64,000 nucleotides of DNA, from the NCBI GenBank assembly GCA_965226375.1, contig CBDDCX010000008.1, positions 1,856,001-1,920,000 on the forward strand, in the 5' to 3' direction. The position numbers and the translations under genes were made by a program. This stretch comes from Longimicrobiales bacterium (lineage in GTDB: Bacteria > Gemmatimonadota > Gemmatimonadetes > Longimicrobiales > Gaopeijiaceae). The notes under the pieces are model-generated. The model did no database searches. It was not told the origin of the DNA and saw only the letters and a program-made list of their open reading frames with translations. This document shows, piece after piece, positions 1-64,000 of this stretch (position 1 is the stretch's first letter; each line of letters begins with the position of its first letter).

Positions 1-2
1 CC

Positions 3-1036
3 ACCCGCAACGAGCGACAGTCGGTCCTGTCCGCGCTCTGGTTCGCCCTGGCGGGGACGATCCTCATGACCTGGCCGTGGGTGGTGGTGGGGTTGGGATC
101 CCTTCTCGTGCTTCCGGTGGCCACGGCGATTCCCGAGCTCGCGGCCGATCCCGAGCTCGCATATCCGATGATGATCGTGGAGCTCATGCCAACCGGGCTC
201 AGGGGTCTCATGGTGGCCTCGTTCCTGGCGGCGTTCATGAGCACTATGGATACGCATCTGTGCTGGGGCGCCTCCTATCTGGTGAACGACGTGTATTTTC
301 GGTTCATCCGGAAGGATGCAGACGCCCGACACTACGTGCTGGTCGCTCGCATCTCCGTTGCGCTCCTCGCCGTGACCGCCGCTTTCGCTGCCTGGCAGAT
401 GGAGACGATCGAGGGCGCCTGGATCTACGTGATCGAACTCACCGCAGGGGTCGCCCTGGTGTGGCTGCTCCGCTGGTACTGGTGGCGAGTGAACGCCTGG
501 GCCGAGATCGCGGCCATGACCGGCTCCGTGCTGCTGGCCAACGGAGCGCTCTGGGCACGGGCAGCGGCCGGGGTCGGCTGGCTGGGGGAGGCCTCGCTCG
601 GCTCGGTGGAGCGGTTCTATGCGGCTGAATACGACTTCGTTCGGGCCCTCTTAATTCTCGTGCTGTGCTCCGTGGTCTGGGTGACGGTCGCGTTTGTCAC
701 GCGGCCCGATTCGGAGGACCACCTTGACCAGTTCTACCGGACCGTGCGCCCCGGCGGGTGGTGGGGGCCCGTCGCGCTACGGTGCGACGATGTCGTCGTG
801 GGGGGACTGTCGGCCCGACGACGGTGGCTGGGCTTTGCCGCCGGCATGGTGTTCCTGTACGCTTCCCTCGTCGGGATGGGCATCTCCTCACCGGTCGCAC
901 CGGTTCCGGGAGCGCCCTGTTGCTTCTCGGCACCGTGACCGGATTCGTTACCTTGAGCGTCGCCACGGACCGAGAGGCGGACGATCCGGAGCCTGACGTA
1001 GCCGCTGGACGGTTGGGCAGCGGACCACAGCACTGA
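3..1036 (+). CDS. Sodium:solute symporter (SSS family), 5'-partial, with an apparent 1-nt frameshift near 878-880
   Basis: Frame is open from the window edge. Motifs AAFMSTMDTHLCWGASYLVND and LRWYWWRVNAWAEI. The last TM helix (HLLTGRTGSGSALLLLGTV) continues in another frame to TGA at 1036. Confidence 0.8.
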
Positions 1037-1052
1037 CCAAGAGGGATCCAGC

Positions 1053-2426
1053 TTGAAGATCGTACTGGTGGGCGCAGGGAGCCGAGAGTTCGGACCCGCC
1101 ACTCTGCGGGACATCTACCTGAGTGAGCCGTTTGCCGAGCGAGGCACCGAAGTATCGCTCATGGATCTGAGCCCCGATGAGCTGGGCACAACCCTGGCGT
1201 ACGCCGAGTCGCTCTCGAGTCGAATGGACCGAGGCCACAGGGTCACCGCGACCACGGACCTGGCCGAAGCCCTCGATGGCGCCGACTTCGTGGTCATGGC
1301 CATCGAGGTGAATCGCTACTTCTATTGGGCCCAGGACTTCCATGTCCCCCGCACCTACGGCTTCCGGCAGATCTACGGCGAGAACGGTGGCCCCGGTGGG
1401 CTGTTCCATGCCCTGAGGAACATGGGCCCCTCGGTCGACATTGCCCGAGAGATGGAGTCGCGCTGTCCCGATGCCTGGTTGCTCAACTACACGAATCCTC
1501 TCACCAAACTATGTGAGGGCCAGACCCGTCTGACCTCGACGAGGGTGGTGGGGCTCTGTCACGGTATCTGTCACGGCAAGGAGCAGGTCTGCCGTCTCAT
1601 GGAGCATCCCCAGGAAGACCTGTGTGGGTACGCTTGCGGGCTCAACCACTTCACGTGGTTCCAGGAACTCAGCTCGCACAGAACGGGAGAGGATCTCTAC
1701 CCCCGGCTCAAGAAGCGTGAGAAAGAGGCCCACTGGCTCTCCGACTGGGACGAGATCGCATTGAGCCGGATCCTGCTTCGCAGCTTCGGGCTCTTTCCGT
1801 CTCCCGGCGCCAACCACATCGGTGAATACGTCCGCTGGGCGGAGGATTTCCTGGGCAGTAGTCTGCTCCAGTTCTTCTACGATCCGAGGGAAGGAGATCC
1901 CTGGGACACCGGCGACGTGCCGACTTGGCTCTACAACCTCTCCGACCATCCGACCGACGCACCCCTCTTTCCCGACGGCCCCCTACCCCGGCTGAAGCCC
2001 TCCCGAGAGGATCGCGACGCATCAGGTGACGAGATCAAGCCCTCGGGCGAGCTGGCCATCCCCATCATCGAGGGATTGGCTTGCGGGGTGGAGAGGGAGC
2101 TGGCCGCGGTGAACGTGCCGAACGAGGGGTGGATTCCCGGGCTCCCGGACGGAGCCGTTGTGGAAGTGCCCGCCACGGTGGGCCCGGAGGGCCTGCAGCC
2201 TCGAGCGATGGGCCCCCTGCCGGAAGCGGTGCTGGCACTCCTTCGCACCCAGACCAGCATCAACAAGCTCCTTGTGGAAGCATTCTCGGAGATGTCCCGG
2301 AGCAAACTGCTGCAGGCTCTCCTGTTGGACCCGACCTGCTACTCCTACCGGCAGTCCGTCCATCTGATCGACCGTATGTTCGAACTGCAGGCCGACATCC
2401 TGCCAGGGATGGGGTGGGACCAGTAG
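1053..2426 (+). CDS. Family 4 glycoside hydrolase (NAD+/Mn2+-dependent alpha-galactosidase/glucosidase-like)
   Basis: KIVLVGAGS Rossmann start, GENGGPGG, LLNYTNP, VVGLCHG, GLNHF; TTG start. Confidence 0.9.
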   Translation: MKIVLVGAGSREFGPATLRDIYLSEPFAERGTEVSLMDLSPDELGTTLAYAESLSSRMDRGHRVTATTDLAEALDGADFVVMAIEVNRYFYWAQDFHVPRTYGFRQIYGENGGPGGLFHALRNMGPSVDIAREMESRCPDAWLLNYTNPLTKLCEGQTRLTSTRVVGLCHGICHGKEQVCRLMEHPQEDLCGYACGLNHFTWFQELSSHRTGEDLYPRLKKREKEAHWLSDWDEIALSRILLRSFGLFPSPGANHIGEYVRWAEDFLGSSLLQFFYDPREGDPWDTGDVPTWLYNLSDHPTDAPLFPDGPLPRLKPSREDRDASGDEIKPSGELAIPIIEGLACGVERELAAVNVPNEGWIPGLPDGAVVEVPATVGPEGLQPRAMGPLPEAVLALLRTQTSINKLLVEAFSEMSRSKLLQALLLDPTCYSYRQSVHLIDRMFELQADILPGMGWDQ

Positions 2427-2540
2427 GGAGCGTTCCGCGCCTGTCGACGCTCCGATCCCCTACGTCTATATTGCCCCCGCTTCCACCGTTGAGGATCGGG
2501 GATCTACCCACACGAACGCATACACACGTAGAGACCATAC

Positions 2541-3488
2541 TTGAAGAGAATCCTGGTGACGGGAGCCGGCGGCCAGATCGGCTCCGAGCTCGTCCCCGCC
2601 CTGCGGGAGCGATATGGCGAAGAGGCGGTGCTGGCCAGTGACATCCGGGCCCCCAAGGGTGGGCTCATCGATGGGGGCCCCTTCGAGATCATCGACGCGA
2701 CGGATCAGCACGCGGTGGGACACGCGACCATTCGCCACAACGCGGACACGATCTACCACCTGGCGGCGATCCTCTCTGCGGTCGGTGAGAAGGACCCGCG
2801 CTTGGCGTACCGCGTCAACATGGGCACTCTGCACTCGGTCCTCGAGGTGGCCCGTGACCAGGGCTGTGCGGTCTTCACACCCAGCTCCATCGGCGTCTTC
2901 GGACCGTCCACTCCGAGCGATCCGGCGCCGCAGGATACCATCATGAGGCCCACCACCATGTACGGGGTGACCAAGGTGGCCGCCGAGCTCCTGTGCGACT
3001 ACTACCACCTCAAGTACGGGGTGGACACGCGCGGGGTTCGTTATCCGGGGCTCATCTCCCACGGAGCACCGCCGGGAGGCGGAACCACCGATTGGGCCGT
3101 GGACATCTTTTACCACGCCGTCGCAGACGGCCGGTACACATGCTTCCTGGGGCCCGACACGCAACTCGACATGATGTACATGCCGGACGCTATCAGCGCG
3201 GCCATCGAGGTCATGGTGGCCGACCCGACCCGTCTGGTTCATCGCAACGCCTTCAACGTCACGGCCATGCAGTTGGCCCCCGCGACACTCGTGGAGGAGA
3301 TCCGCGAGCACATCCCTGAGTTCGAGATCGGTTACGAGGTCGACCCGGTCCGCGAGACGATCGCCCGCTCCTGGCCCCATCGGATCGACGACAATGCCGC
3401 CCGCGACGAATGGGACTGGTCACCCGAACACGACATGGCGAGCATGACCGCCGACATGATCAAGGAGCTGTCGAGCCGCCAGCCCTGA
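2541..3488 (+). CDS. tdh: L-threonine 3-dehydrogenase (SDR/epimerase type)
   Basis: ILVTGAGGQIG, YGVTK, PGGGTTD, MMYMPD motifs; adjacent to kbl. Confidence 0.85.
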   Translation: MKRILVTGAGGQIGSELVPALRERYGEEAVLASDIRAPKGGLIDGGPFEIIDATDQHAVGHATIRHNADTIYHLAAILSAVGEKDPRLAYRVNMGTLHSVLEVARDQGCAVFTPSSIGVFGPSTPSDPAPQDTIMRPTTMYGVTKVAAELLCDYYHLKYGVDTRGVRYPGLISHGAPPGGGTTDWAVDIFYHAVADGRYTCFLGPDTQLDMMYMPDAISAAIEVMVADPTRLVHRNAFNVTAMQLAPATLVEEIREHIPEFEIGYEVDPVRETIARSWPHRIDDNAARDEWDWSPEHDMASMTADMIKELSSRQP

Positions 3489-3565
3489 ACCGAGGAACCG
3501 CGGGACCGCGAGCCCTGATCCTAAGAGCCATCGGGGCGCGAGCCCCGAACCTGGAGATAGACGAA
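3476..3565. repeat. Three imperfect 30-bp tandem repeats between tdh and kbl
   Basis: AGCCCTGAAC (3481), AGCCCTGATC (3511) and AGCCCCGAAC (3541) recur at an exact 30-nt period, each preceded by CGCS. Confidence 0.6.
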
Positions 3566-3566
3566 C

Positions 3567-4829
3567 ATGCCTCTCGATCGTATAGCCGGTGTGCTGGATG
3601 CTCACGTCGCGGGCCTCCACGAAGCCGGAACGGCAAAGGGTGCCGAGACCGTGTTCACCGGAGTCCGGAGGGCCGAGGGAGACCGCGGCCCTCGATTCCT
3701 CCTGGAGGGCGAGGGAGACAAGGAGTTCATACGCCTGAACTCCAACTCCTACCTCGGTCTGGGACTCAATCCCGAAGTCATCCGTGCCGAGGAGAGGGGT
3801 TCCGCCGAGTTCGGAGCGGGCCCGGGGGCGGTTCGTTTTATCAGCGGGTCGTACTCAGCCCACCTGGAGCTCGAGCGCAAGCTGGCAGATTTCCACGGGC
3901 GGGAATCGGCCGTGATCTTCTCGTCTGCCTACGCATGCGTCGTCGCGACCATCTCGTCTCTGGTCACGTCCGAGACGGTCCTCGTCAGTGATGCACTCAA
4001 CCACAACTGCATCATCAACGCCATGAAGTTGTCGCGACCGGCCGGCAAGGTCATCTACGACCACAACTCGGTGACGGGCCTCGACCGGGCCCTCGCGGAG
4101 TGGGCGGGCAAAGCCAAGCGGGCACTCATCGTCACGGACGGCATCTTCAGCATGCGCGGAGATCACGCTCCATTGGACGAGATCATGGATGTGGTGGCAC
4201 GTCACGACCCCGCCTACGAAGAGAACGCGGTGGTGTTGGTAGACGACTCCCACGGCGTGGGCTCGTTCGGAAGGACCGGGCGTGGAGTCGAGGAGTTCAC
4301 CGGTTCCGCTCAGGTGGACATTCTCGTAGGCACGCTCGGAAAGGCCTTTGGAGTGAACGGTGGATACGTCACCGCCCCCGAGTCGGTGATCAACTTTCTG
4401 CGCGAGAGCTCGCCGACGTATATCTACTCCAACCCCATCACCGTCGGAGAGGCCAAGGCAGGGCTCGAGTCGGTGCAGATCGTGGACAGCCCCGAGGGCC
4501 TGGCCCTGCTGGACAAGCTGCGGGGTCTGACCAAACGCTTCGAGGACGGCTTGGGACGCCTGGGCATCGAAACCATCCCCGGTGAGCATCCCGTAGTTCC
4601 GCTCATGATCCGCGATACCGAAAGGACCCGAGCCCTCGTCGACTATCTGTACGACAACGGGGTTCTGGTCACGGGACTGGCCTATCCGGTGGTGCCGAAG
4701 GGTGACGAAGAAATCCGCACTCAGATCAATGCCGATCATACGGAAGCCGATATCGACCACGTGCTCGGACTGCTTGAAGCGTACGACGGTGAACCCCAAC
4801 GGCTGAACATCACAGGAGACTCACCATGA
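3567..4829 (+). CDS. kbl: 2-amino-3-ketobutyrate CoA ligase (glycine C-acetyltransferase)
   Basis: NSYLGL, AVRFISG, SDALNHNCII, DDSHG, GTLGKAFG (PLP lysine). Confidence 0.88.
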   Translation: MPLDRIAGVLDAHVAGLHEAGTAKGAETVFTGVRRAEGDRGPRFLLEGEGDKEFIRLNSNSYLGLGLNPEVIRAEERGSAEFGAGPGAVRFISGSYSAHLELERKLADFHGRESAVIFSSAYACVVATISSLVTSETVLVSDALNHNCIINAMKLSRPAGKVIYDHNSVTGLDRALAEWAGKAKRALIVTDGIFSMRGDHAPLDEIMDVVARHDPAYEENAVVLVDDSHGVGSFGRTGRGVEEFTGSAQVDILVGTLGKAFGVNGGYVTAPESVINFLRESSPTYIYSNPITVGEAKAGLESVQIVDSPEGLALLDKLRGLTKRFEDGLGRLGIETIPGEHPVVPLMIRDTERTRALVDYLYDNGVLVTGLAYPVVPKGDEEIRTQINADHTEADIDHVLGLLEAYDGEPQRLNITGDSP

Positions 4830-5503
4830 TCAGAGCGACATCGGACGGAAACAGGAACAGGCGGCAGATCGGATCCAAGGCTTGTCTGTTCGGACGGTCG
4901 GCGCTGGTGCTGGCGCTTGCGTGGGCCGCGGCTCTGCCGAGCGACTCCGCTTCTGCTCAGGATTCCGGTTCGGTAGCCATCACGATCCGTACGGCCATGG
5001 GGGACATCGACCTCGAGCTCTACCCGGACCGGGCACCGATCACCGTGGCCAACTTTCTCGCCTATCTCGATGCGGGCCACTACAACGGAGGCGGGTTTTA
5101 CCGGGTAGTGCGCTACGACAACGACAACGGCAACCCGAAGATCGAGGTCATCCAAGGCGGCGTGAACGAAGAGGGCCGGGCAGCGTTCCCGGCCATCGCC
5201 CACGAGAGCACCGAAGACACCGGCTTGCTGCACGTCGACGGAGCGATCTCCATGGCCCGGGGTGGAGTCGGGACAGCCACCTCGGAGTTCTTCATCTGCA
5301 TCGGCGATCAGCAGGGACTCGACCACGGCCAATCCCGCAACGCGGACATGCAAGGATTCGCGGCGTTCGGGCAGGTGGTGGGCGGAATGGACGTGGTGCG
5401 TGCCATCGATCAGCTCGAGGCTCCCGCGACGGCGGAGGGCGCATACACGAGTGGCCAAATACTCGAGGAGCCGGTGCGGATCGTCGAGGTGGTGCGAAGG
5501 TGA
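4826..5503 (+). CDS. Exported cyclophilin-type peptidyl-prolyl isomerase
   Basis: Signal peptide; APITVANFLAY, FYRVV, VIQGG, ISMAR, TSEFFI, FGQVVGGMDVV. Confidence 0.9.
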   Translation: MIRATSDGNRNRRQIGSKACLFGRSALVLALAWAAALPSDSASAQDSGSVAITIRTAMGDIDLELYPDRAPITVANFLAYLDAGHYNGGGFYRVVRYDNDNGNPKIEVIQGGVNEEGRAAFPAIAHESTEDTGLLHVDGAISMARGGVGTATSEFFICIGDQQGLDHGQSRNADMQGFAAFGQVVGGMDVVRAIDQLEAPATAEGAYTSGQILEEPVRIVEVVRR

Positions 5504-6537
5504 GCGCGCAAGACCCACCGGACGGACCAGCTGTCGGCCCGGACACACTGATCCTCACCCAGCCGGAGGTGCGCCGCCTCCTGCCCATGCGAGCGTGTAT
5601 GGACCTGATGGCCGAGGCGTTCCGTTCCCTGGGCCGGGGCGAGGGTATCAACCCGTTACGCTCGGCGATTCGCCTTCCAGGAGATCGGGGCATCCTGGGG
5701 CTGATGCCCGGCATGTCCGGCTCCCCCGAAGCGCTCGGGCTCAAGGTGGTGACGGTCTTTCCGGGTAATCACGGCACCCCGTACGACGCCCACCAAGGCC
5801 TGGTGGTACTCTTCGACACCGAGTATGGACTTCCGACCGCGATCCTGGACGCGAGTGAGGTCACCGCCATCAGGACCGCCGCCGCGAGCGGAGTGGCTAC
5901 GGAGCTCCTCACCCGAGAAGACGCGACCGAATTGGCCATCATCGGATCCGGCGTCCAGGCACGGACACACCTGGAGGCCATGATCGAAGCGCGGCCGATA
6001 GCAAGGGTGCGGGTCTACAGCCCCACCGAGGCCAATCGCCTCGCATTTGCCGAGCTGGAGACCGAACGTCACGGCATTACCGTGGAGGCCGTGGCGTCGG
6101 CCGAAGAGGCCGCACGTGACGCCGACATTATCTGCACGGTGACGTCATCGCGGGAGCCGGTGCTCAAGGGGGACTGGATCGCTCTCGGTACCCACGTCAA
6201 TGCGGCCGGCTCCAGCGTGAAGTTCACTCGAGAGCTCGATACCGAGGCGGTCGTAATATCCCGACTGTTTGTGGATCAACGAGAATCGACCTTGAACGAG
6301 GCCGGTGACTTTCTCTTCCCGAAGGTCGAGGGGGCCATCGACGACTCCCACATCGTGGGGGAGCTCGGAGAGGTCCTGCTGGGTGAACTGAACGGTCGAG
6401 AGACCGAGAAAGAGATCACCCTGTTCAAGTCATTGGGGCTTGCAGTCGAGGACCTGGTGTCGGCCCACTACGTCCTGGAACGAGCCCGGTCAGAGGGCGT
6501 CGGTGTGTCGGTGCCCTTGGGAGGGTTGCGCCATTAA
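5500..6537 (+). CDS. Ornithine cyclodeaminase / mu-crystallin family protein
   Basis: GTG at 5500 overlaps the upstream stop; GLKVVTVFPGN, TAIRTAAASG, IIGSGVQA, LFKSLGLAVED. Confidence 0.88.
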   Translation: MSAQDPPDGPAVGPDTLILTQPEVRRLLPMRACMDLMAEAFRSLGRGEGINPLRSAIRLPGDRGILGLMPGMSGSPEALGLKVVTVFPGNHGTPYDAHQGLVVLFDTEYGLPTAILDASEVTAIRTAAASGVATELLTREDATELAIIGSGVQARTHLEAMIEARPIARVRVYSPTEANRLAFAELETERHGITVEAVASAEEAARDADIICTVTSSREPVLKGDWIALGTHVNAAGSSVKFTRELDTEAVVISRLFVDQRESTLNEAGDFLFPKVEGAIDDSHIVGELGEVLLGELNGRETEKEITLFKSLGLAVEDLVSAHYVLERARSEGVGVSVPLGGLRH

Positions 6538-6541
6538 AACA

Positions 6542-7504
6542 GTGGAGCCCATCCCCCTGAAGGCCATCCAAGAGGCACGGGAGCGCATTAAAGGCGTAGC
6601 GCTCCGTACGCCGCTCGTGCCACTGTTCGCGGACGATGCCCCTGCAGAGATCTATCTCAAGCTCGAGAGCCTGCAGCCCATCGGCTCCTTCAAGTTGAGG
6701 GGGTCGGGGAACGCCATGGCGCACGCCGACCCGGCGCTCCTTGCCGACGGCGTCTATACGGCCAGCGCCGGGAACATGGCTCAGGGCGTGGCGTGGAACG
6801 CTCGCCGTCTGGGTATCCCCTGTCGGGTCGTGGTCCCCGACACGGCGCCGGACACCAAGATGGAGGCCATCCGCCGCCTCGGGGCCGTGGCCATCTCCCT
6901 GCCCTTCGAGGAGTGGTGGGAGGTCATCGTGAATCACCACCATCCCGGCGTCCCGGGCCTCTTTATCCACCCGGTGAGCGACCCCGCGGTCATCGCCGGC
7001 AACGGCACCGTGGGCCTCGAGATCATCGAAGATCTTCCCGACGTAGATACGGTGCTCGTCCCCTACGGCGGCGGCGGACTGAGCTGCGGGATCGCCTCGG
7101 CGGTGAAGGCGCTCAAACCGGGCACCAACGTATTCGCATGTGAAGTCGAGACCGCCGCACCTCTCCGCGCGTCGCTCGAAAAGGGAGCGCCCACAGCGAT
7201 CGATCGGACCCCGACCTTTATCGACGGGATCGGTGGCAAGAGCGTGTTGGCAGAGATGTGGCCCCTGGCCCGTACGCTCCTGAACGGTTCTCTCGTCGTG
7301 AGCGTCGAGGCGATCGTCGAGGCGCTTCGCCTACTCGTGTTCAGAAACCGGCTCATCGTAGAGGGGGCGGGAGCCGCACCGGTGGCGGCAGCCACTGCGG
7401 GGCTGGGAGGGAGCGGGAAAATCGTGTGTGTGGTCTCTGGAGGCAACCTCTCCCGGGCTGCGCTTCGCAGCGTCCTAGAGGGGCGCATTCCGGAGCCCGG
7501 CTAG
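6542..7504 (+). CDS. PLP-dependent threonine/serine dehydratase family protein
   Basis: LKLESLQPIGSFKLRG, SAGNMAQG, PYGGGGL, VEGAGA, VSGGN. Start codon uncertain. Confidence 0.85.
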   Translation: MEPIPLKAIQEARERIKGVALRTPLVPLFADDAPAEIYLKLESLQPIGSFKLRGSGNAMAHADPALLADGVYTASAGNMAQGVAWNARRLGIPCRVVVPDTAPDTKMEAIRRLGAVAISLPFEEWWEVIVNHHHPGVPGLFIHPVSDPAVIAGNGTVGLEIIEDLPDVDTVLVPYGGGGLSCGIASAVKALKPGTNVFACEVETAAPLRASLEKGAPTAIDRTPTFIDGIGGKSVLAEMWPLARTLLNGSLVVSVEAIVEALRLLVFRNRLIVEGAGAAPVAAATAGLGGSGKIVCVVSGGNLSRAALRSVLEGRIPEPG

Positions 7505-7676
7505 TCGGGGGCATCGAGGAGGAAACCGCGGTCCGCGGCTGGTGAGCTCGTCGGTCGTGCACGAATTTCCTGGCGTCCTCCGCCACGGTGGGGTAAGCTG
7601 AATCAGTCCCCCTGACCGATTGCGTAGCCTCTAGATACCACAGCGCGAACAGTCCACAAAACTGACCTGAGGTACT

Positions 7677-8195
7677 ATGCGATCCAAGCTGCTCTACACT
7701 GCTGCGCTGGTTACGGCTTTCCTCTTGGACGCCATCGTCGTCTTCGTCTTCACCGATCCGGTGATGCGAGTCATCGTTGCTCTTCTCATACTCCTACCGA
7801 TCATATGGGCCGCCGACGCCCTGGGGATCGCCGACATGGTCAGCGACTTACCCAGGACCAAGGTCCGCCACCGGCAATACGGCGCCCTTCGTTCGCACGT
7901 GAGGCTTTTGCTCGACGTTGTTCGGCGGATGAACTGGCTGGCGGTGGACCTGGAGCGGGGCTTTCGGAGCCCGAACGAAGTGGAAGAAGAGATGGACCAG
8001 GCGTACATACGCATGAAGGGGATCGTGGACGACATCAGAGACGTCGCAGGCCGACCCTCCGCCGATCCGGAGGTAGAGGCTACCCCGGACCTGATGTTGT
8101 CCCGGGAAGAAACTCCCCAGGCTGTTCCGGCCTCCGGGGGCGAGGCTTCCGAAGACACTACAACGTCAGCAGACGACACTCCAGAGGAGGGGTAG
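7677..8195 (+). CDS. Hypothetical membrane protein (2 TM helices plus acidic tail)
   Basis: GAGG RBS before ATG; two N-terminal hydrophobic segments. Confidence 0.7.
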   Translation: MRSKLLYTAALVTAFLLDAIVVFVFTDPVMRVIVALLILLPIIWAADALGIADMVSDLPRTKVRHRQYGALRSHVRLLLDVVRRMNWLAVDLERGFRSPNEVEEEMDQAYIRMKGIVDDIRDVAGRPSADPEVEATPDLMLSREETPQAVPASGGEASEDTTTSADDTPEEG

Positions 8196-8200
8196 CCACC

Positions 8201-8677
8201 GTGCGTGTTCGAGCCTGTGTCCTGCTAATTCTGATGGCGGCCTGTGCGACGCCCGAGATGACCGACGAGCAGCGAGCGGAAGTAGCTGCCGAGATCATGG
8301 CCGCCACCGACGACTTCGTGGCCGGATTGGCGTCCTTGGACGGAGACGCTTTCGTGGCCCCTTTCACCGATGCCGGTGACCTGGTGTACGTGGACGGCGG
8401 TCGTATCTACCCCGACCGCGATGCCCTCAAGAACGCCTTCGCCGGCTTCGCGTCTCGTCAGGAGCGGATCGGCGGCACCTGGGACCCGGCCCACGTGACC
8501 GTGCTTGGACCTGACGGAGCGGCATTTACCGGTGTCTTCCATGCCGACGTGGTGGACACGTCCGGCGTGGCGCAGTGGACGAATGGGAAGATCTGGACCT
8601 TCGTATACCAGAGGCGCGGCGGCGAGTGGAAGATCGTACAGTCACACGAGTCGAATGGACGCGCACCGAGCAACTAA
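8201..8677 (+). CDS. NTF2/SnoaL-like (DUF4440-type) lipoprotein
   Basis: GGAGG RBS, GTG start, lipobox MAAC, C-terminal WTFVYQRRGGEWKIVQSHES. Confidence 0.8.
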   Translation: MRVRACVLLILMAACATPEMTDEQRAEVAAEIMAATDDFVAGLASLDGDAFVAPFTDAGDLVYVDGGRIYPDRDALKNAFAGFASRQERIGGTWDPAHVTVLGPDGAAFTGVFHADVVDTSGVAQWTNGKIWTFVYQRRGGEWKIVQSHESNGRAPSN

Positions 8678-8687
8678 GAAGGTCGGC

Positions 8688-9269
8688 TCAGGGCCACACC
8701 AGTCGCCAGCTCTTCACGAAGGATCCGACAAGGGCTCCCCCGGCTATTCCCAACCCGGCGCCGGCCGCACCCAGTATTCCCACGGCTTCTAAGGTATTGG
8801 CCTCGCAGTCGTCGTCGTTGCAGAGCACCTCTCCGACGACTATGCCGAGCCCCGCCCCCACTATCGCGCCGATCACCCCGCCGAGGAGGGCCCCCCTGCC
8901 GATACCCGACTTGCGCACCCACAACCCCTCGATCCTCTCCACGGGCACGTGTTGAACGCCCGCATCCCGGCTCACGAGCACCTCTTCGCCCTCTATCGCC
9001 AAAAACGTACCCTCGATGCGAAACGCATCTGCACCACGCACACGCACATGGTCGCCGGGCTCGAGCTCGTTGACGATGTGAGCCTGGATCTCCCGCGAGA
9101 GCGTCGTCTGGGCTCGGGCTTGGGCGGGTACGAGGATGAGCGAAAAGAGAAGGAGACTCAGGCCGAACGCACTGCGCGGAGCCCCCCCGGACGGGCAGAC
9201 GCCACGCCATAGACGAGATGATCGCCTTCGGCTCAATCTCGACACCCGACTCACACCTCCCACCCGCAC
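8688..9269 (-). CDS. Hypothetical exported/membrane protein with glycine-zipper helices
   Basis: Signal-like segment ending ARA-Q, small beta domain, GALLGGVIGAIVGAG repeats. Start uncertain. Confidence 0.65.
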   Translation of the reverse strand: MRVGGVSRVSRLSRRRSSRLWRGVCPSGGAPRSAFGLSLLLFSLILVPAQARAQTTLSREIQAHIVNELEPGDHVRVRGADAFRIEGTFLAIEGEEVLVSRDAGVQHVPVERIEGLWVRKSGIGRGALLGGVIGAIVGAGLGIVVGEVLCNDDDCEANTLEAVGILGAAGAGLGIAGGALVGSFVKSWRLVWP

Positions 9270-9283
9270 AAGAACCGTCCCGT

Positions 9284-12004
9284 TTACTCGGGCTCCACCC
9301 TCACCGCACAGACCTTCAACTCAGCCGTCTGGGTCACCGGATCATAACCCGAGCCGGTCAAGACGTTCACCGGCACGTCACTGAAGCTGAACGTCGTGAA
9401 CACGGTCCCCTTGGGAGAACGGTTGTTGGCCTGGACCTTCACTCTGACCGATCCCCGGCGGCTGGAGACGATAGCACAGCCTCCGTCCTCGAGGCCCCAC
9501 TCCTCGACATCGCTCGGGTGGACCTCCAGGACCTCCTCGGACAAGAGGTACTCGATTCCTGAAGACCGCCCTGTCTGGGTGCGGGTGTGGTACGAGGCCA
9601 GCCTGCGTCCCGTGGTGAGCCATACCGGGTAGTCGTCGTCGATGGTCTCCGCCGGATCGCGATACTCCGCGATTGCGAAGATGCCACGGCCGTTGACGAA
9701 CTCCTCTTCGTGCAGTCGGGGTGTCCCCGGATGGCCCTCGAACGGGACGGGCCACTGGTATTCGCCGTCTTCGACGCTATCCCAGGTCACCCCTTGGTAG
9801 ATAGGAGACAGCTCACAGCACTCATTGAAGACCTCGTGAGGTCCTTCGTAGTCGAACCCCTTGAAGCCCATGCGCTTCGCGAGCTGGGACGTGATCCACC
9901 AGTCGGGCATGGCCTCTCCCTGAGGCGGTACGGCCGCCCGAAGGCGCTGAATACGCCTCTCCGTGTTCGTCTGGGTCCCGTCCACCTCGGCCCAGGCCGC
10001 GGCCGGGAATACCACGTCGGCCAGCTCCGCCGTGTCGGTCATGAAGAGGTCGGTGACCACCAGGAAGTCCAGGCTCCTCAAGGCGTGCTCGCAGTGGGTG
10101 CGGTCCGGATCGGTGACGACCGTGTTTTCACCGTCGATGTACATAGCCCGGATCTGATCTCCACACATTTCCAAGGCGGTGACCTTGGTGATCCCCAGCT
10201 CGAGATCGACCTTGGTCCCCCACGCCTTCTCGAACTTTTCCTGATTGGCCGGATCGGTGACCAACTGGAACCCTGGGTAGTTGTTCGGCAGCGCGCCCAT
10301 GTCCCCGGCGCCCTGAATATTGTTCTGCCCACGCATGGGGTTTATGCCCGTTCCCTCCCGGCCGATGTTCCCCGTCAGGAGGGCGAGGTTGCACAGGCTC
10401 TGCACGTTCTCGACACCGCAGATGTGCTCGGTGATTCCGAGCGTATAGTAGATCGCCCCACGTTCGGCCCGGCCGTACAAAAGGGCCGCCTTCTCGATGT
10501 CCTCGGCCGGCACCTCGCAGATTTCCGCGGCCCACTCGGGTGTGAATCGCTCCGCGTGCTCCAGGAACTGCTCGCCTTCGGTGGTGCGGGCGGCCATGAA
10601 GGCCTCGTCCACCAAGCCCTCCCGTGCGATAACGTGCGCCATCGCCAGAAGCAACGCCGTATCGGAGCCCACCCGGATGGGCAGGAACACGTCGGCAATC
10701 TTCGCGAGGTCGATCTTCCGGGGATCGGCCACGATCATCTTGGCCCCCTTGGCCAGGGCCTTCTTCATGCCCGTGGCGGCCACGGGGTGGGTCTCCGTCA
10801 TGTTGGTCCCGATGCAGAAGATCACATCGGGTTTATCCATGTCCACCAGCGGGTTCGACATGGCGCCCCGACCAATGCTTGCCGCCAGACCGGCGACGGT
10901 AGGAGCGTGTCAGGCACGGCTACAGTTGTCGATGTAGTTGGTACCCAACCCCGCTCTCACGAACTTCTGCATCGTATAGGCGGCCTCATTGGGAGCCCGG
11001 CCCGACGCGATACCGTAGAAGCTATGGCGGCCATGTTCCGCGATGACCTTGCCCAGTGCGTCGGCGGCACGATCGAGCGCCTCGTCCCATGATGCGGGCC
11101 GGAGCTTACCGTTCTCGTCCCTCACGAACGGAGTGGCGAGACGGTCGCGATGCCCTACGAAGTCGTAGGCGTACTGACCCTTCACACACAGTGCGCCGTG
11201 GTTGGCGGGACCGTCCATAGCCGGCAGAACCCCCACGATCTCATCGCCCCTCGTCAGGACGTCGATGGAGCAGCCGACCCCGCAGTAGGTGCAGATGGTA
11301 CGTGTCTTCTCGGTGACACCAGGCACATCGACATTCGCCAAAGCCTTCAGATCGGCCAGAGCACCCGTCGGACAGGTCTGCACACACTGCCCGCAAAAGG
11401 TGCATGCCGAGTCTCTGAGCAATCCATTGAACTCCGTCGTGATCTGTGTGTCGAAGCCTCGGTTCATGACCGAGATCGCGTAGTCCCCCTCTTGCTCCGC
11501 ACATACTCGCACGCAACGGTAACACGAGATGCAATTCTCGTAGTCTCTGAGGATGAACGGGTTGGGATCGCTCGGATGGCTCGTCCCCGACTGCTTTCCT
11601 TTGAAGCGGCCGGTGCGCGCGTCATAGCGATCCAGGAGGGTACCCATCTCCTGGCTGGCGTACCCGGAGAGCCCATCCACGTCGAGGTCCCGGTTCTCCG
11701 AGGCGACCATCTCCATGAGAACACGGCGGTGCATCTGCAGCCGGCCCCCCGTGGTCTTCACCTTCATCCCGGCGGTGGCCTGTGTGGTGCATGAGGCCAC
11801 CGGGTTGCGGGCGCCCTCGAGCTCGACGATGCACATGCGGCAGCCGCCGAAGGGGTCGAGGCGGGCGTCGTAGCAGAGCGTGGGGATCTCACGCTGGTGT
11901 CGCTCCGACACCTCGTAAATGGTCTCGCCACGGGCGAAGGGCACTTCCTCGCCATCCAGGAAGAGCGTTGATTCGTCGTGAGACTTTCCGTTCGTTCCAC
12001 TCAT
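9284..12004 (-). CDS. fdhF: Formate dehydrogenase alpha subunit, selenocysteine-containing (906 aa, Sec at codon 365)
   Basis: ORFs 10910-12004 and 9284-10861 are in one frame, joined as DNCSRA-TGA-HAPTVAGL, the Mo/W-ligand position. Also [2Fe-2S], 2x[4Fe-4S], CTYCGVGC and RGQNNIQG motifs. Confidence 0.93.
10881..10912 (-). promoter_or_regulatory. Sec UGA codon and bacterial SECIS hairpin of the FDH alpha gene
   Basis: UGA at 10912-10910, then 12 nt, then stem GUCGCC / loop GGUCU / GGCGGC. The loop resembles the E. coli fdhF SECIS loop. Confidence 0.85.
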
Positions 12005-12008
12005 TCGG

Positions 12009-13670
12009 CTACCCTGTCACGTGATCGGACACTCGCTGAGGAAAGTACTTCAGCAGGCTATTCGTTATCAGTGGAGCCGCCATACCCAGGCCGCACGCAC
12101 TCGTCTCCATCATGGTCTTGCCAAGATCTACCACCTCGTCGATCCAGGGCTCCAACTCCTTGGGACCCGCCTTGCCTGCCAGTCGTTCCATGAGTCGCTG
12201 GGTGCCGATACGGCACGGGAAACACTTTCCGCACGACTCGTGGGCGAAGAACTCCATGGCCTGATGGGACACCTCGATCATGTCCCGGGTGTCGTCGAAG
12301 ACCATGATGCCGCCCGCCCCCAGAAACGAGTCCTTCGATCGGATACTCGGCTCGTCGAGCGTGACATCCAGATCTTCACCTGCGAGATAGCCGCCAGACA
12401 GTCCCGCCATGGTAACCGCCTGAATCGTACGTCCCTCGCCGACTCCCCCGGCCCACTCGTCGATGAGCTCCCCGAGTGGGAATCCCAGTGGCACCTCATA
12501 GTTGCCCGGCCGCGCCACGTCGCCCGACAGGCTGATGACCTTGGTTCCGGCCTGTTCGCCACGTCCCAGCCCCCGGTACCACTCCGCGCCGTGCCGTACG
12601 ATGGGCGCAACCGAGGCCAACGTCTCCACGTTGTTGACCACCGTGGGCAGATCCTCGAAGCCGTGCGTTACCGGATAGGGAGGCCGGTTCCGGGGAAACG
12701 GATGCTTGCCCTCCAGGCTGTTGAGGAGCGAGGTCTCCTCACCACAGATGTACGCGCCCGCCCCCCGCCGCACATATAGGTCGAACGAGAACTCGGACCC
12801 CAGAATGCTCTGACCCAGGAGGCCGGCGTCTCCGGCTTCAACCAATGCCTGAGCGAGCACACGTTCGGTCTCGGGATACTCGTAACGGAGGTATATGAAC
12901 CCTCGGGTGGCGCCCGTGGCGTAGGCCGCCAAGGCCATGCCTTCCACGATGGCGTGAGGGTCGTAGTCCATGAGACACCGGTCCTTGAAGCACCCGGGCT
13001 CTCCTTCGTCAGCGTTACAGACGATCGTCTTCGGATGCCCCTCGGCATCCGCCACCGCCTTCCACTTCACGCCAGTGGGGAATCCGGCCCCACCCCGCCC
13101 CGCGAGCCCCGAGTCGGCGATCAGCTGGACCAGCGCCTCGGGAGTCATCTCCAGGGCAGATCGAAGAGCCTCGTACCCGCCGGTGTTCTGGTACCCGTCC
13201 AAGCTGGCACGACCGGGCTGGCGGATGTCCGCAAAGACACATTCTTCGATGCCCTCCGGTGCCTCCGGAGGTAGAGGCGAGGGCCGGGATTCCAAGTCGG
13301 TGGCGGAGAGCCCCACCAGTGTGTCGTGGCCGCGAAGGACCGGAATCGGGTCGTCGCAGCGCCCCGAGCAGGGCATGGGGGTGGCGCCGTCTAGCGCTGC
13401 AAGCAGTTGCTCGGCCCCATACATCTTGCAGACGGGGCCAGTACAGACCCGCGGGGCATCGAGGCCGCCGGGCTCGCGGGCGAAATGATGGTAGAATGTG
13501 ACCGTCCCAAAGAGGTCGGCGATCGGAATACGAAGGCCCGTCGCTACGGCCTGGAGGGCCTCTTCCGACAAGTACCCATCCCGATCATGGAGGGCCTGAA
13601 GGATCGGAAGGAGCGGCGCGGGCTCGTCCTTCCACCGGTCTATGATTTCGTGTTCGTTGGTTCGGGTCAT
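12009..13670 (-). CDS. NAD(H)-binding FDH subunit, NuoE-NuoF-like fusion (gamma plus beta)
   Basis: N-terminal LLPILQALHD, TFYHHF, CTGPVC...CSGRC; C-terminal GRGGAGFP, NADEGEPG, GAGAYICGEET, CGKCFPCRIG...CGLG. Confidence 0.9.
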   Translation of the reverse strand: MTRTNEHEIIDRWKDEPAPLLPILQALHDRDGYLSEEALQAVATGLRIPIADLFGTVTFYHHFAREPGGLDAPRVCTGPVCKMYGAEQLLAALDGATPMPCSGRCDDPIPVLRGHDTLVGLSATDLESRPSPLPPEAPEGIEECVFADIRQPGRASLDGYQNTGGYEALRSALEMTPEALVQLIADSGLAGRGGAGFPTGVKWKAVADAEGHPKTIVCNADEGEPGCFKDRCLMDYDPHAIVEGMALAAYATGATRGFIYLRYEYPETERVLAQALVEAGDAGLLGQSILGSEFSFDLYVRRGAGAYICGEETSLLNSLEGKHPFPRNRPPYPVTHGFEDLPTVVNNVETLASVAPIVRHGAEWYRGLGRGEQAGTKVISLSGDVARPGNYEVPLGFPLGELIDEWAGGVGEGRTIQAVTMAGLSGGYLAGEDLDVTLDEPSIRSKDSFLGAGGIMVFDDTRDMIEVSHQAMEFFAHESCGKCFPCRIGTQRLMERLAGKAGPKELEPWIDEVVDLGKTMMETSACGLGMAAPLITNSLLKYFPQRVSDHVTG

Positions 13671-13909
13671 GGAACTCGATTGTCGTCAGAAGGCGCCGGA
13701 GACAGACGGGCCTGAGGCGGTGTGCCGCCAATACGGCAGCCGCGCTGCGCTGAATGTAGGATCTCGCTGAGGGTCTCGCACCATTCCAATCGGTTTTCGC
13801 TGCAATAGCGCCATCCGCCCCCTGACTGTAAGAACTCAGCGATGCGCTCGGATGACGACACAAGCGACGCCTCGTAGGTTCCAGATCACCAAAGAGGCTC
13901 ATCTCGCCT

Positions 13910-14252
13910 GTGAGGACCTCCCACGCAATGGAATCGAACACCATGAGCCACGCCGTCAACATGTCGGCCGTACATCGGGTGGCGTCTCTCCTCAAGCGCT
14001 GGGTCCTCGGAACCCTCCAAGGAGGGATCGCCCGCGAACACCTCCCCTACTATCTGGACGAGTTCACCTTTCGCTTCAACCGACGCACATCCCGGGCTCG
14101 CGGCCTGTTGTTCTACCGCTTGCTTGAGCAGGCTGTTCAGTGTGCTCCCACGCCAGCTTCGGCCCTTTACCTCGGCACCGGACGTGGGAAACGGCCCGCA
14201 GAGCCCCGGTAACCACTATATCTTGGGGTCGGTGGACTTAAGGGAATACCCC
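13910..14252 (+). mobile_element. IS1595-family remnant: 3' end of transposase plus terminal sequence
   Basis: VHRVASLLKRWVLGTLQG...HLPYYLDEFTFRFNRR (ISXO2-like C-terminus), followed by the IS-end-like GTGGACTTAAGGGAATACCC. No 5' portion. Confidence 0.8.
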
Positions 14253-14707
14253 CTCTGCCCATTCCTTCTCCAGCGCACCGAAGAGCTGTAGTGCTCGCTG
14301 CCCACGTCCTCATCGAGGTCCTGCCACTCGGCCTTTGGCTGGCAGTTCACGATGGTGGGTGGAGCAGTGCCGTCCCCTCCACTGTAGTCCACCTCGCACC
14401 AGGCGAACTGGAACACCCCGTCGAGTCCCGGGACGAAGTCGCCAGAACACGCGTCATCGGACAGATGGTTGTCTACGGTAGGCGGCAGAAAGCACATCCC
14501 CGGAGCACCTGTCCCACCTGCGTGACCGTAGTCGAAGGCGTCGCAAGGGGACAGGCCCCCACACAGATCGTCGGTGACCGGGTCACCCCCGACGTGGCTC
14601 ATCTGAATGGTGGGCGCCGTTGTGAGAGGGTCCTGCGAGCTTACGATAAGATCAGAACACGCAACAACGAACAAAGTCGCGATCGCGACGAACAGCAGTG
14701 CACGCAT
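14253..14707 (-). pseudogene. Lipoprotein of unknown function, truncated by the IS1595 end
   Basis: GGAGG RBS and lipobox VVAC. The frame runs into the IS end and stops at 14216. Confidence 0.6.
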
Positions 14708-14919
14708 GAATCAACCTCCAGCAGGTTTTCCGGCTCTCACCGATCTCAGCTCTGGCCGCTGAGGCGAGGGCTACGCCGCAGAAGCGCGCCCGTCGGCATT
14801 GCTAGAGAGGGGGGGCCTGATTTCCGTTCTTTAGAATCTCGAACGTGGAGGCCAAAGTGCTCGTGCGCAAGCAGATAGACCGTGATCCGATCGCACCGAT
14901 TGACCACCACAGATGATCG

Positions 14920-16761
14920 TTAGTTGTTCCGATAGACGAACTGCTGGAAGTCGGGCCGAGTCCGCACCTCCCGCCACCACCAGTGAAGCTCCCCGTCGGG
15001 GCCGAGGGTGCTGCCCGGAGTCGCCGCTACCCAGCGACGCAGCACCTCGACCGCACCGTCCGGGTCGCCGGTGCTGGCTCGGATCCCCGCATCGAACACG
15101 ATGAGATTACGCTGCGGATCGACCTCCTCGCTGTGGTCCACACGCGCGAGCACACTGGAAGCACTGTCGGCCAATCCGGCGTTCCTCAGGACGCCAGCCA
15201 CCATGATCTCACCTATGCCATGCTTGAAGCGCCGGAGGGACTCGGGCACGATGGAGTCCTGTCGCGCCAGCAGGGCCCAAGCGCCATCGACGTCGGGGGT
15301 CTCTGAGGGAACCGCCATAAGCCAGAGCTGGCACTCGACGAATCTGTAGTTGTCCGGAAATCGACGGATACCCTCGTCGCACCAGTTGTTGGCGTCGCGG
15401 AACTGCTCGAGGTCGTATTGGGCGTACGCCAGGCGGTCGTAGATCCGATCCGCACCACGCAAGTAGGCATCCTCCTCCAGAGCGCGGCGGGCCTCCAGCA
15501 CTACTCCCACGTCGTCCGGAATGCCCCCGAACAGGAAACTGAGCATGCTGTGAGCGCTCGCCAGCGACGGGTCCGCCTCGACGGCGGCCTCGAGGTCGGC
15601 CTGAGCCTCCGTCAGGAGGCCCGCCACCTCCACCGGATCCGGCGTAAGAGCCAGCTGGTGCGCCAGCAACTTGATCGTGCCTCTCTGTTCCAGTGCGATC
15701 GCATCGTTTGCATCAAGCGCCAAGGCTCGACTCGCGTGCTCGAGGCCGAGATCCATCTCCCTGCCGGCGGTCTCCATATCGCCTGTGATGGCCGCGAACC
15801 AGGCCTTCCTGTAGGCGGCATGCGCCCGGGCGCCCGGCGGTTGAACCCATTGCGGGTCCGCCCTCTCGGCGATGGCAAGCAGGGAATCCGCTCGCCGGAA
15901 GGCCTGGACAGACACCCCAACCTCGCCCCCGCCCTCGAAGTTGTCCTCGGCGTCCGTGCGAAGTCGCTCCGCCCTCTGCGCCAAGGCCCACGCCTCGACA
16001 CTGGAGGTCGCCGCCCTCAACTCCCGCAGCTGCACCTCCTCGCCCAACTGCTGCCGCAAAAGCCGCGATACGCTCTCGGCCACCGAGTCGCGAGCCGCAA
16101 GGAACTCACCCGCTCCGATCTCGACGACCGTGCGCTCGATATCGGCACCGCTGAAACCATCCACCAGACGAGTCGTGATCCTCAGCTCGTCCCCGCGTTG
16201 ATCCACACTTCCGTCGATGATCGTGCCGACCCGAAGGGCCCGGGCGATGCTGTCTGCCCGGAGGTCCCCGCCCCGATAAGGCAACACACCGTTCCTGGAG
16301 ACCACGTCCAGCGATCGGACCTGATCGAGCTGATCGATCAGCGCCTCCGTAATGCCGTCGGCCACGTAGGCGAGATCCCCGCCCGAACTCACGTCCTCGA
16401 AGTAGAGGACCGCGATACTGGTCGGCCGAAGTCCGCTCTCTGCAGCGAGATCGAGGGATCGCGGCTGGTTGCGATATACCTGGACCGTCGCTACGAGCGC
16501 CAAGATCCAGATGATCGATTGCGATATGACCTCGGGTCGGGCCGCATACTGACGACCCGGAGCGCCGTGAAACCACGCGACGATGAGGCTACTCGGGATG
16601 CCGAACAGGTAAAGGACCAACGTGAGAGGGTATGCGACGGCCGGCACGAAATCGTACGAGACCACTTGATCCATCCCCTCGAGCGCCACGAACCCCGTTA
16701 CCGGGTAGGCGCCCATGAAGGGAAAGAGCCTGCGTTCCTTGATCTCGCTCAGCAACCGCAT
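14920..16761 (-). CDS. Membrane-anchored TolB_N/TPR protein (adenylate-cyclase-associated type)
   Basis: N-terminal TM bundle, SIAVLYFED...ADGITEALIDQL...LDVVSR, followed by TPR-like helices. Confidence 0.8.
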   Translation of the reverse strand: MRLLSEIKERRLFPFMGAYPVTGFVALEGMDQVVSYDFVPAVAYPLTLVLYLFGIPSSLIVAWFHGAPGRQYAARPEVISQSIIWILALVATVQVYRNQPRSLDLAAESGLRPTSIAVLYFEDVSSGGDLAYVADGITEALIDQLDQVRSLDVVSRNGVLPYRGGDLRADSIARALRVGTIIDGSVDQRGDELRITTRLVDGFSGADIERTVVEIGAGEFLAARDSVAESVSRLLRQQLGEEVQLRELRAATSSVEAWALAQRAERLRTDAEDNFEGGGEVGVSVQAFRRADSLLAIAERADPQWVQPPGARAHAAYRKAWFAAITGDMETAGREMDLGLEHASRALALDANDAIALEQRGTIKLLAHQLALTPDPVEVAGLLTEAQADLEAAVEADPSLASAHSMLSFLFGGIPDDVGVVLEARRALEEDAYLRGADRIYDRLAYAQYDLEQFRDANNWCDEGIRRFPDNYRFVECQLWLMAVPSETPDVDGAWALLARQDSIVPESLRRFKHGIGEIMVAGVLRNAGLADSASSVLARVDHSEEVDPQRNLIVFDAGIRASTGDPDGAVEVLRRWVAATPGSTLGPDGELHWWWREVRTRPDFQQFVYRNN

Positions 16762-16998
16762 GTAGTCAGAACCCCTGGGGGCCGAGTCGACCCGACGCCA
16801 GGACCGATGCTGGCGGGGCGGACATGTGTCGGCAGATTCGCAACGAAGATGATGAGCCGCACCCCAGGGCGTGTCAACGCGAGCGAGTGATGTCCGCCAA
16901 CGATAGGCGCGGCCGCCAGGATGTCGGTTGGCGCAGCCCGATTCCGCTTCCTAAAATCCGTGTGAACCCCACCGTCCTGGCTCAAGCAGGAGATTCCA

Positions 16999-17326
16999 AT
17001 GCTCAACGTACCCGGTTTCGGAAAGACCCGGATGGTCCCCGTCACGGAAGCTCTCATCGCAACGGCGACGTCTGTCTTCGGCACGGTGGCGTTTGCCCTC
17101 GGCACTGCCGGGTTTGCCCTCGCCTCGCCCCCGCCGATCTCGCATCCCAGGAAATCCCGTCCGACACGTTGCTCACCGTCGATCACTACCTGGATTTCGA
17201 GTCCGTGGAGAATACGGGGAGTACCACGGAACGGGCAGCATCCCCTCGAACTTCATGCGGACGCAGCTCTATCTGATGAAGTGGTTCGAGGAGTGGGGGG
17301 GAAAGGAGCGGCCGGTCACGGACTGA
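16999..17326 (+). pseudogene. S9 (prolyl oligopeptidase-like) peptidase gene with most of its interior missing
   Basis: RBS and signal peptide, then DTLLTVDHYLDFESV, then directly GEYHGTGSIPSNFMRTQLYLMKWF*, across three frames. Confidence 0.7.
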
Positions 17327-17333
17327 GGGGGGG

Positions 17334-17735
17334 CTAACCCCCGACGATCTCGGACAAGAGCCGCTCCGCGTACTCTTGATCCCATTGGGCCAGGTTTCGC
17401 CTCGCGGTCACCTCGAGGTGCGTTCCGCGCTCTCGAGTCTCGAGCGACACCGTGATGTCCAGTTCGTCCACCGACCCCTTGAGCGTCCGCTTATCGCCCG
17501 AGTCCTGCATGCTCTCGTCGGTGAGCTCGATTCCCATCCGCCTGAAGGCGGCACGGACTCGGCCTCTGGTGCCATTGATGTTCGACTGAAGCTCGGCTTC
17601 GGCACCCTGCGAGGTCACGTGGATCCCCGTGGCAGCCCCGGCTCCGGCGGCAGCTACGATACAGCCTGACGTCAGGCCTGCCGACAAGCCCACGACAAGC
17701 AGCGCCAGCCAGATTCGGATCGTCCTATCGCTCAT
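17334..17735 (-). CDS. DUF3568-like lipoprotein
   Basis: Lipobox TSGC followed by AAAGAGAATG and a small alpha/beta domain. Confidence 0.7.
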   Translation of the reverse strand: MSDRTIRIWLALLVVGLSAGLTSGCIVAAAGAGAATGIHVTSQGAEAELQSNINGTRGRVRAAFRRMGIELTDESMQDSGDKRTLKGSVDELDITVSLETRERGTHLEVTARRNLAQWDQEYAERLLSEIVGG

Positions 17736-17894
17736 CGAAAACCCCTCGGAATGATGGTTACCGAAGTATTCGGCCCATGCCTCACGATGTCCACGGGGAT
17801 GGGGAACTGCAAGGCTCGCGGGCCGAGGTTTCCGCGGAAACGCGGGGGCGACATCATGCTTTGGTGGGACACTACCAGGATCGGACCCCAGGCC

Positions 17895-19322
17895 TTACCG
17901 GTGCAACGCCTCGATCTGCTCGATCATCTCAGGGGCCTCGGCCGGCCCGAAGAGCCCCCCGAGAATCATGGCCGCCGCGCTTGCACACAACGCCACCACC
18001 ACCGGCGCCAGTCCGACGTCGATGACACCCAGCTGGACCAGCACGTAGACCACCGCGCCCGACGCCACCGCACCCACCCCACCTACCAGGTTGGCCTTCT
18101 TCCACCAAAGGCCGGCAACAGTCGGAACGAACAAGCTCGAGCTCAGCACCCCGACGCCTGCCGTGTAGAACTGGCTGATGAGTTCGGGCGGAGAGAACGC
18201 CCAGAACAGCGCCACGATGCCGATCACCCAGGTGGAGCCGATCCGAACGAGGCTCAGGGTCCGTTCGCTGGCCCGACCACGAAGGAATCCGCCCAGGATG
18301 TCGTGCGCGATGGCGGAGCTGCACGCCAACAGAAGCGCGTCGGTGGTCGACATGACGGCGGCCAGCACCGCCGCGACCGCGATCCCCCGTATGACCGGCG
18401 GAAACTGCATCTCCATGACCCGCAGGAAAAGCTGGTCTGGGTCCTGCAATCCCGGGAAGTCGATCCGCCCCACGGGCACGATGACCAACACCGCGGCCAG
18501 GATCATCACGCTATAGGCCAGCATGGCCAAGTTGAGCGACAGACGGGCGCTCTCGGCGTCCTTGGCCGTGTAGACCCGCATCACGATGTGGGGAATCACG
18601 GGAATCGCTGTCGCCCAAATCAGGAAATAGCCCAGATAGCTCGACACGGGTCGATTGACCACCTGCCCAAGTGCAGGCGCCACCGCCGTGGCTTGGCTCA
18701 TGATCTCGAACGGCGAGCCAATCCTCCAGATCAACACGAGGGCCGTGCCCACGACCACGATCAGCATCAGCATACCCTGGATCACGTCGGTCCAGGTGAT
18801 GGCGATCATGCCCCCGAAGGACACGTAGATGATGAACACCACCGTGGCCAACGTCAGCGAGACGTCGTAGGGAATCCCCAATAGCGCCTCGGCGGTGATA
18901 CCCGCGGCCTTGAGCTGAGCCACGATGTAGATCGTGAAAGCCGCCACGATCAGGATCGGAACCAGGTAGCGGACTATGACGTGCGGATACCGGTAGCTGA
19001 GGAAGTCGGTGATGGTGTACTTGCCGAAGTTCCGGAGCGGCTTCGCCACGAGGATGGAAGCCAACGGAAAGCCGAGCACGGCCCCGGCGAACAAGGCGAG
19101 TGTCGCTGGGATGCCCTGTGAGTAGGCGAGGCCCATGACGCCGATGATCGAGCCTCCGCTCGCGAGAGCGGCCATGATGGCCATGGAGTTCACGACGGTG
19201 CCAATGCGGCGGCCCGCCACCCAGTACTCGTCCCGGGAGCCCATGACCTTCTTGGATGCGACGATGCCGATGCCGACACAGCCGAACAGGTAGACGCCGA
19301 CGAGGATGCGCTCGAGTAGCAT
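17895..19322 (-). CDS. Sodium:solute symporter (ActP/PutP-like)
   Basis: EYWVAGRRIG, YTITDFLSYRY, GGMIAITWTDVIQG, AAVMSTTDALL. ATG overlaps the upstream TGA (TGATG). Confidence 0.9.
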   Translation of the reverse strand: MLLERILVGVYLFGCVGIGIVASKKVMGSRDEYWVAGRRIGTVVNSMAIMAALASGGSIIGVMGLAYSQGIPATLALFAGAVLGFPLASILVAKPLRNFGKYTITDFLSYRYPHVIVRYLVPILIVAAFTIYIVAQLKAAGITAEALLGIPYDVSLTLATVVFIIYVSFGGMIAITWTDVIQGMLMLIVVVGTALVLIWRIGSPFEIMSQATAVAPALGQVVNRPVSSYLGYFLIWATAIPVIPHIVMRVYTAKDAESARLSLNLAMLAYSVMILAAVLVIVPVGRIDFPGLQDPDQLFLRVMEMQFPPVIRGIAVAAVLAAVMSTTDALLLACSSAIAHDILGGFLRGRASERTLSLVRIGSTWVIGIVALFWAFSPPELISQFYTAGVGVLSSSLFVPTVAGLWWKKANLVGGVGAVASGAVVYVLVQLGVIDVGLAPVVVALCASAAAMILGGLFGPAEAPEMIEQIEALHR

Positions 19323-19522
19323 CAATCGGACCGGCGGCGCAGAAACGTCAAGAGCGCGATGGCGGGTGAGACGACCATCAGCGCCGCCATGAGCCAGCCG
19401 AAGACTACCATGCCGCCGAGTGCGATGGTGCGCCAAGCGGGGATGAACGAGAAGGCGGCGAAGACGACCAGGAAGACGAGGGTTGCGGCCTCGCCCCGTC
19501 TCATGGGGAAGAACGACTTCAC
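19322..19522 (-). CDS. Small 2-TM SSS accessory protein
   Basis: 66-aa hydrophobic ORF translationally coupled to the SSS gene. Confidence 0.7.
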   Translation of the reverse strand: MKSFFPMRRGEAATLVFLVVFAAFSFIPAWRTIALGGMVVFGWLMAALMVVSPAIALLTFLRRRSD

Positions 19523-19595
19523 GGGCGGTTCACGCTGGTGCGGCGATCATGGAATTGGTCATGGGCGACAAGATGCAGTCCAAACCCGGAGGTGC

Positions 19596-22289
19596 TCAAT
19601 TCGGCACCCGCCGCTTCAGCTCCTCCACGAAGTTCTCCACCACGATCAGCTCGTTGACGATCTCCTCATCGCCTCCGAACGCACGCACCATCAGAAACTG
19701 TTGGTCGTCCGGAGAGATATCGTACTGACGGGTGATGTTGGTGAATGTGTACTCTCCCCTATACTGGAACAGACGCTCTCTACTCTCTACGCGGAAGGTG
19801 GGATCGGTAGAGATCTGGGCGGCCACCAACTGGCCGTCGCCGTCCACGTAGAACAGTTCCCGACCGCTGTGCGCCCAGCCGGGCGACATTCCCCCGTTGG
19901 TCGACACCTGCCACTTGCCGCTCTGTACGTCTGGAAACGGCCTGACGAAGACCTCGTCTTCGCCGGTCTCGTTGGATCGATACGCCAGCCAGCGGCCGTC
20001 GGGTGACAGATCGGGCGAGCTCTCGTCGTATTCGGCCACCAGGAGGGATGCGAGGGCATCGTCTCGACCGGGCCTCAAACCTACGATGTCACGCCCCCCG
20101 GCCACACCTCCGACGCCCGCAACACGGAGCACGATCCACTCTCCATCGCGACTCAGGCAGGCCTCGGCCATCGAAAGCTCGTCGTCGAGAACAGGCTCCG
20201 CCTCACCGGTACCGTCGGCACGTTTGGTCCAAAGGTCGAAGTTGTCCTCCTCCAACCGGTCCGACAGGAACAGGACCGATTCTCCGTCTGGTGTCCAACG
20301 CGGCATCTTGTCTTCCGCGTCGTCGAACGTCAGCCGAGAGAGCGGACCCTGGGGCAGCTCCTTCACCCAGATGTCATAGTTGTCGTCCGCACGGGCTCTG
20401 AGGGCCAAGCGTTGGCCGTCGGGGGACAGGAACCACCCGCGGTTGGCGTCCCCACGGTCGAAGGACCATCCCGGATCCACCGGGGTCGCCTCGCCGGACC
20501 GGGTCACCCACACGAACTCGCTGAGGCCTGCCGACACCGTGCCGGTCTGGTAGATCAGATCGCCGGAGCCGGACAAGGCGATCGTCGTGCCACCAAAACC
20601 ACCGACTGCCAACCCTTCGGTGAGAGACACCGAAGGGCCCATGACCTCCAGACGATCGGCGTCGAAAGGCGCGGCCAACATGGTACCGTCTGCGGTCACG
20701 TACACGATGTGTCCGGATGCCGAGTAGCGTGCGAAGACACCCCGCACGAGAACCTCGTACTCTCCCGTCGAAAGGTCGGCCACCGCGATATCGTATTCGG
20801 TCTGGTCGGCCCCACGAAAGATCGTAAACAGCACGCCTTTCCCGTTGGGCAGAACGTCCGGCCAACTGTGGCTGGCCTCCGATTCGCCGAGTGTGGTGAA
20901 CGGTGTGACGTCTCCTCCGGTCGGCGGGACACGCCCGAGCCCAGCCGGCGTGTCGACGTAGAGGTACCCGTCCGGCCCCCAAGCGAGTCCGGCGATTTGC
21001 GGCACGGCGTCCGTGACCGTGACCGGAGGGCCACCGCCGAGCGATACGACCTTGAGTGAGGTCGGTCCGAACGTGAAGAACGCGACACTCTCACCGTCCG
21101 GCGAGAACACGGGCTGCGAGGGGGAGCGCGTACCGGGTAGTGTTATTGCACCGAGCTGGTCCCGCTGTCGCAGCCAGAGCTGCGGTCGGCGCCCGTCCTG
21201 CGAGACACCTACGTAGACGAAGCGGGATCCGTCGGGAGAGATCGCGACCCCGGACCCGAAGCCGTCGTCGAAGGCCTCCGACTCCGGTAGCGCTATGCTG
21301 TACCGGCTGACCGGCTCGGGTGCGTCGGGCCTGAGGAAGGCGTAGGCCGACGTCCCCGCGAACACGACCGAGGCTGCAGCAAACCCCATGGCGATCCGCT
21401 TCCAGCGATCGCCGTCGACGCCCGCCCCCGTGCCGGCCAGTTCCCCGTGCCGGAATCCTGGGTCTTCGAGTGCCTTCGCGAAGTCCTGGGCCCCGGTGAA
21501 CCGATCGGCCGGCAGTTTCTCCAGCGCCTTCCGGATCGCGGCATCTACATTGGCCGGAATCGACGGCCGGTGTTCGGTGGGGGCCACGGGTCGGCCAGAG
21601 ATGATCTTGCCGAGGACCGCCTGCGCCGTGTTGCCCAGGTAAGGCGGCTCGCCGACCAGCATCTCGTAGAGCACGCAGGCAAGGGCGTACGTGTCGCTCG
21701 CGGCCCCTACGGTCTGATCGCCCGTGGCCTGTTCGGGGCTCATGTAGAACGGCGTACCTACGCTGAGGCCGGTCTCGGTCAGGCGTGCGCCCCCCGCCGC
21801 CCCCAATGCCAACGCGATGCCGAAGTCGGCCACGACCGGCTGGCCATCCTGCAGCAGGATATTGGCCGGCTTGATGTCCCGGTGGACAACCCCGGCTCGG
21901 TGAGCGTGGTCCAACGCGCCGGCCACCGCCGTGGCAAGCCGCACGGCCTCGTCGACCGGAAGCTGTTTCTCTTGATCGATCCGATCTGCCAGCGTCTCGC
22001 CCTGCACGTAGGGCATGACATAGAAGAGGAAGCTGTCGGCCTCGCCCGAATCGAAAAGCGGCAGGATATTCGGATGCTGGAGGTTCGCGGTCACCTTGAT
22101 CTCGGCCAGGAGGCGCTCGGCACCGACCACCGCAGCCAGCTCGGGCTTCAGGACCTTGAGCGCGACTTTGCGCTCGTGCTTGAGGTCGTCGGCCAGGTAC
22201 ACGGTGGCCATGCCGCCCTCGCCGAGTTCGCGCTCGATGACGTAGCGACCCTCGAGGGCTGCGTTCAGGCGTTCCATGGCGTCACTCAT
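19596..22289 (-). CDS. Hanks-type Ser/Thr kinase with TM helix and TolB/PD40 beta-propeller
   Basis: GEGGMATVY, VALKVL, HRDIKPAN, DFGIA, GTPFYMSPEQ; multiple SPDG repeats. Confidence 0.92.
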   Translation of the reverse strand: MSDAMERLNAALEGRYVIERELGEGGMATVYLADDLKHERKVALKVLKPELAAVVGAERLLAEIKVTANLQHPNILPLFDSGEADSFLFYVMPYVQGETLADRIDQEKQLPVDEAVRLATAVAGALDHAHRAGVVHRDIKPANILLQDGQPVVADFGIALALGAAGGARLTETGLSVGTPFYMSPEQATGDQTVGAASDTYALACVLYEMLVGEPPYLGNTAQAVLGKIISGRPVAPTEHRPSIPANVDAAIRKALEKLPADRFTGAQDFAKALEDPGFRHGELAGTGAGVDGDRWKRIAMGFAAASVVFAGTSAYAFLRPDAPEPVSRYSIALPESEAFDDGFGSGVAISPDGSRFVYVGVSQDGRRPQLWLRQRDQLGAITLPGTRSPSQPVFSPDGESVAFFTFGPTSLKVVSLGGGPPVTVTDAVPQIAGLAWGPDGYLYVDTPAGLGRVPPTGGDVTPFTTLGESEASHSWPDVLPNGKGVLFTIFRGADQTEYDIAVADLSTGEYEVLVRGVFARYSASGHIVYVTADGTMLAAPFDADRLEVMGPSVSLTEGLAVGGFGGTTIALSGSGDLIYQTGTVSAGLSEFVWVTRSGEATPVDPGWSFDRGDANRGWFLSPDGQRLALRARADDNYDIWVKELPQGPLSRLTFDDAEDKMPRWTPDGESVLFLSDRLEEDNFDLWTKRADGTGEAEPVLDDELSMAEACLSRDGEWIVLRVAGVGGVAGGRDIVGLRPGRDDALASLLVAEYDESSPDLSPDGRWLAYRSNETGEDEVFVRPFPDVQSGKWQVSTNGGMSPGWAHSGRELFYVDGDGQLVAAQISTDPTFRVESRERLFQYRGEYTFTNITRQYDISPDDQQFLMVRAFGGDEEIVNELIVVENFVEELKRRVPN

Positions 22290-22431
22290 GGGAGGCTCCG
22301 GCTCATTGGTGGTGCAGCAAGTGCGACCGCGCAGGGTCGCGCAGGCCACTCAGCGGGGTTGCTGGCTCAGACATGGCGAGCAACATGTGGCGAGGCTGGG
22401 GGAAACCACAAGAAAGTTGTGCCGCAGAACT

Positions 22432-22947
22432 CTACGCGCCGGTCGGAGTCTCAGGTGAGCGATCAAATCCGTCCGTGACGAACGCGACGTACGTGAACAC
22501 CGCAATGCTGACGATCCCCCAGGTCAGGCCGAGCACGACCCCGAGGTCCACTATGCCCCGCCACGGCTGAGCGACCCGTCGCACGCCCAACACCAAGGCC
22601 ACGATGCCGATGGTCAATAGGATCGACTTGATCTGCACGGAACGGGTGGCGTGGAAGTAACCCATACAGAAGAACGGGGCGAACAGCGATCGGAGCAGGT
22701 CTGGATGCGCGGTCAGGTATCTGGCCCGGGCGGCGACGCGGGGCGAGAAGGACCGCTGAAAGCCGCGGTACCCCTCTAGGACGAGCATGGCGGCCACCCA
22801 CAGCACGAGAACTACCCACTGTAGGACGCTCAGCGAAGACTCGAAGGTAGCCAACGCAATCGGGGTCAGCCGGTAGATCGCCTCGCCCAGGAGCAATCCG
22901 ACACCCCCGATCCCCCAAACGGCGCCGAGCTTGCCGACGAGGCTCAC
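22432..22947 (-). CDS. Hypothetical membrane protein
   Basis: About 4 TM helices, EGYRGFQRSFSPR loop; co-oriented downstream of the DsbA-like gene. Confidence 0.7.
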   Translation of the reverse strand: MSLVGKLGAVWGIGGVGLLLGEAIYRLTPIALATFESSLSVLQWVVLVLWVAAMLVLEGYRGFQRSFSPRVAARARYLTAHPDLLRSLFAPFFCMGYFHATRSVQIKSILLTIGIVALVLGVRRVAQPWRGIVDLGVVLGLTWGIVSIAVFTYVAFVTDGFDRSPETPTGA

Positions 22948-23003
22948 GGTCGAGCCGCCGGGCTCATTGTTCGACGACCCGGCTCATCGTTCGGCCACGT
23001 GGG

Positions 23004-23618
23004 TCACCGCCGCACCGCACCTGCACGGTTGGCGAGATCCTCGAGCACCTCGTACGGCTGGGCGCCCACGACGCCGAACCCCTCCGAGACGCACGTCGGC
23101 ACCCCGCTGACCCCCAGGTCGGTCGCGCGCTTCCAGTGGTCGTCGACGGCCTCCTGGTACGTCCGGTCTTCCACGATCGAACGCGCCTGGGCGGCATCGA
23201 GTCCCACCGACGCCGCCACATCCACGAGGACCTCGGTTGCGGCCACGTTGCGATTGTCGACGAAGTAGGCGCGGAAGAGGGCGTCATGCATGGCGTCGGT
23301 CACACCCTCCTCGTCACCCCACACGGCCAACTCCTGAGCCAGACGGCTGTTGTACGTGTGGGTCCGGTCTCCGTACTCGACACCTTCTTCTTCCATCAAC
23401 CTGATGAGTTTCACACTCATGCGGGTCCACGCGTCCTCACGACCCGCAAACAGGTCCGTCACGGGACGCCCCTCGACGGGAGTCTCCGGGTGAAGCGGGA
23501 AATACGTGTACCTGACCTCGAGGTCGTACTCGGCTTCCAGCTTGCGAACGCGCCCGGCGCTCAGGTAGCACCAAGGTCAGACGAAGTCGGTGAAGACCTC
23601 GAAGACTCTCGTGGTCAC
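23004..23618 (-). CDS. DsbA/FrnE-family oxidoreductase, selenoprotein (UPWC motif), 204 aa
   Basis: GTG at 23618 overlaps the upstream TAG. Reads MTTRVFEVFTDFV-TGA-PWCYL...FPLHPETP, in frame with ORF 23004-23462; GVSGVP cis-Pro loop and GAQP. Confidence 0.88.
23546..23579 (-). promoter_or_regulatory. Sec UGA codon and candidate SECIS of the DsbA-like gene
   Basis: UGA at 23579-23577, then 14 nt, then 6-bp stem GAGCGC / loop CGGGC / GCGUUC. Confidence 0.6.
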
Positions 23619-25084
23619 TACCGCCCCACCCTGCCCTTCAACTGCTCCAGAATCGCCAGCGAGTCGTAGCCCACCCCTTTGCGGAACACGATCCGAGTGT
23701 TCTTGATCACGGTCGGGTCATCGGCCAGTGCTCCCTCCAGGACGATCAGATCCGCCTGCATGCCGGCCTGGATCCTACCGACGCGGTCGCCGATTCCGAG
23801 TGCTTGGGCACCGTTGTACGTCATGACCTGAACCGCCTGTCCTGCCGTGAACCCTCCCCGCCCCGCCAGCAACTCGTAGTTCCGCTGATCACCGAACCCG
23901 GCGATCACCCAGACGCAGCAGGGGTCGGACCCCGCCGTCAGCAACCCTCCCTGATCGTAGAACGACTTCTCGAACTCCCAGAGCCGGTGCATCATTTGAG
24001 CGCCGGTCTCGGTGGCCTCGGGCTTACGCGCCTCGTACTGCTCCTCGACCCACTCGGCGATCTCGGGGTGAAGCACGTCCAGCACCCGCCGGTCCAGCTC
24101 GTAGAAGGACGGCTTTCCGATCTCGTTTACAGCCAGCGTGGACGTGAGCCCTACTCCAGCTTCGATCATGTGAGAGATGGTGGCCTGGACCCGCGGCTCT
24201 CCGATGTCCATTGCCGCGTAGGTATCCATCATCTCCTGATACGAGTCGGCGCTGTTCAGCGGACACTCGTCTTCCTGCTTGCCCGGGAAGTACTGGAGAT
24301 CGGTGTCGAAGCCGTGCTCCAGGTGATCGATGCCCAGGTTGACGGCCTCGGGGAAGGTCACCGAACAGAGGTGGGCGGTGACCTTGACCCCGTACTTGTG
24401 GGCCTCGTCGATGGCGGCACCGAGCTGCGCGCGCGTGATCGTCGTGTACGCCTTGAACCAGCTCACGCCTTCCTGTGCCCAATAGCGCACCAGACGGCGG
24501 GCATCCTCCGCGTCCTCGAGCTCGTGCATGACGCCCAGGGGAGAGGTCGGCCCCTGTAGGTACGGACCCGTCACGAAGATCTCCGGGCCGATCCGGCTTC
24601 CCTCGGCGATGGCGGCCTTCATGTTCAGCTCCTGATACGGATCCACGCTCCCCGTGGTGCGGATTGTGGTGACGCCGTTGGCCAGGAAAAGCATGGGATA
24701 CGTGGCCAGCTGAGGCCTCATGCCACCCATGTTGGACGAGAGGTACATATGGTCGTGCAGGCCGATGATGCCCGGCATGACGGTATGTCCGGAGAGGTCG
24801 AACGTTTCGGCGCCTGAGGGCACCTGAACCGATCCGAACGCTCCCACGGCCTCGATGTCGCCGTCCCGGATGAGGACCGTCTGGTCCTCCACCGCTTCAG
24901 CACCCGTTCCGTCGATGACGGTCACATGGTTGAGGGCCACGACGTGTGCGTCGGTCCGTATCAGCGACGGGGTCTGCGCTGCGACATCGGCCACAAATAC
25001 CAGGCCCGTCAGCACCCACGCCACCACGAACGCCCGCACCCCTACCGCCCCAAACACCAACCCTCGCTGCAATCGTCTCATCAT
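23618..25084 (-). CDS. Exported metal-dependent amidohydrolase
   Basis: Signal peptide; PGIIGLHDH, GVTTIR, FKAY, AHL, LEHG, GSD, GRIQAGMQADL. Confidence 0.88.
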   Translation of the reverse strand: MMRRLQRGLVFGAVGVRAFVVAWVLTGLVFVADVAAQTPSLIRTDAHVVALNHVTVIDGTGAEAVEDQTVLIRDGDIEAVGAFGSVQVPSGAETFDLSGHTVMPGIIGLHDHMYLSSNMGGMRPQLATYPMLFLANGVTTIRTTGSVDPYQELNMKAAIAEGSRIGPEIFVTGPYLQGPTSPLGVMHELEDAEDARRLVRYWAQEGVSWFKAYTTITRAQLGAAIDEAHKYGVKVTAHLCSVTFPEAVNLGIDHLEHGFDTDLQYFPGKQEDECPLNSADSYQEMMDTYAAMDIGEPRVQATISHMIEAGVGLTSTLAVNEIGKPSFYELDRRVLDVLHPEIAEWVEEQYEARKPEATETGAQMMHRLWEFEKSFYDQGGLLTAGSDPCCVWVIAGFGDQRNYELLAGRGGFTAGQAVQVMTYNGAQALGIGDRVGRIQAGMQADLIVLEGALADDPTVIKNTRIVFRKGVGYDSLAILEQLKGRVGR

Positions 25085-25122
25085 TCTCTCATTCCTCCAC
25101 GCTGTTCAATCCCACACTCAGC

Positions 25123-27324
25123 CTAGGGGGCCGGATCTACCGCAAACGTGATGGACATTCCCGAGCCCATGTGCTCGGGGATCTGACAGTTGAGCATCCA
25201 GTTGCCCGGGTTCGACATGTCGACCAGAAGATCCACGGTCGAGCCCACCGGGATGATCGCCGTATCTTTCCAGACCAGATTCGTCGGCCGGACGCCATCC
25301 CGCTCCACCACCAGAAAGCGCTGGCCGTGAAGGTGCATCGGGTGGTTCATGGGGTGCATGCCGCGTCCCGGGTTCACGATGCGGATCTTGGCCACGTCCC
25401 CCTCGGTAAAGCGCCAACCGACGGCCGGACCTATTTCCTCAGCATCGGCGAACTCTTCCGCCTCGTCTTCAGCCACCCCCAACTCGGCATCGGCACCCCC
25501 TGCGGACCCCGAGGGCTCGTGGACAACCCATCGGACCGCAAGCCCCGTGGTCAGCCAGTTCATCACGGGCATGGCGTCATTCCACTCCATGGGCGGCGAG
25601 TAAGTGGAGCTACGGATCGCCATGTCGAGGACGGGCGGCAGATCCTGGACGACTAAGCGCAACTCGACCTCGTGGTCCACCGGCTTGTCGAAATACGGTC
25701 GAAACCGGTCGATATCGGCGATGACTGATGCGTTTTCCCTCGGTTGAGAGAACGATCGTGAGTAGTCGCGGGCGGTCTCGCCGGTCCCCACACGTACGAC
25801 GCCCAGGGTGTCCACCTTTGCGTAGAAGACACCCGCGAAGTGGTTGAGGGCGCTCACCCGGTTCGTGATGGCGACGTCGCCCGGCTCGTCGAAGCGGGCC
25901 TCTACCACATAACGTTGGCCCGGAGCGATCACCACGCTCTCCACCCACTCCTCGCGTTCGAACCTGCCCAGATCCCCTGCAACGACCTTCATGGGCGCAC
26001 CGTCCAAGGCCACATTGAAGATGCGCGTGTTGGAAGCGTTGATCAGGAAGAGGCGCACCACGTCCCCGTCGTCGACGGAGAACTCGTGGTCCGCCCTCCC
26101 GTTCACGACGATCTCCGTGCCGAACCGGCCCATGAGAGCGTGCGTCGGGGTCTCGAGGCCCCAGGGAATGAGCCCTTGGCCGTCGATCAAGAGATCGTCG
26201 AGGATCAGGACCTCTTCACGGTTCACGTCGGCGTAGTAGTCTTCCTCCTCCGGTTCCACGAGGATCGCCCCATAAAGGCCGAGATCCTGGGCCGCGTCGG
26301 CTCGCTGATGTGGGTGGTACCAGTAGACACCGGGATCGGGAAAACGGACACGAGCGGTGTAAGTGTCGCCCGGTCGGACGGGTCGCTGAGTGAGTCCGGG
26401 AACGCCATCGAAGCGGTTCTCTAATCGGACCCCATGCCAGCGCAGAGTCGTGGACAGGGCCGTGGAGTTGGTGAAGGCCACCACGATCTCGGAACCCTGC
26501 CGGACCCTCAGCACCGGCCCGGGGCTCTGCCCGTTGAATCCGTACAGACCGAGGTCATGGCCCCGCAGGCGGGCCCGGACCGGCGCGGCCTCCAGATGGA
26601 GCGTGTCGCCATCCGCCAGGGTCACCGTGCCTGGTCGCTCTACCGGGGGTACGGGACCCTGCTCGGTCTCGACTCCCGGAAGGAAGGGCTCTGCCGCGGG
26701 GATCAATCCCATGAGGCCCGGCATCATGGGTGATGCCGGCGCCATGGGCGGGGCCCTCCACCCGGACGCCGAGTTGTCGATATTCGAGGGCGGAAACATG
26801 AGAGCGTCCTGGTGCTGCTGGGCCTGGGCACTCGGAGAGGTCCCCCGGAGGACCAGGCGGCCCGTCCGCTCCGGCACGCTCGCGTTCGGCTCCGCACTGA
26901 TCAGAATACGAAACTGGTCGTAGTCCAGCGTACCCAGTGACACCACGCCGTTCGTGACTAACCCCAACTTGACGGGCTCGCCGAGTAGCAGCGTCGTGGC
27001 CCAGGCCACATAAACCGTGTAGTCACCCAGCGTCTCCGGCGCCGGAAGGCCCTCTACCCTCGCCGTCAGCTCGTAGAGGTAGTGCCCGTCCCGGGTGACC
27101 GAGACGTCGAACGGGGTCGGCACTCCACGAAGCTCGAGGATGCCCGAAGCGCCACGGAGCGCCGGCACCGGGATCAGATCGGCGCAATACGCGCTCCAGG
27201 CCGGAACGGTCGCCGTGGTCGCGTCCGTTGGGCAAAGCTCCGCAACCGGGGGCGTCTGCGCGACACCCCCGGTCTGCGGAAGGCTCAACATGCCAAGCAG
27301 GAGAGCACCTGCCAACGTCGTCAC
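25123..27324 (-). CDS. Multicopper-oxidase-fold protein with intact T1 ligands and a degenerate T2/T3 site
   Basis: Three cupredoxin domains. Motifs read RWHG, WYHPH, HPMHLHG and NCQIPEHMGSGM. Extra N-terminal domain of about 190 aa after the signal peptide. Confidence 0.88.
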   Translation of the reverse strand: MTTLAGALLLGMLSLPQTGGVAQTPPVAELCPTDATTATVPAWSAYCADLIPVPALRGASGILELRGVPTPFDVSVTRDGHYLYELTARVEGLPAPETLGDYTVYVAWATTLLLGEPVKLGLVTNGVVSLGTLDYDQFRILISAEPNASVPERTGRLVLRGTSPSAQAQQHQDALMFPPSNIDNSASGWRAPPMAPASPMMPGLMGLIPAAEPFLPGVETEQGPVPPVERPGTVTLADGDTLHLEAAPVRARLRGHDLGLYGFNGQSPGPVLRVRQGSEIVVAFTNSTALSTTLRWHGVRLENRFDGVPGLTQRPVRPGDTYTARVRFPDPGVYWYHPHQRADAAQDLGLYGAILVEPEEEDYYADVNREEVLILDDLLIDGQGLIPWGLETPTHALMGRFGTEIVVNGRADHEFSVDDGDVVRLFLINASNTRIFNVALDGAPMKVVAGDLGRFEREEWVESVVIAPGQRYVVEARFDEPGDVAITNRVSALNHFAGVFYAKVDTLGVVRVGTGETARDYSRSFSQPRENASVIADIDRFRPYFDKPVDHEVELRLVVQDLPPVLDMAIRSSTYSPPMEWNDAMPVMNWLTTGLAVRWVVHEPSGSAGGADAELGVAEDEAEEFADAEEIGPAVGWRFTEGDVAKIRIVNPGRGMHPMNHPMHLHGQRFLVVERDGVRPTNLVWKDTAIIPVGSTVDLLVDMSNPGNWMLNCQIPEHMGSGMSITFAVDPAP

Positions 27325-27403
27325 CTTGTTACCCCCTTCTCTATTCCCCGCACCAATCCTTCACGGCGTTCCGGGGGCTGGTCATATGCTCTCTTTCTAC
27401 CAC

Positions 27404-28723
27404 CTAGTAGCGCGTCACCGCCTGGTAGGCCGGACCGTTCACCCAGTCCTGCACGCTCGAGATGTTGGGTTGACCCCAGTCCAGGCCGTTCCAACCGTTG
27501 AAGCCATCCATCTTGAAAGCCCAGAAGCCCGTCTGTGAGTCGGACGACACGATCAGGCCATCGGCGTTCCTCACGTCGACTCCCCAGTTCCCGCCCATGC
27601 CTCGGTTCTCTTCCGGCTCCAGGTAGGTGTCGTAGTGAGCGACCGTCTTCGGGTGCTTGGGATCGGACAACGTGAAGACCTGCATACCGTCCAGATACCC
27701 GGACACGAAGACGAAGGGCCAGCGCACCTCGTGGTTGTGCGACAGGTGCTCCCAGTTGGCGGTCCACGCCGAGATGGGCCGGCGAATATTCTGGACCTCA
27801 CCGTCCAGGGCAGGCTTGAGGTCGAAGATGCGCAGTGGCGCGTACTGGTACTCCACCTCACCCACGACATAACGACCGTCGGGCGAGGGAGTGAACGTAT
27901 GGCCCCAATCGACTCCACTGACCCCCGTGAGGGTCACCATGAGCTCCGGGTTCTCGAGGTCGGTGATGTTGTAGACGTAGAACCCACCGGTACCGCCCCC
28001 ATAGAAGCGGTCCTGCTCGCTATCCGCGTGGTAGCCGGCGTAGAAATCGTGGTAGCCGCGAGGTCCGGGGCGATCAGAATCGTTCGCCGGAACAGGGATC
28101 TGGGCGACGAGCGCCTCGTCGAGCCGGCCTTCGACTACATATCCCAGGTCGTAGACGTTGGCGAACGGTCCCGACACGGTGGAAATGAGAAGGGGACGTC
28201 CATTGCTGTGCCGGTAGACATAGATGTTGTGGAAACCACCGAGTTCACCGGGGCCCTGGATGCGACCCACTTCCTTCCAGGTCGAGACGTCGGGCAGCCC
28301 GGTCGCGTCGAAGACTACGGCGCCCAGGTCGGCATCCGGGCCGCCCTGGCGAAACTGAACCGAGTGGACGACGTAGTTCCGCCCGTTGTACTCGAAGATC
28401 TTGATGTCTTTTCCGGCGGACCCGACGTGAATGTCCATATCTTCGAAGCGCCAGCGGTGGAGGACCTTGGCATCGTAAGGATCGCTCAGGTCGATGATGT
28501 CCAAGCCCCCGTCCTGCTTCGCCACATAGGCGTAGGGACGGTCCATGTCCTGCTCGATTTCGATGTCGGACACGCTGGGCCCCAGGGGGACGTGCGCCAC
28601 GACTTCGATGTTGTCGCTCCCCCGCTTCTCGGCGTCTTCTTGGGCCGAGGCCGGGTTCGCAGCGAAGAGGGCCGCCACGCCCAAGAGGGCACAGGCAGAC
28701 GTCAGGGATCTCCACTTGATCAT
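27404..28723 (-). CDS. Exported LVIVD-repeat beta-propeller protein
   Basis: Signal ASA-Q; YAYVA, LDIIDLSDP, GFHN, YHD, WGHT, SHNHEV, VAHYDT. Confidence 0.82.
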   Translation of the reverse strand: MIKWRSLTSACALLGVAALFAANPASAQEDAEKRGSDNIEVVAHVPLGPSVSDIEIEQDMDRPYAYVAKQDGGLDIIDLSDPYDAKVLHRWRFEDMDIHVGSAGKDIKIFEYNGRNYVVHSVQFRQGGPDADLGAVVFDATGLPDVSTWKEVGRIQGPGELGGFHNIYVYRHSNGRPLLISTVSGPFANVYDLGYVVEGRLDEALVAQIPVPANDSDRPGPRGYHDFYAGYHADSEQDRFYGGGTGGFYVYNITDLENPELMVTLTGVSGVDWGHTFTPSPDGRYVVGEVEYQYAPLRIFDLKPALDGEVQNIRRPISAWTANWEHLSHNHEVRWPFVFVSGYLDGMQVFTLSDPKHPKTVAHYDTYLEPEENRGMGGNWGVDVRNADGLIVSSDSQTGFWAFKMDGFNGWNGLDWGQPNISSVQDWVNGPAYQAVTRY

Positions 28724-28991
28724 GATTCACCTCGTTTAGTTCTACCCACGGCCGGCAGCACGACGGCTGGACCACGGCAGGAGCGCACGGCGGAAAGGCT
28801 GCATTATATCGGCATTTTCGCCGCGGGGCATCTCTGTAAGGCAGGATCCACGCGGCATGTGTTCGCAACCCCCATGCCGATCACTCGGTGCCCGGCTCCT
28901 GGAGTCGTCACCACCGGCTAGTCTCGGGGTGATCAAACCGCCATTATGAGAGACGCAGACCCCCCTCAGTTGGGACAGGAAGGAAGCCATC

Positions 28992-29786
28992 ATGAAGAGA
29001 AGAGATTTCATCGCCGCCTCCGCGATGGGCGCCATCGGCCTCAGGACGGGAGACGTACCTTTGGACGGCCTGAAGGCCCCAGCCTTCGCTCAGAACCGAA
29101 ACCGAAAGATTCTCATAGCCGGCGGGGGGTTTGGGACGACTTACATCAAGTACCTGGCGGAGCTCACCGGCAAAGAGAGACCGAGGATCTGCTATCTACC
29201 CACGGCTTCGGCCGATCGTGAGTCCGGCAACCTTCGCTGGTATCAGAATTGTGCGCCCCTGAACGTCGAGCCCCATGTACAGGCGAGCTTCATCAACAGC
29301 CATCGCATGAAGCAAACGTTCGAAGACGTGCTGCTGTCCATGGACGGAATCGTGGTCTCCGGTGGCAACACGCTGAATCAGCAGGTGATCTGGAAGGCGC
29401 ACGGCATCGACGAGGTGCTCAAGCAAGCCTGGGACCGCGGGATCGTGCTCGGCGGGGCGAGTGCCGGCTCACTGTGTTGGTTCGACGAGGGCACCACGGA
29501 CTCCAGACCCATCGAACTGACCAAGGTGGAGTGCCTTGGCTTTCTCAAGGGAAGCCACTCCCCCCACTACGATGCAGACGAAGAGCGTCGGCCGACGTAC
29601 CAGAGGATGATCCTGTCTGGTGAGCTACAACCCGGATACGCCTGTGACAACGACGCCGGCATCTACTTCGTGGACAACGAGGTCGAGCGGGTGGTGCATA
29701 CCCGGGGCGACGCCAAGGTCTACTACGTGAGCGTGGTCGGGGGCAGAGTCACGGAGAAGGAGCTACCGGCCGAGATGATCGACTAA
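28992..29786 (+). CDS. Peptidase E (S51) with Tat signal
   Basis: KRRDFI, YLPTASAD, VSGGNT, GASAGS, SPHYD. Confidence 0.88.
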   Translation: MKRRDFIAASAMGAIGLRTGDVPLDGLKAPAFAQNRNRKILIAGGGFGTTYIKYLAELTGKERPRICYLPTASADRESGNLRWYQNCAPLNVEPHVQASFINSHRMKQTFEDVLLSMDGIVVSGGNTLNQQVIWKAHGIDEVLKQAWDRGIVLGGASAGSLCWFDEGTTDSRPIELTKVECLGFLKGSHSPHYDADEERRPTYQRMILSGELQPGYACDNDAGIYFVDNEVERVVHTRGDAKVYYVSVVGGRVTEKELPAEMID

Positions 29787-29803
29787 GGCCTCGGACGAGG
29801 GTC

Positions 29804-30817
29804 TCAATCGAGCCGTCTGTGCGTGGTCTCCGTCACGGAGCCGTCGGCCCTTGGCGGGGAAAGGTACACGTAAGTGGTGCGATCGAGCTGGCTGATCGGC
29901 TCCTCACCCTCCACGCCGATCATCCAGGGCTCGATGGACATGTCCCGCGGCCCGACTACGAAGGTCTGGTTCTCGATCCGGTAGGTGCCGCCGCTGGCCC
30001 AGAAGACGGGACGGTGTCTCTCGTTCCAGATCTTCGCGTATTGAACGGCAACGCGCTCATCGGGAGTCATCTGCGCCAGCTCGTCCGGCGTAACGACCTC
30101 CCTGCCCTTCCGCATCCAGACATAGGTCCAGTGCGTGTCGGTCACGTGGAACCAGTTGGTCCGATGGGGCGCCACCTGTTCCACCACACCGGTACCCGTG
30201 TGCCTTGTCGACATGACCTGCCAGTTGCCTCTCAGGTCGGCGGGATCCATTTGGCCCTGACGGGTGGTCGGCAGTCTGCCCATCGTGTCGAGGCGGCGAT
30301 GGGTGAACTTGCGCACTGGCTCGCCCGATCGCGGCACCGAGTGGTAGGCGTAGGCGGTGTCGTTCACGTAGAGGATCTCCTCCACGCCGCCCATCTGGAC
30401 CTGATAGGGCTCGATGGAGACCACATTCGTGTAGTCCATCCGGTTTCCGTCGAGTTCATATGTCCCGCCACTCCCCCAAAAACGCCATTGCTCGTCCTGG
30501 TCCCACATCTTGGCCCGGTTTTCACGGTACTGCGCGTCGGGAGCGAGCTGGGCGAAGTCGGCCGGCGTGCTGCCTTCCCTGCCGGGGCCCATCCACACGT
30601 AGGTCCAGTAGGAGTCGGTGTACTGAGTCCAGATGGTGCGCCGGTCGGCGATCCGGTCCACCTCTCCGGTGTCCAGGTTCTCGATGGTCATGAGCTGCCA
30701 CACACCCTGGAGCATGCCGTGGTCGATGGCCGCCGGCTGGTCCGAGGGCTGGTCGACTTGGGGTGCGCACGAGGCACCGGCGATAAGCAGGAACACAACG
30801 ATCGCGTAGCGTTTCAT
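29804..30817 (-). CDS. Lipoprotein with two tandem lipocalin-like domains
   Basis: Lipobox GASC; two ~140-aa copies sharing LxGxWQ, WTYVWM, FWxSGGTY, SIEP and THRRLD. Confidence 0.8.
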   Translation of the reverse strand: MKRYAIVVFLLIAGASCAPQVDQPSDQPAAIDHGMLQGVWQLMTIENLDTGEVDRIADRRTIWTQYTDSYWTYVWMGPGREGSTPADFAQLAPDAQYRENRAKMWDQDEQWRFWGSGGTYELDGNRMDYTNVVSIEPYQVQMGGVEEILYVNDTAYAYHSVPRSGEPVRKFTHRRLDTMGRLPTTRQGQMDPADLRGNWQVMSTRHTGTGVVEQVAPHRTNWFHVTDTHWTYVWMRKGREVVTPDELAQMTPDERVAVQYAKIWNERHRPVFWASGGTYRIENQTFVVGPRDMSIEPWMIGVEGEEPISQLDRTTYVYLSPPRADGSVTETTHRRLD

Positions 30818-30824
30818 GGAGATC

Positions 30825-33458
30825 CTATCTGAGCCCGATCCAATAGCTCGCTTTGATGGCAAAGAAATTGTCGCCGGGAGCCGCGATGGCATCGCCGAGC
30901 GAGCCGAAGTCGACCAACCCGCCACTGTCCGTGAACTCCGACCGGTTCTGCTGCCAAATCAAGTAGAGGGTGCTACCCGGGGCCCATTCCCACCGGACCA
31001 CCACATTCGAGCGCATGAACAGTCGGTTGAAGTCCAGGTCGGCGATCGTGAACGTCGTCGGCCCGTCGGTGACCACGTTGGAACCGTCGGGCTGTGGGGT
31101 GATCGTCGTCCCGTCGGTTCCGTACGTACGTAGGTCGTAGGACTGTGGGGCCGGCAGTTCGCCGAAGTCGTAGTATCGCCCGCTGGCCGCGAAGGGCTCG
31201 GCGTAGACTTCGACCGTCAGATCGGGCGTGAAGGAGTAGTCGAGCCGGATCGGTGTGGACAGTTGAGAGCGGTCGATAAGGGAGAAAATGTACCGGTTTC
31301 CGTAGGTGGCGGCTCCACCGTCATCACGCGTGGTAACGTATTGTCTCGAGGAGACCGTTCGGCGATACGTCAGATCGATCGACGCCTGCCACCGGGGAGC
31401 CAGCCGAAACTGGAGACGACCGGATACCGTCCGGCCCCAGCCACCGTTCTCATCCGTGTTGTAGTTGACCTGCCCGTTCCATGCGACACGGGCACTGGGG
31501 TTCCCTCTCAGGCGAAAATCGAACACCCACCCGCTCGGCGTGCCCATGAGCGGTCCGCCACGGGTCTGCGTGTCACTCATACCTCTAAATGTCCGCGACG
31601 TGGTATACCTGACGTTCCAGAAGTTGTGGAAATCGAGGGTGAGCGTCTGGTTCAGATTGGAGCTCTGACGTACGCCACCATACGACCAAGCATGCCGCGT
31701 GGAATGACCGAGATTCCAGAACCGGAAGATCTTCCCAGGCTGGGTATCCCTCAGCTGAAAGTCGGCGTTGAAGTCGAGGTCGTCGGCCGTTCGCATCTGC
31801 CCCAGGTCGTTGATCTCGAAACCGGGAGATCGGGCGTTCCCCCCGATGCCCCACACGGTCCACCTGCCGGCGTTTTTGTCGGCTCGGAGTCCCGCGCTGT
31901 ACCCGCTCAGCGACGTCAGCGACGGGTCGTAGGTGACATAGGTCTGGTCGGGCCTCTGGTAGTAGCGCGCGGAGGAGAGCTGTAGGTGCTCCATGGCCGC
32001 AGCACTGCCCTCGACCCGACTCCCGCCCATGAATCCCGTGAACTCGTACATGCCATCCTTGACCCTCAGCTTCCCGTCCAACCCTGCAGTAAAGGCTCCC
32101 CGGGCCAACAGGTCTGACAACGGTTCACCGCTGTCGAAGGATCGCTTCGTACCCGTCAGCACGAGTCCGATCGCCGACTCGCCGAGTTCTTGATGCAGAC
32201 GGACCACCCCGTAGGCTGAAGGGGCTTCGACAGACACTTTCGAGGTCAGCCCCGACTCCACGTCGTAGGTCTGCGCCTGTTCTCGGGGGGTGAACGCCGC
32301 GAGGGCCCCGATATTGAGTCCGGACGGGAGTCGGCCCGTCACCTTGGCCGCCGTAGCGATCGTCGTGCTGGCCGGGATTCGCACGTAGTCACCTGATACG
32401 TCACCCTGAGGCTCTGCCCCGATCCGGCGGGAGTAATACCACTCGGGAAGCCGAATGTAGCCCTGCCGACCGTCCAGCATTCCGTTCCCCTCGACAAAGA
32501 ACGGTCTCCGCTCCGGAAAGAACGTCTCGAACGCCGTGAGATTCACTTCGGCGGGGTCCGCTTCAACCTGCCCGAAGTCCGGATTGACCGTAAGATCGAG
32601 TGTGAGGTTGGGCCCCAGCCCCATCTTCAGGTCCATCCCCGCTCGGCCACGTGTCTTCTGGTCGAACGGATCCGCGGGGTCGACATCGGACTCGAGCGTC
32701 AGATCGCCCGCAACGTAAGGGAGAATCTCGATCCTGCGGGTGGGTCGAATACCCTGGATCCCGTTCAGGACGCCGAACTCGGAGGCGTAGCCCGCCTGAG
32801 CACGGTCACGCCGAATCAGAACCCACTCGATTTCTTCGTTGCGCTCCGGCACGTACCGGGTCATCTGCAGTCCCCACACCTGGGGATCCGCCGCATTGAA
32901 TCGCACCTGGGTGAAGGGGATGCGCATCTCCGCCATCCAACCTTGTGTATCAACGCTGACCCGCGCGGTCCACACCGGATCATACTCGGCTTCACCTCGG
33001 GTGTTGTTTTCCGGGTGGAAGACGTCGAAGCGCACACCCGCTGCCGAGACTCCAAAGCTGTAGGCGGTGCGCCGGTCGTGGTATGTGTCGAGCGCGATGA
33101 TGAGCCGTTCCGCATCACTATCCCCGTCACGGCGGGTCAGCGTCGTTCGGATATTCTCTGGATTCGGGTGGTACATACGTGCGCCGACGTAGAGGGCGTC
33201 GTCGTCGTAGAGCAGCCGGATCTCTGTGGCGACGGACGGCTCGGTCCCCTCGATCGGGATCTTTTGGGTGAAATCGGTGATCACGACCGCGGCGTTCCAG
33301 GCCTCGTCGTCGAGCACGCCGTCCACCGATGGCGCGGGCCCTTCGATACGGGTCGCCGTGGCGCTCTGGAGAGAACCCTGAGCAGCCAGAGCACTTGTGG
33401 ACAAGCTGAAGGCCGCGCAGGCGACCACCGAGAATACGAAGTACCGACCGACACCCAT
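30825..33458 (-). CDS. CBM9-like / DUF5916 exported protein
   Basis: VDGVLDDEAW, YDDDALYVG, AEMRIPF, LTVNPDFGQVEADP, ERRPFFVEG. Confidence 0.88.
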   Translation of the reverse strand: MGVGRYFVFSVVACAAFSLSTSALAAQGSLQSATATRIEGPAPSVDGVLDDEAWNAAVVITDFTQKIPIEGTEPSVATEIRLLYDDDALYVGARMYHPNPENIRTTLTRRDGDSDAERLIIALDTYHDRRTAYSFGVSAAGVRFDVFHPENNTRGEAEYDPVWTARVSVDTQGWMAEMRIPFTQVRFNAADPQVWGLQMTRYVPERNEEIEWVLIRRDRAQAGYASEFGVLNGIQGIRPTRRIEILPYVAGDLTLESDVDPADPFDQKTRGRAGMDLKMGLGPNLTLDLTVNPDFGQVEADPAEVNLTAFETFFPERRPFFVEGNGMLDGRQGYIRLPEWYYSRRIGAEPQGDVSGDYVRIPASTTIATAAKVTGRLPSGLNIGALAAFTPREQAQTYDVESGLTSKVSVEAPSAYGVVRLHQELGESAIGLVLTGTKRSFDSGEPLSDLLARGAFTAGLDGKLRVKDGMYEFTGFMGGSRVEGSAAAMEHLQLSSARYYQRPDQTYVTYDPSLTSLSGYSAGLRADKNAGRWTVWGIGGNARSPGFEINDLGQMRTADDLDFNADFQLRDTQPGKIFRFWNLGHSTRHAWSYGGVRQSSNLNQTLTLDFHNFWNVRYTTSRTFRGMSDTQTRGGPLMGTPSGWVFDFRLRGNPSARVAWNGQVNYNTDENGGWGRTVSGRLQFRLAPRWQASIDLTYRRTVSSRQYVTTRDDGGAATYGNRYIFSLIDRSQLSTPIRLDYSFTPDLTVEVYAEPFAASGRYYDFGELPAPQSYDLRTYGTDGTTITPQPDGSNVVTDGPTTFTIADLDFNRLFMRSNVVVRWEWAPGSTLYLIWQQNRSEFTDSGGLVDFGSLGDAIAAPGDNFFAIKASYWIGLR

Positions 33459-33726
33459 GTTCCCATTCCCCGTTCAACCAAAAATGCAGCAAGAGTCTTA
33501 TTCACAAGCCGCCTAACATACCACCGAATCGCTCATCCACGCACCTGAGAGGCAAGACCAGCTCGATCCGTGCGTAGGCCGTTCTACCGCACCCGAATCC
33601 CGCCACAGAGGCCTACGTCATTCGGGCCTTCCACTACGTACTATGGCGTATCCATTCGGATGACGGCCCATGGCATCCTCATTGAGGGCGGAACAGTCCG
33701 CCGTTTCAACAAGCAAGGAGGACACC

Positions 33727-34893
33727 ATGAGCTCTCTACTATCCATAACGGCGCTCGCTTCTCTTGCGTTCGCCGCTGGTGCGTGCGATCGGAATCCAAC
33801 GGATGTCGAGGAAGACGTTCTGCCGGAGGAGGGACAGGTCTTCGAGCAGGGGCCTCCTCCTCCACCGCCGCCACCCCCACCGCCGCCGACCCACGCCGTT
33901 ACCATCATGTCTCGTAATCTCTACCTGGGAGCCGATCTCACACCGATGATGAGCGCCGGCTCGCCCGAGCAGATTCCGGCCCTCGTGGGGGAAGCCTGGA
34001 ACAGGATCGTGCTGAATGACTTTCCCGCTCGGGCAGACGCCATAGCCCGAGAGATCCAAAGCACCCGCCCGGATATACTAGGCCTTCAGGAGGTCGCCAA
34101 GTTCAGAATGCAAAGCCCGGGTGACTTCTTGGTCGGCAATCCACAAGCGGCTACCGCAGTCGAGTACGACTATCTGATGATCCTCCTGGACGCCTTGCAA
34201 GCGCGAGGCCTCAACTACACCATTGCTTCAGTCGTCGAGAACACCGATATCGAGCTTCCGGCCATCACGAACGCCGGCTTGGTCGACGTTCGCTGGACCG
34301 ACCACGACGTGATCCTCGTGCGTGATGGAATCAAGATCACCGGCGAGACATCGAACAACTTCGCACTCAGCGTGTCCATCCCGGTGGCCGGGGCGATGCC
34401 CATCATCATCCGACGTGGCTGGAACCGGATCGACCTGCTGGTCGACGACCAGCCGCTCCATGTCGTCAACACCCACCTCGAGACCGACGAGACCGGTCCG
34501 ACGACCCAAGAGTCGCAGGCCGCCGAGCTGATCGGCATGCTGTCGGGGCTCACGGTGCCCACGATTATCATCGGCGACCTCAACGCACTGCCGGACGCAG
34601 CCAGCACGGCGACGTATCCGATCCTGTTGAACGCGGGCTTCGAGGACGCCCAGACGAGCACGATGGCTCGCGGCTCGTTGCCCGGTTACACATGCTGCTT
34701 CGACCCCGACCTTCGGGCCGGCGGCCTGTTCGAACGGATCGACTACCTGATGACACGTGGGACGCGCAACCTGGACGTAAGAGTGGTCAACTTCGCCGTC
34801 ACGGGAGATCTGGAGGCGGACGAGACGGTGACCGGACTGAGACCCTCCGACCATGTAGGAGTGTTCGCCCGCGTGGAGATCGTCGGGCACTGA
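33727..34893 (+). CDS. Endonuclease/exonuclease/phosphatase-family lipoprotein
   Basis: AAGGAGG RBS, lipobox AGAC, poly-Pro linker, MSRNLYLG, GLQEV, NTHLE, GDLNA, RIDY, SDH. Confidence 0.88.
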   Translation: MSSLLSITALASLAFAAGACDRNPTDVEEDVLPEEGQVFEQGPPPPPPPPPPPPTHAVTIMSRNLYLGADLTPMMSAGSPEQIPALVGEAWNRIVLNDFPARADAIAREIQSTRPDILGLQEVAKFRMQSPGDFLVGNPQAATAVEYDYLMILLDALQARGLNYTIASVVENTDIELPAITNAGLVDVRWTDHDVILVRDGIKITGETSNNFALSVSIPVAGAMPIIIRRGWNRIDLLVDDQPLHVVNTHLETDETGPTTQESQAAELIGMLSGLTVPTIIIGDLNALPDAASTATYPILLNAGFEDAQTSTMARGSLPGYTCCFDPDLRAGGLFERIDYLMTRGTRNLDVRVVNFAVTGDLEADETVTGLRPSDHVGVFARVEIVGH

Positions 34894-34989
34894 GCCGGCG
34901 CAGTTGGCCTCGGCACACGACCTGGCCTTGGTGGACGGAGTCCCCCACCCCAGGCCAGGTCGCGAGTGCTCAGTCCCTGCTTTACACCT

Positions 34990-35724
34990 TCATGCCAGTC
35001 GCTTGGCGATCCATACGGTGCGGAATACCGCCGTGCCCACGGTCCCGACTGCGACAATGGCCATGATTCCGGTGAGCAGGGTGCCGGGATCCCAGCCGGC
35101 CCATTCGCTCACCGCCGGATCCAGGATGCCTCCAAACCCGATGACCATGAGCCGCTCCGCTCGTTGCATAACGCCAAGGTTGCACAGCACGCCCAGGCTC
35201 TCGCCACGGGCGCGGGCGTAGCTCACCAACAGGGATCCGCCCAGCGCGGTGGCGGTCAGGGACAACGCCAACGTCGAATCACGAAACAGAACGGCCAGAC
35301 CGACGAACGCGCCTACCTCCGCGAAGCGATCGAGCGTCGAGTCAAGAAAAGCTCCGCGTTGATTGGCCATGCCGCGGGCCCGTGCGATGCGGCCGTCCAT
35401 CACGTCCGCCGCGCCACCCAGGAGCACTCCCCAGCCACCGAGGTTCACGTAGCCGAGTGCGAAGCACACGCCGGCGCCGATACCAAACGCGACACCGAGC
35501 AGGTTGAAGGCTGTGGGCGAAAGCCCCAGCGACAACGAAACGGCCTCGATCGGCCGGATGAACCAGTAGAACCACCGCCGCACGAAGCCCCCGAGCACAA
35601 AGCTTCCACGGTTCGCCACGTCATGAGGGTCACTCGCGATCCGCGAGGAACTCAGCGCGTAGACGGGCATCGACGCCAGGGCAGCACCGAGGATGATAAG
35701 CAGGACCAGAAAGTCCGTTCTCAT
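34990..35724 (-). CDS. CDP-alcohol phosphatidyltransferase (PIP-synthase-like)
   Basis: DVMDGRIAR-x7-GAFLDSTLD signature; VSYARARGE...QRAER. ATGA overlap with the upstream gene. Confidence 0.92.
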   Translation of the reverse strand: MRTDFLVLLIILGAALASMPVYALSSSRIASDPHDVANRGSFVLGGFVRRWFYWFIRPIEAVSLSLGLSPTAFNLLGVAFGIGAGVCFALGYVNLGGWGVLLGGAADVMDGRIARARGMANQRGAFLDSTLDRFAEVGAFVGLAVLFRDSTLALSLTATALGGSLLVSYARARGESLGVLCNLGVMQRAERLMVIGFGGILDPAVSEWAGWDPGTLLTGIMAIVAVGTVGTAVFRTVWIAKRLA

Positions 35725-36716
35725 TTCGAGATCTCTCGCGGTGGGCGGGTCAGCAACACCTTGATCGCACGCGGCCACAGGAAAATAAGAGGCACCTTAC
35801 GCTCGAGTGCGGTCAGGTGAATGGGGCGACCCGTATGGCGCTCCACTTTCCGGACGACATACGGCAACCAATTCGCAAAGGTGATCGTGTACTTGAACCA
35901 GCGCAGCGTGGCCCGGACTTTGGAGCGTCGAAAGTGCGCGCGCCAGCGTCTCCGCACGCCTGAGGGTACGGGGGCAGCCAAAACGAACATCTCGTCCTCC
36001 CTCCGCAGGACGTTCTCCTCCTCGCCACGTGCCAACACGGCGCCGAAGTGCTCTCGGAAATGGCCTGCCTGGGCTACGGAGATCCGTCGGGGTCGATCCT
36101 TCGACTCGGGGCGCAGCTCACCCTGATAACACACCTCTAGTAGGCGCCGGCCGAAGCCGGCTGCGTCGACCGGCTCGCGGAGATACGGGACCATCCATTC
36201 GAGCACCCGGCCCCGCGCGTCGGCCAGCTGGGTGTCGATCCAGACTTCATCCTCCCGACTCGCCAGGTAGACCTTGCCGAGCATCTGAACCATGCGACCC
36301 AACAGAAAATGGTCCGGCGGCTCGGGTCCGAGAGCCTTGGCGAGATGATCCCGGCTGACGATGACGCATTTCGCGAGTCCCCCGGCACCGTCCTCGGGCG
36401 CGAACACGATCACGTTGGGCGGCAGCAGTCCTGCCATCCGTGTCATCAGCCAAGGGGGCCGATGTAGCTCTTGGGCGGCACTGAGCCCCCGGTAGAACGA
36501 TGCGTAGTCCTCGACAATCACGAAGAAGTCGAAGGCGCTGTGCCGATCAGGGCTGGCGGCGGTCAGGTGGGATCCGTAGAGAAGGATCGCGCGGATCGAC
36601 CCATCCGTGGCCGCCAGGAGGGCATCGGCCAGCTCAACGGCGCCGGGCCAACGTCGTGCCGCCGACCTGGAGGCGTTGGCATCCCGCGAGCCCATGTCGC
36701 GAGAGGAGTCGTTCAC
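35721..36716 (-). CDS. Tam41/Mmp37-like nucleotidyltransferase (putative phosphatidate cytidylyltransferase)
   Basis: LLYGS, FDFFVIV, AKCVIVS, FLLGRM, CYQGELR and PESKDR follow the order of Tam41 motifs as I recall them. GTGA overlap with plsC. Confidence 0.75.
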   Translation of the reverse strand: MNDSSRDMGSRDANASRSAARRWPGAVELADALLAATDGSIRAILLYGSHLTAASPDRHSAFDFFVIVEDYASFYRGLSAAQELHRPPWLMTRMAGLLPPNVIVFAPEDGAGGLAKCVIVSRDHLAKALGPEPPDHFLLGRMVQMLGKVYLASREDEVWIDTQLADARGRVLEWMVPYLREPVDAAGFGRRLLEVCYQGELRPESKDRPRRISVAQAGHFREHFGAVLARGEEENVLRREDEMFVLAAPVPSGVRRRWRAHFRRSKVRATLRWFKYTITFANWLPYVVRKVERHTGRPIHLTALERKVPLIFLWPRAIKVLLTRPPREISK

Positions 36717-37483
36717 GCGACCGGCGCTTCTGCGCGTAGGTCGGCGAGGCCCCGCACCATCACTTCACGGATCTCTGATATGAACGGTTCGGGATCGGCT
36801 TCGGGATCCGTCCAGTGTAGGACGCCGGCCAACTCTAAGCGCCCCCGAAGCTTCGCAACCCCGCCGATGAAGTCCTTGAACTTGGCCACCTGCCAGAAAC
36901 CGTCCACTACAAGGACGTACACCTTCCATGGCCGGGCTCTGAGAATCGCCTTCGTTCCGTGGCGGTGGAATGGTCCGATTTCGCCATCCTTGGTACGAGT
37001 TCCTTCCGGAAAAATCGCCAGCGGCACCTCGGAGGTACGGGCCGCCTCACAGATCTCGTCGAGGGATCTCCTCATTTCAGAGACCTTTCCTTCGGGATCC
37101 ACCACCGGATATTGATAGAGTCTCAACATATGCGAGACTAGCGGGATCCAGCGGGCGTATCTCTTACGGGTTAGGATTCGGAGGTGTCCCGGCCGCACGG
37201 ATTCCACCACCATTGGAATGTCGAACATTGATTGGTGGTTCATGACGATGAGAACACCGGGCTCGAATGGGACCTGTGGAGGGATAGGCAAGTGTGCCCC
37301 GCCGATGACCGAGATAGGACGCGTTACGAGCCAAATCAACGCCTGCATCCACGGGCTGAGCACCTGGATTCGCCGTGAAGGCCGAAGCCAGGTCCACGGT
37401 CCGATGACGAACCGTTCGACCGGATCGGCCACGAGAATTCCGAGGCAGACGACAGCCACGGCCAGATACCCTCGAAGTCTCAC
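36713..37483 (-). CDS. plsC: 1-acyl-sn-glycerol-3-phosphate acyltransferase
   Basis: GGAGG RBS before GTG at 37483; NHQSMFD (HX4D) and IFPEGTRT. Confidence 0.88.
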   Translation of the reverse strand: MRLRGYLAVAVVCLGILVADPVERFVIGPWTWLRPSRRIQVLSPWMQALIWLVTRPISVIGGAHLPIPPQVPFEPGVLIVMNHQSMFDIPMVVESVRPGHLRILTRKRYARWIPLVSHMLRLYQYPVVDPEGKVSEMRRSLDEICEAARTSEVPLAIFPEGTRTKDGEIGPFHRHGTKAILRARPWKVYVLVVDGFWQVAKFKDFIGGVAKLRGRLELAGVLHWTDPEADPEPFISEIREVMVRGLADLRAEAPVA

Positions 37484-37621
37484 TCGAAGCGCCTCCGGCG
37501 CGATTGCGTGTATAGGTCGAAGCAACTCGGGAACAGGAACGGACTTGGAACACGCTAACGGCACGCGCCGATCGGCATCAAGGCGAGCACGTGGCGGCCC
37601 CGCACCAAGGCGAACGCGTAC

Positions 37622-38293
37622 ATGAGCGATAACGGCTACACCTACTACGGGTTTCGGCACTGCGTCGGAGCGTTCTTCGAAATGCCGACGGAGGATGCAC
37701 GCAAGCTTCTCCCTCGTCATTTGGAACCGCTGGAGATGCAGCACGAGCGCAGTATCCTTGCCCTGACCGCCTTCCATTTTCATGAGAGCGAGGTGGGTGA
37801 GTACGGAGAGATCGTCCTCGCGGTCATCGTGCCGCCGATGATCGAACCGGGCAAGCCACTCCCAAAGGCCGCATTCTTCCCGTTCGTGGTCGGTACCACC
37901 ACCGAAGTGTCGCGCCTACATGCCATCGAACGGTGGCACCTTCCGCACTACATGAGCGACGTTGAGATCAAGTTCACTGAGACTGACCAGGACATGGAGG
38001 TCAACGTGTTCGACGGTACCGAGCCTGTTCTGGACCTGCTCGTGACACGGCATTCCTACGAGGCGTCGAACAACCTCTACCACGCGTTCACCGTCGATGG
38101 CGACGAGAGGTTCAAGGCCAACATCTACATGAAGGCGCCGCACTCTGAGCATGAAGAGGAGCGTGGCTCACTGACCTTGTACGAGCACGAGATGACCGCC
38201 AGCCTCACGATCGACGACGTCAACACGTATCCCTTCCGCGAACAGTGGTATCAGGAGGGTCTACAAACCTTCGATCCGCTCGAGAAGCTCTAG
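37622..38293 (+). CDS. Acetoacetate-decarboxylase-like (ADC fold) protein
   Basis: ARKLLPRHLEP, VGEYGEIVLAVIV, AIERWHLP pattern; divergent from plsC. Confidence 0.65.
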   Translation: MSDNGYTYYGFRHCVGAFFEMPTEDARKLLPRHLEPLEMQHERSILALTAFHFHESEVGEYGEIVLAVIVPPMIEPGKPLPKAAFFPFVVGTTTEVSRLHAIERWHLPHYMSDVEIKFTETDQDMEVNVFDGTEPVLDLLVTRHSYEASNNLYHAFTVDGDERFKANIYMKAPHSEHEEERGSLTLYEHEMTASLTIDDVNTYPFREQWYQEGLQTFDPLEKL

Positions 38294-38306
38294 AGGCTCT
38301 GGAGAG

Positions 38307-39677
38307 TCAGAGGATCACCTCGTATCGGTAGGCCGTGGCACGAGTCCCGAACGAGACCTCGAATCCGGTACTCTCATCCGAGGACGGGGCGGAAACCGTG
38401 ACGGCCTCCACTCCCAGCTCCCCGTCGTCACCGTAGAACGTGAACCGGAGCCGGACACGCGTGCCGGCCGCTGCCGCGTTCCCTATCACCCAACCCTGAA
38501 CGATCGTCTCTACGTCGGAAGGCCTCATCAATAGTCCTTCCAGGTAGACCAACGCGGACTCGGTCCGCTCCAGAGCCCGAAGCGCGGCGTCCTGGTCCCC
38601 ACTCTCAAGGTGGGCCCGCGCCGTGATCAGGCCGGCGTTCTCACCCAGCGGATCCAACTCGACCAGGCGATCCCCCACGCGCGTCAAGGAAGCCCATGCC
38701 TCGGCCGCAAACAAAGCGTTGGCATAGTTGAACCAGGCGTCGCGGGACATGGGCTGGAGCCTGGTCAAACGCTCGAAGGCGTCACTCGCCGCCCGGTAGT
38801 CGGAAGAGCGAAAAAGCGCGATGCCGAGGTTGAAGAGCTCTGACGCCCGTAGCTCTCCTTCCGAGAGGAGAGCCGTATAGATCGCGGCCGCCTCCTCCAA
38901 TCTTCCCTGACCTCTGAGTGAGGCGGCCAGGTCACCTTGTAGCTGCGTGCTGGTGGGATCGCGTTCCAGCTGGCTCCTGAGCAGCACCTCCGCTTCTGCG
39001 AACCGCTGCGTGAATAGCAGGAGCGGGGCCATACTCTCTTCCATCGCGATCTTCTGCTCTCGCCGGCGCTCGATCTCCTCGGCCTCGAGCACGCGGGTCA
39101 CAGGCAGCTTGTCGAGACCCGCGAGACCGCCCTGGTAGGCAGCAATGGCCTCCTCATACCGGCCGTCCACGGTAAGCAGGCTCGCAAGGTTTCGGTGCGC
39201 CTCGGGTCGAAGGTCGAAGATGACCATCGCCTGAGTCCAAGCCTCGATCGTAGCCTCCAGGTCGCCCGTCCCATAGGCCTCACCACCGGCGTTGAACGCC
39301 TTGGCCCAGGCCGCCTCACGCTCACGCTCGATATCGACCTCGTAGCCGGGATAGAGGCGCTGTGCCTCGATGAACATCTCGTCCGCATCCTCGTATCCGT
39401 CGAGCCTGATGTGTGCCTGACCCGCCATGAAATAATGGATCGGATTTCCGGGATCCGACGCGATACCTTCTGTGGCCAACTCCAGCGCTCGGGCGGTGCG
39501 TTCCTGACGGAGGTGGAGTGCCGCGGTCTGCGAAAAACGGGTGTCCGCGGGGGGGGTTCCGAGCTCATATAGGATCCCTGTCGGCGAGACTACCGGCTCA
39601 GGAGGACCCGCAACCGGTGTCGCACAAGACCCGAGGAGCGTACTCGCGACCAAGACCTCTGGGAGGCGCCCTACCAC
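38307..39677 (-). CDS. TPR-repeat lipoprotein
   Basis: Lipobox LGSC; repeated TPR helices (AHRNLA, LFNLG, AWFNYA). Confidence 0.82.
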   Translation of the reverse strand: MVGRLPEVLVASTLLGSCATPVAGPPEPVVSPTGILYELGTPPADTRFSQTAALHLRQERTARALELATEGIASDPGNPIHYFMAGQAHIRLDGYEDADEMFIEAQRLYPGYEVDIEREREAAWAKAFNAGGEAYGTGDLEATIEAWTQAMVIFDLRPEAHRNLASLLTVDGRYEEAIAAYQGGLAGLDKLPVTRVLEAEEIERRREQKIAMEESMAPLLLFTQRFAEAEVLLRSQLERDPTSTQLQGDLAASLRGQGRLEEAAAIYTALLSEGELRASELFNLGIALFRSSDYRAASDAFERLTRLQPMSRDAWFNYANALFAAEAWASLTRVGDRLVELDPLGENAGLITARAHLESGDQDAALRALERTESALVYLEGLLMRPSDVETIVQGWVIGNAAAAGTRVRLRFTFYGDDGELGVEAVTVSAPSSDESTGFEVSFGTRATAYRYEVIL

Positions 39678-40564
39678 GGAAACGGTACCGAAAAGACGGC
39701 GGACCGGGGGACGGGAACGCCCTGATCCCGGGCCGGCCTGAAGGCCACGACTTCGCTGAACAACTCGAGGAAGATCTCGTCGATCTCGGGGATCCCACTG
39801 GACTGCCCGATCTCCGCCATCTCGACGGAGCCCCGTTCGTCTATGAAGAGAACCACGCTCGCCGACCCGCTCACTCCCGGGCCCAGGCTCTGTTTGCTGA
39901 AGCTCTCACGCATGAACCGGAGCACCTCGCGCGGATTCAGGACCAGGACCCACGCCGCCGCACCCGCCAGGACGATATCAGGACGAAGAGCGGCCAGGCG
40001 TGACAGGTCCATCGAGGTCGGCTCCGGCAGCATCGATAGGTCTGCGGTGGAGGCGCTCCCGCCGATTGACGGGGAGTTCGGGCCATCTCCGTCCTGACCC
40101 TGCATTTCCTCGGAAGTGGGACTCTGCGTCGGTTCCGGCTCGGGCTCGGGCTCAACCTCGGCGAGCGTCGCCACCGGGGCCCCCCTGCGAAGCAGGCGTT
40201 GGCGAATGGCGGCGGAATACTCCTCCATCGACAGTTGAGCTCCGTCGGCTCCATCGCCGACGTCGGACGCCGTCGTTGTCGAGTCCGCAACAAGAGCCAC
40301 GGGCGCCGCCCCTGGGGACGCGCCTCTGCCAGTGGAGGGTGGAGCGAAAAGGGAGATCCAAGCCATCTGGTCGGAATCCAACTCGTCGGCGAGCTCCGGC
40401 GCGGAGATCTCCCAGTGGGGTCCGATTGCGAGGACAGCCACGTGCACGGCTACCGCAGCCGCAGTCGACCATTTCACCCGGGTATTCCACTGCGCCTTCC
40501 ACTCGTCGTTGGCGCGGTGCACCCGCCACTCCTGACCGAGCCGCTCCGGCTCCAGTGGCTTCAT
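39671..40564 (-). CDS. TonB-like energy transducer
   Basis: N-terminal TM with His (AVHVA), EPEPEPEP linker, C-terminal LFIDERGSV...SSG...FRPA...VPF. Confidence 0.75.
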   Translation of the reverse strand: MKPLEPERLGQEWRVHRANDEWKAQWNTRVKWSTAAAVAVHVAVLAIGPHWEISAPELADELDSDQMAWISLFAPPSTGRGASPGAAPVALVADSTTTASDVGDGADGAQLSMEEYSAAIRQRLLRRGAPVATLAEVEPEPEPEPTQSPTSEEMQGQDGDGPNSPSIGGSASTADLSMLPEPTSMDLSRLAALRPDIVLAGAAAWVLVLNPREVLRFMRESFSKQSLGPGVSGSASVVLFIDERGSVEMAEIGQSSGIPEIDEIFLELFSEVVAFRPARDQGVPVPRSAVFSVPFPW

Positions 40565-40861
40565 CGAAACACTCCATCACGTCGGGACCGCGTGTCCTCC
40601 ACCTAGCGGACGGACGCTCGGGTGGAGAGGGGCGCGGGAAAGATCGACCCGTAAGTACTCAGAGTACCGGCGTCTCTCGCTGTGAACAAGCTGATCCGCG
40701 CCCCAGCTCCGGCCGTCGGGACCGCGCGAGTCGGTGGCGTGTCGGAGAGGGCGTCCGACACGCGGCACCGGCGAGAGACGAAACGACCCCATAGACCGTG
40801 GTCACACTCCCTCCCAGGACGTATGATGCCGCTTCATACCGAACCACTACGGAGCGATCCC

Positions 40862-42157
40862 ATGATCTCTAGACGCCATTTTCTCGGAGCCTCCTCGTCT
40901 GCGGCGGCGGGCGCGGCTCTCTCTCGTCCTGACGGGCTTGTCGCAGCCGACACGGTGCAGCAGGCAGTGCCCCCCTCCATCGCTCGGCTCAGCTCCTGGG
41001 CAGATCGGGCACAACCGATCACCACTGCCGAGCGAGCGGCCCGTGTCGAACAGGCCAAACGCCTCATGCACGAACAGGGACTTTCCGCGCTCGCGCTCAC
41101 CGGCGGGACGTCCATGGTCTATTTCACGAGCATCCGTTGGGGCGGGGGTGAGCGTCTCTTCTCCGTCGTGATCCCGGTAGATGGCGACGCGTTCGTGGTA
41201 TGCCCCGCGTTCGAAGAGGAGCGTGCCCGGGAACAGCTCGCGCTCGGTCCACTGGGGGGAGCCGCCGTCTATACGTGGGAGGAGCACGAGAGCCCTTACG
41301 AACGTGTGGCGCAGGGGTTGAAGGACCGGGGAATCTCCACCGGCAAGGTCGGTACCGAGGAGACGATGCAGTTCCGATTCACCAACGGCATCGCCATGGC
41401 CGCCCCGGCGCTCGAGGTGGTGGATGCCACGGGGGTCACGGCCGGCTGCCGCGGAGTGAAGGACGAGCACGAGATCGAGCTGATGACACTCGCGAACGAG
41501 GTCACGCTCACGGCATATAAGGCCGCCTATCTGGCCATGGCAGAAGGGATGACGCAACAAGACTTCCGCGGGCTGGTTTCGATGGCGCATGACCAGCTCG
41601 GGTTCCAGGGCGGTGCCGGTGTGCAGACCGGCGAGTGGTCCGCGCTCCCGCATGGCTCTGTCACTCGGCAGGTGATCCGTGAAGGCACCATTCTGCTCAT
41701 CGATGGGGGCTGCGGTGTGGAGGGGTACCGCTCCGACATGAGCCGGACCTTTGTGCTGGGCGAACCCACCGACAAGATGAAGAAGGTCTACGAGATCGAG
41801 TACAGGGCCCAGACGGCCGCGTTCGAGAAGGCCGCCCCGGGCGTCCTGCCGGAGGAGGTGGACGGAGCCGCCCGCAAAGTGATCGAGGACGCGGGCTACG
41901 GACCGGGCTACAAGTACTTCACGCATCGCGTCGGCCACGGCATCGGCATGGACGGGCACGAGTGGCCCTATCTGGTGAAGGGCAACAAGGTCCCACTGAA
42001 GCGCGGCAACGTCTTCAGCGACGAGCCGGGGATCTATATACCGGGCGAGTTCGGCGTCAGACTCGAAGACTGCATGTACATCACGGACGACGGGGCCAAG
42101 CTGTTCACTCCACAGAGTCCTTCTCTGGAAGAGCCGTTCGCGAACTGGGAGTACTAG
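40862..42157 (+). CDS. Xaa-Pro peptidase (M24B) with Tat signal
   Basis: SRRHFL, ALPHG, IDGG, YRSDMSRT, HRVGHGIG, HE, EPGIY, GVRLED. Confidence 0.92.
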   Translation: MISRRHFLGASSSAAAGAALSRPDGLVAADTVQQAVPPSIARLSSWADRAQPITTAERAARVEQAKRLMHEQGLSALALTGGTSMVYFTSIRWGGGERLFSVVIPVDGDAFVVCPAFEEERAREQLALGPLGGAAVYTWEEHESPYERVAQGLKDRGISTGKVGTEETMQFRFTNGIAMAAPALEVVDATGVTAGCRGVKDEHEIELMTLANEVTLTAYKAAYLAMAEGMTQQDFRGLVSMAHDQLGFQGGAGVQTGEWSALPHGSVTRQVIREGTILLIDGGCGVEGYRSDMSRTFVLGEPTDKMKKVYEIEYRAQTAAFEKAAPGVLPEEVDGAARKVIEDAGYGPGYKYFTHRVGHGIGMDGHEWPYLVKGNKVPLKRGNVFSDEPGIYIPGEFGVRLEDCMYITDDGAKLFTPQSPSLEEPFANWEY

Positions 42158-42187
42158 GAGTACGTCTCGACTCCAATCGGTAAGGCC

Positions 42188-43480
42188 GTGACGATGAAAC
42201 GATTCCGCGCAGGCCAGGCGATCCCTCTCCTCACCGCGCTGATCCTGTCAGCGCCCCTCCTTGCCCAGGAACTGCCCAGGGCCGTTCCGGAAGAGGTCGG
42301 CATGTCGTCGGAGCGACTGCATCTGTTGAGCGGCACCCTCCAGGGCTACGTCGATGAAGGCCGCCTGCCGGGAGCCGTTGTGATGGTCCTTCGGCGGGGC
42401 AAGATCGTGTACTCCGAGGCATTCGGCCATCGCGACCGTGAGGCCGAAGCCCAGATGACGACGGCCGCCATCTTCCGCATCGCATCCCAGACGAAGGCCC
42501 TCGTGAGCGTCGGGATCATGATGCTCCAAGAGGAGGGCGAGCTCCTCATTTCGGACTCCGTCTCGAAGCACCTCCCCGCTTTCGCGAACACGAGCGTGGC
42601 GATACCGACCGAGGCGGGCGGGTACGACGTAGTCGAGGCGAGCAGGGAGATCAGGGTCCGCGACCTTCTGACGCACACGGCCGGGATCGGGTACGGGGGC
42701 GGGCCGGGGAGCGATCGCTGGTCTGACGCGGAGATCACCGGATGGTATTTCGCTCACCGGGACGAGCCGGTCCGGACCACGGTCGACCGCATTGCCGGGC
42801 TCCCCTTCCCGGCCCAGCCGGGCGCGCAGTGGGTGTACGGCTACAACACCGACATCCTCGGTGCCGTGATCGAGGCGGTATCGGGACAGACGCTCGACGT
42901 GTTCCTCCAGCGGCGAATCCTGGATCCGCTAAACATGCGAGACACACACTTCTACCTGCCGCAGGATAAGAGTGAGCGCCTGGCGACCGTCTACAACCTC
43001 CGGAACGGGGAGAGCCTGACTCGAGCTCCGGACGGACCCGGGATGCAGACCCAGGGACAGTATGTGGATGGGCCGCGGACGAGTTTTTCCGGCGGCGCCG
43101 GTCTCCTCTCCACGGCGCGAGACTACTCCCGCTTTCTGCAGATGCTCTTGAACGGTGGTGAGCTCGAGGGGGCGCGCCTCCTGTCACCGACGAGCGTCGA
43201 CCTGATGACGACGAATCACGTGGCCGAGCTCTTCCCGTCCACGGGCATGGGATTCGGGCTCGGATTCTCGATTCGCCTCGATGTGGGCGCGGCGGGCCAG
43301 CATGGCTCAGCCGGTGAGTATGGCTGGGGCGGGGCGTATCACTCGACCTACTGGGTGGACCCCGTCGAGCAGCTGGTCGTCGCCTACTTCACACAGGTCA
43401 TTCCTGCATCGGGACTGGACGATCAGGAGAGACTCCGGGCCTTGGTCTACTCGGCGATCACCGAGAGAGGGGGTCACTGA
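42188..43480 (+). CDS. Beta-lactamase-related serine hydrolase
   Basis: Signal peptide; IASQTK (SxxK), LLTHTAG, WVYG, GGAGLLST, YGWGG. Confidence 0.9.
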   Translation: MTMKRFRAGQAIPLLTALILSAPLLAQELPRAVPEEVGMSSERLHLLSGTLQGYVDEGRLPGAVVMVLRRGKIVYSEAFGHRDREAEAQMTTAAIFRIASQTKALVSVGIMMLQEEGELLISDSVSKHLPAFANTSVAIPTEAGGYDVVEASREIRVRDLLTHTAGIGYGGGPGSDRWSDAEITGWYFAHRDEPVRTTVDRIAGLPFPAQPGAQWVYGYNTDILGAVIEAVSGQTLDVFLQRRILDPLNMRDTHFYLPQDKSERLATVYNLRNGESLTRAPDGPGMQTQGQYVDGPRTSFSGGAGLLSTARDYSRFLQMLLNGGELEGARLLSPTSVDLMTTNHVAELFPSTGMGFGLGFSIRLDVGAAGQHGSAGEYGWGGAYHSTYWVDPVEQLVVAYFTQVIPASGLDDQERLRALVYSAITERGGH

Positions 43481-44084
43481 CGATACCCGCCCCCCGGGTC
43501 GCGTCGGCTACGGCGTCCCGAAATGCCCCCAGTCCGGGCTCGGGAACCCCACACACATAGCGCACATGTTCGCCGTAGTCCTCCGCCTCGACGGTGATCT
43601 CCATCTCTTCGAAGAGACGCTGCATCGTGTCCACATCGGCGTACCCGACCCTGACCTCGACCCACACGCGGTCGACCCTCTCGTCGGTGGGAAGCGATTC
43701 GAGTGCGAGCTTCACTCCACCCGAATACGCACGAGTGAGCCCTCCCGTGCCCAGCTTCACGCCACCGAAATAGCGAGTACACACGGCTACAATCTCGCCG
43801 ACGCCGCCGTGCAGGAGCGCGGTCAGCATCGGCCGGCCCGCCGTACCGTGAGGTTCACCGTCGTCGCTCATCCCGATGTGAGTCATGCTCCCGGGAGGTC
43901 CGGCAACGAACGCCCAAGAGTTGTGAGTCGCGTCCGGAAATTCGTCACCCACGCGCTCGACGAACGCGTGCGCGGCGTCGGCATCGGGGGCTGGCGCGGT
44001 GGTGGTGATGAAGCGGCTCCGCCGGATGGTCTCCTCGACCCGGTGGATTCCAGCCGGGATCGGATACCGTGAGGCGTCACTCAC
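43458..44084 (-). CDS. yigZ: YigZ/IMPACT family protein
   Basis: RSRFI, ATHNSWA, SDDGEPHGTAG, RYFGGVKLGTGGL. Confidence 0.9.
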   Translation of the reverse strand: MSDASRYPIPAGIHRVEETIRRSRFITTTAPAPDADAAHAFVERVGDEFPDATHNSWAFVAGPPGSMTHIGMSDDGEPHGTAGRPMLTALLHGGVGEIVAVCTRYFGGVKLGTGGLTRAYSGGVKLALESLPTDERVDRVWVEVRVGYADVDTMQRLFEEMEITVEAEDYGEHVRYVCGVPEPGLGAFRDAVADATRGAGIVSDPLSR

Positions 44085-44099
44085 CGAATCAGGACGTGG

Positions 44100-44388
44100 T
44101 CAAGCCGTGCGCAACGTGGTCGTGACCTCCATGAGCGTGACTCGGCGCACGGGCAACCAACACGCCAACAGCGCCGTGAGGGTAAACACCACGGCCGCCC
44201 CGAAGAGCGTCAATGGGTCGGTGGGCTCCACACCCCACAGTAGCCCCTGTATGGCGCGCGTCAGTAGAGCTGCCAGACCCAAGCCGAGGACGAGGCCCCC
44301 GGCAAGAAGTCGCATGCCCTCTGCGATGACCATCGCACTCACCTCATCCGTACGTGCACCGAGCGCGCGCCGGATACCCAGCTCCAGC
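44100..44388 (-). pseudogene. C-terminal fragment of an FtsX/ADOP-type ABC permease
   Basis: ELGIRRALGA...LLWGVEPTDPLT...LPVRR. Upstream sequence belongs to an opposite-strand gene. Confidence 0.8.
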
Positions 44389-45440
44389 GCTCGGGCGGAG
44401 CCTGCGGGCCTGTCCGCGCAACAAGATCCCGCCAGGACCGGCTCGCGAACCCTGCCGACCGACTCTTGGACGTACGATGCGATCGAGCGCCTGCGGAACC
44501 GCGGATTCTTGGTGGAGGTCAACCCAACCGCGCAACCCTACCGGAGAATCGAGGTCGCAGCGGGATTGGTGGGAGTGGATCCCGAAGCTCATCCGGAGCC
44601 CGTCGCCTCATGGATCCGGATTCTCCGCGAGGCACTCGCCACCGAGTTGGAACGGCTCGAGGGTACGGACGAAGCAAGCACGCACGTAGGGGCCGAGATC
44701 CGCCTCGGGGGTACGGCAGCGGACAGCCGGCGTCGCGACCCGCTCGTGCCGTTCAGAAGTACGGAAGAGGAGACCATCGAGGATCGAGTATGGCCCTTCA
44801 ACGCCGAGAGCGCATGGCTCGAAACGCACAGCGCCGCGGTCGTTGTCAACCTCTACGCCGACCACTGGAACTACTCGGACAGCGGAGACCCCGACGGCAC
44901 GTCGCCCGGCGGATTCCTCTATCTGCTCCGCCGGAGTGACGACGCCTATGTGACCGCGGCCTTCCCATGGGGGGATGTGTGGTTGGGCAGGATGCGCCGG
45001 AACTGGGGCCCCATTGGGCAACCAGGTCTGATGGTGTCCGACAATCCAGTGGCGTACCCGCAGTTCGGACTGGATATCGGCCGCGGGAAAGTCTCGGTCC
45101 ACTTCTTCTCGGGTGAACTCGAGCCGATCGAAGGCCGCACCCGCCACTTCATGGCGAACAGGGTCGACTATGGCACGCCCAACTTCTGGATTTCGATGGG
45201 TGAGGCGAAGGTCTTCTCGGCGGATCGTCCCTCCACGTTTCGGTTCCTGAACCCGGCGGAGCTGCTGATCTTCGATCACGACAGTGAGCCGGCGGACGTC
45301 ACCGGGAACTTGATGTTCAACGGCCTGCTGTGGGCACGACTGGGAACAACCACTTTCCAGGGCGAGCTCGTCATCGACGACTTCGACCTCTTTTCGTTTC
45401 GGCAGGGAACGAGCAGCGAGGGGGAGCCGATCAACTTCCA
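44389..45440 (+). pseudogene. Wzi-like outer-membrane protein fragment lacking its start and C-terminus
   Basis: Begins at the end of a signal peptide (LSA-Q); WTYDAIERL, LGRMRRNWGP, GELVIDDF. Runs into the soxR leader. Confidence 0.6.
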
Positions 45441-45470
45441 CTTGAAGTCAAAAGGGGAGGAGGAGCTCGA

Positions 45471-45917
45471 GTGACCAAACACACAGACCTACTGACCATC
45501 GGCGAGTTGGCGGCAAGGGCCGGGGTGAATACGTCGGCTCTACGCTTCTACGAGGAGAGGGGACTCATCTTCTCCCGTCGAACCGACGGAAACCAGCGTC
45601 GCTATGAGCGAGCCATGCTCCGGCGAGTGGGCGTGATCATGGCCGCGCAGGCGGTCGGCATTTCCCTGAAGATGGTCAAGGAAACGCTCGACACGCTGCC
45701 GAGTGGTCGCACACCGACGCAGAAGGACTGGGAGCGTCTATCGCGGGATTGGCGGGACGAGTTGGAAGCCCGCATCGGCGAACTCGAGCGTTTGAGGGAC
45801 AAACTCACCTCGTGCATCGGGTGCGGGTGCCTCTCACTCGAGGCGTGCCAACTATTGAACCCACAGGACAAGGCCGCCCGGAACGGCCCGGGCCCTCGGT
45901 GGGTGCTTTCCCGGTAG
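45471..45917 (+). CDS. soxR: Redox-sensitive transcriptional activator SoxR
   Basis: GGAGG RBS; MerR HTH LTIGELAARAG..SALRFYE, GNQRRY, and CIGCGCLSLEAC [2Fe-2S] motif. Confidence 0.95.
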   Translation: MTKHTDLLTIGELAARAGVNTSALRFYEERGLIFSRRTDGNQRRYERAMLRRVGVIMAAQAVGISLKMVKETLDTLPSGRTPTQKDWERLSRDWRDELEARIGELERLRDKLTSCIGCGCLSLEACQLLNPQDKAARNGPGPRWVLSR

Positions 45918-46023
45918 GGCACGAATCCCCGTTCTTGAAGCGCGCGATGGGGTCTGGACTTCACGAGCGATCGTGACCATCTCTCACTCTGCTCTTTCCC
46001 CAAGCACCTCAATCCTCATCCGA

Positions 46024-46683
46024 ATGCCACTCCTCCCGTCCTGGTCCTTTCTCCGGCATATGCTTCGTCTGCAGGTCGGGCTATTCCTCTTCGGCTGCGC
46101 TGTCGCGGTCATGCTGGGGGCGCAGATAGGACTCGATCCGTGGTCGGCACTTCACGAGGGAATCAGCAGCCGGCTCGGATGGTCCTTCGGTCGGGTCACA
46201 CAGACCGTTGGAGCGCTCTTGATCCTGACCAGTTGGCTTTCCCTCGGAGTGCGGCCCGGCATCGGAACCGTTTTCAATATGGCCCTCGTGGGTCCGTGGA
46301 TCGACCTACTTCGTCTGCAAGCATGGTTTCCATATGCCACAGACAGAATTCTGGGATCCGTGCAGTTCCTGATCGGGCTACTCATGATGGGTCTCGCATC
46401 GGCTGTCTACATCGGAGCACGGCTCGGTGCCGGACCACGCGACGGGTTCGTCCTGGGTCTCTCTCGCCGGTCGGGCTGGAGCATCCGGGCGACTCGGATC
46501 AGGATCGACGTGGCGGTGTTTGGGCTCGCCGTCCTGATCGGTGGCTCCGTAGGCCTGGGCACCGTCCTCTTCGCCTTGCTGATGGGGCCCATCATGCAGG
46601 CCTCACTCAAGATGTTCCGTGTCTCGAGTGACCCGTCTCCTAGCTACACATCTGCCATTTTGGCAGATGTTGATACCGGGTGA
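46024..46683 (+). CDS. YczE/YyaS-like membrane protein
   Basis: IGLDPWSALHEG, PGIGT, LGAGPRDG, VGLGT. Confidence 0.82.
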   Translation: MPLLPSWSFLRHMLRLQVGLFLFGCAVAVMLGAQIGLDPWSALHEGISSRLGWSFGRVTQTVGALLILTSWLSLGVRPGIGTVFNMALVGPWIDLLRLQAWFPYATDRILGSVQFLIGLLMMGLASAVYIGARLGAGPRDGFVLGLSRRSGWSIRATRIRIDVAVFGLAVLIGGSVGLGTVLFALLMGPIMQASLKMFRVSSDPSPSYTSAILADVDTG

Positions 46684-46708
46684 GTTCGGAATAGCCGGTA
46701 CGCGGTGC

Positions 46709-48004
46709 CTAGAAGAAGAAGAACCGCTGTCCACCTCCTCCGAAACGTGGATTGACGATGTTGTTGAAGATCGAACCGAAGGTGAAGCGGAGGCTGATGT
46801 TCGTGAAGTAGTCGAAGTCCGTCTCCAGGGTGCGACGGCGCAATAACACGTCTTCGTCGCTGGCGCCGCTCTGAGCCAGAAAAACCTGGTCCCGAAGCCG
46901 CGAGATGTTGCCGAAGAAGTTGATCGAGAGCCCTCGAACGATCCGGAAGTTCGCGTTGGTGAACAGGCTCAGCCGGTTCTTCTTTAAGTCGTCGAGAAAG
47001 TGGGAGGCGGTAAGGGACGTGGACACAGATCCCCACGGTTGCCTGAGACTCAGCCCCGCGGTCAGACTCTCTTCAAATATCGTCTCTTCCGTCACTTCGA
47101 AGATCGTCTCCTCGTTGTAACGAACTCGATCCATCCCGACATGATACTGTAGCGTCAGCTGACGCCGGCTCGACTCGGAGTAGGGGAAGATGTTGTACTC
47201 CACGGTCGGCTGAACGCTGATCCGAAGGTCTGTGTTGTCAAAGGTGTTTGCCGTGACTGAGGCCCTCCCCCCCACTCCCCAATGGTCGCCGGCACTCTTG
47301 ACCAAGAGCACGTCGGAACCCGAGCTGCGACGGATGCTCGTGACCGTGGAACTGTCCCTGAGTTCGAACTTATCCTCCGAATACCGCAGGCGGGTGGCCC
47401 ACTCGAACTTCCACGCTTCTGACGTGCGGTTGACTGTGACGGATCCGTTCCCACTGGCCGACGACGTCCGGGACTGACCTCTGGCCGACCCACCCACGCC
47501 GACCGTGAAGACCCACAAGTTCCACGGGTCGTTCTCGGGAGTCACCTGGTCCTCCGCCTCTGGACCCTCAACTCCGGCCGCTCGATACTGGATCCGAAGG
47601 TACTCGGCGGCTGGTGTACTAGCCGCGTACGTGACGAGACCCAGTCCGAGTTTCTCGATGAGCCCCCTGCGGCGTTCGTCCGAGGTGTCCGTGGACGAAG
47701 CCGAGTGGCTGAGGTCGTGGTCATCGCCCAGGAACCGCCCCAGCCCGATGAAGCGAATGTCGTAGGCCGTGCCCGAGCCCGCCTCAGCCGACGAGATCAA
47801 CACGTGCACGTCGGCGTCCTCGCGATTCCTGACCCATGCGACCCAGGTGATCTCCCTCCGGGTCAGATCGAAGTCGCACCCGAAGGTCTGGCAGTCCAGA
47901 AAGACTCTGATTCGCTGGGTATCTCCCACTTCCTGTGCAAGAAGTGGCGTACCTCCTCCTAAGATGAACAGAACCATCGCGCATACAGTCGTGCGTTGCC
48001 CCAT
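46709..48004 (-). CDS. Hypothetical outer-membrane beta-barrel protein
   Basis: Signal LLA-Q, VFLDC..CD N-terminal domain, DPWNLWVF, amphipathic strands, aromatic C-terminus. Confidence 0.75.
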   Translation of the reverse strand: MGQRTTVCAMVLFILGGGTPLLAQEVGDTQRIRVFLDCQTFGCDFDLTRREITWVAWVRNREDADVHVLISSAEAGSGTAYDIRFIGLGRFLGDDHDLSHSASSTDTSDERRRGLIEKLGLGLVTYAASTPAAEYLRIQYRAAGVEGPEAEDQVTPENDPWNLWVFTVGVGGSARGQSRTSSASGNGSVTVNRTSEAWKFEWATRLRYSEDKFELRDSSTVTSIRRSSGSDVLLVKSAGDHWGVGGRASVTANTFDNTDLRISVQPTVEYNIFPYSESSRRQLTLQYHVGMDRVRYNEETIFEVTEETIFEESLTAGLSLRQPWGSVSTSLTASHFLDDLKKNRLSLFTNANFRIVRGLSINFFGNISRLRDQVFLAQSGASDEDVLLRRRTLETDFDYFTNISLRFTFGSIFNNIVNPRFGGGGQRFFFF

Positions 48005-48123
48005 CGATACCCCCTCGCCCTTCGTGATGTGACCTCACCCCACTACTCTGACGGGAGACGGCACGAGCCTGCCCGCCCAGGAGGGAGCAGGTCTGGCGAC
48101 AGTCGTCTTGTAGGCGAGTCGGC

Positions 48124-48140
48124 AGCAAGAGGCATGCCGA
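48124..48140 (-). promoter_or_regulatory. Candidate sigma-54 (-24/-12) promoter
   Basis: Minus strand TCGGCATGCCTCTTGCT (GG-N10-GC), about 120 nt upstream of the 48004 start. Confidence 0.45.
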
Positions 48141-48414
48141 TCACCGATCCTTGGAATTCGGCTGTTTCGTTGACCCCATGGGTCGATCAGTGACCGGAAT
48201 GCGGGACACCGGTGTCACGCCGCGTGGACGTAACGATCGTGGCGACCGCACAAGTGTCTCTAAGGTGGGCCTGACGGTGGGAGGCGTTCTCGCCCGGGCC
48301 GTCGGTGGCCGGACACCGCCCGAGGGTGAGCGGTACTCCGTGTCACAAAACAGTGCCTCCGTTCGTCTTATCTTACGGAGACATCCCGCGGACTATCTGG
48401 CTGAGACGCACACC

Positions 48415-49701
48415 ATGTTCCCTCACCGTACATCGGTCGGAGCCTTCGTTGCCGTTCTATCGCTCTGCGTAGTCGGCTGCAGCGACACCACCGGTCCGGG
48501 CGAGGACGACCGCATTTTGGAGCTGCCCCGAGCTCTGACCACCACCGAAATCTCCGTGATCGCCCGTTCCAACGCCTTCGGGCTGGAGCTGGTCCGGGAG
48601 ATGGCCGAGCGGGACGAACGGCCGAACATCGTGCTGTCACCCCTGAGCGCGTCCATGGCTCTGGGCATGACCCTGAACGGCGCGGCCGGCGAGACCTTCG
48701 AGGCGATGCGGGCGACCCTCGGCTTCGACGGGCTCTCCATGCAGGAGATCAACGACTCCTACCAGAGTCTCATCGACCTATTGGTAGGGTCGGACCCCCA
48801 GGTGGAGTTCACGATCGCGAACTCCGTGTGGGCGAACGCCGACGTACTGTTCCACGACTCCTTCTTTCAATCCGTGACCGACGCATTCGACGCCCGGGTG
48901 GAGTCTCGGGACTTCGGAGCCGGCCCGACTCTCGAGGAGATCAACGGCTGGGTGAAGGAGCAGACCAACGGTCGGATCGACCGGATTCTGGACGCACTAG
49001 ACCCGGATCTAAAGATGCTTCTCCTCAACGCCATCTTCTTCGACGGTTCCTGGACGACACGCTTCGATCCGGACCTGACGCAGCCCCGGGACTTCCGCCG
49101 CGCCGATGGCTCGGTCGTGAGCGTCGAGACGATGTTCTTGGGCAACGAAACTCTTCCTCACACGAGGACCAGCGAACTTTCAGCCGTCGAACTCACTTAT
49201 GGTGGTGGGGCCTACTCGATGGTCGTGATCGTTCCTCAACCGCCCAATGACGCCCGGTCCCTCCTGGCTACGCTAGACGACACGCAGTGGGAATCGATCA
49301 TGGATGCGCTCACATCAGGCCATCTGGACCAGTTCTCGATGCCGAAGCTGACACTAGAGTATGACGGCCTCCTGAATGAACCCCTGAAAGAGATGGGGAT
49401 GGGCATCGCGTTCCACCCTGGAGCCGACTTCACGGAGATGTCTCCCGAAGGGGATCAGTTCTGCATCAGCTTCGTCCGCCAGAAGACCTTTATCGAGGTG
49501 GACGAAGAAGGAACGACGGCTGCGGCGGTAACCGCCGTGGGTGTCGGTCCCGCCTCATTCAGCGCCATCGACGTCGACCGCCCCTTCGTCTTCGCCATTC
49601 GGGAGCGACTCTCCGGTACTATTCTCTTCATGGGGGTGGTGGGAGACCCGACGGCGGAGGATTCGGGGCCGGCGGCGGTGTCGACGGACTGCGTCGGCTG
49701 A
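48415..49701 (+). CDS. Serpin-family lipoprotein
   Basis: Lipobox VVGC; NIVLSPLS, INGWVKEQTNGRI, LLNAIFFDGSW, EVDEEGTTAAAVT, VDRPFVFAIRE. Confidence 0.93.
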   Translation: MFPHRTSVGAFVAVLSLCVVGCSDTTGPGEDDRILELPRALTTTEISVIARSNAFGLELVREMAERDERPNIVLSPLSASMALGMTLNGAAGETFEAMRATLGFDGLSMQEINDSYQSLIDLLVGSDPQVEFTIANSVWANADVLFHDSFFQSVTDAFDARVESRDFGAGPTLEEINGWVKEQTNGRIDRILDALDPDLKMLLLNAIFFDGSWTTRFDPDLTQPRDFRRADGSVVSVETMFLGNETLPHTRTSELSAVELTYGGGAYSMVVIVPQPPNDARSLLATLDDTQWESIMDALTSGHLDQFSMPKLTLEYDGLLNEPLKEMGMGIAFHPGADFTEMSPEGDQFCISFVRQKTFIEVDEEGTTAAAVTAVGVGPASFSAIDVDRPFVFAIRERLSGTILFMGVVGDPTAEDSGPAAVSTDCVG

Positions 49702-49739
49702 AGTATCCGGCGGGGACCGAGGGATCCTACACACCGGCC

Positions 49740-49845
49740 CTAGACGCCAGCCACCAGCTCCTTGAGGCGGTCCTCAACGTAGGTGTTCATGGAGACATGC
49801 TGTGCCGCCGCGCCCGTAGCGAGGGCGCGATGTATAGCGTCAATA
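49740..49845 (-). pseudogene. HicB-like antitoxin C-terminal (ribbon-helix-helix) remnant
   Basis: IHRALATGAAAQHVSMNTYVEDRL* resembles the HicB C-terminus; no N-terminal part or hicA. Confidence 0.45.
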
Positions 49846-49939
49846 GGGGCAGACCTCGTATCACCGCGCACTCCTACGCCCCTCACGGTTGCCGCCGGGG
49901 CGGGACAAGCGCACGAGACGCCGCCGCCCGCCCAAGAGC

Positions 49940-50482
49940 CTACGGCAGGTAGCGCTCGGGCAAGGGATTGTTCTCCTGCTCCCCCGTCCAGACCATGGTG
50001 ACGATCTTCCATCCTTCGTCGGTGTTGGCCAGTTGGAAGGCGGCTGCGCCCCGACCTGTTTCCGGCCCTCCACGCGACCGGCGAGCCACATAGCTCGTGA
50101 ATACGCTAGCTAGCGACGCCACCGTACGACTCGGTCACATCGTGGATCATCTCCTCGACGAATCCACGGCCGTCGATGCCGAGTCCGCTCTGGACGATCC
50201 ACTCCGGCACGCTCCAGGTGCGGGTGTCGTCGGGGCTCGCCAGCTCGGCCCTGACGCTGACGAATCGGGCTCCGGGCATGAACAGGGTCGACCACTCCTG
50301 CCAGTCGCGATCCTCGCCCTCGTCTCCAGACATGCCCGTGTAGAGTGCCTCGACGGTTTGGAGGATGCTCGGTCTGGGTGCTGAGCCGCGAGTGCCGTCG
50401 GACCGGCCACGGTGCCGATCAGGGGTACCATCAAAGTCGAAGCAGCAAACAATGTGCTGCGGAACTGGAGACCACACTTCAT
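49940..50482 (-). pseudogene. Exported NTF2-like protein with two frameshifts
   Basis: RBS, ATG and signal peptide; frame change near 50370; LFMPGARF core; CTAG duplication at ~50106-50113; C-terminus FQLANTDEGWKIVTMVW in another frame. Confidence 0.75.
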
Positions 50483-50541
50483 CGTCTTCACCCCTCCGTC
50501 ACTGGTTCTCGGCAACCCAGGCAGGTCCCGGGAGCTTCCGG

Positions 50542-50572
50542 ACGTTACAACTTCAAGTAAGCTTGAAGTCAA
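50542..50572 (-). promoter_or_regulatory. SoxR-type promoter (SoxR box between -35 and -10)
   Basis: -35 TTGACT, 19-nt spacer, -10 TAACGT; palindrome ACTTCAAG-TAAG-CTTGAAGT at 50550-50569. Confidence 0.85.
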
Positions 50573-50628
50573 GGGTGGGCGAGCAGGGCAGCACCTGGGC
50601 CGCTGCGGAATTCCAGAAAGCGGGTCCG

Positions 50629-51771
50629 CTAGGGCGTCCCGAACAGTCCCGTACTGGGATGGAACGTCGCCCAGGCGAACCAGAACGAAACGAACGCATC
50701 TGGAACCAACTCGAGGACGGAGCCCGAGAGAGGACCGGAGATGGCCGTCCCCTGCAGAGTCCATTCGCTCCCGTTTTCCACGTCGAAAAAGCCATCGTCC
50801 CGTGCCTCGAACGTGAGCGCTTGGCCGTTTACCCTCGGCACGAACGCTACCGCAGCCGCGGCATCGGTTGACCAGAATACCACGATGGAGCGGGTTCCCT
50901 GGACGTCATCGTGGACCACCGCTTTGTCGCCCAGATCGTTGAGCAGAGTGAAGGGAAACGCCATCCCGAAGCCGTCGTCACGTGGAATGCCGAGAACCCG
51001 TTCTTTTGGGGGACGCCGCGGATCGTGCGTGCCCTGCGGAAATACGGTCTCTCCGTTGTTGAGAACTGCGTAGTCACCGTACGGATAGAATTCGTAGTCC
51101 CGATCGATGCCCAGCACGCCTGAGACGACAGTGGTCGTGGGGTGCAGCGACTCCCAAGCGTCCCAACGCATTTCGATCGAAGGATACATCGGCAAAGCCT
51201 CGCCGTCGCGAGGACCACAGCGAGCCCCACGCAGGAACTGGGGAAACCACGACTCCTGCCCTCCGTCTTGCCTCCGGTCGAACATGATCAGGTTGTTCTT
51301 GTAGACCAGACCCGAAACCCCGAAGTCGCGTCCCTCGATTGTCGAGCGATCGAAGACCATGCTGGACCCCGTCAAGGGGCAGTACGTGATGGCGAGCTTA
51401 ACTCCGCTGTGCCCGAAATTCAGGATCTCATGGTGCCACAGGATGTTGTGCGGAATCGCGAAAAACTCGCCCGCTATCTCCAGACCGATCACCCGATCGA
51501 ATTCCCTCAGATACCCGACATCCTCATGATCAGGGGCAAGGAAGGGCGGGTTCAGCAGCGCCGGAATTCCACCTCTCGCCACACCGCCAGAGACGATATC
51601 TGCTTCGGGGATGCTGCAGAACGTCGCCACCGACGGTGGACCATCGTCCTGGTTAGGGGGAGAGGTCCCGTCACCCCCGCCACACGCCGAAATGGCCAGG
51701 GCGATCGCGGCCACGACGGCCACTCTGGCTCCCAGGGTTTGGGGGTCGCGCACGAAATCGGCACAAGCCAC
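50629..51771 (-). CDS. DUF3179-family lipoprotein (Cys form)
   Basis: Lipobox ISAC; GGIPAL, ILWHHEILN, TYCPLTGS, FGVSGL, FWFAW..FHP. Confidence 0.85.
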   Translation of the reverse strand: MACADFVRDPQTLGARVAVVAAIALAISACGGGDGTSPPNQDDGPPSVATFCSIPEADIVSGGVARGGIPALLNPPFLAPDHEDVGYLREFDRVIGLEIAGEFFAIPHNILWHHEILNFGHSGVKLAITYCPLTGSSMVFDRSTIEGRDFGVSGLVYKNNLIMFDRRQDGGQESWFPQFLRGARCGPRDGEALPMYPSIEMRWDAWESLHPTTTVVSGVLGIDRDYEFYPYGDYAVLNNGETVFPQGTHDPRRPPKERVLGIPRDDGFGMAFPFTLLNDLGDKAVVHDDVQGTRSIVVFWSTDAAAAVAFVPRVNGQALTFEARDDGFFDVENGSEWTLQGTAISGPLSGSVLELVPDAFVSFWFAWATFHPSTGLFGTP

Positions 51772-52090
51772 TAGTTTCCACCTTGCAAGGGATGTAGCAC
51801 TTGTTGTTAACTCTCGACGACGGTGAGGGGTTCCCTCGGGTTAAGGCTGAGTTTCCCCACCCCGGAGTAACTACGCAACTAATCTTGAAACGACTTCACA
51901 TCTCTTTGGGGAAACCCTGACGAAGCGCATTAGGGAGCACGTATCTTTTGCTTCGAAACATACGTACGGCGGAATCAATCAGGGGTATAGGGGCCTGGAA
52001 CACACACCAAGAGCCTGGTGTCGCTGAGGTCAGCCCACATCACACCAGAGACCACCAGATGACCGAGCTATCCGCCCATTCCAGGCTGGC

Positions 52091-52552
52091 TCAGCCGGGT
52101 GGCTGCGGCCCATCCAGCATCCGCGCCAGAGCCCTAAACGTCAGCGCCGCGCAGGCGCGGTCACCGAGCTCCAGACAGGTGTCGCCCAGCAACCGATATC
52201 CATCGGGCTCGACGGGATCGACCACGACGGCCTTACTGAGGAGACGCACCGCCAGCCCCGTCTGACCGAGCCGGAGGGCTACGCGGCCGGCGCCCCTGAG
52301 CACAGCGCCCTCGGGAGTCGATAGATCGTGCGAATTCCAGGCCCTGACGCGTGCAATCGCGGCCAGCGCACCGGACCTCTCGGATGAGGCGGACGCGACA
52401 CCCGAGTCCAGACCCTCACCCCACATTCCCATCCCTGGCGCCGCGATCCCCAGAGCCACGATGCCCACCGCGATGAGCGGCCACAGCCCGCTAATCCCGC
52501 CTCTGGTCCGGCAACACGATCCCGTGTCGCACCTCTCACACCTCTGCCTCAT
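52091..52552 (-). CDS. Hypothetical protein with TM segment and TPR-like repeat
   Basis: Hydrophobic segment, then AVRLLSKAVVVDP..YRLLGD. Co-oriented after the HEAT gene. Confidence 0.5.
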   Translation of the reverse strand: MRQRCERCDTGSCCRTRGGISGLWPLIAVGIVALGIAAPGMGMWGEGLDSGVASASSERSGALAAIARVRAWNSHDLSTPEGAVLRGAGRVALRLGQTGLAVRLLSKAVVVDPVEPDGYRLLGDTCLELGDRACAALTFRALARMLDGPQPPG

Positions 52553-52564
52553 CTGCCCGTCCCC

Positions 52565-53209
52565 CTATTCGATTCTTCCCAGAGCCCATGCCACTGCAGT
52601 TCGCACGTCGACGTCTTGCTCGGAGTCCAAGGCGGCGATCAGGGCCGGGATCGCGCCGGAACTCTCCGTTCGTCCAAGAGCGACCGCGGCCACGTATCGC
52701 ACATCCGGTTCCGTATCACCCAGTGCATCGACGAGCACCGGGACGGCGTCCGTACGACCCGCAAAACCCAGAGCCATCAGGGAGGCTCGCCGCCCCGAAG
52801 ACCGGCGATCTCGAGCGATCGCCATGAGACGCCTGCTCGTGCTCGCATCATCCACACGACCGAGCAATCGCGCGGCCACCCCTTGAACACAGGGATCAGA
52901 CGCCGTCAAGCCGGCCATGAGCTCATCGACGTCGAGTGAGCCGGGCTCACCCCGCTGCGCCCACGTGGCCACTTCGCCGGCCCTCGGGTCCGCAAGGCCG
53001 CCGAGCATCATCTTCGGTCGCACACTGCTACCGCCCCATCGGTTCTCCAACGCGCTGAGAATCAGATGGCACGCCGCCCCATCCGTCCCCTCCACAGCTG
53101 ACAAGAGGGCCGAGGCGAGCGGCGCCTGATGGGCAGGAGCCGCCCCTGCCGCCAAGCCCATTCCCGCTATCACCAGCGCTTGCCCGGTCACCGCATTCAG
53201 CCAACCCAT
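52565..53209 (-). CDS. HEAT-repeat protein
   Basis: AVPVLVDALGDTEPDVRYVAAVALG and AIPALIAAL..DVRTAVAWALG. Confidence 0.82.
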   Translation of the reverse strand: MGWLNAVTGQALVIAGMGLAAGAAPAHQAPLASALLSAVEGTDGAACHLILSALENRWGGSSVRPKMMLGGLADPRAGEVATWAQRGEPGSLDVDELMAGLTASDPCVQGVAARLLGRVDDASTSRRLMAIARDRRSSGRRASLMALGFAGRTDAVPVLVDALGDTEPDVRYVAAVALGRTESSGAIPALIAALDSEQDVDVRTAVAWALGRIE

Positions 53210-53212
53210 CGA

Positions 53213-53392
53213 TTACTGTCCCTCCAGGCTCGGACGCCGGCGCGTCCTGCGCGATGTCGAGCGCTTGTCCCCGGCGAGCGCTCGCGCCGCAGCCTCTCGC
53301 ACCTTCGGATCGTCATCGTCCAGAAGCTGAACGATGACGCGCACCGCCGCCTCGTCAGCGATGTTGGCCAATCCATGTAGGGCCTTGGATAG
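53213..53392 (-). pseudogene. C-terminal fragment of a second HEAT-repeat protein
   Basis: A frame different from the permease reads KALHGLANIADEAAVRVIVQLLDDDDPKVREAAARALAG...*. Confidence 0.7.
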
Positions 53393-55710
53393 GTCGTGAA
53401 GGGGCGCACATTGGCGGGCACCAAACCGGCATCCACCGAACGCACGGCCAAGCGCATGGGTGTCGCCAACTGTCCCGGAGGAAGGTCGGTTCGAAGGAGA
53501 TACGACATCTCGACGAAGTTCCAGTCGCGAACCGGGAAGTAGATGGTCTCACGGCCTTCCTCGCGAATGTCGTCGAACCGGACGTGCTCCACGACACCGA
53601 TGACGCGAGCGAAGTAGCGGTCCCACTCGAAGCCGTCCTGTGAGGGCCGCATCACCCTCAGTTCGCGTCCGATCGGGTCCTCACCCGGCCACGCGCGCTC
53701 AGCCATCTTCTCGTCGATCACGACCACTGATTCCGCTTCCTGCTCGTTGTCGGCCCAAGTGAAATCGCGGCCGGCCCTGAGCTGGGTCTCCGCGGTCTCG
53801 AAGAACCCCGGAAGCACCACTCGATAGTCCCCCTCATTGCGGCTCCATTCCTGCTCGTCGTCCGTAAGCGCGAACGGTCCGAACCAGAGGTGGCCCTGTC
53901 CCGACAGCGGGAGTGGGCTGATACCTGAAACCGACATAACCCCTGCAACGCCGGACAACGCGACGCCCACCTCTCGAAAAAGCTGCACCCGTTGCTCTTG
54001 AGATGTCCCGAAGAACTCGGGGGTGACGTTGCCGACCAGGACCCCTTCGGCCTCGAACCCGGGCTTGACGTCCTGAAGCGCCACGAAGGTCCTCAGCAGG
54101 AGCCCTCCACCGATGAGCAGTACGAGCGTGAGCGAGATCTCGGAGACGACGAGCGAATCGCGAAGTCTGTGCACTCCCCGATCCGCCCCACCCTGACCTC
54201 GACGCCCGAAAGCACTCATCAGATCGGGGCGCGAGGCCTTCAAGGCCGGGACGGCGCCGAAAATCACGGCCGCGAGTCCGGACAGGCCAACCGCGAACGT
54301 GAGGGCCAGAAGGTCGACTCCGATGGAGTCACCCCTCGGCAGCGACGTGGGCTGGAGCGTGAGCGCCCCGCGCACCCCCGCCACCGCTAGGCCGACGCCC
54401 AGGAGCCCGCCGGTCAGCGCCAACATGCCACTCTCGACCAATACCTGCCGCGCGATTCGGAAGCGGCCCCCGCCCAACGCCGCCCGGATCGCCATCTCCT
54501 GAGCCCTGGCTTGCGACCGGATGATCTGCAGGTTCGCCACGTTAGCGCACGCGATGAGCAGAACGAGCGCCACGGCAACGAGCAGCGTGACCAGGAGGGG
54601 TTGAACATGGCTCACCACGTCGGCGTGCAGCGAGACCGCCGCGAACTCCATGCCTACGTTCTCATGGAAGGCGTTCTCGGCCCGCATCTCTTCGGAGAGG
54701 GCCTCGAGTTCCGCATCCACCTGTGCCCAAGTCGCCCCAGGGGAGAGGCGGGCGATGGTGGTGAGGAACTGTTGGTCGCGAGTTCCCTGGTCCAGCGGAA
54801 ATCCCATGGGGGTCCAGACATCTACCGTGCCCGGGAGGGATCCCTCTGCCGGCAAGTACAGACGAAAGTCCGTCGGCAAGATCCCGACGATTTCCATGTT
54901 CTGCCCGGCGATCGATACGACGCGTCCCAGAACCGACGGATCCGAGCCGAAGTGCCCCTGCCAAAGAGCAGTGGAAATAACCGCGACGGTGGGAGGAGGG
55001 ACAACCGTAGGATTCGTGAACGCTGCGGGATCGACTTCGAGATGGTCGTCGGGAGTGAACGTGCGTCCCAGGGCGGCCGAGACCCCGATGAGGTCGAAGA
55101 AGTTCACGGTCGTAAACCCGAGCACGACCTGCCGGGGCTCAAAGTCTCCGGTGATCGTGGAGCGCGTGCCGAAGACGCCCGCGATCTGCTCGAACGTTCG
55201 GGCTCGCTCACGGAAGTCCAACAGGTCGAGGCCGGACAGAGGCGCCCGGTCCACCGAGGTCGTGGTCATACGCCCCCAGATGAGCCCGATGTCCTCCGGC
55301 TTCTCATATGGAAGCGGCTGGAGAAGCACTCCGTTGACGACGCTGAAGATCGCCGTGTTGGCTCCGATCCCGAGCGCGAGCGTCACGATCACGACGATCG
55401 AGAACCCGGGCGCCTTCATGAGGGTGCGCGCTGCCACACGAATCTCAGTCCACAGTTGTCCCATCACCTCACCTCCCTCGTCTCCAGGACTCACACCCCG
55501 CCAGGCGCCGAAGTGCGCCCCCACGAGATCCACCAGCGCCCGCGGCCAGATCACGAACGGGCCCATCCATCCCCAACGCCGTCCGGCCGCCCGGACCCAG
55601 ACCTGAAAGACGCGCTCCAACTCGGGGCCGTTTCGCTCCCGGAAGTCTCTCGGAAGAGTACCGAGGAGCACCCGATAAAGACGCGCGTGGAGCGGCCACT
55701 TTACACTCAT
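53393..55710 (-). pseudogene. ADOP-type (MacB/FtsX duplicated) ABC permease lacking its last FtsX domain
   Basis: TLALGIGANTAIFSVV, LLIACANVANL, EMAIRAALG. Homology stops at NVRPFTTY and the remaining ORF tail is out-of-frame HEAT sequence. Confidence 0.82.
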
Positions 55711-56027
55711 GCGCGCGACTCGAGCTTGCGCCGCGCGGCGCGTCCGAGGGCGAGAAGACGTTCAGCCTCCCGCGCGAGTGCCTGACGACCCTCGGGTGTA
55801 AGGCGGAAGTACCGCCGACGGCCGCTCGCTCCTTCGGGTCGGCTCGAGGGATCCGTCAGCTCAACGACAGAGCCGTCCTCCATCAAAGCTTCCAACGCCC
55901 GATACAGGGTGACCGGCCAGAGCGTCACTTCGCCGTTCGTCGTACGGGCGACCTCTCGAACGATGCCGCTGCCGTGCCGATCCCCGTCGGAGAGGGCCAT
56001 AAGGATGTGGAATGGGTGGGTTTTCAC
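55707..56027 (-). CDS. PadR-family transcriptional regulator
   Basis: HILMAL..GDRHG, TLYRAL, RRRYFRLTPEG; ATGA overlap with the permease. Confidence 0.9.
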   Translation of the reverse strand: MKTHPFHILMALSDGDRHGSGIVREVARTTNGEVTLWPVTLYRALEALMEDGSVVELTDPSSRPEGASGRRRYFRLTPEGRQALAREAERLLALGRAARRKLESRA

Positions 56028-56040
56028 GTTGGTGTGCCTA

Positions 56041-56073
56041 TTTTATACAATGATATAATACATAAGTATAAAA
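56041..56073. promoter_or_regulatory. AT-rich inverted repeat, probable PadR operator/promoter
   Basis: TTTTATAC-N17-GTATAAAA 13 nt upstream of the padR start, in an otherwise GC-rich context. Confidence 0.6.
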
Positions 56074-56141
56074 CAGGATCAAGATGAAGGGTAGGCTCCT
56101 CCGGCTCACTACTCTTCACGATCTCAACAATTCGGCGTCGC

Positions 56142-56783
56142 CTAGGACGGCCCGATGGCAAGCTCTCCCTTTAGGGCATGGCCGTCGGCATGCGTGGAAT
56201 TGAGCTCACTGCTCTTGACCCACCAGTAGAGGGCGAACATCCAGATGGCCGCCCCCTCCATCACGAATGTCAACTGCTCGAGCCTCGGAGCGAGGAGCCA
56301 GACAGTCACCGGCACAACCGCCAAGAGAACGCCGAGCAACTTGTACCATACCCGGTACCGTTTCTTGCGTGTGTCGTCCTCTATCAGATAGAGCGTGTCC
56401 GATGCACGGAACCAGCACACGTAGGCAATGGTGAGGAACACTCCGACTACACCGACAGTGTGCATCGACATAGCCTCCTGCGTTGGGAAGAGCGCAACGA
56501 TGCCCGCGGAGATCCCGGTCACGTTGAGCGCCCGATTCTCCCAGTGGCTGAAGCCCTTGTATAGGCAAAGGCACGCACCGACAGCGAAGAGAATGCCGAC
56601 GAACACGTCGCGCATCAGGCCACCGGCGTGGTAGGCGGCACTCATGGATGAACGATGTATGTCGTCCGCCGAGAGCCCGAGAAACCAGAGCAACGGAGGG
56701 AAGACGATCCCCAGGACGACGACGCCGTAGCGAAGAGTGAGGTACGTCTTGAATACGTGCTTGTGCAGGTCATCCGAGTCCAT
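56142..56783 (-). CDS. DUF998-like integral membrane protein
   Basis: YLTLR..VVLG, SMSAAYH, RDVFVG.LFAVG..LYKG; about 6 TM helices. Confidence 0.7.
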   Translation of the reverse strand: MDSDDLHKHVFKTYLTLRYGVVVLGIVFPPLLWFLGLSADDIHRSSMSAAYHAGGLMRDVFVGILFAVGACLCLYKGFSHWENRALNVTGISAGIVALFPTQEAMSMHTVGVVGVFLTIAYVCWFRASDTLYLIEDDTRKKRYRVWYKLLGVLLAVVPVTVWLLAPRLEQLTFVMEGAAIWMFALYWWVKSSELNSTHADGHALKGELAIGPS

Positions 56784-56917
56784 GGCTCCCCCTCCCCGAC
56801 CATCGGGCCGGATTCTGAAGTCCATCTTCCTTAGACGAGAGCGAGAACCAACTTCCGCTCTCCTTTCCCTTCCGCCGCTGGGGGGGCGCCTCTCTCAACG
56901 CGTCCCTCGGCGGCCCC

Positions 56918-57465
56918 TTACACCAGGCCCATGGCCCACATGACCCAGACCGCCGCAAAGGAGGCGGTACCCCCCACGAACGTGGCGCCCCCGATTCCCA
57001 CGAGCGCCTCCCGCACCTCCATCCCGGTGAGTGACGTGCAGACCCAGAAGTAGCTGGAGTTCACGTACTTGATGATCACCGAACCCGATGCCCCGGACAG
57101 CATGGCCGCCTCGGGCGACAGTCCCAGAGTGCCGAGCATGGGCGCCACCAGTGACGCGGCGGTAATGACGCCCACCGTCGTGGAGCCGGTGAGCATGTTG
57201 CCCAGGACACCCAGCATGAAGGGAAGCAGGATCGTGGGCAGCTCATAGGCCACGAACAGGTCGGCCACGTAGTCAACCGCCGGGGTGCCCTTGAGGATCT
57301 GGCTCAGGGATCCGCCCAGACCCGTCACCACCAGGATCATGGCAGAGGTCTTGAGCCCGTCCTTCACCCAGACGTTCACGGTCTCGGAGCTACGGTCGCC
57401 CGACCGGAGGTTCAGGATCGCCAGCCCGAGGCCGATGGCCAGGGCCACCACCGGCCATCCTATGA
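56918..57465 (-). pseudogene. C-terminal fragment of a GntP-family permease
   Basis: ILVVTGLGGSLSQIL, GSTTVGVITAA, YVNSSYFWV. The 5' part is replaced by transposase sequence. Confidence 0.8.
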
Positions 57466-58017
57466 AGGCCCTGGCCGGCCGGTTGATCCAGCAGAGCTGC
57501 CTGAAGCATGGCGTCCAGCCCCGGGTCCTGACCCTGCACTCGGATCGGGGAGCTCCAATGACGAGCCAATGCACCGCTCAACTTCTCGCTGACCTCGGCG
57601 TGACCCGCTCGTTGAGCCGGCCTCAGGTGTCGGATGACAACCCGTTTTCCGAGGCTCAGTTCAAAACCTTGAAGTACCATCCCTCGTTTCCCGGACGGTT
57701 CGGGGATCAGGGCCAAGCCAAGACGTTCTGTCGATCGTTCTTCCGCTGGTACAATGCCGAGCACCGCCATGGCGGCATCTCGATGCTAACCCCCGAGCAG
57801 GTCCACTTCGGGAACGCCGATCAGGTCATTGCCGGCAGGAAATCCGTGCTCCGCGAAGCATGGGCCGCTCATCCCGAACGCTTCGTCAGAGGTGTGCCGA
57901 ATCCCAAACCGCTCCCGGAGGCCGTCTTCATCAATCCTCCCATCCCTTCCCTCACCACACAGGACATTGCTCTCTAATTAATCCCGTAGAGTGTCCCATT
58001 GTCGTTGACAGGTTCCG
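57466..58017 (+). mobile_element. IS3-type (rve integrase) transposase 3' fragment with terminal sequence
   Basis: LHSDRG, SRPQVSDDNPFSEAQFKTLKY, WYNAEHRHGGI; ends ...GTTGACAGGTTCCG at 58017. Confidence 0.82.
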
Positions 58018-58313
58018 ATCGGGCTTAGCGGGGATAAGGGGAACAGGCTTAAGAATCAGCTCGTCGAGAACGGAGTCCTGGACGAGCAGGAGGTGAAAGC
58101 GCCCCTACGGTACTGGCTCAAGGAACACCTGATAGCTGTCCCCCTCAACCCGAATCCCAGCGAAGACCACCAAGCGGCCGTCGGGCGACCAGGAGGGCTC
58201 CGTCACCCTGTGATACCCATTAGCGAGCCGCGTCACCTCGGCACCGCCGGTGTCCAAGATCTGGAGGAATCGGGTGTACCGGTTCCGGTTTCCTGGACAA
58301 GTCGGCGGCCTAA

Positions 58314-59200
58314 TCATGCCGCCTTCAGGGTGAGCTCCTGACGGACCTGGGCCGGGGTCCGATACCCGTGCCGCTCCAGGAGCCACCCGCGGTTGTAGCG
58401 TTCGATGAACGCATCGATCTCCTGCCTGGCCTCCTCGAGGCTCTCGAAGTCGTGGAGGTACAGGCACTCTTCCTTCAGCGTCCGCATGAAGCGTTCCGCG
58501 ACGCCGTTGCACTCCGGCTCTCCTACGTACGAGGCCGTCGAGCGGATCCCGAGCCAGGCCAGCTCTCCTTGGAACTGATGGGCGGTGTACTGAGGGCCCC
58601 AGTCGTGCCGTAGGCCGAGCCCCAGAGCGATCTTGGGCGCGTAGCCGTCCATGTGGGTTCGTACACCCTGGCGGATCGGCTCGAGCGCTGCCCACCGATC
58701 GCCCTTCTTCGCCACGTGCCAGCCCACCACGTCTGTGATGCAGTGATCCACCGCCACGAAGAACCAGCACCACCCATCCTCCTTCGTGTAGAACCGCGTC
58801 GCGTCCGTACCCCACAGCTCGTTCGGCACATCCGTCGCGTGATCCGGCCGCTGTGGCTCCGGTCCCCACGCGGGTGCTTTCCGCGCCGTACGGGGGCCAG
58901 CAGCCCATTCTCCCGCATCAGCCGCAGCACGCGGTTCTTGCCCACACCGATCCCCTTGGCTCTCAGACGGGCCCGGACCTTCCGGTGGCCTTCGCCCAGG
59001 AAGTCGCTCTCCTTCAGCACCTGTCGGATCTCCTCCACCAACTCCTCGTCGCTCAGCTTCGTCTTCGGTCCGCGCTTCTTCAGCCCTGCCGGCCCGTCGC
59101 TCTCTTCTCGATCTCGGGCCGCGTAGACCGTCGAGCGCCCCACCCGCCAGACCTCGCAGATCATCGTCAGAGGGTAGAGCCGCCCTGTCCCCGGACTCAC
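58314..59200 (-). pseudogene. IS3 OrfB (DDE integrase) with an internal frameshift near 58830
   Basis: EGHRKVRARL, RVLRLMRE, then a frame change before DVPNELWGTD; RHDWGPQY, NGVAERFMRTLKEE. Confidence 0.8.
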
Positions 59201-59559
59201 CCGCGTCCGCGCTTCAAGAGCTTCTCCAGCTCGTCCCCGTACCCCCTTTTTTCCAGGAGTTCTCTCGCAAGCTCCAGTCGCATCGTCAACTCTCCCAGCT
59301 TCGCCCGGGTCCGGGTCAGCTCCCGTTCTCCAGGGTCTCGGCCCCGGCGTCTCAGTCCCTGCTGACCGGTCTCCAGGAACACCCGCCGCCATTCCTCCAG
59401 CTCCGGCGGTGAGACCTGTACCTCGCGGCTGACCTCCACCAGGTCCTCACCCCGTAGCAGGCGCAGCACCACCTCCGTTTTCTGCTGGGCACTCCACCGC
59501 TCGGGTACCTTCTCACGACCTGCGGTCGCCTTGTTCTCCCTCGGCTTCTGGGCCATCAC
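59197..59559 (-). CDS. IS3 OrfA (HTH)
   Basis: RWSAQQKTEVVLRLLRGE..VSRE; GTGA overlap with OrfB. Confidence 0.85.
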   Translation of the reverse strand: MMAQKPRENKATAGREKVPERWSAQQKTEVVLRLLRGEDLVEVSREVQVSPPELEEWRRVFLETGQQGLRRRGRDPGERELTRTRAKLGELTMRLELARELLEKRGYGDELEKLLKRGRG

Positions 59560-60458
59560 GTCCCTTTCTCTCTGGACCCGCTGTCTTTGCCAATCTACTG
59601 TCCAGAGAAATCGGGGGCGCTAAACGGGTCCCATCTGGCTCCACACTCACGAACACAAGCCGGTCGCTCTCAGGGCTCCAAGCAGGGCAGAAATCGTGGC
59701 CCCTCCGACTGGTCAACCGCGCAACGTCACCGGTGAGGAGATGGAGGAGATAGATCTCGTCGTATTCCTCGTTGGTGTCTCGGCGAGGGAAGAAGGCCAC
59801 TCGACTTCCGTCCGGCGACCACCTCGGCCAAACGTCGCGGCCGCGCGTCGACAAGAGGGACCGAGGCGTCGGTTCACCAAGGCGAACCGTCAGGATATCG
59901 AGGGAGTCGTTCAAGAATCGTGTATACGCTACCTCGAGGCCATCAGGCGACCATGCCGGGAAGAGCTCCTCTCCCGGCAATCGAGCCACCCGACGTACCT
60001 CTCTCGACGAAAGCTCCATGATGTGCAGGTCTGGCTCCCCGTTCCGGTCACTGACGAAAACCACCCGGTCTCCGTCAGGGGACCAGGACGGATAGCGATC
60101 GTCGGCGTCGGAAGTGGTCAGCGCGGTAACGGCGTTGGTCCGGAGTTCGAGAACGTAGAGGTCCCAGTTCGCGTTCCGATCTGACTCGAAAACGATGCGA
60201 GTTCCGTCAGGGCTCCACGACGGAGCTCTGCTGGTAAACACTCCCTCGGTTAGCTTGCGTACAGGGGCCTCCTGGGCGGTGGCTGGCAGCCCCGCCAACA
60301 CTGCAAGTACCGGTACCAAGGCTGTCATGCTCATCTGCCCACCCTCCCAGTCGCGCTTGACGACATGCAGTTCTGCACTCGACCAACTCTGGTGCACATG
60401 CTCGTCGCGCGCGACCCGCTAGGGCTCCCTGCGCGAACTGCGTCGCGGTCGTGCTCCG

Positions 60459-61583
60459 CTACCTCGATAAAAAGACGGTGATGTGTTCAGTCCTGTCATT
60501 CGCCATTGCGAAGTCCAACCGTCCGTCGGCGTCGAAATCTCCCGTCGCAAAGCCGTAGGGACGCCCGTCGACCTCGAGACGATGCAGGATGGGCGAGTCG
60601 CCTCCCGTCAGAACGGCGACTTCGCTTCCCATGTAGCTCGCCACCAAGACCTCGGCGTGGCCGTCTCCCGTCAGGTCCACTGTGGCGCTCTTCGTCGGCC
60701 CGATCCCGATGTCGTAGTGGCGGGCGGTCCGAAACGACCCCTCGGCACCGCCAAGCCATATGGCCAGGGAACCCACCCCTTCTCCCGAGCCGGCAGCCAA
60801 GTCAGCGAAGCCGTCGCCATTCAGATCCGCCGCCACAATGGAGAACGGGTCGAACTCGGGCCGGAGGACCACATCCTGTGTGAACCTGCCTGATCCGTCC
60901 CCCACGAGCACGGATACGTGGTCGGGATTCGGAGTCACCAAGTCGATGAGGCCGTCACTATTGAGGTCGACCAGAGTCATCCCTCGGTAAGGGTCGCCGC
61001 CCACGTCTATTCGTGTCGATGGGCCCGACTCTGAGAACGTGCCATCCCCAACGCCCCTGAAGAGACGGATCGATTCAGCCCCTCGGTCGTCGACCATAAG
61101 GTCCGCGTGGCCGTCTGCATCAATGTCCTGCAGTCGCACAGCATGAGGATGGGGGGCAACGCTCACCTGGAGTTGCGAGTAGCTCTTGCGCTCGAAGCGC
61201 CCACCCGGAACGCCAAACAGCAGGGTGACGTAGTTCGTCTCGTGGTTCGCGACTGCTAGATCTCGCAACCCATCCTCATCGAGATCCGCTAGCGCCAAAT
61301 CAACCGGATTCTCGCCGGCCTCGACGGACGATGAGACGTCGAACTGCCCGTCACCGCGACCGTGCAGCACGAGGACTCTGCCTCCTCCCGGCACAACGAG
61401 CTCGAGCTGGCCGTCGCCGTCGAGATCGGAGGCCAGAATCGCACTGGTGGTGACTCCAACGAAGACATCCACCCGGTCGAACGACAGCTGACTCTCTTGG
61501 TCAGCCAGAGACGCCGCACACCCGACACTGGGGGTTGTGAGGACCGCACATCCCAGAGACCACCACCTCGACGTCATCTTCAC
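60459..61583 (-). CDS. FG-GAP/VCBS repeat exported protein
   Basis: Seven DLDGDG/DLNxDG-type repeats. Confidence 0.88.
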   Translation of the reverse strand: MKMTSRWWSLGCAVLTTPSVGCAASLADQESQLSFDRVDVFVGVTTSAILASDLDGDGQLELVVPGGGRVLVLHGRGDGQFDVSSSVEAGENPVDLALADLDEDGLRDLAVANHETNYVTLLFGVPGGRFERKSYSQLQVSVAPHPHAVRLQDIDADGHADLMVDDRGAESIRLFRGVGDGTFSESGPSTRIDVGGDPYRGMTLVDLNSDGLIDLVTPNPDHVSVLVGDGSGRFTQDVVLRPEFDPFSIVAADLNGDGFADLAAGSGEGVGSLAIWLGGAEGSFRTARHYDIGIGPTKSATVDLTGDGHAEVLVASYMGSEVAVLTGGDSPILHRLEVDGRPYGFATGDFDADGRLDFAMANDRTEHITVFLSR

Positions 61584-61687
61584 CGCACGCCACTCCCGAC
61601 TCTAGCCCGCGTCTCGCGATTCTTTATCACAAACAACTTGCACACAGCAGACCAAGTGCGCGAGTCCTCCGGCCCTACGTGCGCCGT

Positions 61688-61735
61688 CTACTCGGCCCGG
61701 AGTACCTCCGCGGGGTCTAACCGGATTGCCTGGCG
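61688..61735 (-). pseudogene. Last 15 residues of another ADOP-type permease
   Basis: RQAIRLDPAEVLRAE*, compare RRAVRVDPVVTLGAE* at 63594. Upstream frame is unrelated and closed. Confidence 0.65.
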
Positions 61736-61999
61736 GTGCCTTTGATGTAGGCGGTGACGACATTACATGAGTCTTATGCCCTGTCCGGGCCAACTGAGTA
61801 CGGTAACCAGACGCTCCCCCGCCTGGCCCGTCCATTACCGCATACCCTACCTTGCCTCCCAGACCCATTGCCGACTGGATGGACGTGAGGGTGTGTTCGA
61901 CGAACGGGGAGACGGCGACCCGTTCAGGTAAGCTCGTGGACCGCGATCCGGAGAACCATCGGGTCTGCGTCAGAGAGGAGGAGGTCGGGAGTTGAGCAT

Positions 62000-62443
62000 A
62001 TGGATTCCATAACGATCTACACAGCCGGCGAGATCCACAGCGACTGGCGCGACCGCTTTCGCGCCGCGCTCCAGGCGGCCGGCGTGAGCGCTACGTTAGT
62101 AGGTCCTAACCCCGAGCATGATCGTTCAGACTCGGTCGGCGAAGATATTCTCGGTGAGCAGCCGGGCCCACAGTACCGCGACCTCATGGGTGCCCGGGTC
62201 AACACGCTACGTACGCGTATCCTCCTCCGAAAGGCGGATCTGGTGGTGGCCTATTTCGGTCACCAGTATCGGCAGTGGAACACCGCTTCCGACGCCGGCG
62301 CGGCCGTGGCCTCCGGGCTTCCGCTGATCCTGGTTAGGGACGCGGAGCTGATCCACGCGCTCAAGGAGCTCGACGCCCTGGCCACGCTCACCGTGGAGAC
62401 GCTGGAGCAGGCGGCCGAGGCAGTGGCATACATATCGGAGTAG
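62000..62443 (+). CDS. YtoQ-family protein
   Basis: YTAGEIHSDWR, PEHDRSD, YRQWN, HALKE. Confidence 0.85.
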   Translation: MDSITIYTAGEIHSDWRDRFRAALQAAGVSATLVGPNPEHDRSDSVGEDILGEQPGPQYRDLMGARVNTLRTRILLRKADLVVAYFGHQYRQWNTASDAGAAVASGLPLILVRDAELIHALKELDALATLTVETLEQAAEAVAYISE

Positions 62444-62495
62444 GCGGGGTGGGGCTTCCGCCCAATGGGGCCTCGAACGCCCTGGAGATGAGCAG

Positions 62496-63458
62496 ATGAC
62501 CGAGACAGCCTGGACCCGAGATCTGACCCCGGACATGCGTTAGCGGCTGAAGGATCTTCACAAGCCGAGGCCGTGGATCTCGGTAAGGAAAATCGCCGTT
62601 TTGCTCGCCATATGGGGAACGTTGGGAGCCACGGCTATCGCGGTCGAATCCTGGTGGGTGCGCGTTCCCTGTTGGCTCGTGATCGGACTCGTGTTCCACG
62701 GACTCGGCGTGGCCATGCACGACGGGGCCCACGGAGCGCTGTTCCACAAGGGTGCGACAGACCGTTTCGTAGGCTTCCTTTGTGGCCTGCCACTCGCGTT
62801 TTCCTGCAGTGCGTATCGCGCTACACACATGCTGCATCACCGCTACGAGAATACCGCCAAGGATCCGGACAACCTCTATGCCGCCGTGCCCAACAAGACC
62901 ATGAGGTTCATCCTCTACTACAGTTGGTACGTCGTCGGAATGGTGTTGTATATAGGAACCGTGATCGCAACGGGACCGTTCCGGGCCGAAGGTTGGAAAG
63001 AGAAAGGCCTCTGTGTGGTCGAGGCGGTAGTGATGCTTTCTTTCTATTACAGTGCATATCTGGCGACCCTCACGTTCGGGCTGACGGAGGTCGTGTTGTA
63101 CGGTTGGTTGGCTGCCCTTCCGTTCGCGATGGTCATCGCCAACATTCGGGGGCTCGCGGAGCACACGCTCCTCGAACAGGCTTGTCCGCCGGATCCCCTC
63201 AAGGCCACTCGCACCACGCTCAGTCATACGGTGATCTCTTTCTTTTTCAGCAACCAGAACTATCACCTCGAGCATCACCTGTTTCCGACAATCCCGTGGT
63301 ATAACCTGCCCGGGGTGCATGAAGTGCTGAGACCCATCTACGAGGCGCGTGGGGCCTCGATCTGCGACGGGTACCTTCAGTACGTCGCCGATGCCTTCAG
63401 GCATGGCCCGATGAAGGGCATCCAGTACGTCAGTGGTAGCCGCACCGTGGTGGGTTGA
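62496..63458 (+). pseudogene. Membrane fatty-acid desaturase-family gene with an in-frame TAG at codon 16
   Basis: His boxes HDGAH, HMLHH, HLEHH. ATG at 62496 is in frame; TAG at 62541-62543. Confidence 0.75.
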
Positions 63459-63593
63459 GGGACGCCGCGGCGATCACTCGTTTGATCCAGATCAACGAGG
63501 CCCACGACTTTTCGTACGACCGCGAGGAGTTGGTGCGGATGCTCGACGAGGCTCTGCAGCGGTCGAGAGGCTAGGATCGTTGGGGCGGAGAAG

Positions 63594-63998
63594 CTACTCC
63601 GCCCCCAACGTCACCACGGGATCGACCCTGACCGCTCGTCTCACGGGCACGAGTGTGGCGAGCACCGAGACGATCGCCACCCCCGCGGCAGCGGCTGCAT
63701 ACGTCAGCGGGTCCAGACTCTGCACGCCGCACAACAGCGACTCCATGAGCCGAGCGAGTCCGGCGGAAGCGCCCAGCCCGATCACCACACCGGCACCAAT
63801 CATCACAAACCCACTCTGCAGCACGAGGCGGCGCACGTCTGGGAGTCCGGCTCCCAGCGCAATGCGGATCCCGATCTCACGCGTGGGCTGGCTGACGCTG
63901 TAGGACACGACCCCGTATATGCCTATGAACGCCAGCAACATGGCGACAAGAGTGGCCCCACCCAGTAGCGTCAGGGTGTACGTCGTCCTCAGCATTGA
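63594..63998 (-). CDS. ADOP/FtsX-type ABC permease, C-terminal part (runs off the window edge)
   Basis: IGIYGVVSYSVSQ..REIGIRIALGA, DPLTY, RRAVRVDP. Confidence 0.85.
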   Translation of the reverse strand, partial: SMLRTTYTLTLLGGATLVAMLLAFIGIYGVVSYSVSQPTREIGIRIALGAGLPDVRRLVLQSGFVMIGAGVVIGLGASAGLARLMESLLCGVQSLDPLTYAAAAAGVAIVSVLATLVPVRRAVRVDPVVTLGAE

Positions 63999-64000
63999 AA

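Follow-up and report, generated by a model that had tools for sequence, protein, structure and literature searches.

The closest described system is the Caulobacter crescentus cpgABC-spt cluster. This cluster makes ceramide phosphoglycerate. Its CpgC protein (CC_1161 / CCNA_01219) is described with a Tam41 domain (IPR015222), and an NDP-ceramide is the product proposed for it (PMC11324152). In cpgC mutants, ceramide phosphate is reported to persist and the lipid after it to disappear (PMC9393093); PMC12275187 and PMC11324152 both treat the reaction catalyzed by CpgC as an open question. PDB 7ECD, according to PMC11646218, is the structure of a bacterial Tam41 that makes CDP-DAG. For the inositol phosphoceramide (PI-DHC) of Bacteroides, PMC9246714 has the AUR1-like BT_1522 move the head group to ceramide. 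Our literature search found no paper on CDP-ceramide and, among the papers found, no enzyme demonstrated to make it; for Gemmatimonadota sphingolipids it gave nothing relevant.

Here, a lipid gene cluster is described from a 64,000-nucleotide stretch (the window) of a Longimicrobiales genome. We propose, with a probability of roughly 0.6, that a cassette of Gemmatimonadota and some Acidobacteriota builds a phosphosphingolipid, and that three coupled genes in the window and a divergent fourth are its downstream part.

Locus organization

The features of the locus are as follows.

37483-36713, minus strand: PlsC-family (PF01553) acyltransferase, 256 aa, GTG start; proposed acylating step
36716-36713, minus strand: GTGA stop/start overlap of the acyltransferase and Tam41-like genes, read from sequence
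36716-35721, minus strand: Tam41/CpgC-like nucleotidyltransferase, 331 aa; proposed lipid-phosphate cytidylyltransferase
35724-35721, minus strand: ATGA stop/start overlap of the Tam41-like and CDP-alcohol transferase genes, read from sequence
35724-34990, minus strand: CDP-alcohol phosphotransferase (CDP-AP), PIP/archaetidylinositol-phosphate synthase type, 244 aa; proposed head-group transfer
37484-37621, unstranded: divergent intergenic region, 138 bp, with a GGAGG ribosome-binding site at 37496-37492 (minus strand), read from sequence
37622-38293, plus strand: acetoacetate-decarboxylase (ADC)-fold protein, 223 aa, divergently transcribed; core cassette member

The coordinates and both overlaps of the three minus-strand genes, as given in the first-pass annotation, were confirmed from the sequence, and the six motifs that it quoted lie at residues 41–49, 62–68, 115–121, 137–142, 196–202 and 203–208 of the 331-aa protein. 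GGAGG is placed 8 nt upstream of the acyltransferase GTG start. The 138-bp intergenic region was searched for a sigma-70 consensus promoter and none was found. Gene order is kept across 79 related loci, which are mostly close kin: the acyltransferase is directly upstream of the Tam41-like gene in all 79, the CDP-alcohol transferase is directly downstream in 75, and the divergent ADC-fold gene is present in 74. The arrangement of the three coupled genes is not chance. Their dN/dS is 0.09–0.22 against two congeners, with no internal stops. A convergent EEP gene at the locus is linked only within the genus.

The Tam41-like protein

The model of the 331-aa protein (pLDDT 92) has a nucleotidyltransferase (NTase) domain, a winged helix and basic C-terminal helices. 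Structure comparison gave Z 21.7 to Firmicutes Tam41 (7ECD) and 16.2 to S. pombe Tam41 (6IG2), with a next best of 8.5. Tam41 structures match over 221–245 residues, whereas other NTases reach Z ≤8.5 over about 90–150 residues. Model residues 13–280 align to 245 of the 272 residues of 7ECD (rmsd 3.5), and the top five Foldseek matches are all Tam41. The YGS, Asp, Lys, GRxQ and YxG[DE]xR motifs align column by column with 6IG2 and 7ECD, and G48, S49, D63, K116, R141, K275 and K290 are invariant in 74/74 aligned family sequences. The C-terminal helices carry invariant K275 and K290 and near-invariant R272 and R293; residues 281–331 fall outside the structural alignment, and the solved S. pombe construct lacks this part.

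The 331-aa protein matched no Pfam or NCBIfam family at cut-off, and Pfam returned just weak Polbeta and Adenyl_transf nucleotidyltransferase matches (E 0.01–0.02). The Tam41 link was not found by single-protein Pfam, NCBIfam and PDB-sequence searches or by a PF09139 search of the own genome, and a profile of 46 close homologs still missed Tam41 in the PDB. It was recovered only by the fold and by a 74-sequence family profile, which reached S. pombe Tam41 at E 5e-12. PF09139, the profile that the first-pass annotation named as a check, does not match the protein itself; among 78 scanned homologs, 31 pass its cut-off and 38 have E ≤0.001. Five of the 78 fuse an acyltransferase to the Tam41-like domain, and fusions with CDP-AP domains also occur. 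By profile and modeled fold, the middle gene encodes a true but distant bacterial relative of mitochondrial Tam41. The earlier assignment is borne out for the NTase domain and the winged helix, and the C-terminal helices are probably of the Tam41 kind as well. The best matches are Tam41 folds, and the protein is not an MNT antitoxin.

Like Tam41/Mmp37/TAMM41 (6IG2/6IG4, 7ECD, PF09139), the window protein has a two-domain fold, motifs YGS, D, K, GRxQ and YxGExR that correspond one to one, and one conserved N-terminal aspartate; its C-terminal helices may correspond too. Unlike them, it is only 11–15% identical, lies below PF09139 detection, coexists with CdsA and has neighbors that point to a sphingoid, not a glycerol, backbone.

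Acyltransferase, CDP-alcohol transferase and ADC-fold protein

The acyltransferase matches PF01553 (E 1.4e-15) and belongs to a divergent PlsC subfamily with motifs NHQSxxD, TRxR and FPEGxR. H83, D88, E160, G161, R163 and R108 are conserved in 91–93 of 93 loci, and its sole solved relative is a PlsC.

The CDP-alcohol transferase matches PF01066 (E 2.3e-8). Its best NCBIfam and PDB matches are PIP synthases, at scores below curated PIP-synthase cut-offs. Equivalents of M. tuberculosis PgsA1 R94, S132, Y133, R137, R152, R155 and R195 are kept; R133, S168, R188, R191 and R235, equivalent to PgsA1 R94, S132, R152, R155 and R195, form a predicted inositol-phosphate pocket. The inositol-phosphate-binding equivalents are kept in 90–93 of 93 loci. 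The last gene thus resembles PIP synthases (M. tuberculosis PgsA1, R. salmoninarum PIPS, BT_1523) in its pocket residues and differs from them in its score and in an extra N-terminal membrane segment.

The ADC-fold protein has fold Z 22.1 to acetoacetate decarboxylase. No invariant Lys was found among 26 aligned ADC-fold sequences, and the window protein has His after conserved Pro108, the position that we take to be the Schiff-base lysine site of true ADC. Its phylum distribution is that of the SPT clade plus the window genome.

The six-gene cassette

The coupled triple is half of a larger conserved cassette of an SPT-like enzyme, the ADC-fold protein, a YegS/DAGK kinase and the PlsC-like, Tam41-like and CDP-AP proteins. 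The operon had been called self-contained, which is wrong because the conserved unit has six genes; the divergent gene at 37622-38293 had been overlooked. Two Acidobacteriota loci (L117, L118) are collinear in the order spt>adc>kinase>plsC>tam41>CDP-AP. All six genes are present in three of eight metagenome loci; the remaining loci are short or truncated on the side in question.

In the phylum search, 106/301 genomes matched at E ≤0.001 and only 39 were full-length (E <1e-60). The 67 short N-terminal NTase matches were dropped and the unpublished genome G155 was also left out, giving 38 carriers of the full-length family among 300 genomes. The SPT clade occurs in 35 genomes and both occur in 33, that is, in 33/38 carriers vs 2/262 non-carriers, counts that overstate the association because kin are not independent. 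SPT and Tam41-like genes lie within about 2.5 kb of each other in 25 of these 33. The kinase is found in 71/79 loci and 35/38 carriers. In the three carriers with an informative locus that lack the SPT clade (G257, G096, G212), acyltransferase and ADC genes are also missing at the locus (3/3). The ino1 gene is in 265/301 genomes (a tally that includes G155), and its co-occurrence is uninformative.

The best solved match of the SPT-like protein is serine palmitoyltransferase 3A2B (E 2e-90), ahead of the best KBL/AONS (2.5e-71) and well ahead of a cysteate acyltransferase structure (2e-58). GTFSK, which we take as an SPT mark, is present in 27/27 copies. The proteins score below every NCBIfam SPT cut-off, about equal with BioF, and have Ser at one aligned near-cofactor position where solved SPT has Asn. 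They are 36–44% identical to SPT-like genes adjoining bCerS-like genes.

A match to bCerS, with query identity inferred from gene position, is absent in 20 of the 33 cassette genomes and present in 13. No bCerS, CerR, AcpR/AasR or CpgD was found in 20 extended loci or six SPT-bearing contig loci; CerR, AcpR/AasR and CpgD were searched at loci, and genome-wide in the window's own genome. The cassette has no constant reductase, and a zinc dehydrogenase is found in only six loci. Family members do occur in ceramide clusters. In genome G157, a second paralog is lined up with a CerR-like NAD-epimerase, a bCerS-like gene and a CDP-AP 59% identical to that of the window. In the Caulobacter-type sphingolipid cluster of plasmid pPNP1, a family member directly follows the lipid kinase (profile E 3.6e-84).

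The cassette and the Caulobacter cluster both place a Tam41-domain protein beside spt, a DAGK-family kinase and a CDP-alcohol transferase. This set recurs across relatives; in the own genome, spt and the kinase were not found. The plasmid protein in the CpgC position matches the cassette family profile end to end at only about 26% identity to the window protein, and CpgC itself was compared by description. The cassette kinase is 30% identical to the plasmid CpgB-like kinase over 133 aa. Unlike the Caulobacter cluster, the cassette adds a PlsC-like acyltransferase and an ADC-fold protein, has a CDP-AP of PIP-synthase type, and has no bCerS, CerR, AcpR, AasR, CpgD or LptF/G2 at the locus.

New in the cassette are the PlsC-like acyltransferase at the usual place of bCerS, the ADC-fold protein and the PIP-synthase-like last step. 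Bacterial Tam41 CDP-DAG synthases and the NDP-ceramide idea for CpgC are already known. The earlier description of the operon as undescribed was overstated, since 7ECD (PMC11646218) and the CpgC proposal (PMC11324152) are in print, and the finding weighs less than first supposed because of these and because CdsA is not replaced.

Lipid genes elsewhere in the genome

The Tam41-like enzyme had been read as standing in place of CdsA, which is wrong. CdsA is present in the window's own genome (E 8e-55), in 37/37 other carriers (36 full length, one cut by a contig end) and in a further 5/5 carriers. The own genome also has four further acyltransferase genes (PF01553) and, beside ino1, a closer PIP-synthase paralog (37% identical).

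Searches of the window's own genome (G000, 90% complete) did not recover the SPT clade, the cassette kinase or a bCerS-like gene, which leaves de novo synthesis by this organism conjectural. SPT and kinase were likewise not found in one congener. A thymidine kinase neighboring the SPT/kinase block was also not found in G000 and G303. The flanks of a congener's SPT/kinase block both map to the interior of contig C7, with about 227 kb between them. Four sequencing runs with the window's operon also contain congener-level (88% identical) spt-adc-kinase contigs, which are not assignable because the runs hold at least two related strains. Two candidates were rejected: an AOS enzyme at 3603-4793 as the missing SPT (28–31% identity, GTLGK motif, best match glycine C-acetyltransferase), and the single DAGK_cat match as the cassette kinase (partial, 52 positions).

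Proposed pathway

From the observed folds, families, active-site conservation, linkage and co-occurrence, we infer all substrates and the step order. The SPT-like enzyme would join an acyl thioester and serine into a sphingoid base, and the YegS/DAGK-family kinase would phosphorylate its C1 hydroxyl. The PlsC-like enzyme would add the second acyl chain to give ceramide-1-phosphate, from which the Tam41-like enzyme and CTP would make CDP-ceramide. Sphingoid-1-phosphate resembles LPA, and ceramide-1-phosphate resembles PA. Inositol-3-phosphate would then displace CMP from CDP-ceramide at the PIP-synthase-like enzyme. CdsA, the separate ino1-PIP synthase pair and the four other acyltransferases would serve ordinary glycerophospholipid synthesis. 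Given a sphingolipid backbone, an inositol-phosphate head group is probable, and N-acylation by the PlsC-like enzyme has slightly under even odds. The lipid predicted for the cassette falls in one class with Bacteroides PI-DHC; unlike there, ceramide itself would be CDP-activated. The full "phosphate-first" ceramide route copying glycerophospholipid logic (PlsC-family N-acylation, Tam41-fold CDP-ceramide, PIP-synthase-like last step, a lysine-less ADC-fold protein on the 3-keto intermediate, and no need of bCerS/CerR) is a tentative and rather doubtful proposal.

The sphingolipid reading is favored by the Tam41 fold and motifs, the SPT and kinase linkage, the collinear L117/L118, the pPNP1 and G157 ceramide clusters, the acyltransferase/ADC loss without the SPT clade, the 20/33 genomes without a bCerS-like match and the cpgC mutant lipids reported in PMC9393093. 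Against it are the SPT and kinase not found in the own genome and one congener, SPT-like proteins below SPT cut-offs, the near-cofactor Ser for Asn, no fixed reductase, a kinase far from CpgB-like, and the 13/33 genomes with a bCerS-like gene. Characterized members of the cassette kinase and acyltransferase families also act mostly on glycerolipids.

The cassette is a compact, collinear test system for a CDP-ceramide intermediate. Should the PlsC-like enzyme prove to N-acylate sphingoid phosphates, this would be a new way to ceramide and a third unrelated kind of ceramide synthase, and genome surveys requiring spt, bCerS and cerR would miss such producers. The data also suggest that many bacterial proteins of the Tam41 fold work in sphingolipid synthesis instead of substituting for CdsA.

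Alternative readings

The cassette may make a different amino-lipid by the same activation logic. An AOS-family enzyme would take an amino acid other than serine, or an atypical acyl donor; the ADC-fold protein would reshape the 3-keto product, and the final lipid would not be a canonical ceramide or would carry another head group. The missed SPT cut-offs, the 36–44% identity to SPT-like genes beside bCerS-like genes, an obligatory ADC-fold protein without counterpart in described ceramide clusters, the lack of a fixed reductase and a CDP-AP below PIP-synthase cut-offs are consistent with this. It is nonetheless unlikely: SPT is the best solved match, ahead of cysteate acyltransferase; serine supplies the primary hydroxyl that phosphorylation and CDP activation require; and the inositol-phosphate-binding residues are kept.

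Also improbable is an accessory glycerophospholipid route beside CdsA. In it, the kinase and the PlsC-like enzyme would form PA by salvage of monoacylglycerol, alkylglycerol or LPA, the Tam41-like enzyme would convert this PA to CDP-DAG, and PIP would be the product of the last enzyme. The only two biochemically characterized structural matches are CDP-DAG synthases, the acyltransferase's sole solved relative is a PlsC, and the own genome keeps the three genes under purifying selection where SPT and kinase were not found. CdsA retention alone does not exclude CDP-DAG synthesis by the Tam41-like enzyme, because E. coli CdsA has a second job, MPIase, as described in PMC7018664. However, the SPT clade is tightly linked and co-occurring, the acyltransferase is gone from the locus where that clade is missing, CdsA, four further PF01553 acyltransferases and a PIP synthase linked to ino1 are already encoded in the genome, and related family members lie in ceramide clusters. 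The LPA to PA to CDP-DAG to headgroup lipid order read earlier from the genes is less likely than the sphingolipid route because the module tracks the SPT-like gene and lipid kinase.

That the middle protein is a non-lipid NTase (MNT antitoxin, aminoglycoside NTase or similar) among lipid genes by chance is very improbable; weak Polbeta and Adenyl_transf hits and no direct PF09139 match would fit it, but the Tam41 Z-scores far above those of other NTases, the fusions with acyltransferase and CDP-AP domains and the invariant gene order point to a lipid enzyme.

The operon in the window belongs to a conserved six-gene set that is a candidate variant phosphosphingolipid cassette, in which the Tam41-like enzyme is not a CdsA substitute. 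Re-reading of the sequence confirmed the three minus-strand open reading frames, their two four-base overlaps and, in the middle protein, the six motifs described in the first-pass annotation. Pfam and NCBIfam searches identified the outer genes. The region contains:

33670–34893, convergent with the operon: EEP-family lipoprotein-like gene, linked only within the genus
34990–35724 (−): CDP-alcohol phosphotransferase (PF01066)
35721–36716 (−): Tam41-like protein, 331 aa
36713–37483 (−): acyltransferase, plsC (PF01553)
37622–38293 (+): divergent acetoacetate decarboxylase (ADC)-fold gene

All three operon genes are intact, and dN/dS of 0.09–0.22 against two congeners indicates purifying selection. 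Named close homologues are from Gemmatimonadota, mostly Longimicrobiales.

Searched alone, the middle protein gave only weak nucleotidyltransferase matches in Pfam and NCBIfam. A search of 1.84 billion representatives returned 627 relatives, and 78 full-length or fused homologues chosen among the best 150 were scanned. The predicted match to PF09139 was found in 38 of these 78, with 31 reaching the cut-off, and was below detection in the window's protein itself. A 74-sequence profile searched against the PDB best matched Tam41 of S. pombe (E 5e-12) and Firmicutes (E 1e-6), with YGS, Asp, Lys, GRxQ and YxGExR motifs aligned to the PDB Tam41 sequences. Foldseek with a structure model (pLDDT 92, pTM 0.90) ranked Tam41 structures first. 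VIA-align gave Z 21.7 over 245 residues for 7ECD, 16.2 for 6IG2 and 8.5 for the next best. All three comparisons bear out the Tam41 likeness, and neither MNT nor any other nucleotidyltransferase was the best match. The protein is a conserved candidate Tam41-fold lipid-phosphate cytidylyltransferase.

The operon is not the self-contained unit that had been proposed; across 79 related loci, 300 phylum genomes, Acidobacteriota and metagenomes, the conserved unit is six genes. In the 79 loci, mostly from close kin, the acyltransferase is always upstream of the Tam41-like gene and the CDP-alcohol transferase directly downstream in 75; an ADC-fold gene is present in 74, a YegS/DAGK kinase in 71 and a serine palmitoyltransferase (SPT)-like gene in 6. 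The broader sample comprised 300 Gemmatimonadota genomes, one unpublished genome of the 301 being left out. Full-length Tam41-like proteins occur in 38, the SPT clade of the cassette in 35 and both in 33. The ADC gene is found in 36 genomes, namely the SPT-clade set plus the window's genome, and the kinase in 35 of the 38 Tam41-like carriers. Of the 33 genomes with both, 25 have the SPT gene and the Tam41-like gene no more than ~2.5 kb apart; in the remainder, the SPT gene is mostly relocated together with a second ADC copy. Two Acidobacteriota loci read spt>adc>kinase>plsC>tam41>CDP-alcohol transferase in one direction, and 3/8 metagenome loci hold all six genes.

Other genes were observed at related loci. 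A zinc-dependent dehydrogenase, a candidate 3-keto reductase, directly follows the kinase in six (L120, L124, L131, L142, L143, L175) and has no match in the window's genome. In Longimicrobiales loci L046–L116, the genes that come after the kinase are a second undecaprenyl-diphosphate-synthase-like gene (48/79 loci), a transcription regulator and a membrane protein, an arrangement that is probably local synteny.

The SPT-like protein best matches a solved serine palmitoyltransferase, 3A2B (E 2e-90), and has GTFSK in 27/27 copies. Its scores fall short of the NCBIfam SPT cut-offs and are close to those for BioF. Searches of the assembly that holds the window (90% complete) found no SPT-clade gene, no cassette kinase and no bCerS-like gene; nor were SPT and kinase found in one congener. 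SPT and kinase form a separate operon in another congener (95% complete) and in two other close relatives. Their absence from the window's genome may be real loss or an assembly gap; synteny and reads fit either. If loss is real, the products of the window's four genes may use glycerolipids, or sphingoid phosphates that the cell scavenges. An AOS-family enzyme (window 3603–4793) was rejected as the cassette SPT: it has a GTLGK motif, best matches glycine C-acetyltransferase and is outside the SPT clade.

The proposal that the Tam41-like enzyme stands in place of CdsA does not hold. Full-length CdsA is present in the window's genome, in 37/37 other carriers and in 5/5 further genomes. The window's genome also encodes five PF01553 genes and five CDP-alcohol transferases, of which a second, PIP-synthase-like one adjoins ino1:

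G000:C8:833009–834989 (L037:795–2775): PIP-synthase-like gene, then directly inositol-3-phosphate synthase (ino1)

Because ino1 is found in 265/301 phylum genomes, inositol lipids may occur throughout Gemmatimonadota. The nearest relatives of the window's own transferase are PIP and archaetidylinositol-phosphate synthases, and in 90–93 of 93 loci the cassette transferase keeps the pocket for inositol phosphate known from M. tuberculosis PgsA1 (PMC6506517). The divergent gene has the ADC fold (Z 22.1), and its protein alignment has no conserved lysine.

From the observed folds, residues and linkage, a route with predicted substrates and step order is proposed (probability about 0.6). A sphingoid base would be phosphorylated and then acylated to ceramide-1-phosphate, which the Tam41-like enzyme would convert to CDP-ceramide; transfer of inositol phosphate to CDP-ceramide would be last. 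A PlsC-type ceramide synthase with a CDP-ceramide route is a tentative suggestion. Synthesis of another amino-lipid by the same activation logic is doubtful. An accessory CDP-DAG/PIP route is rated no higher: the informative loci of genomes without the SPT clade (G257, G096, G212) also lack the acyltransferase and ADC genes, a pattern that links the acyltransferase to the product of SPT and not to PA synthesis. In G212, a 518-aa protein without Pfam match (L142:6866–8419) occupies the usual place of spt, adc and plsC. A non-lipid nucleotidyltransferase is highly improbable given the lead of both Tam41 structures in Z score.

The phosphosphingolipid route has partial precedents in the literature. 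Firmicutes and Proteobacteria are reported to have Tam41 homologues, and a Firmicutes enzyme makes CDP-DAG (PMC11646218). Mutants of Caulobacter cpgC still contain ceramide phosphate but no longer ceramide phosphoglycerate (PMC9393093); CC_1161 homologues carry IPR015222 (Tam41) (PMC11324152, S1 Text), and an NDP-activated ceramide has been proposed (PMC11324152). PMC12275187 still gives CpgC activity as unidentified. Known bacterial sphingolipid kinases include the ceramide kinase CpgB and a dihydrosphingosine kinase (PMC10331486). Spt, bCerS and CerR perform canonical ceramide synthesis (PMC11087976), and Bacteroides inositol phosphoceramide is made with an AUR1-like enzyme (PMC9246714). With bacterial Tam41 and the NDP-ceramide proposal in print, the system is not of the wholly undescribed kind first suggested. 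No description of the six-gene cassette was found in searches confined to open-access literature.

The bCerS-like gene is so labeled from its position, and the query had no Pfam or NCBIfam match. It occurs in 186/301 phylum genomes. In 5/6 loci examined (L155–L160) it comes after an SPT-like gene other than that of the cassette, with a CerR-like gene next in one. It was not found in 20/33 cassette genomes, nor in 3/5 further ones. The bCerS-like and SPT-like pairs suggest that much of the phylum has a canonical ceramide pathway, of which no report was found in open-access literature.

Two related contexts point to a sphingolipid role, as does the cassette linkage. On plasmid pPNP1, a full-length Tam41-like family member sits immediately after the lipid kinase of a Caulobacter-type cluster (PLP aminotransferase, ACP, epimerase, acyl-AMP ligase, lptF/G, lipid kinase, CDP-alcohol transferase). 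G157, a phylum genome with the six-gene cassette, has a second Tam41-like paralogue 40% identical to the pPNP1 member, in a cluster whose CDP-alcohol transferase is 59% identical to the window's.

NZ_CP073662.1 ~65700–84300 (L123/L154), Pseudomonas plasmid: near-complete Caulobacter-type sphingolipid synthesis and transport cluster
L178:2069–6746 (G157:C94): kinase (divergent) / epimerase (CerR-like) > Tam41-like > CDP-alcohol transferase > bCerS-like

IS5 elements flank the NZ_CP073662.1 cluster, and IS5 also interrupts the cluster's bCerS-like ORF.

Acyltransferase-Tam41 fusions were found in 5/78 scanned proteins. P0204 is a clear Tam41-transferase fusion; P0272, a second one, appears to be frameshifted. 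In P0129, P0135, P0247 and P0266 the Tam41-like domain has other fusion partners: cytochrome P450 in two proteins (one of which has a further, unannotated domain at its N-terminus), an EEP phosphatase/nuclease domain, or a MobA-like NTP transferase domain.
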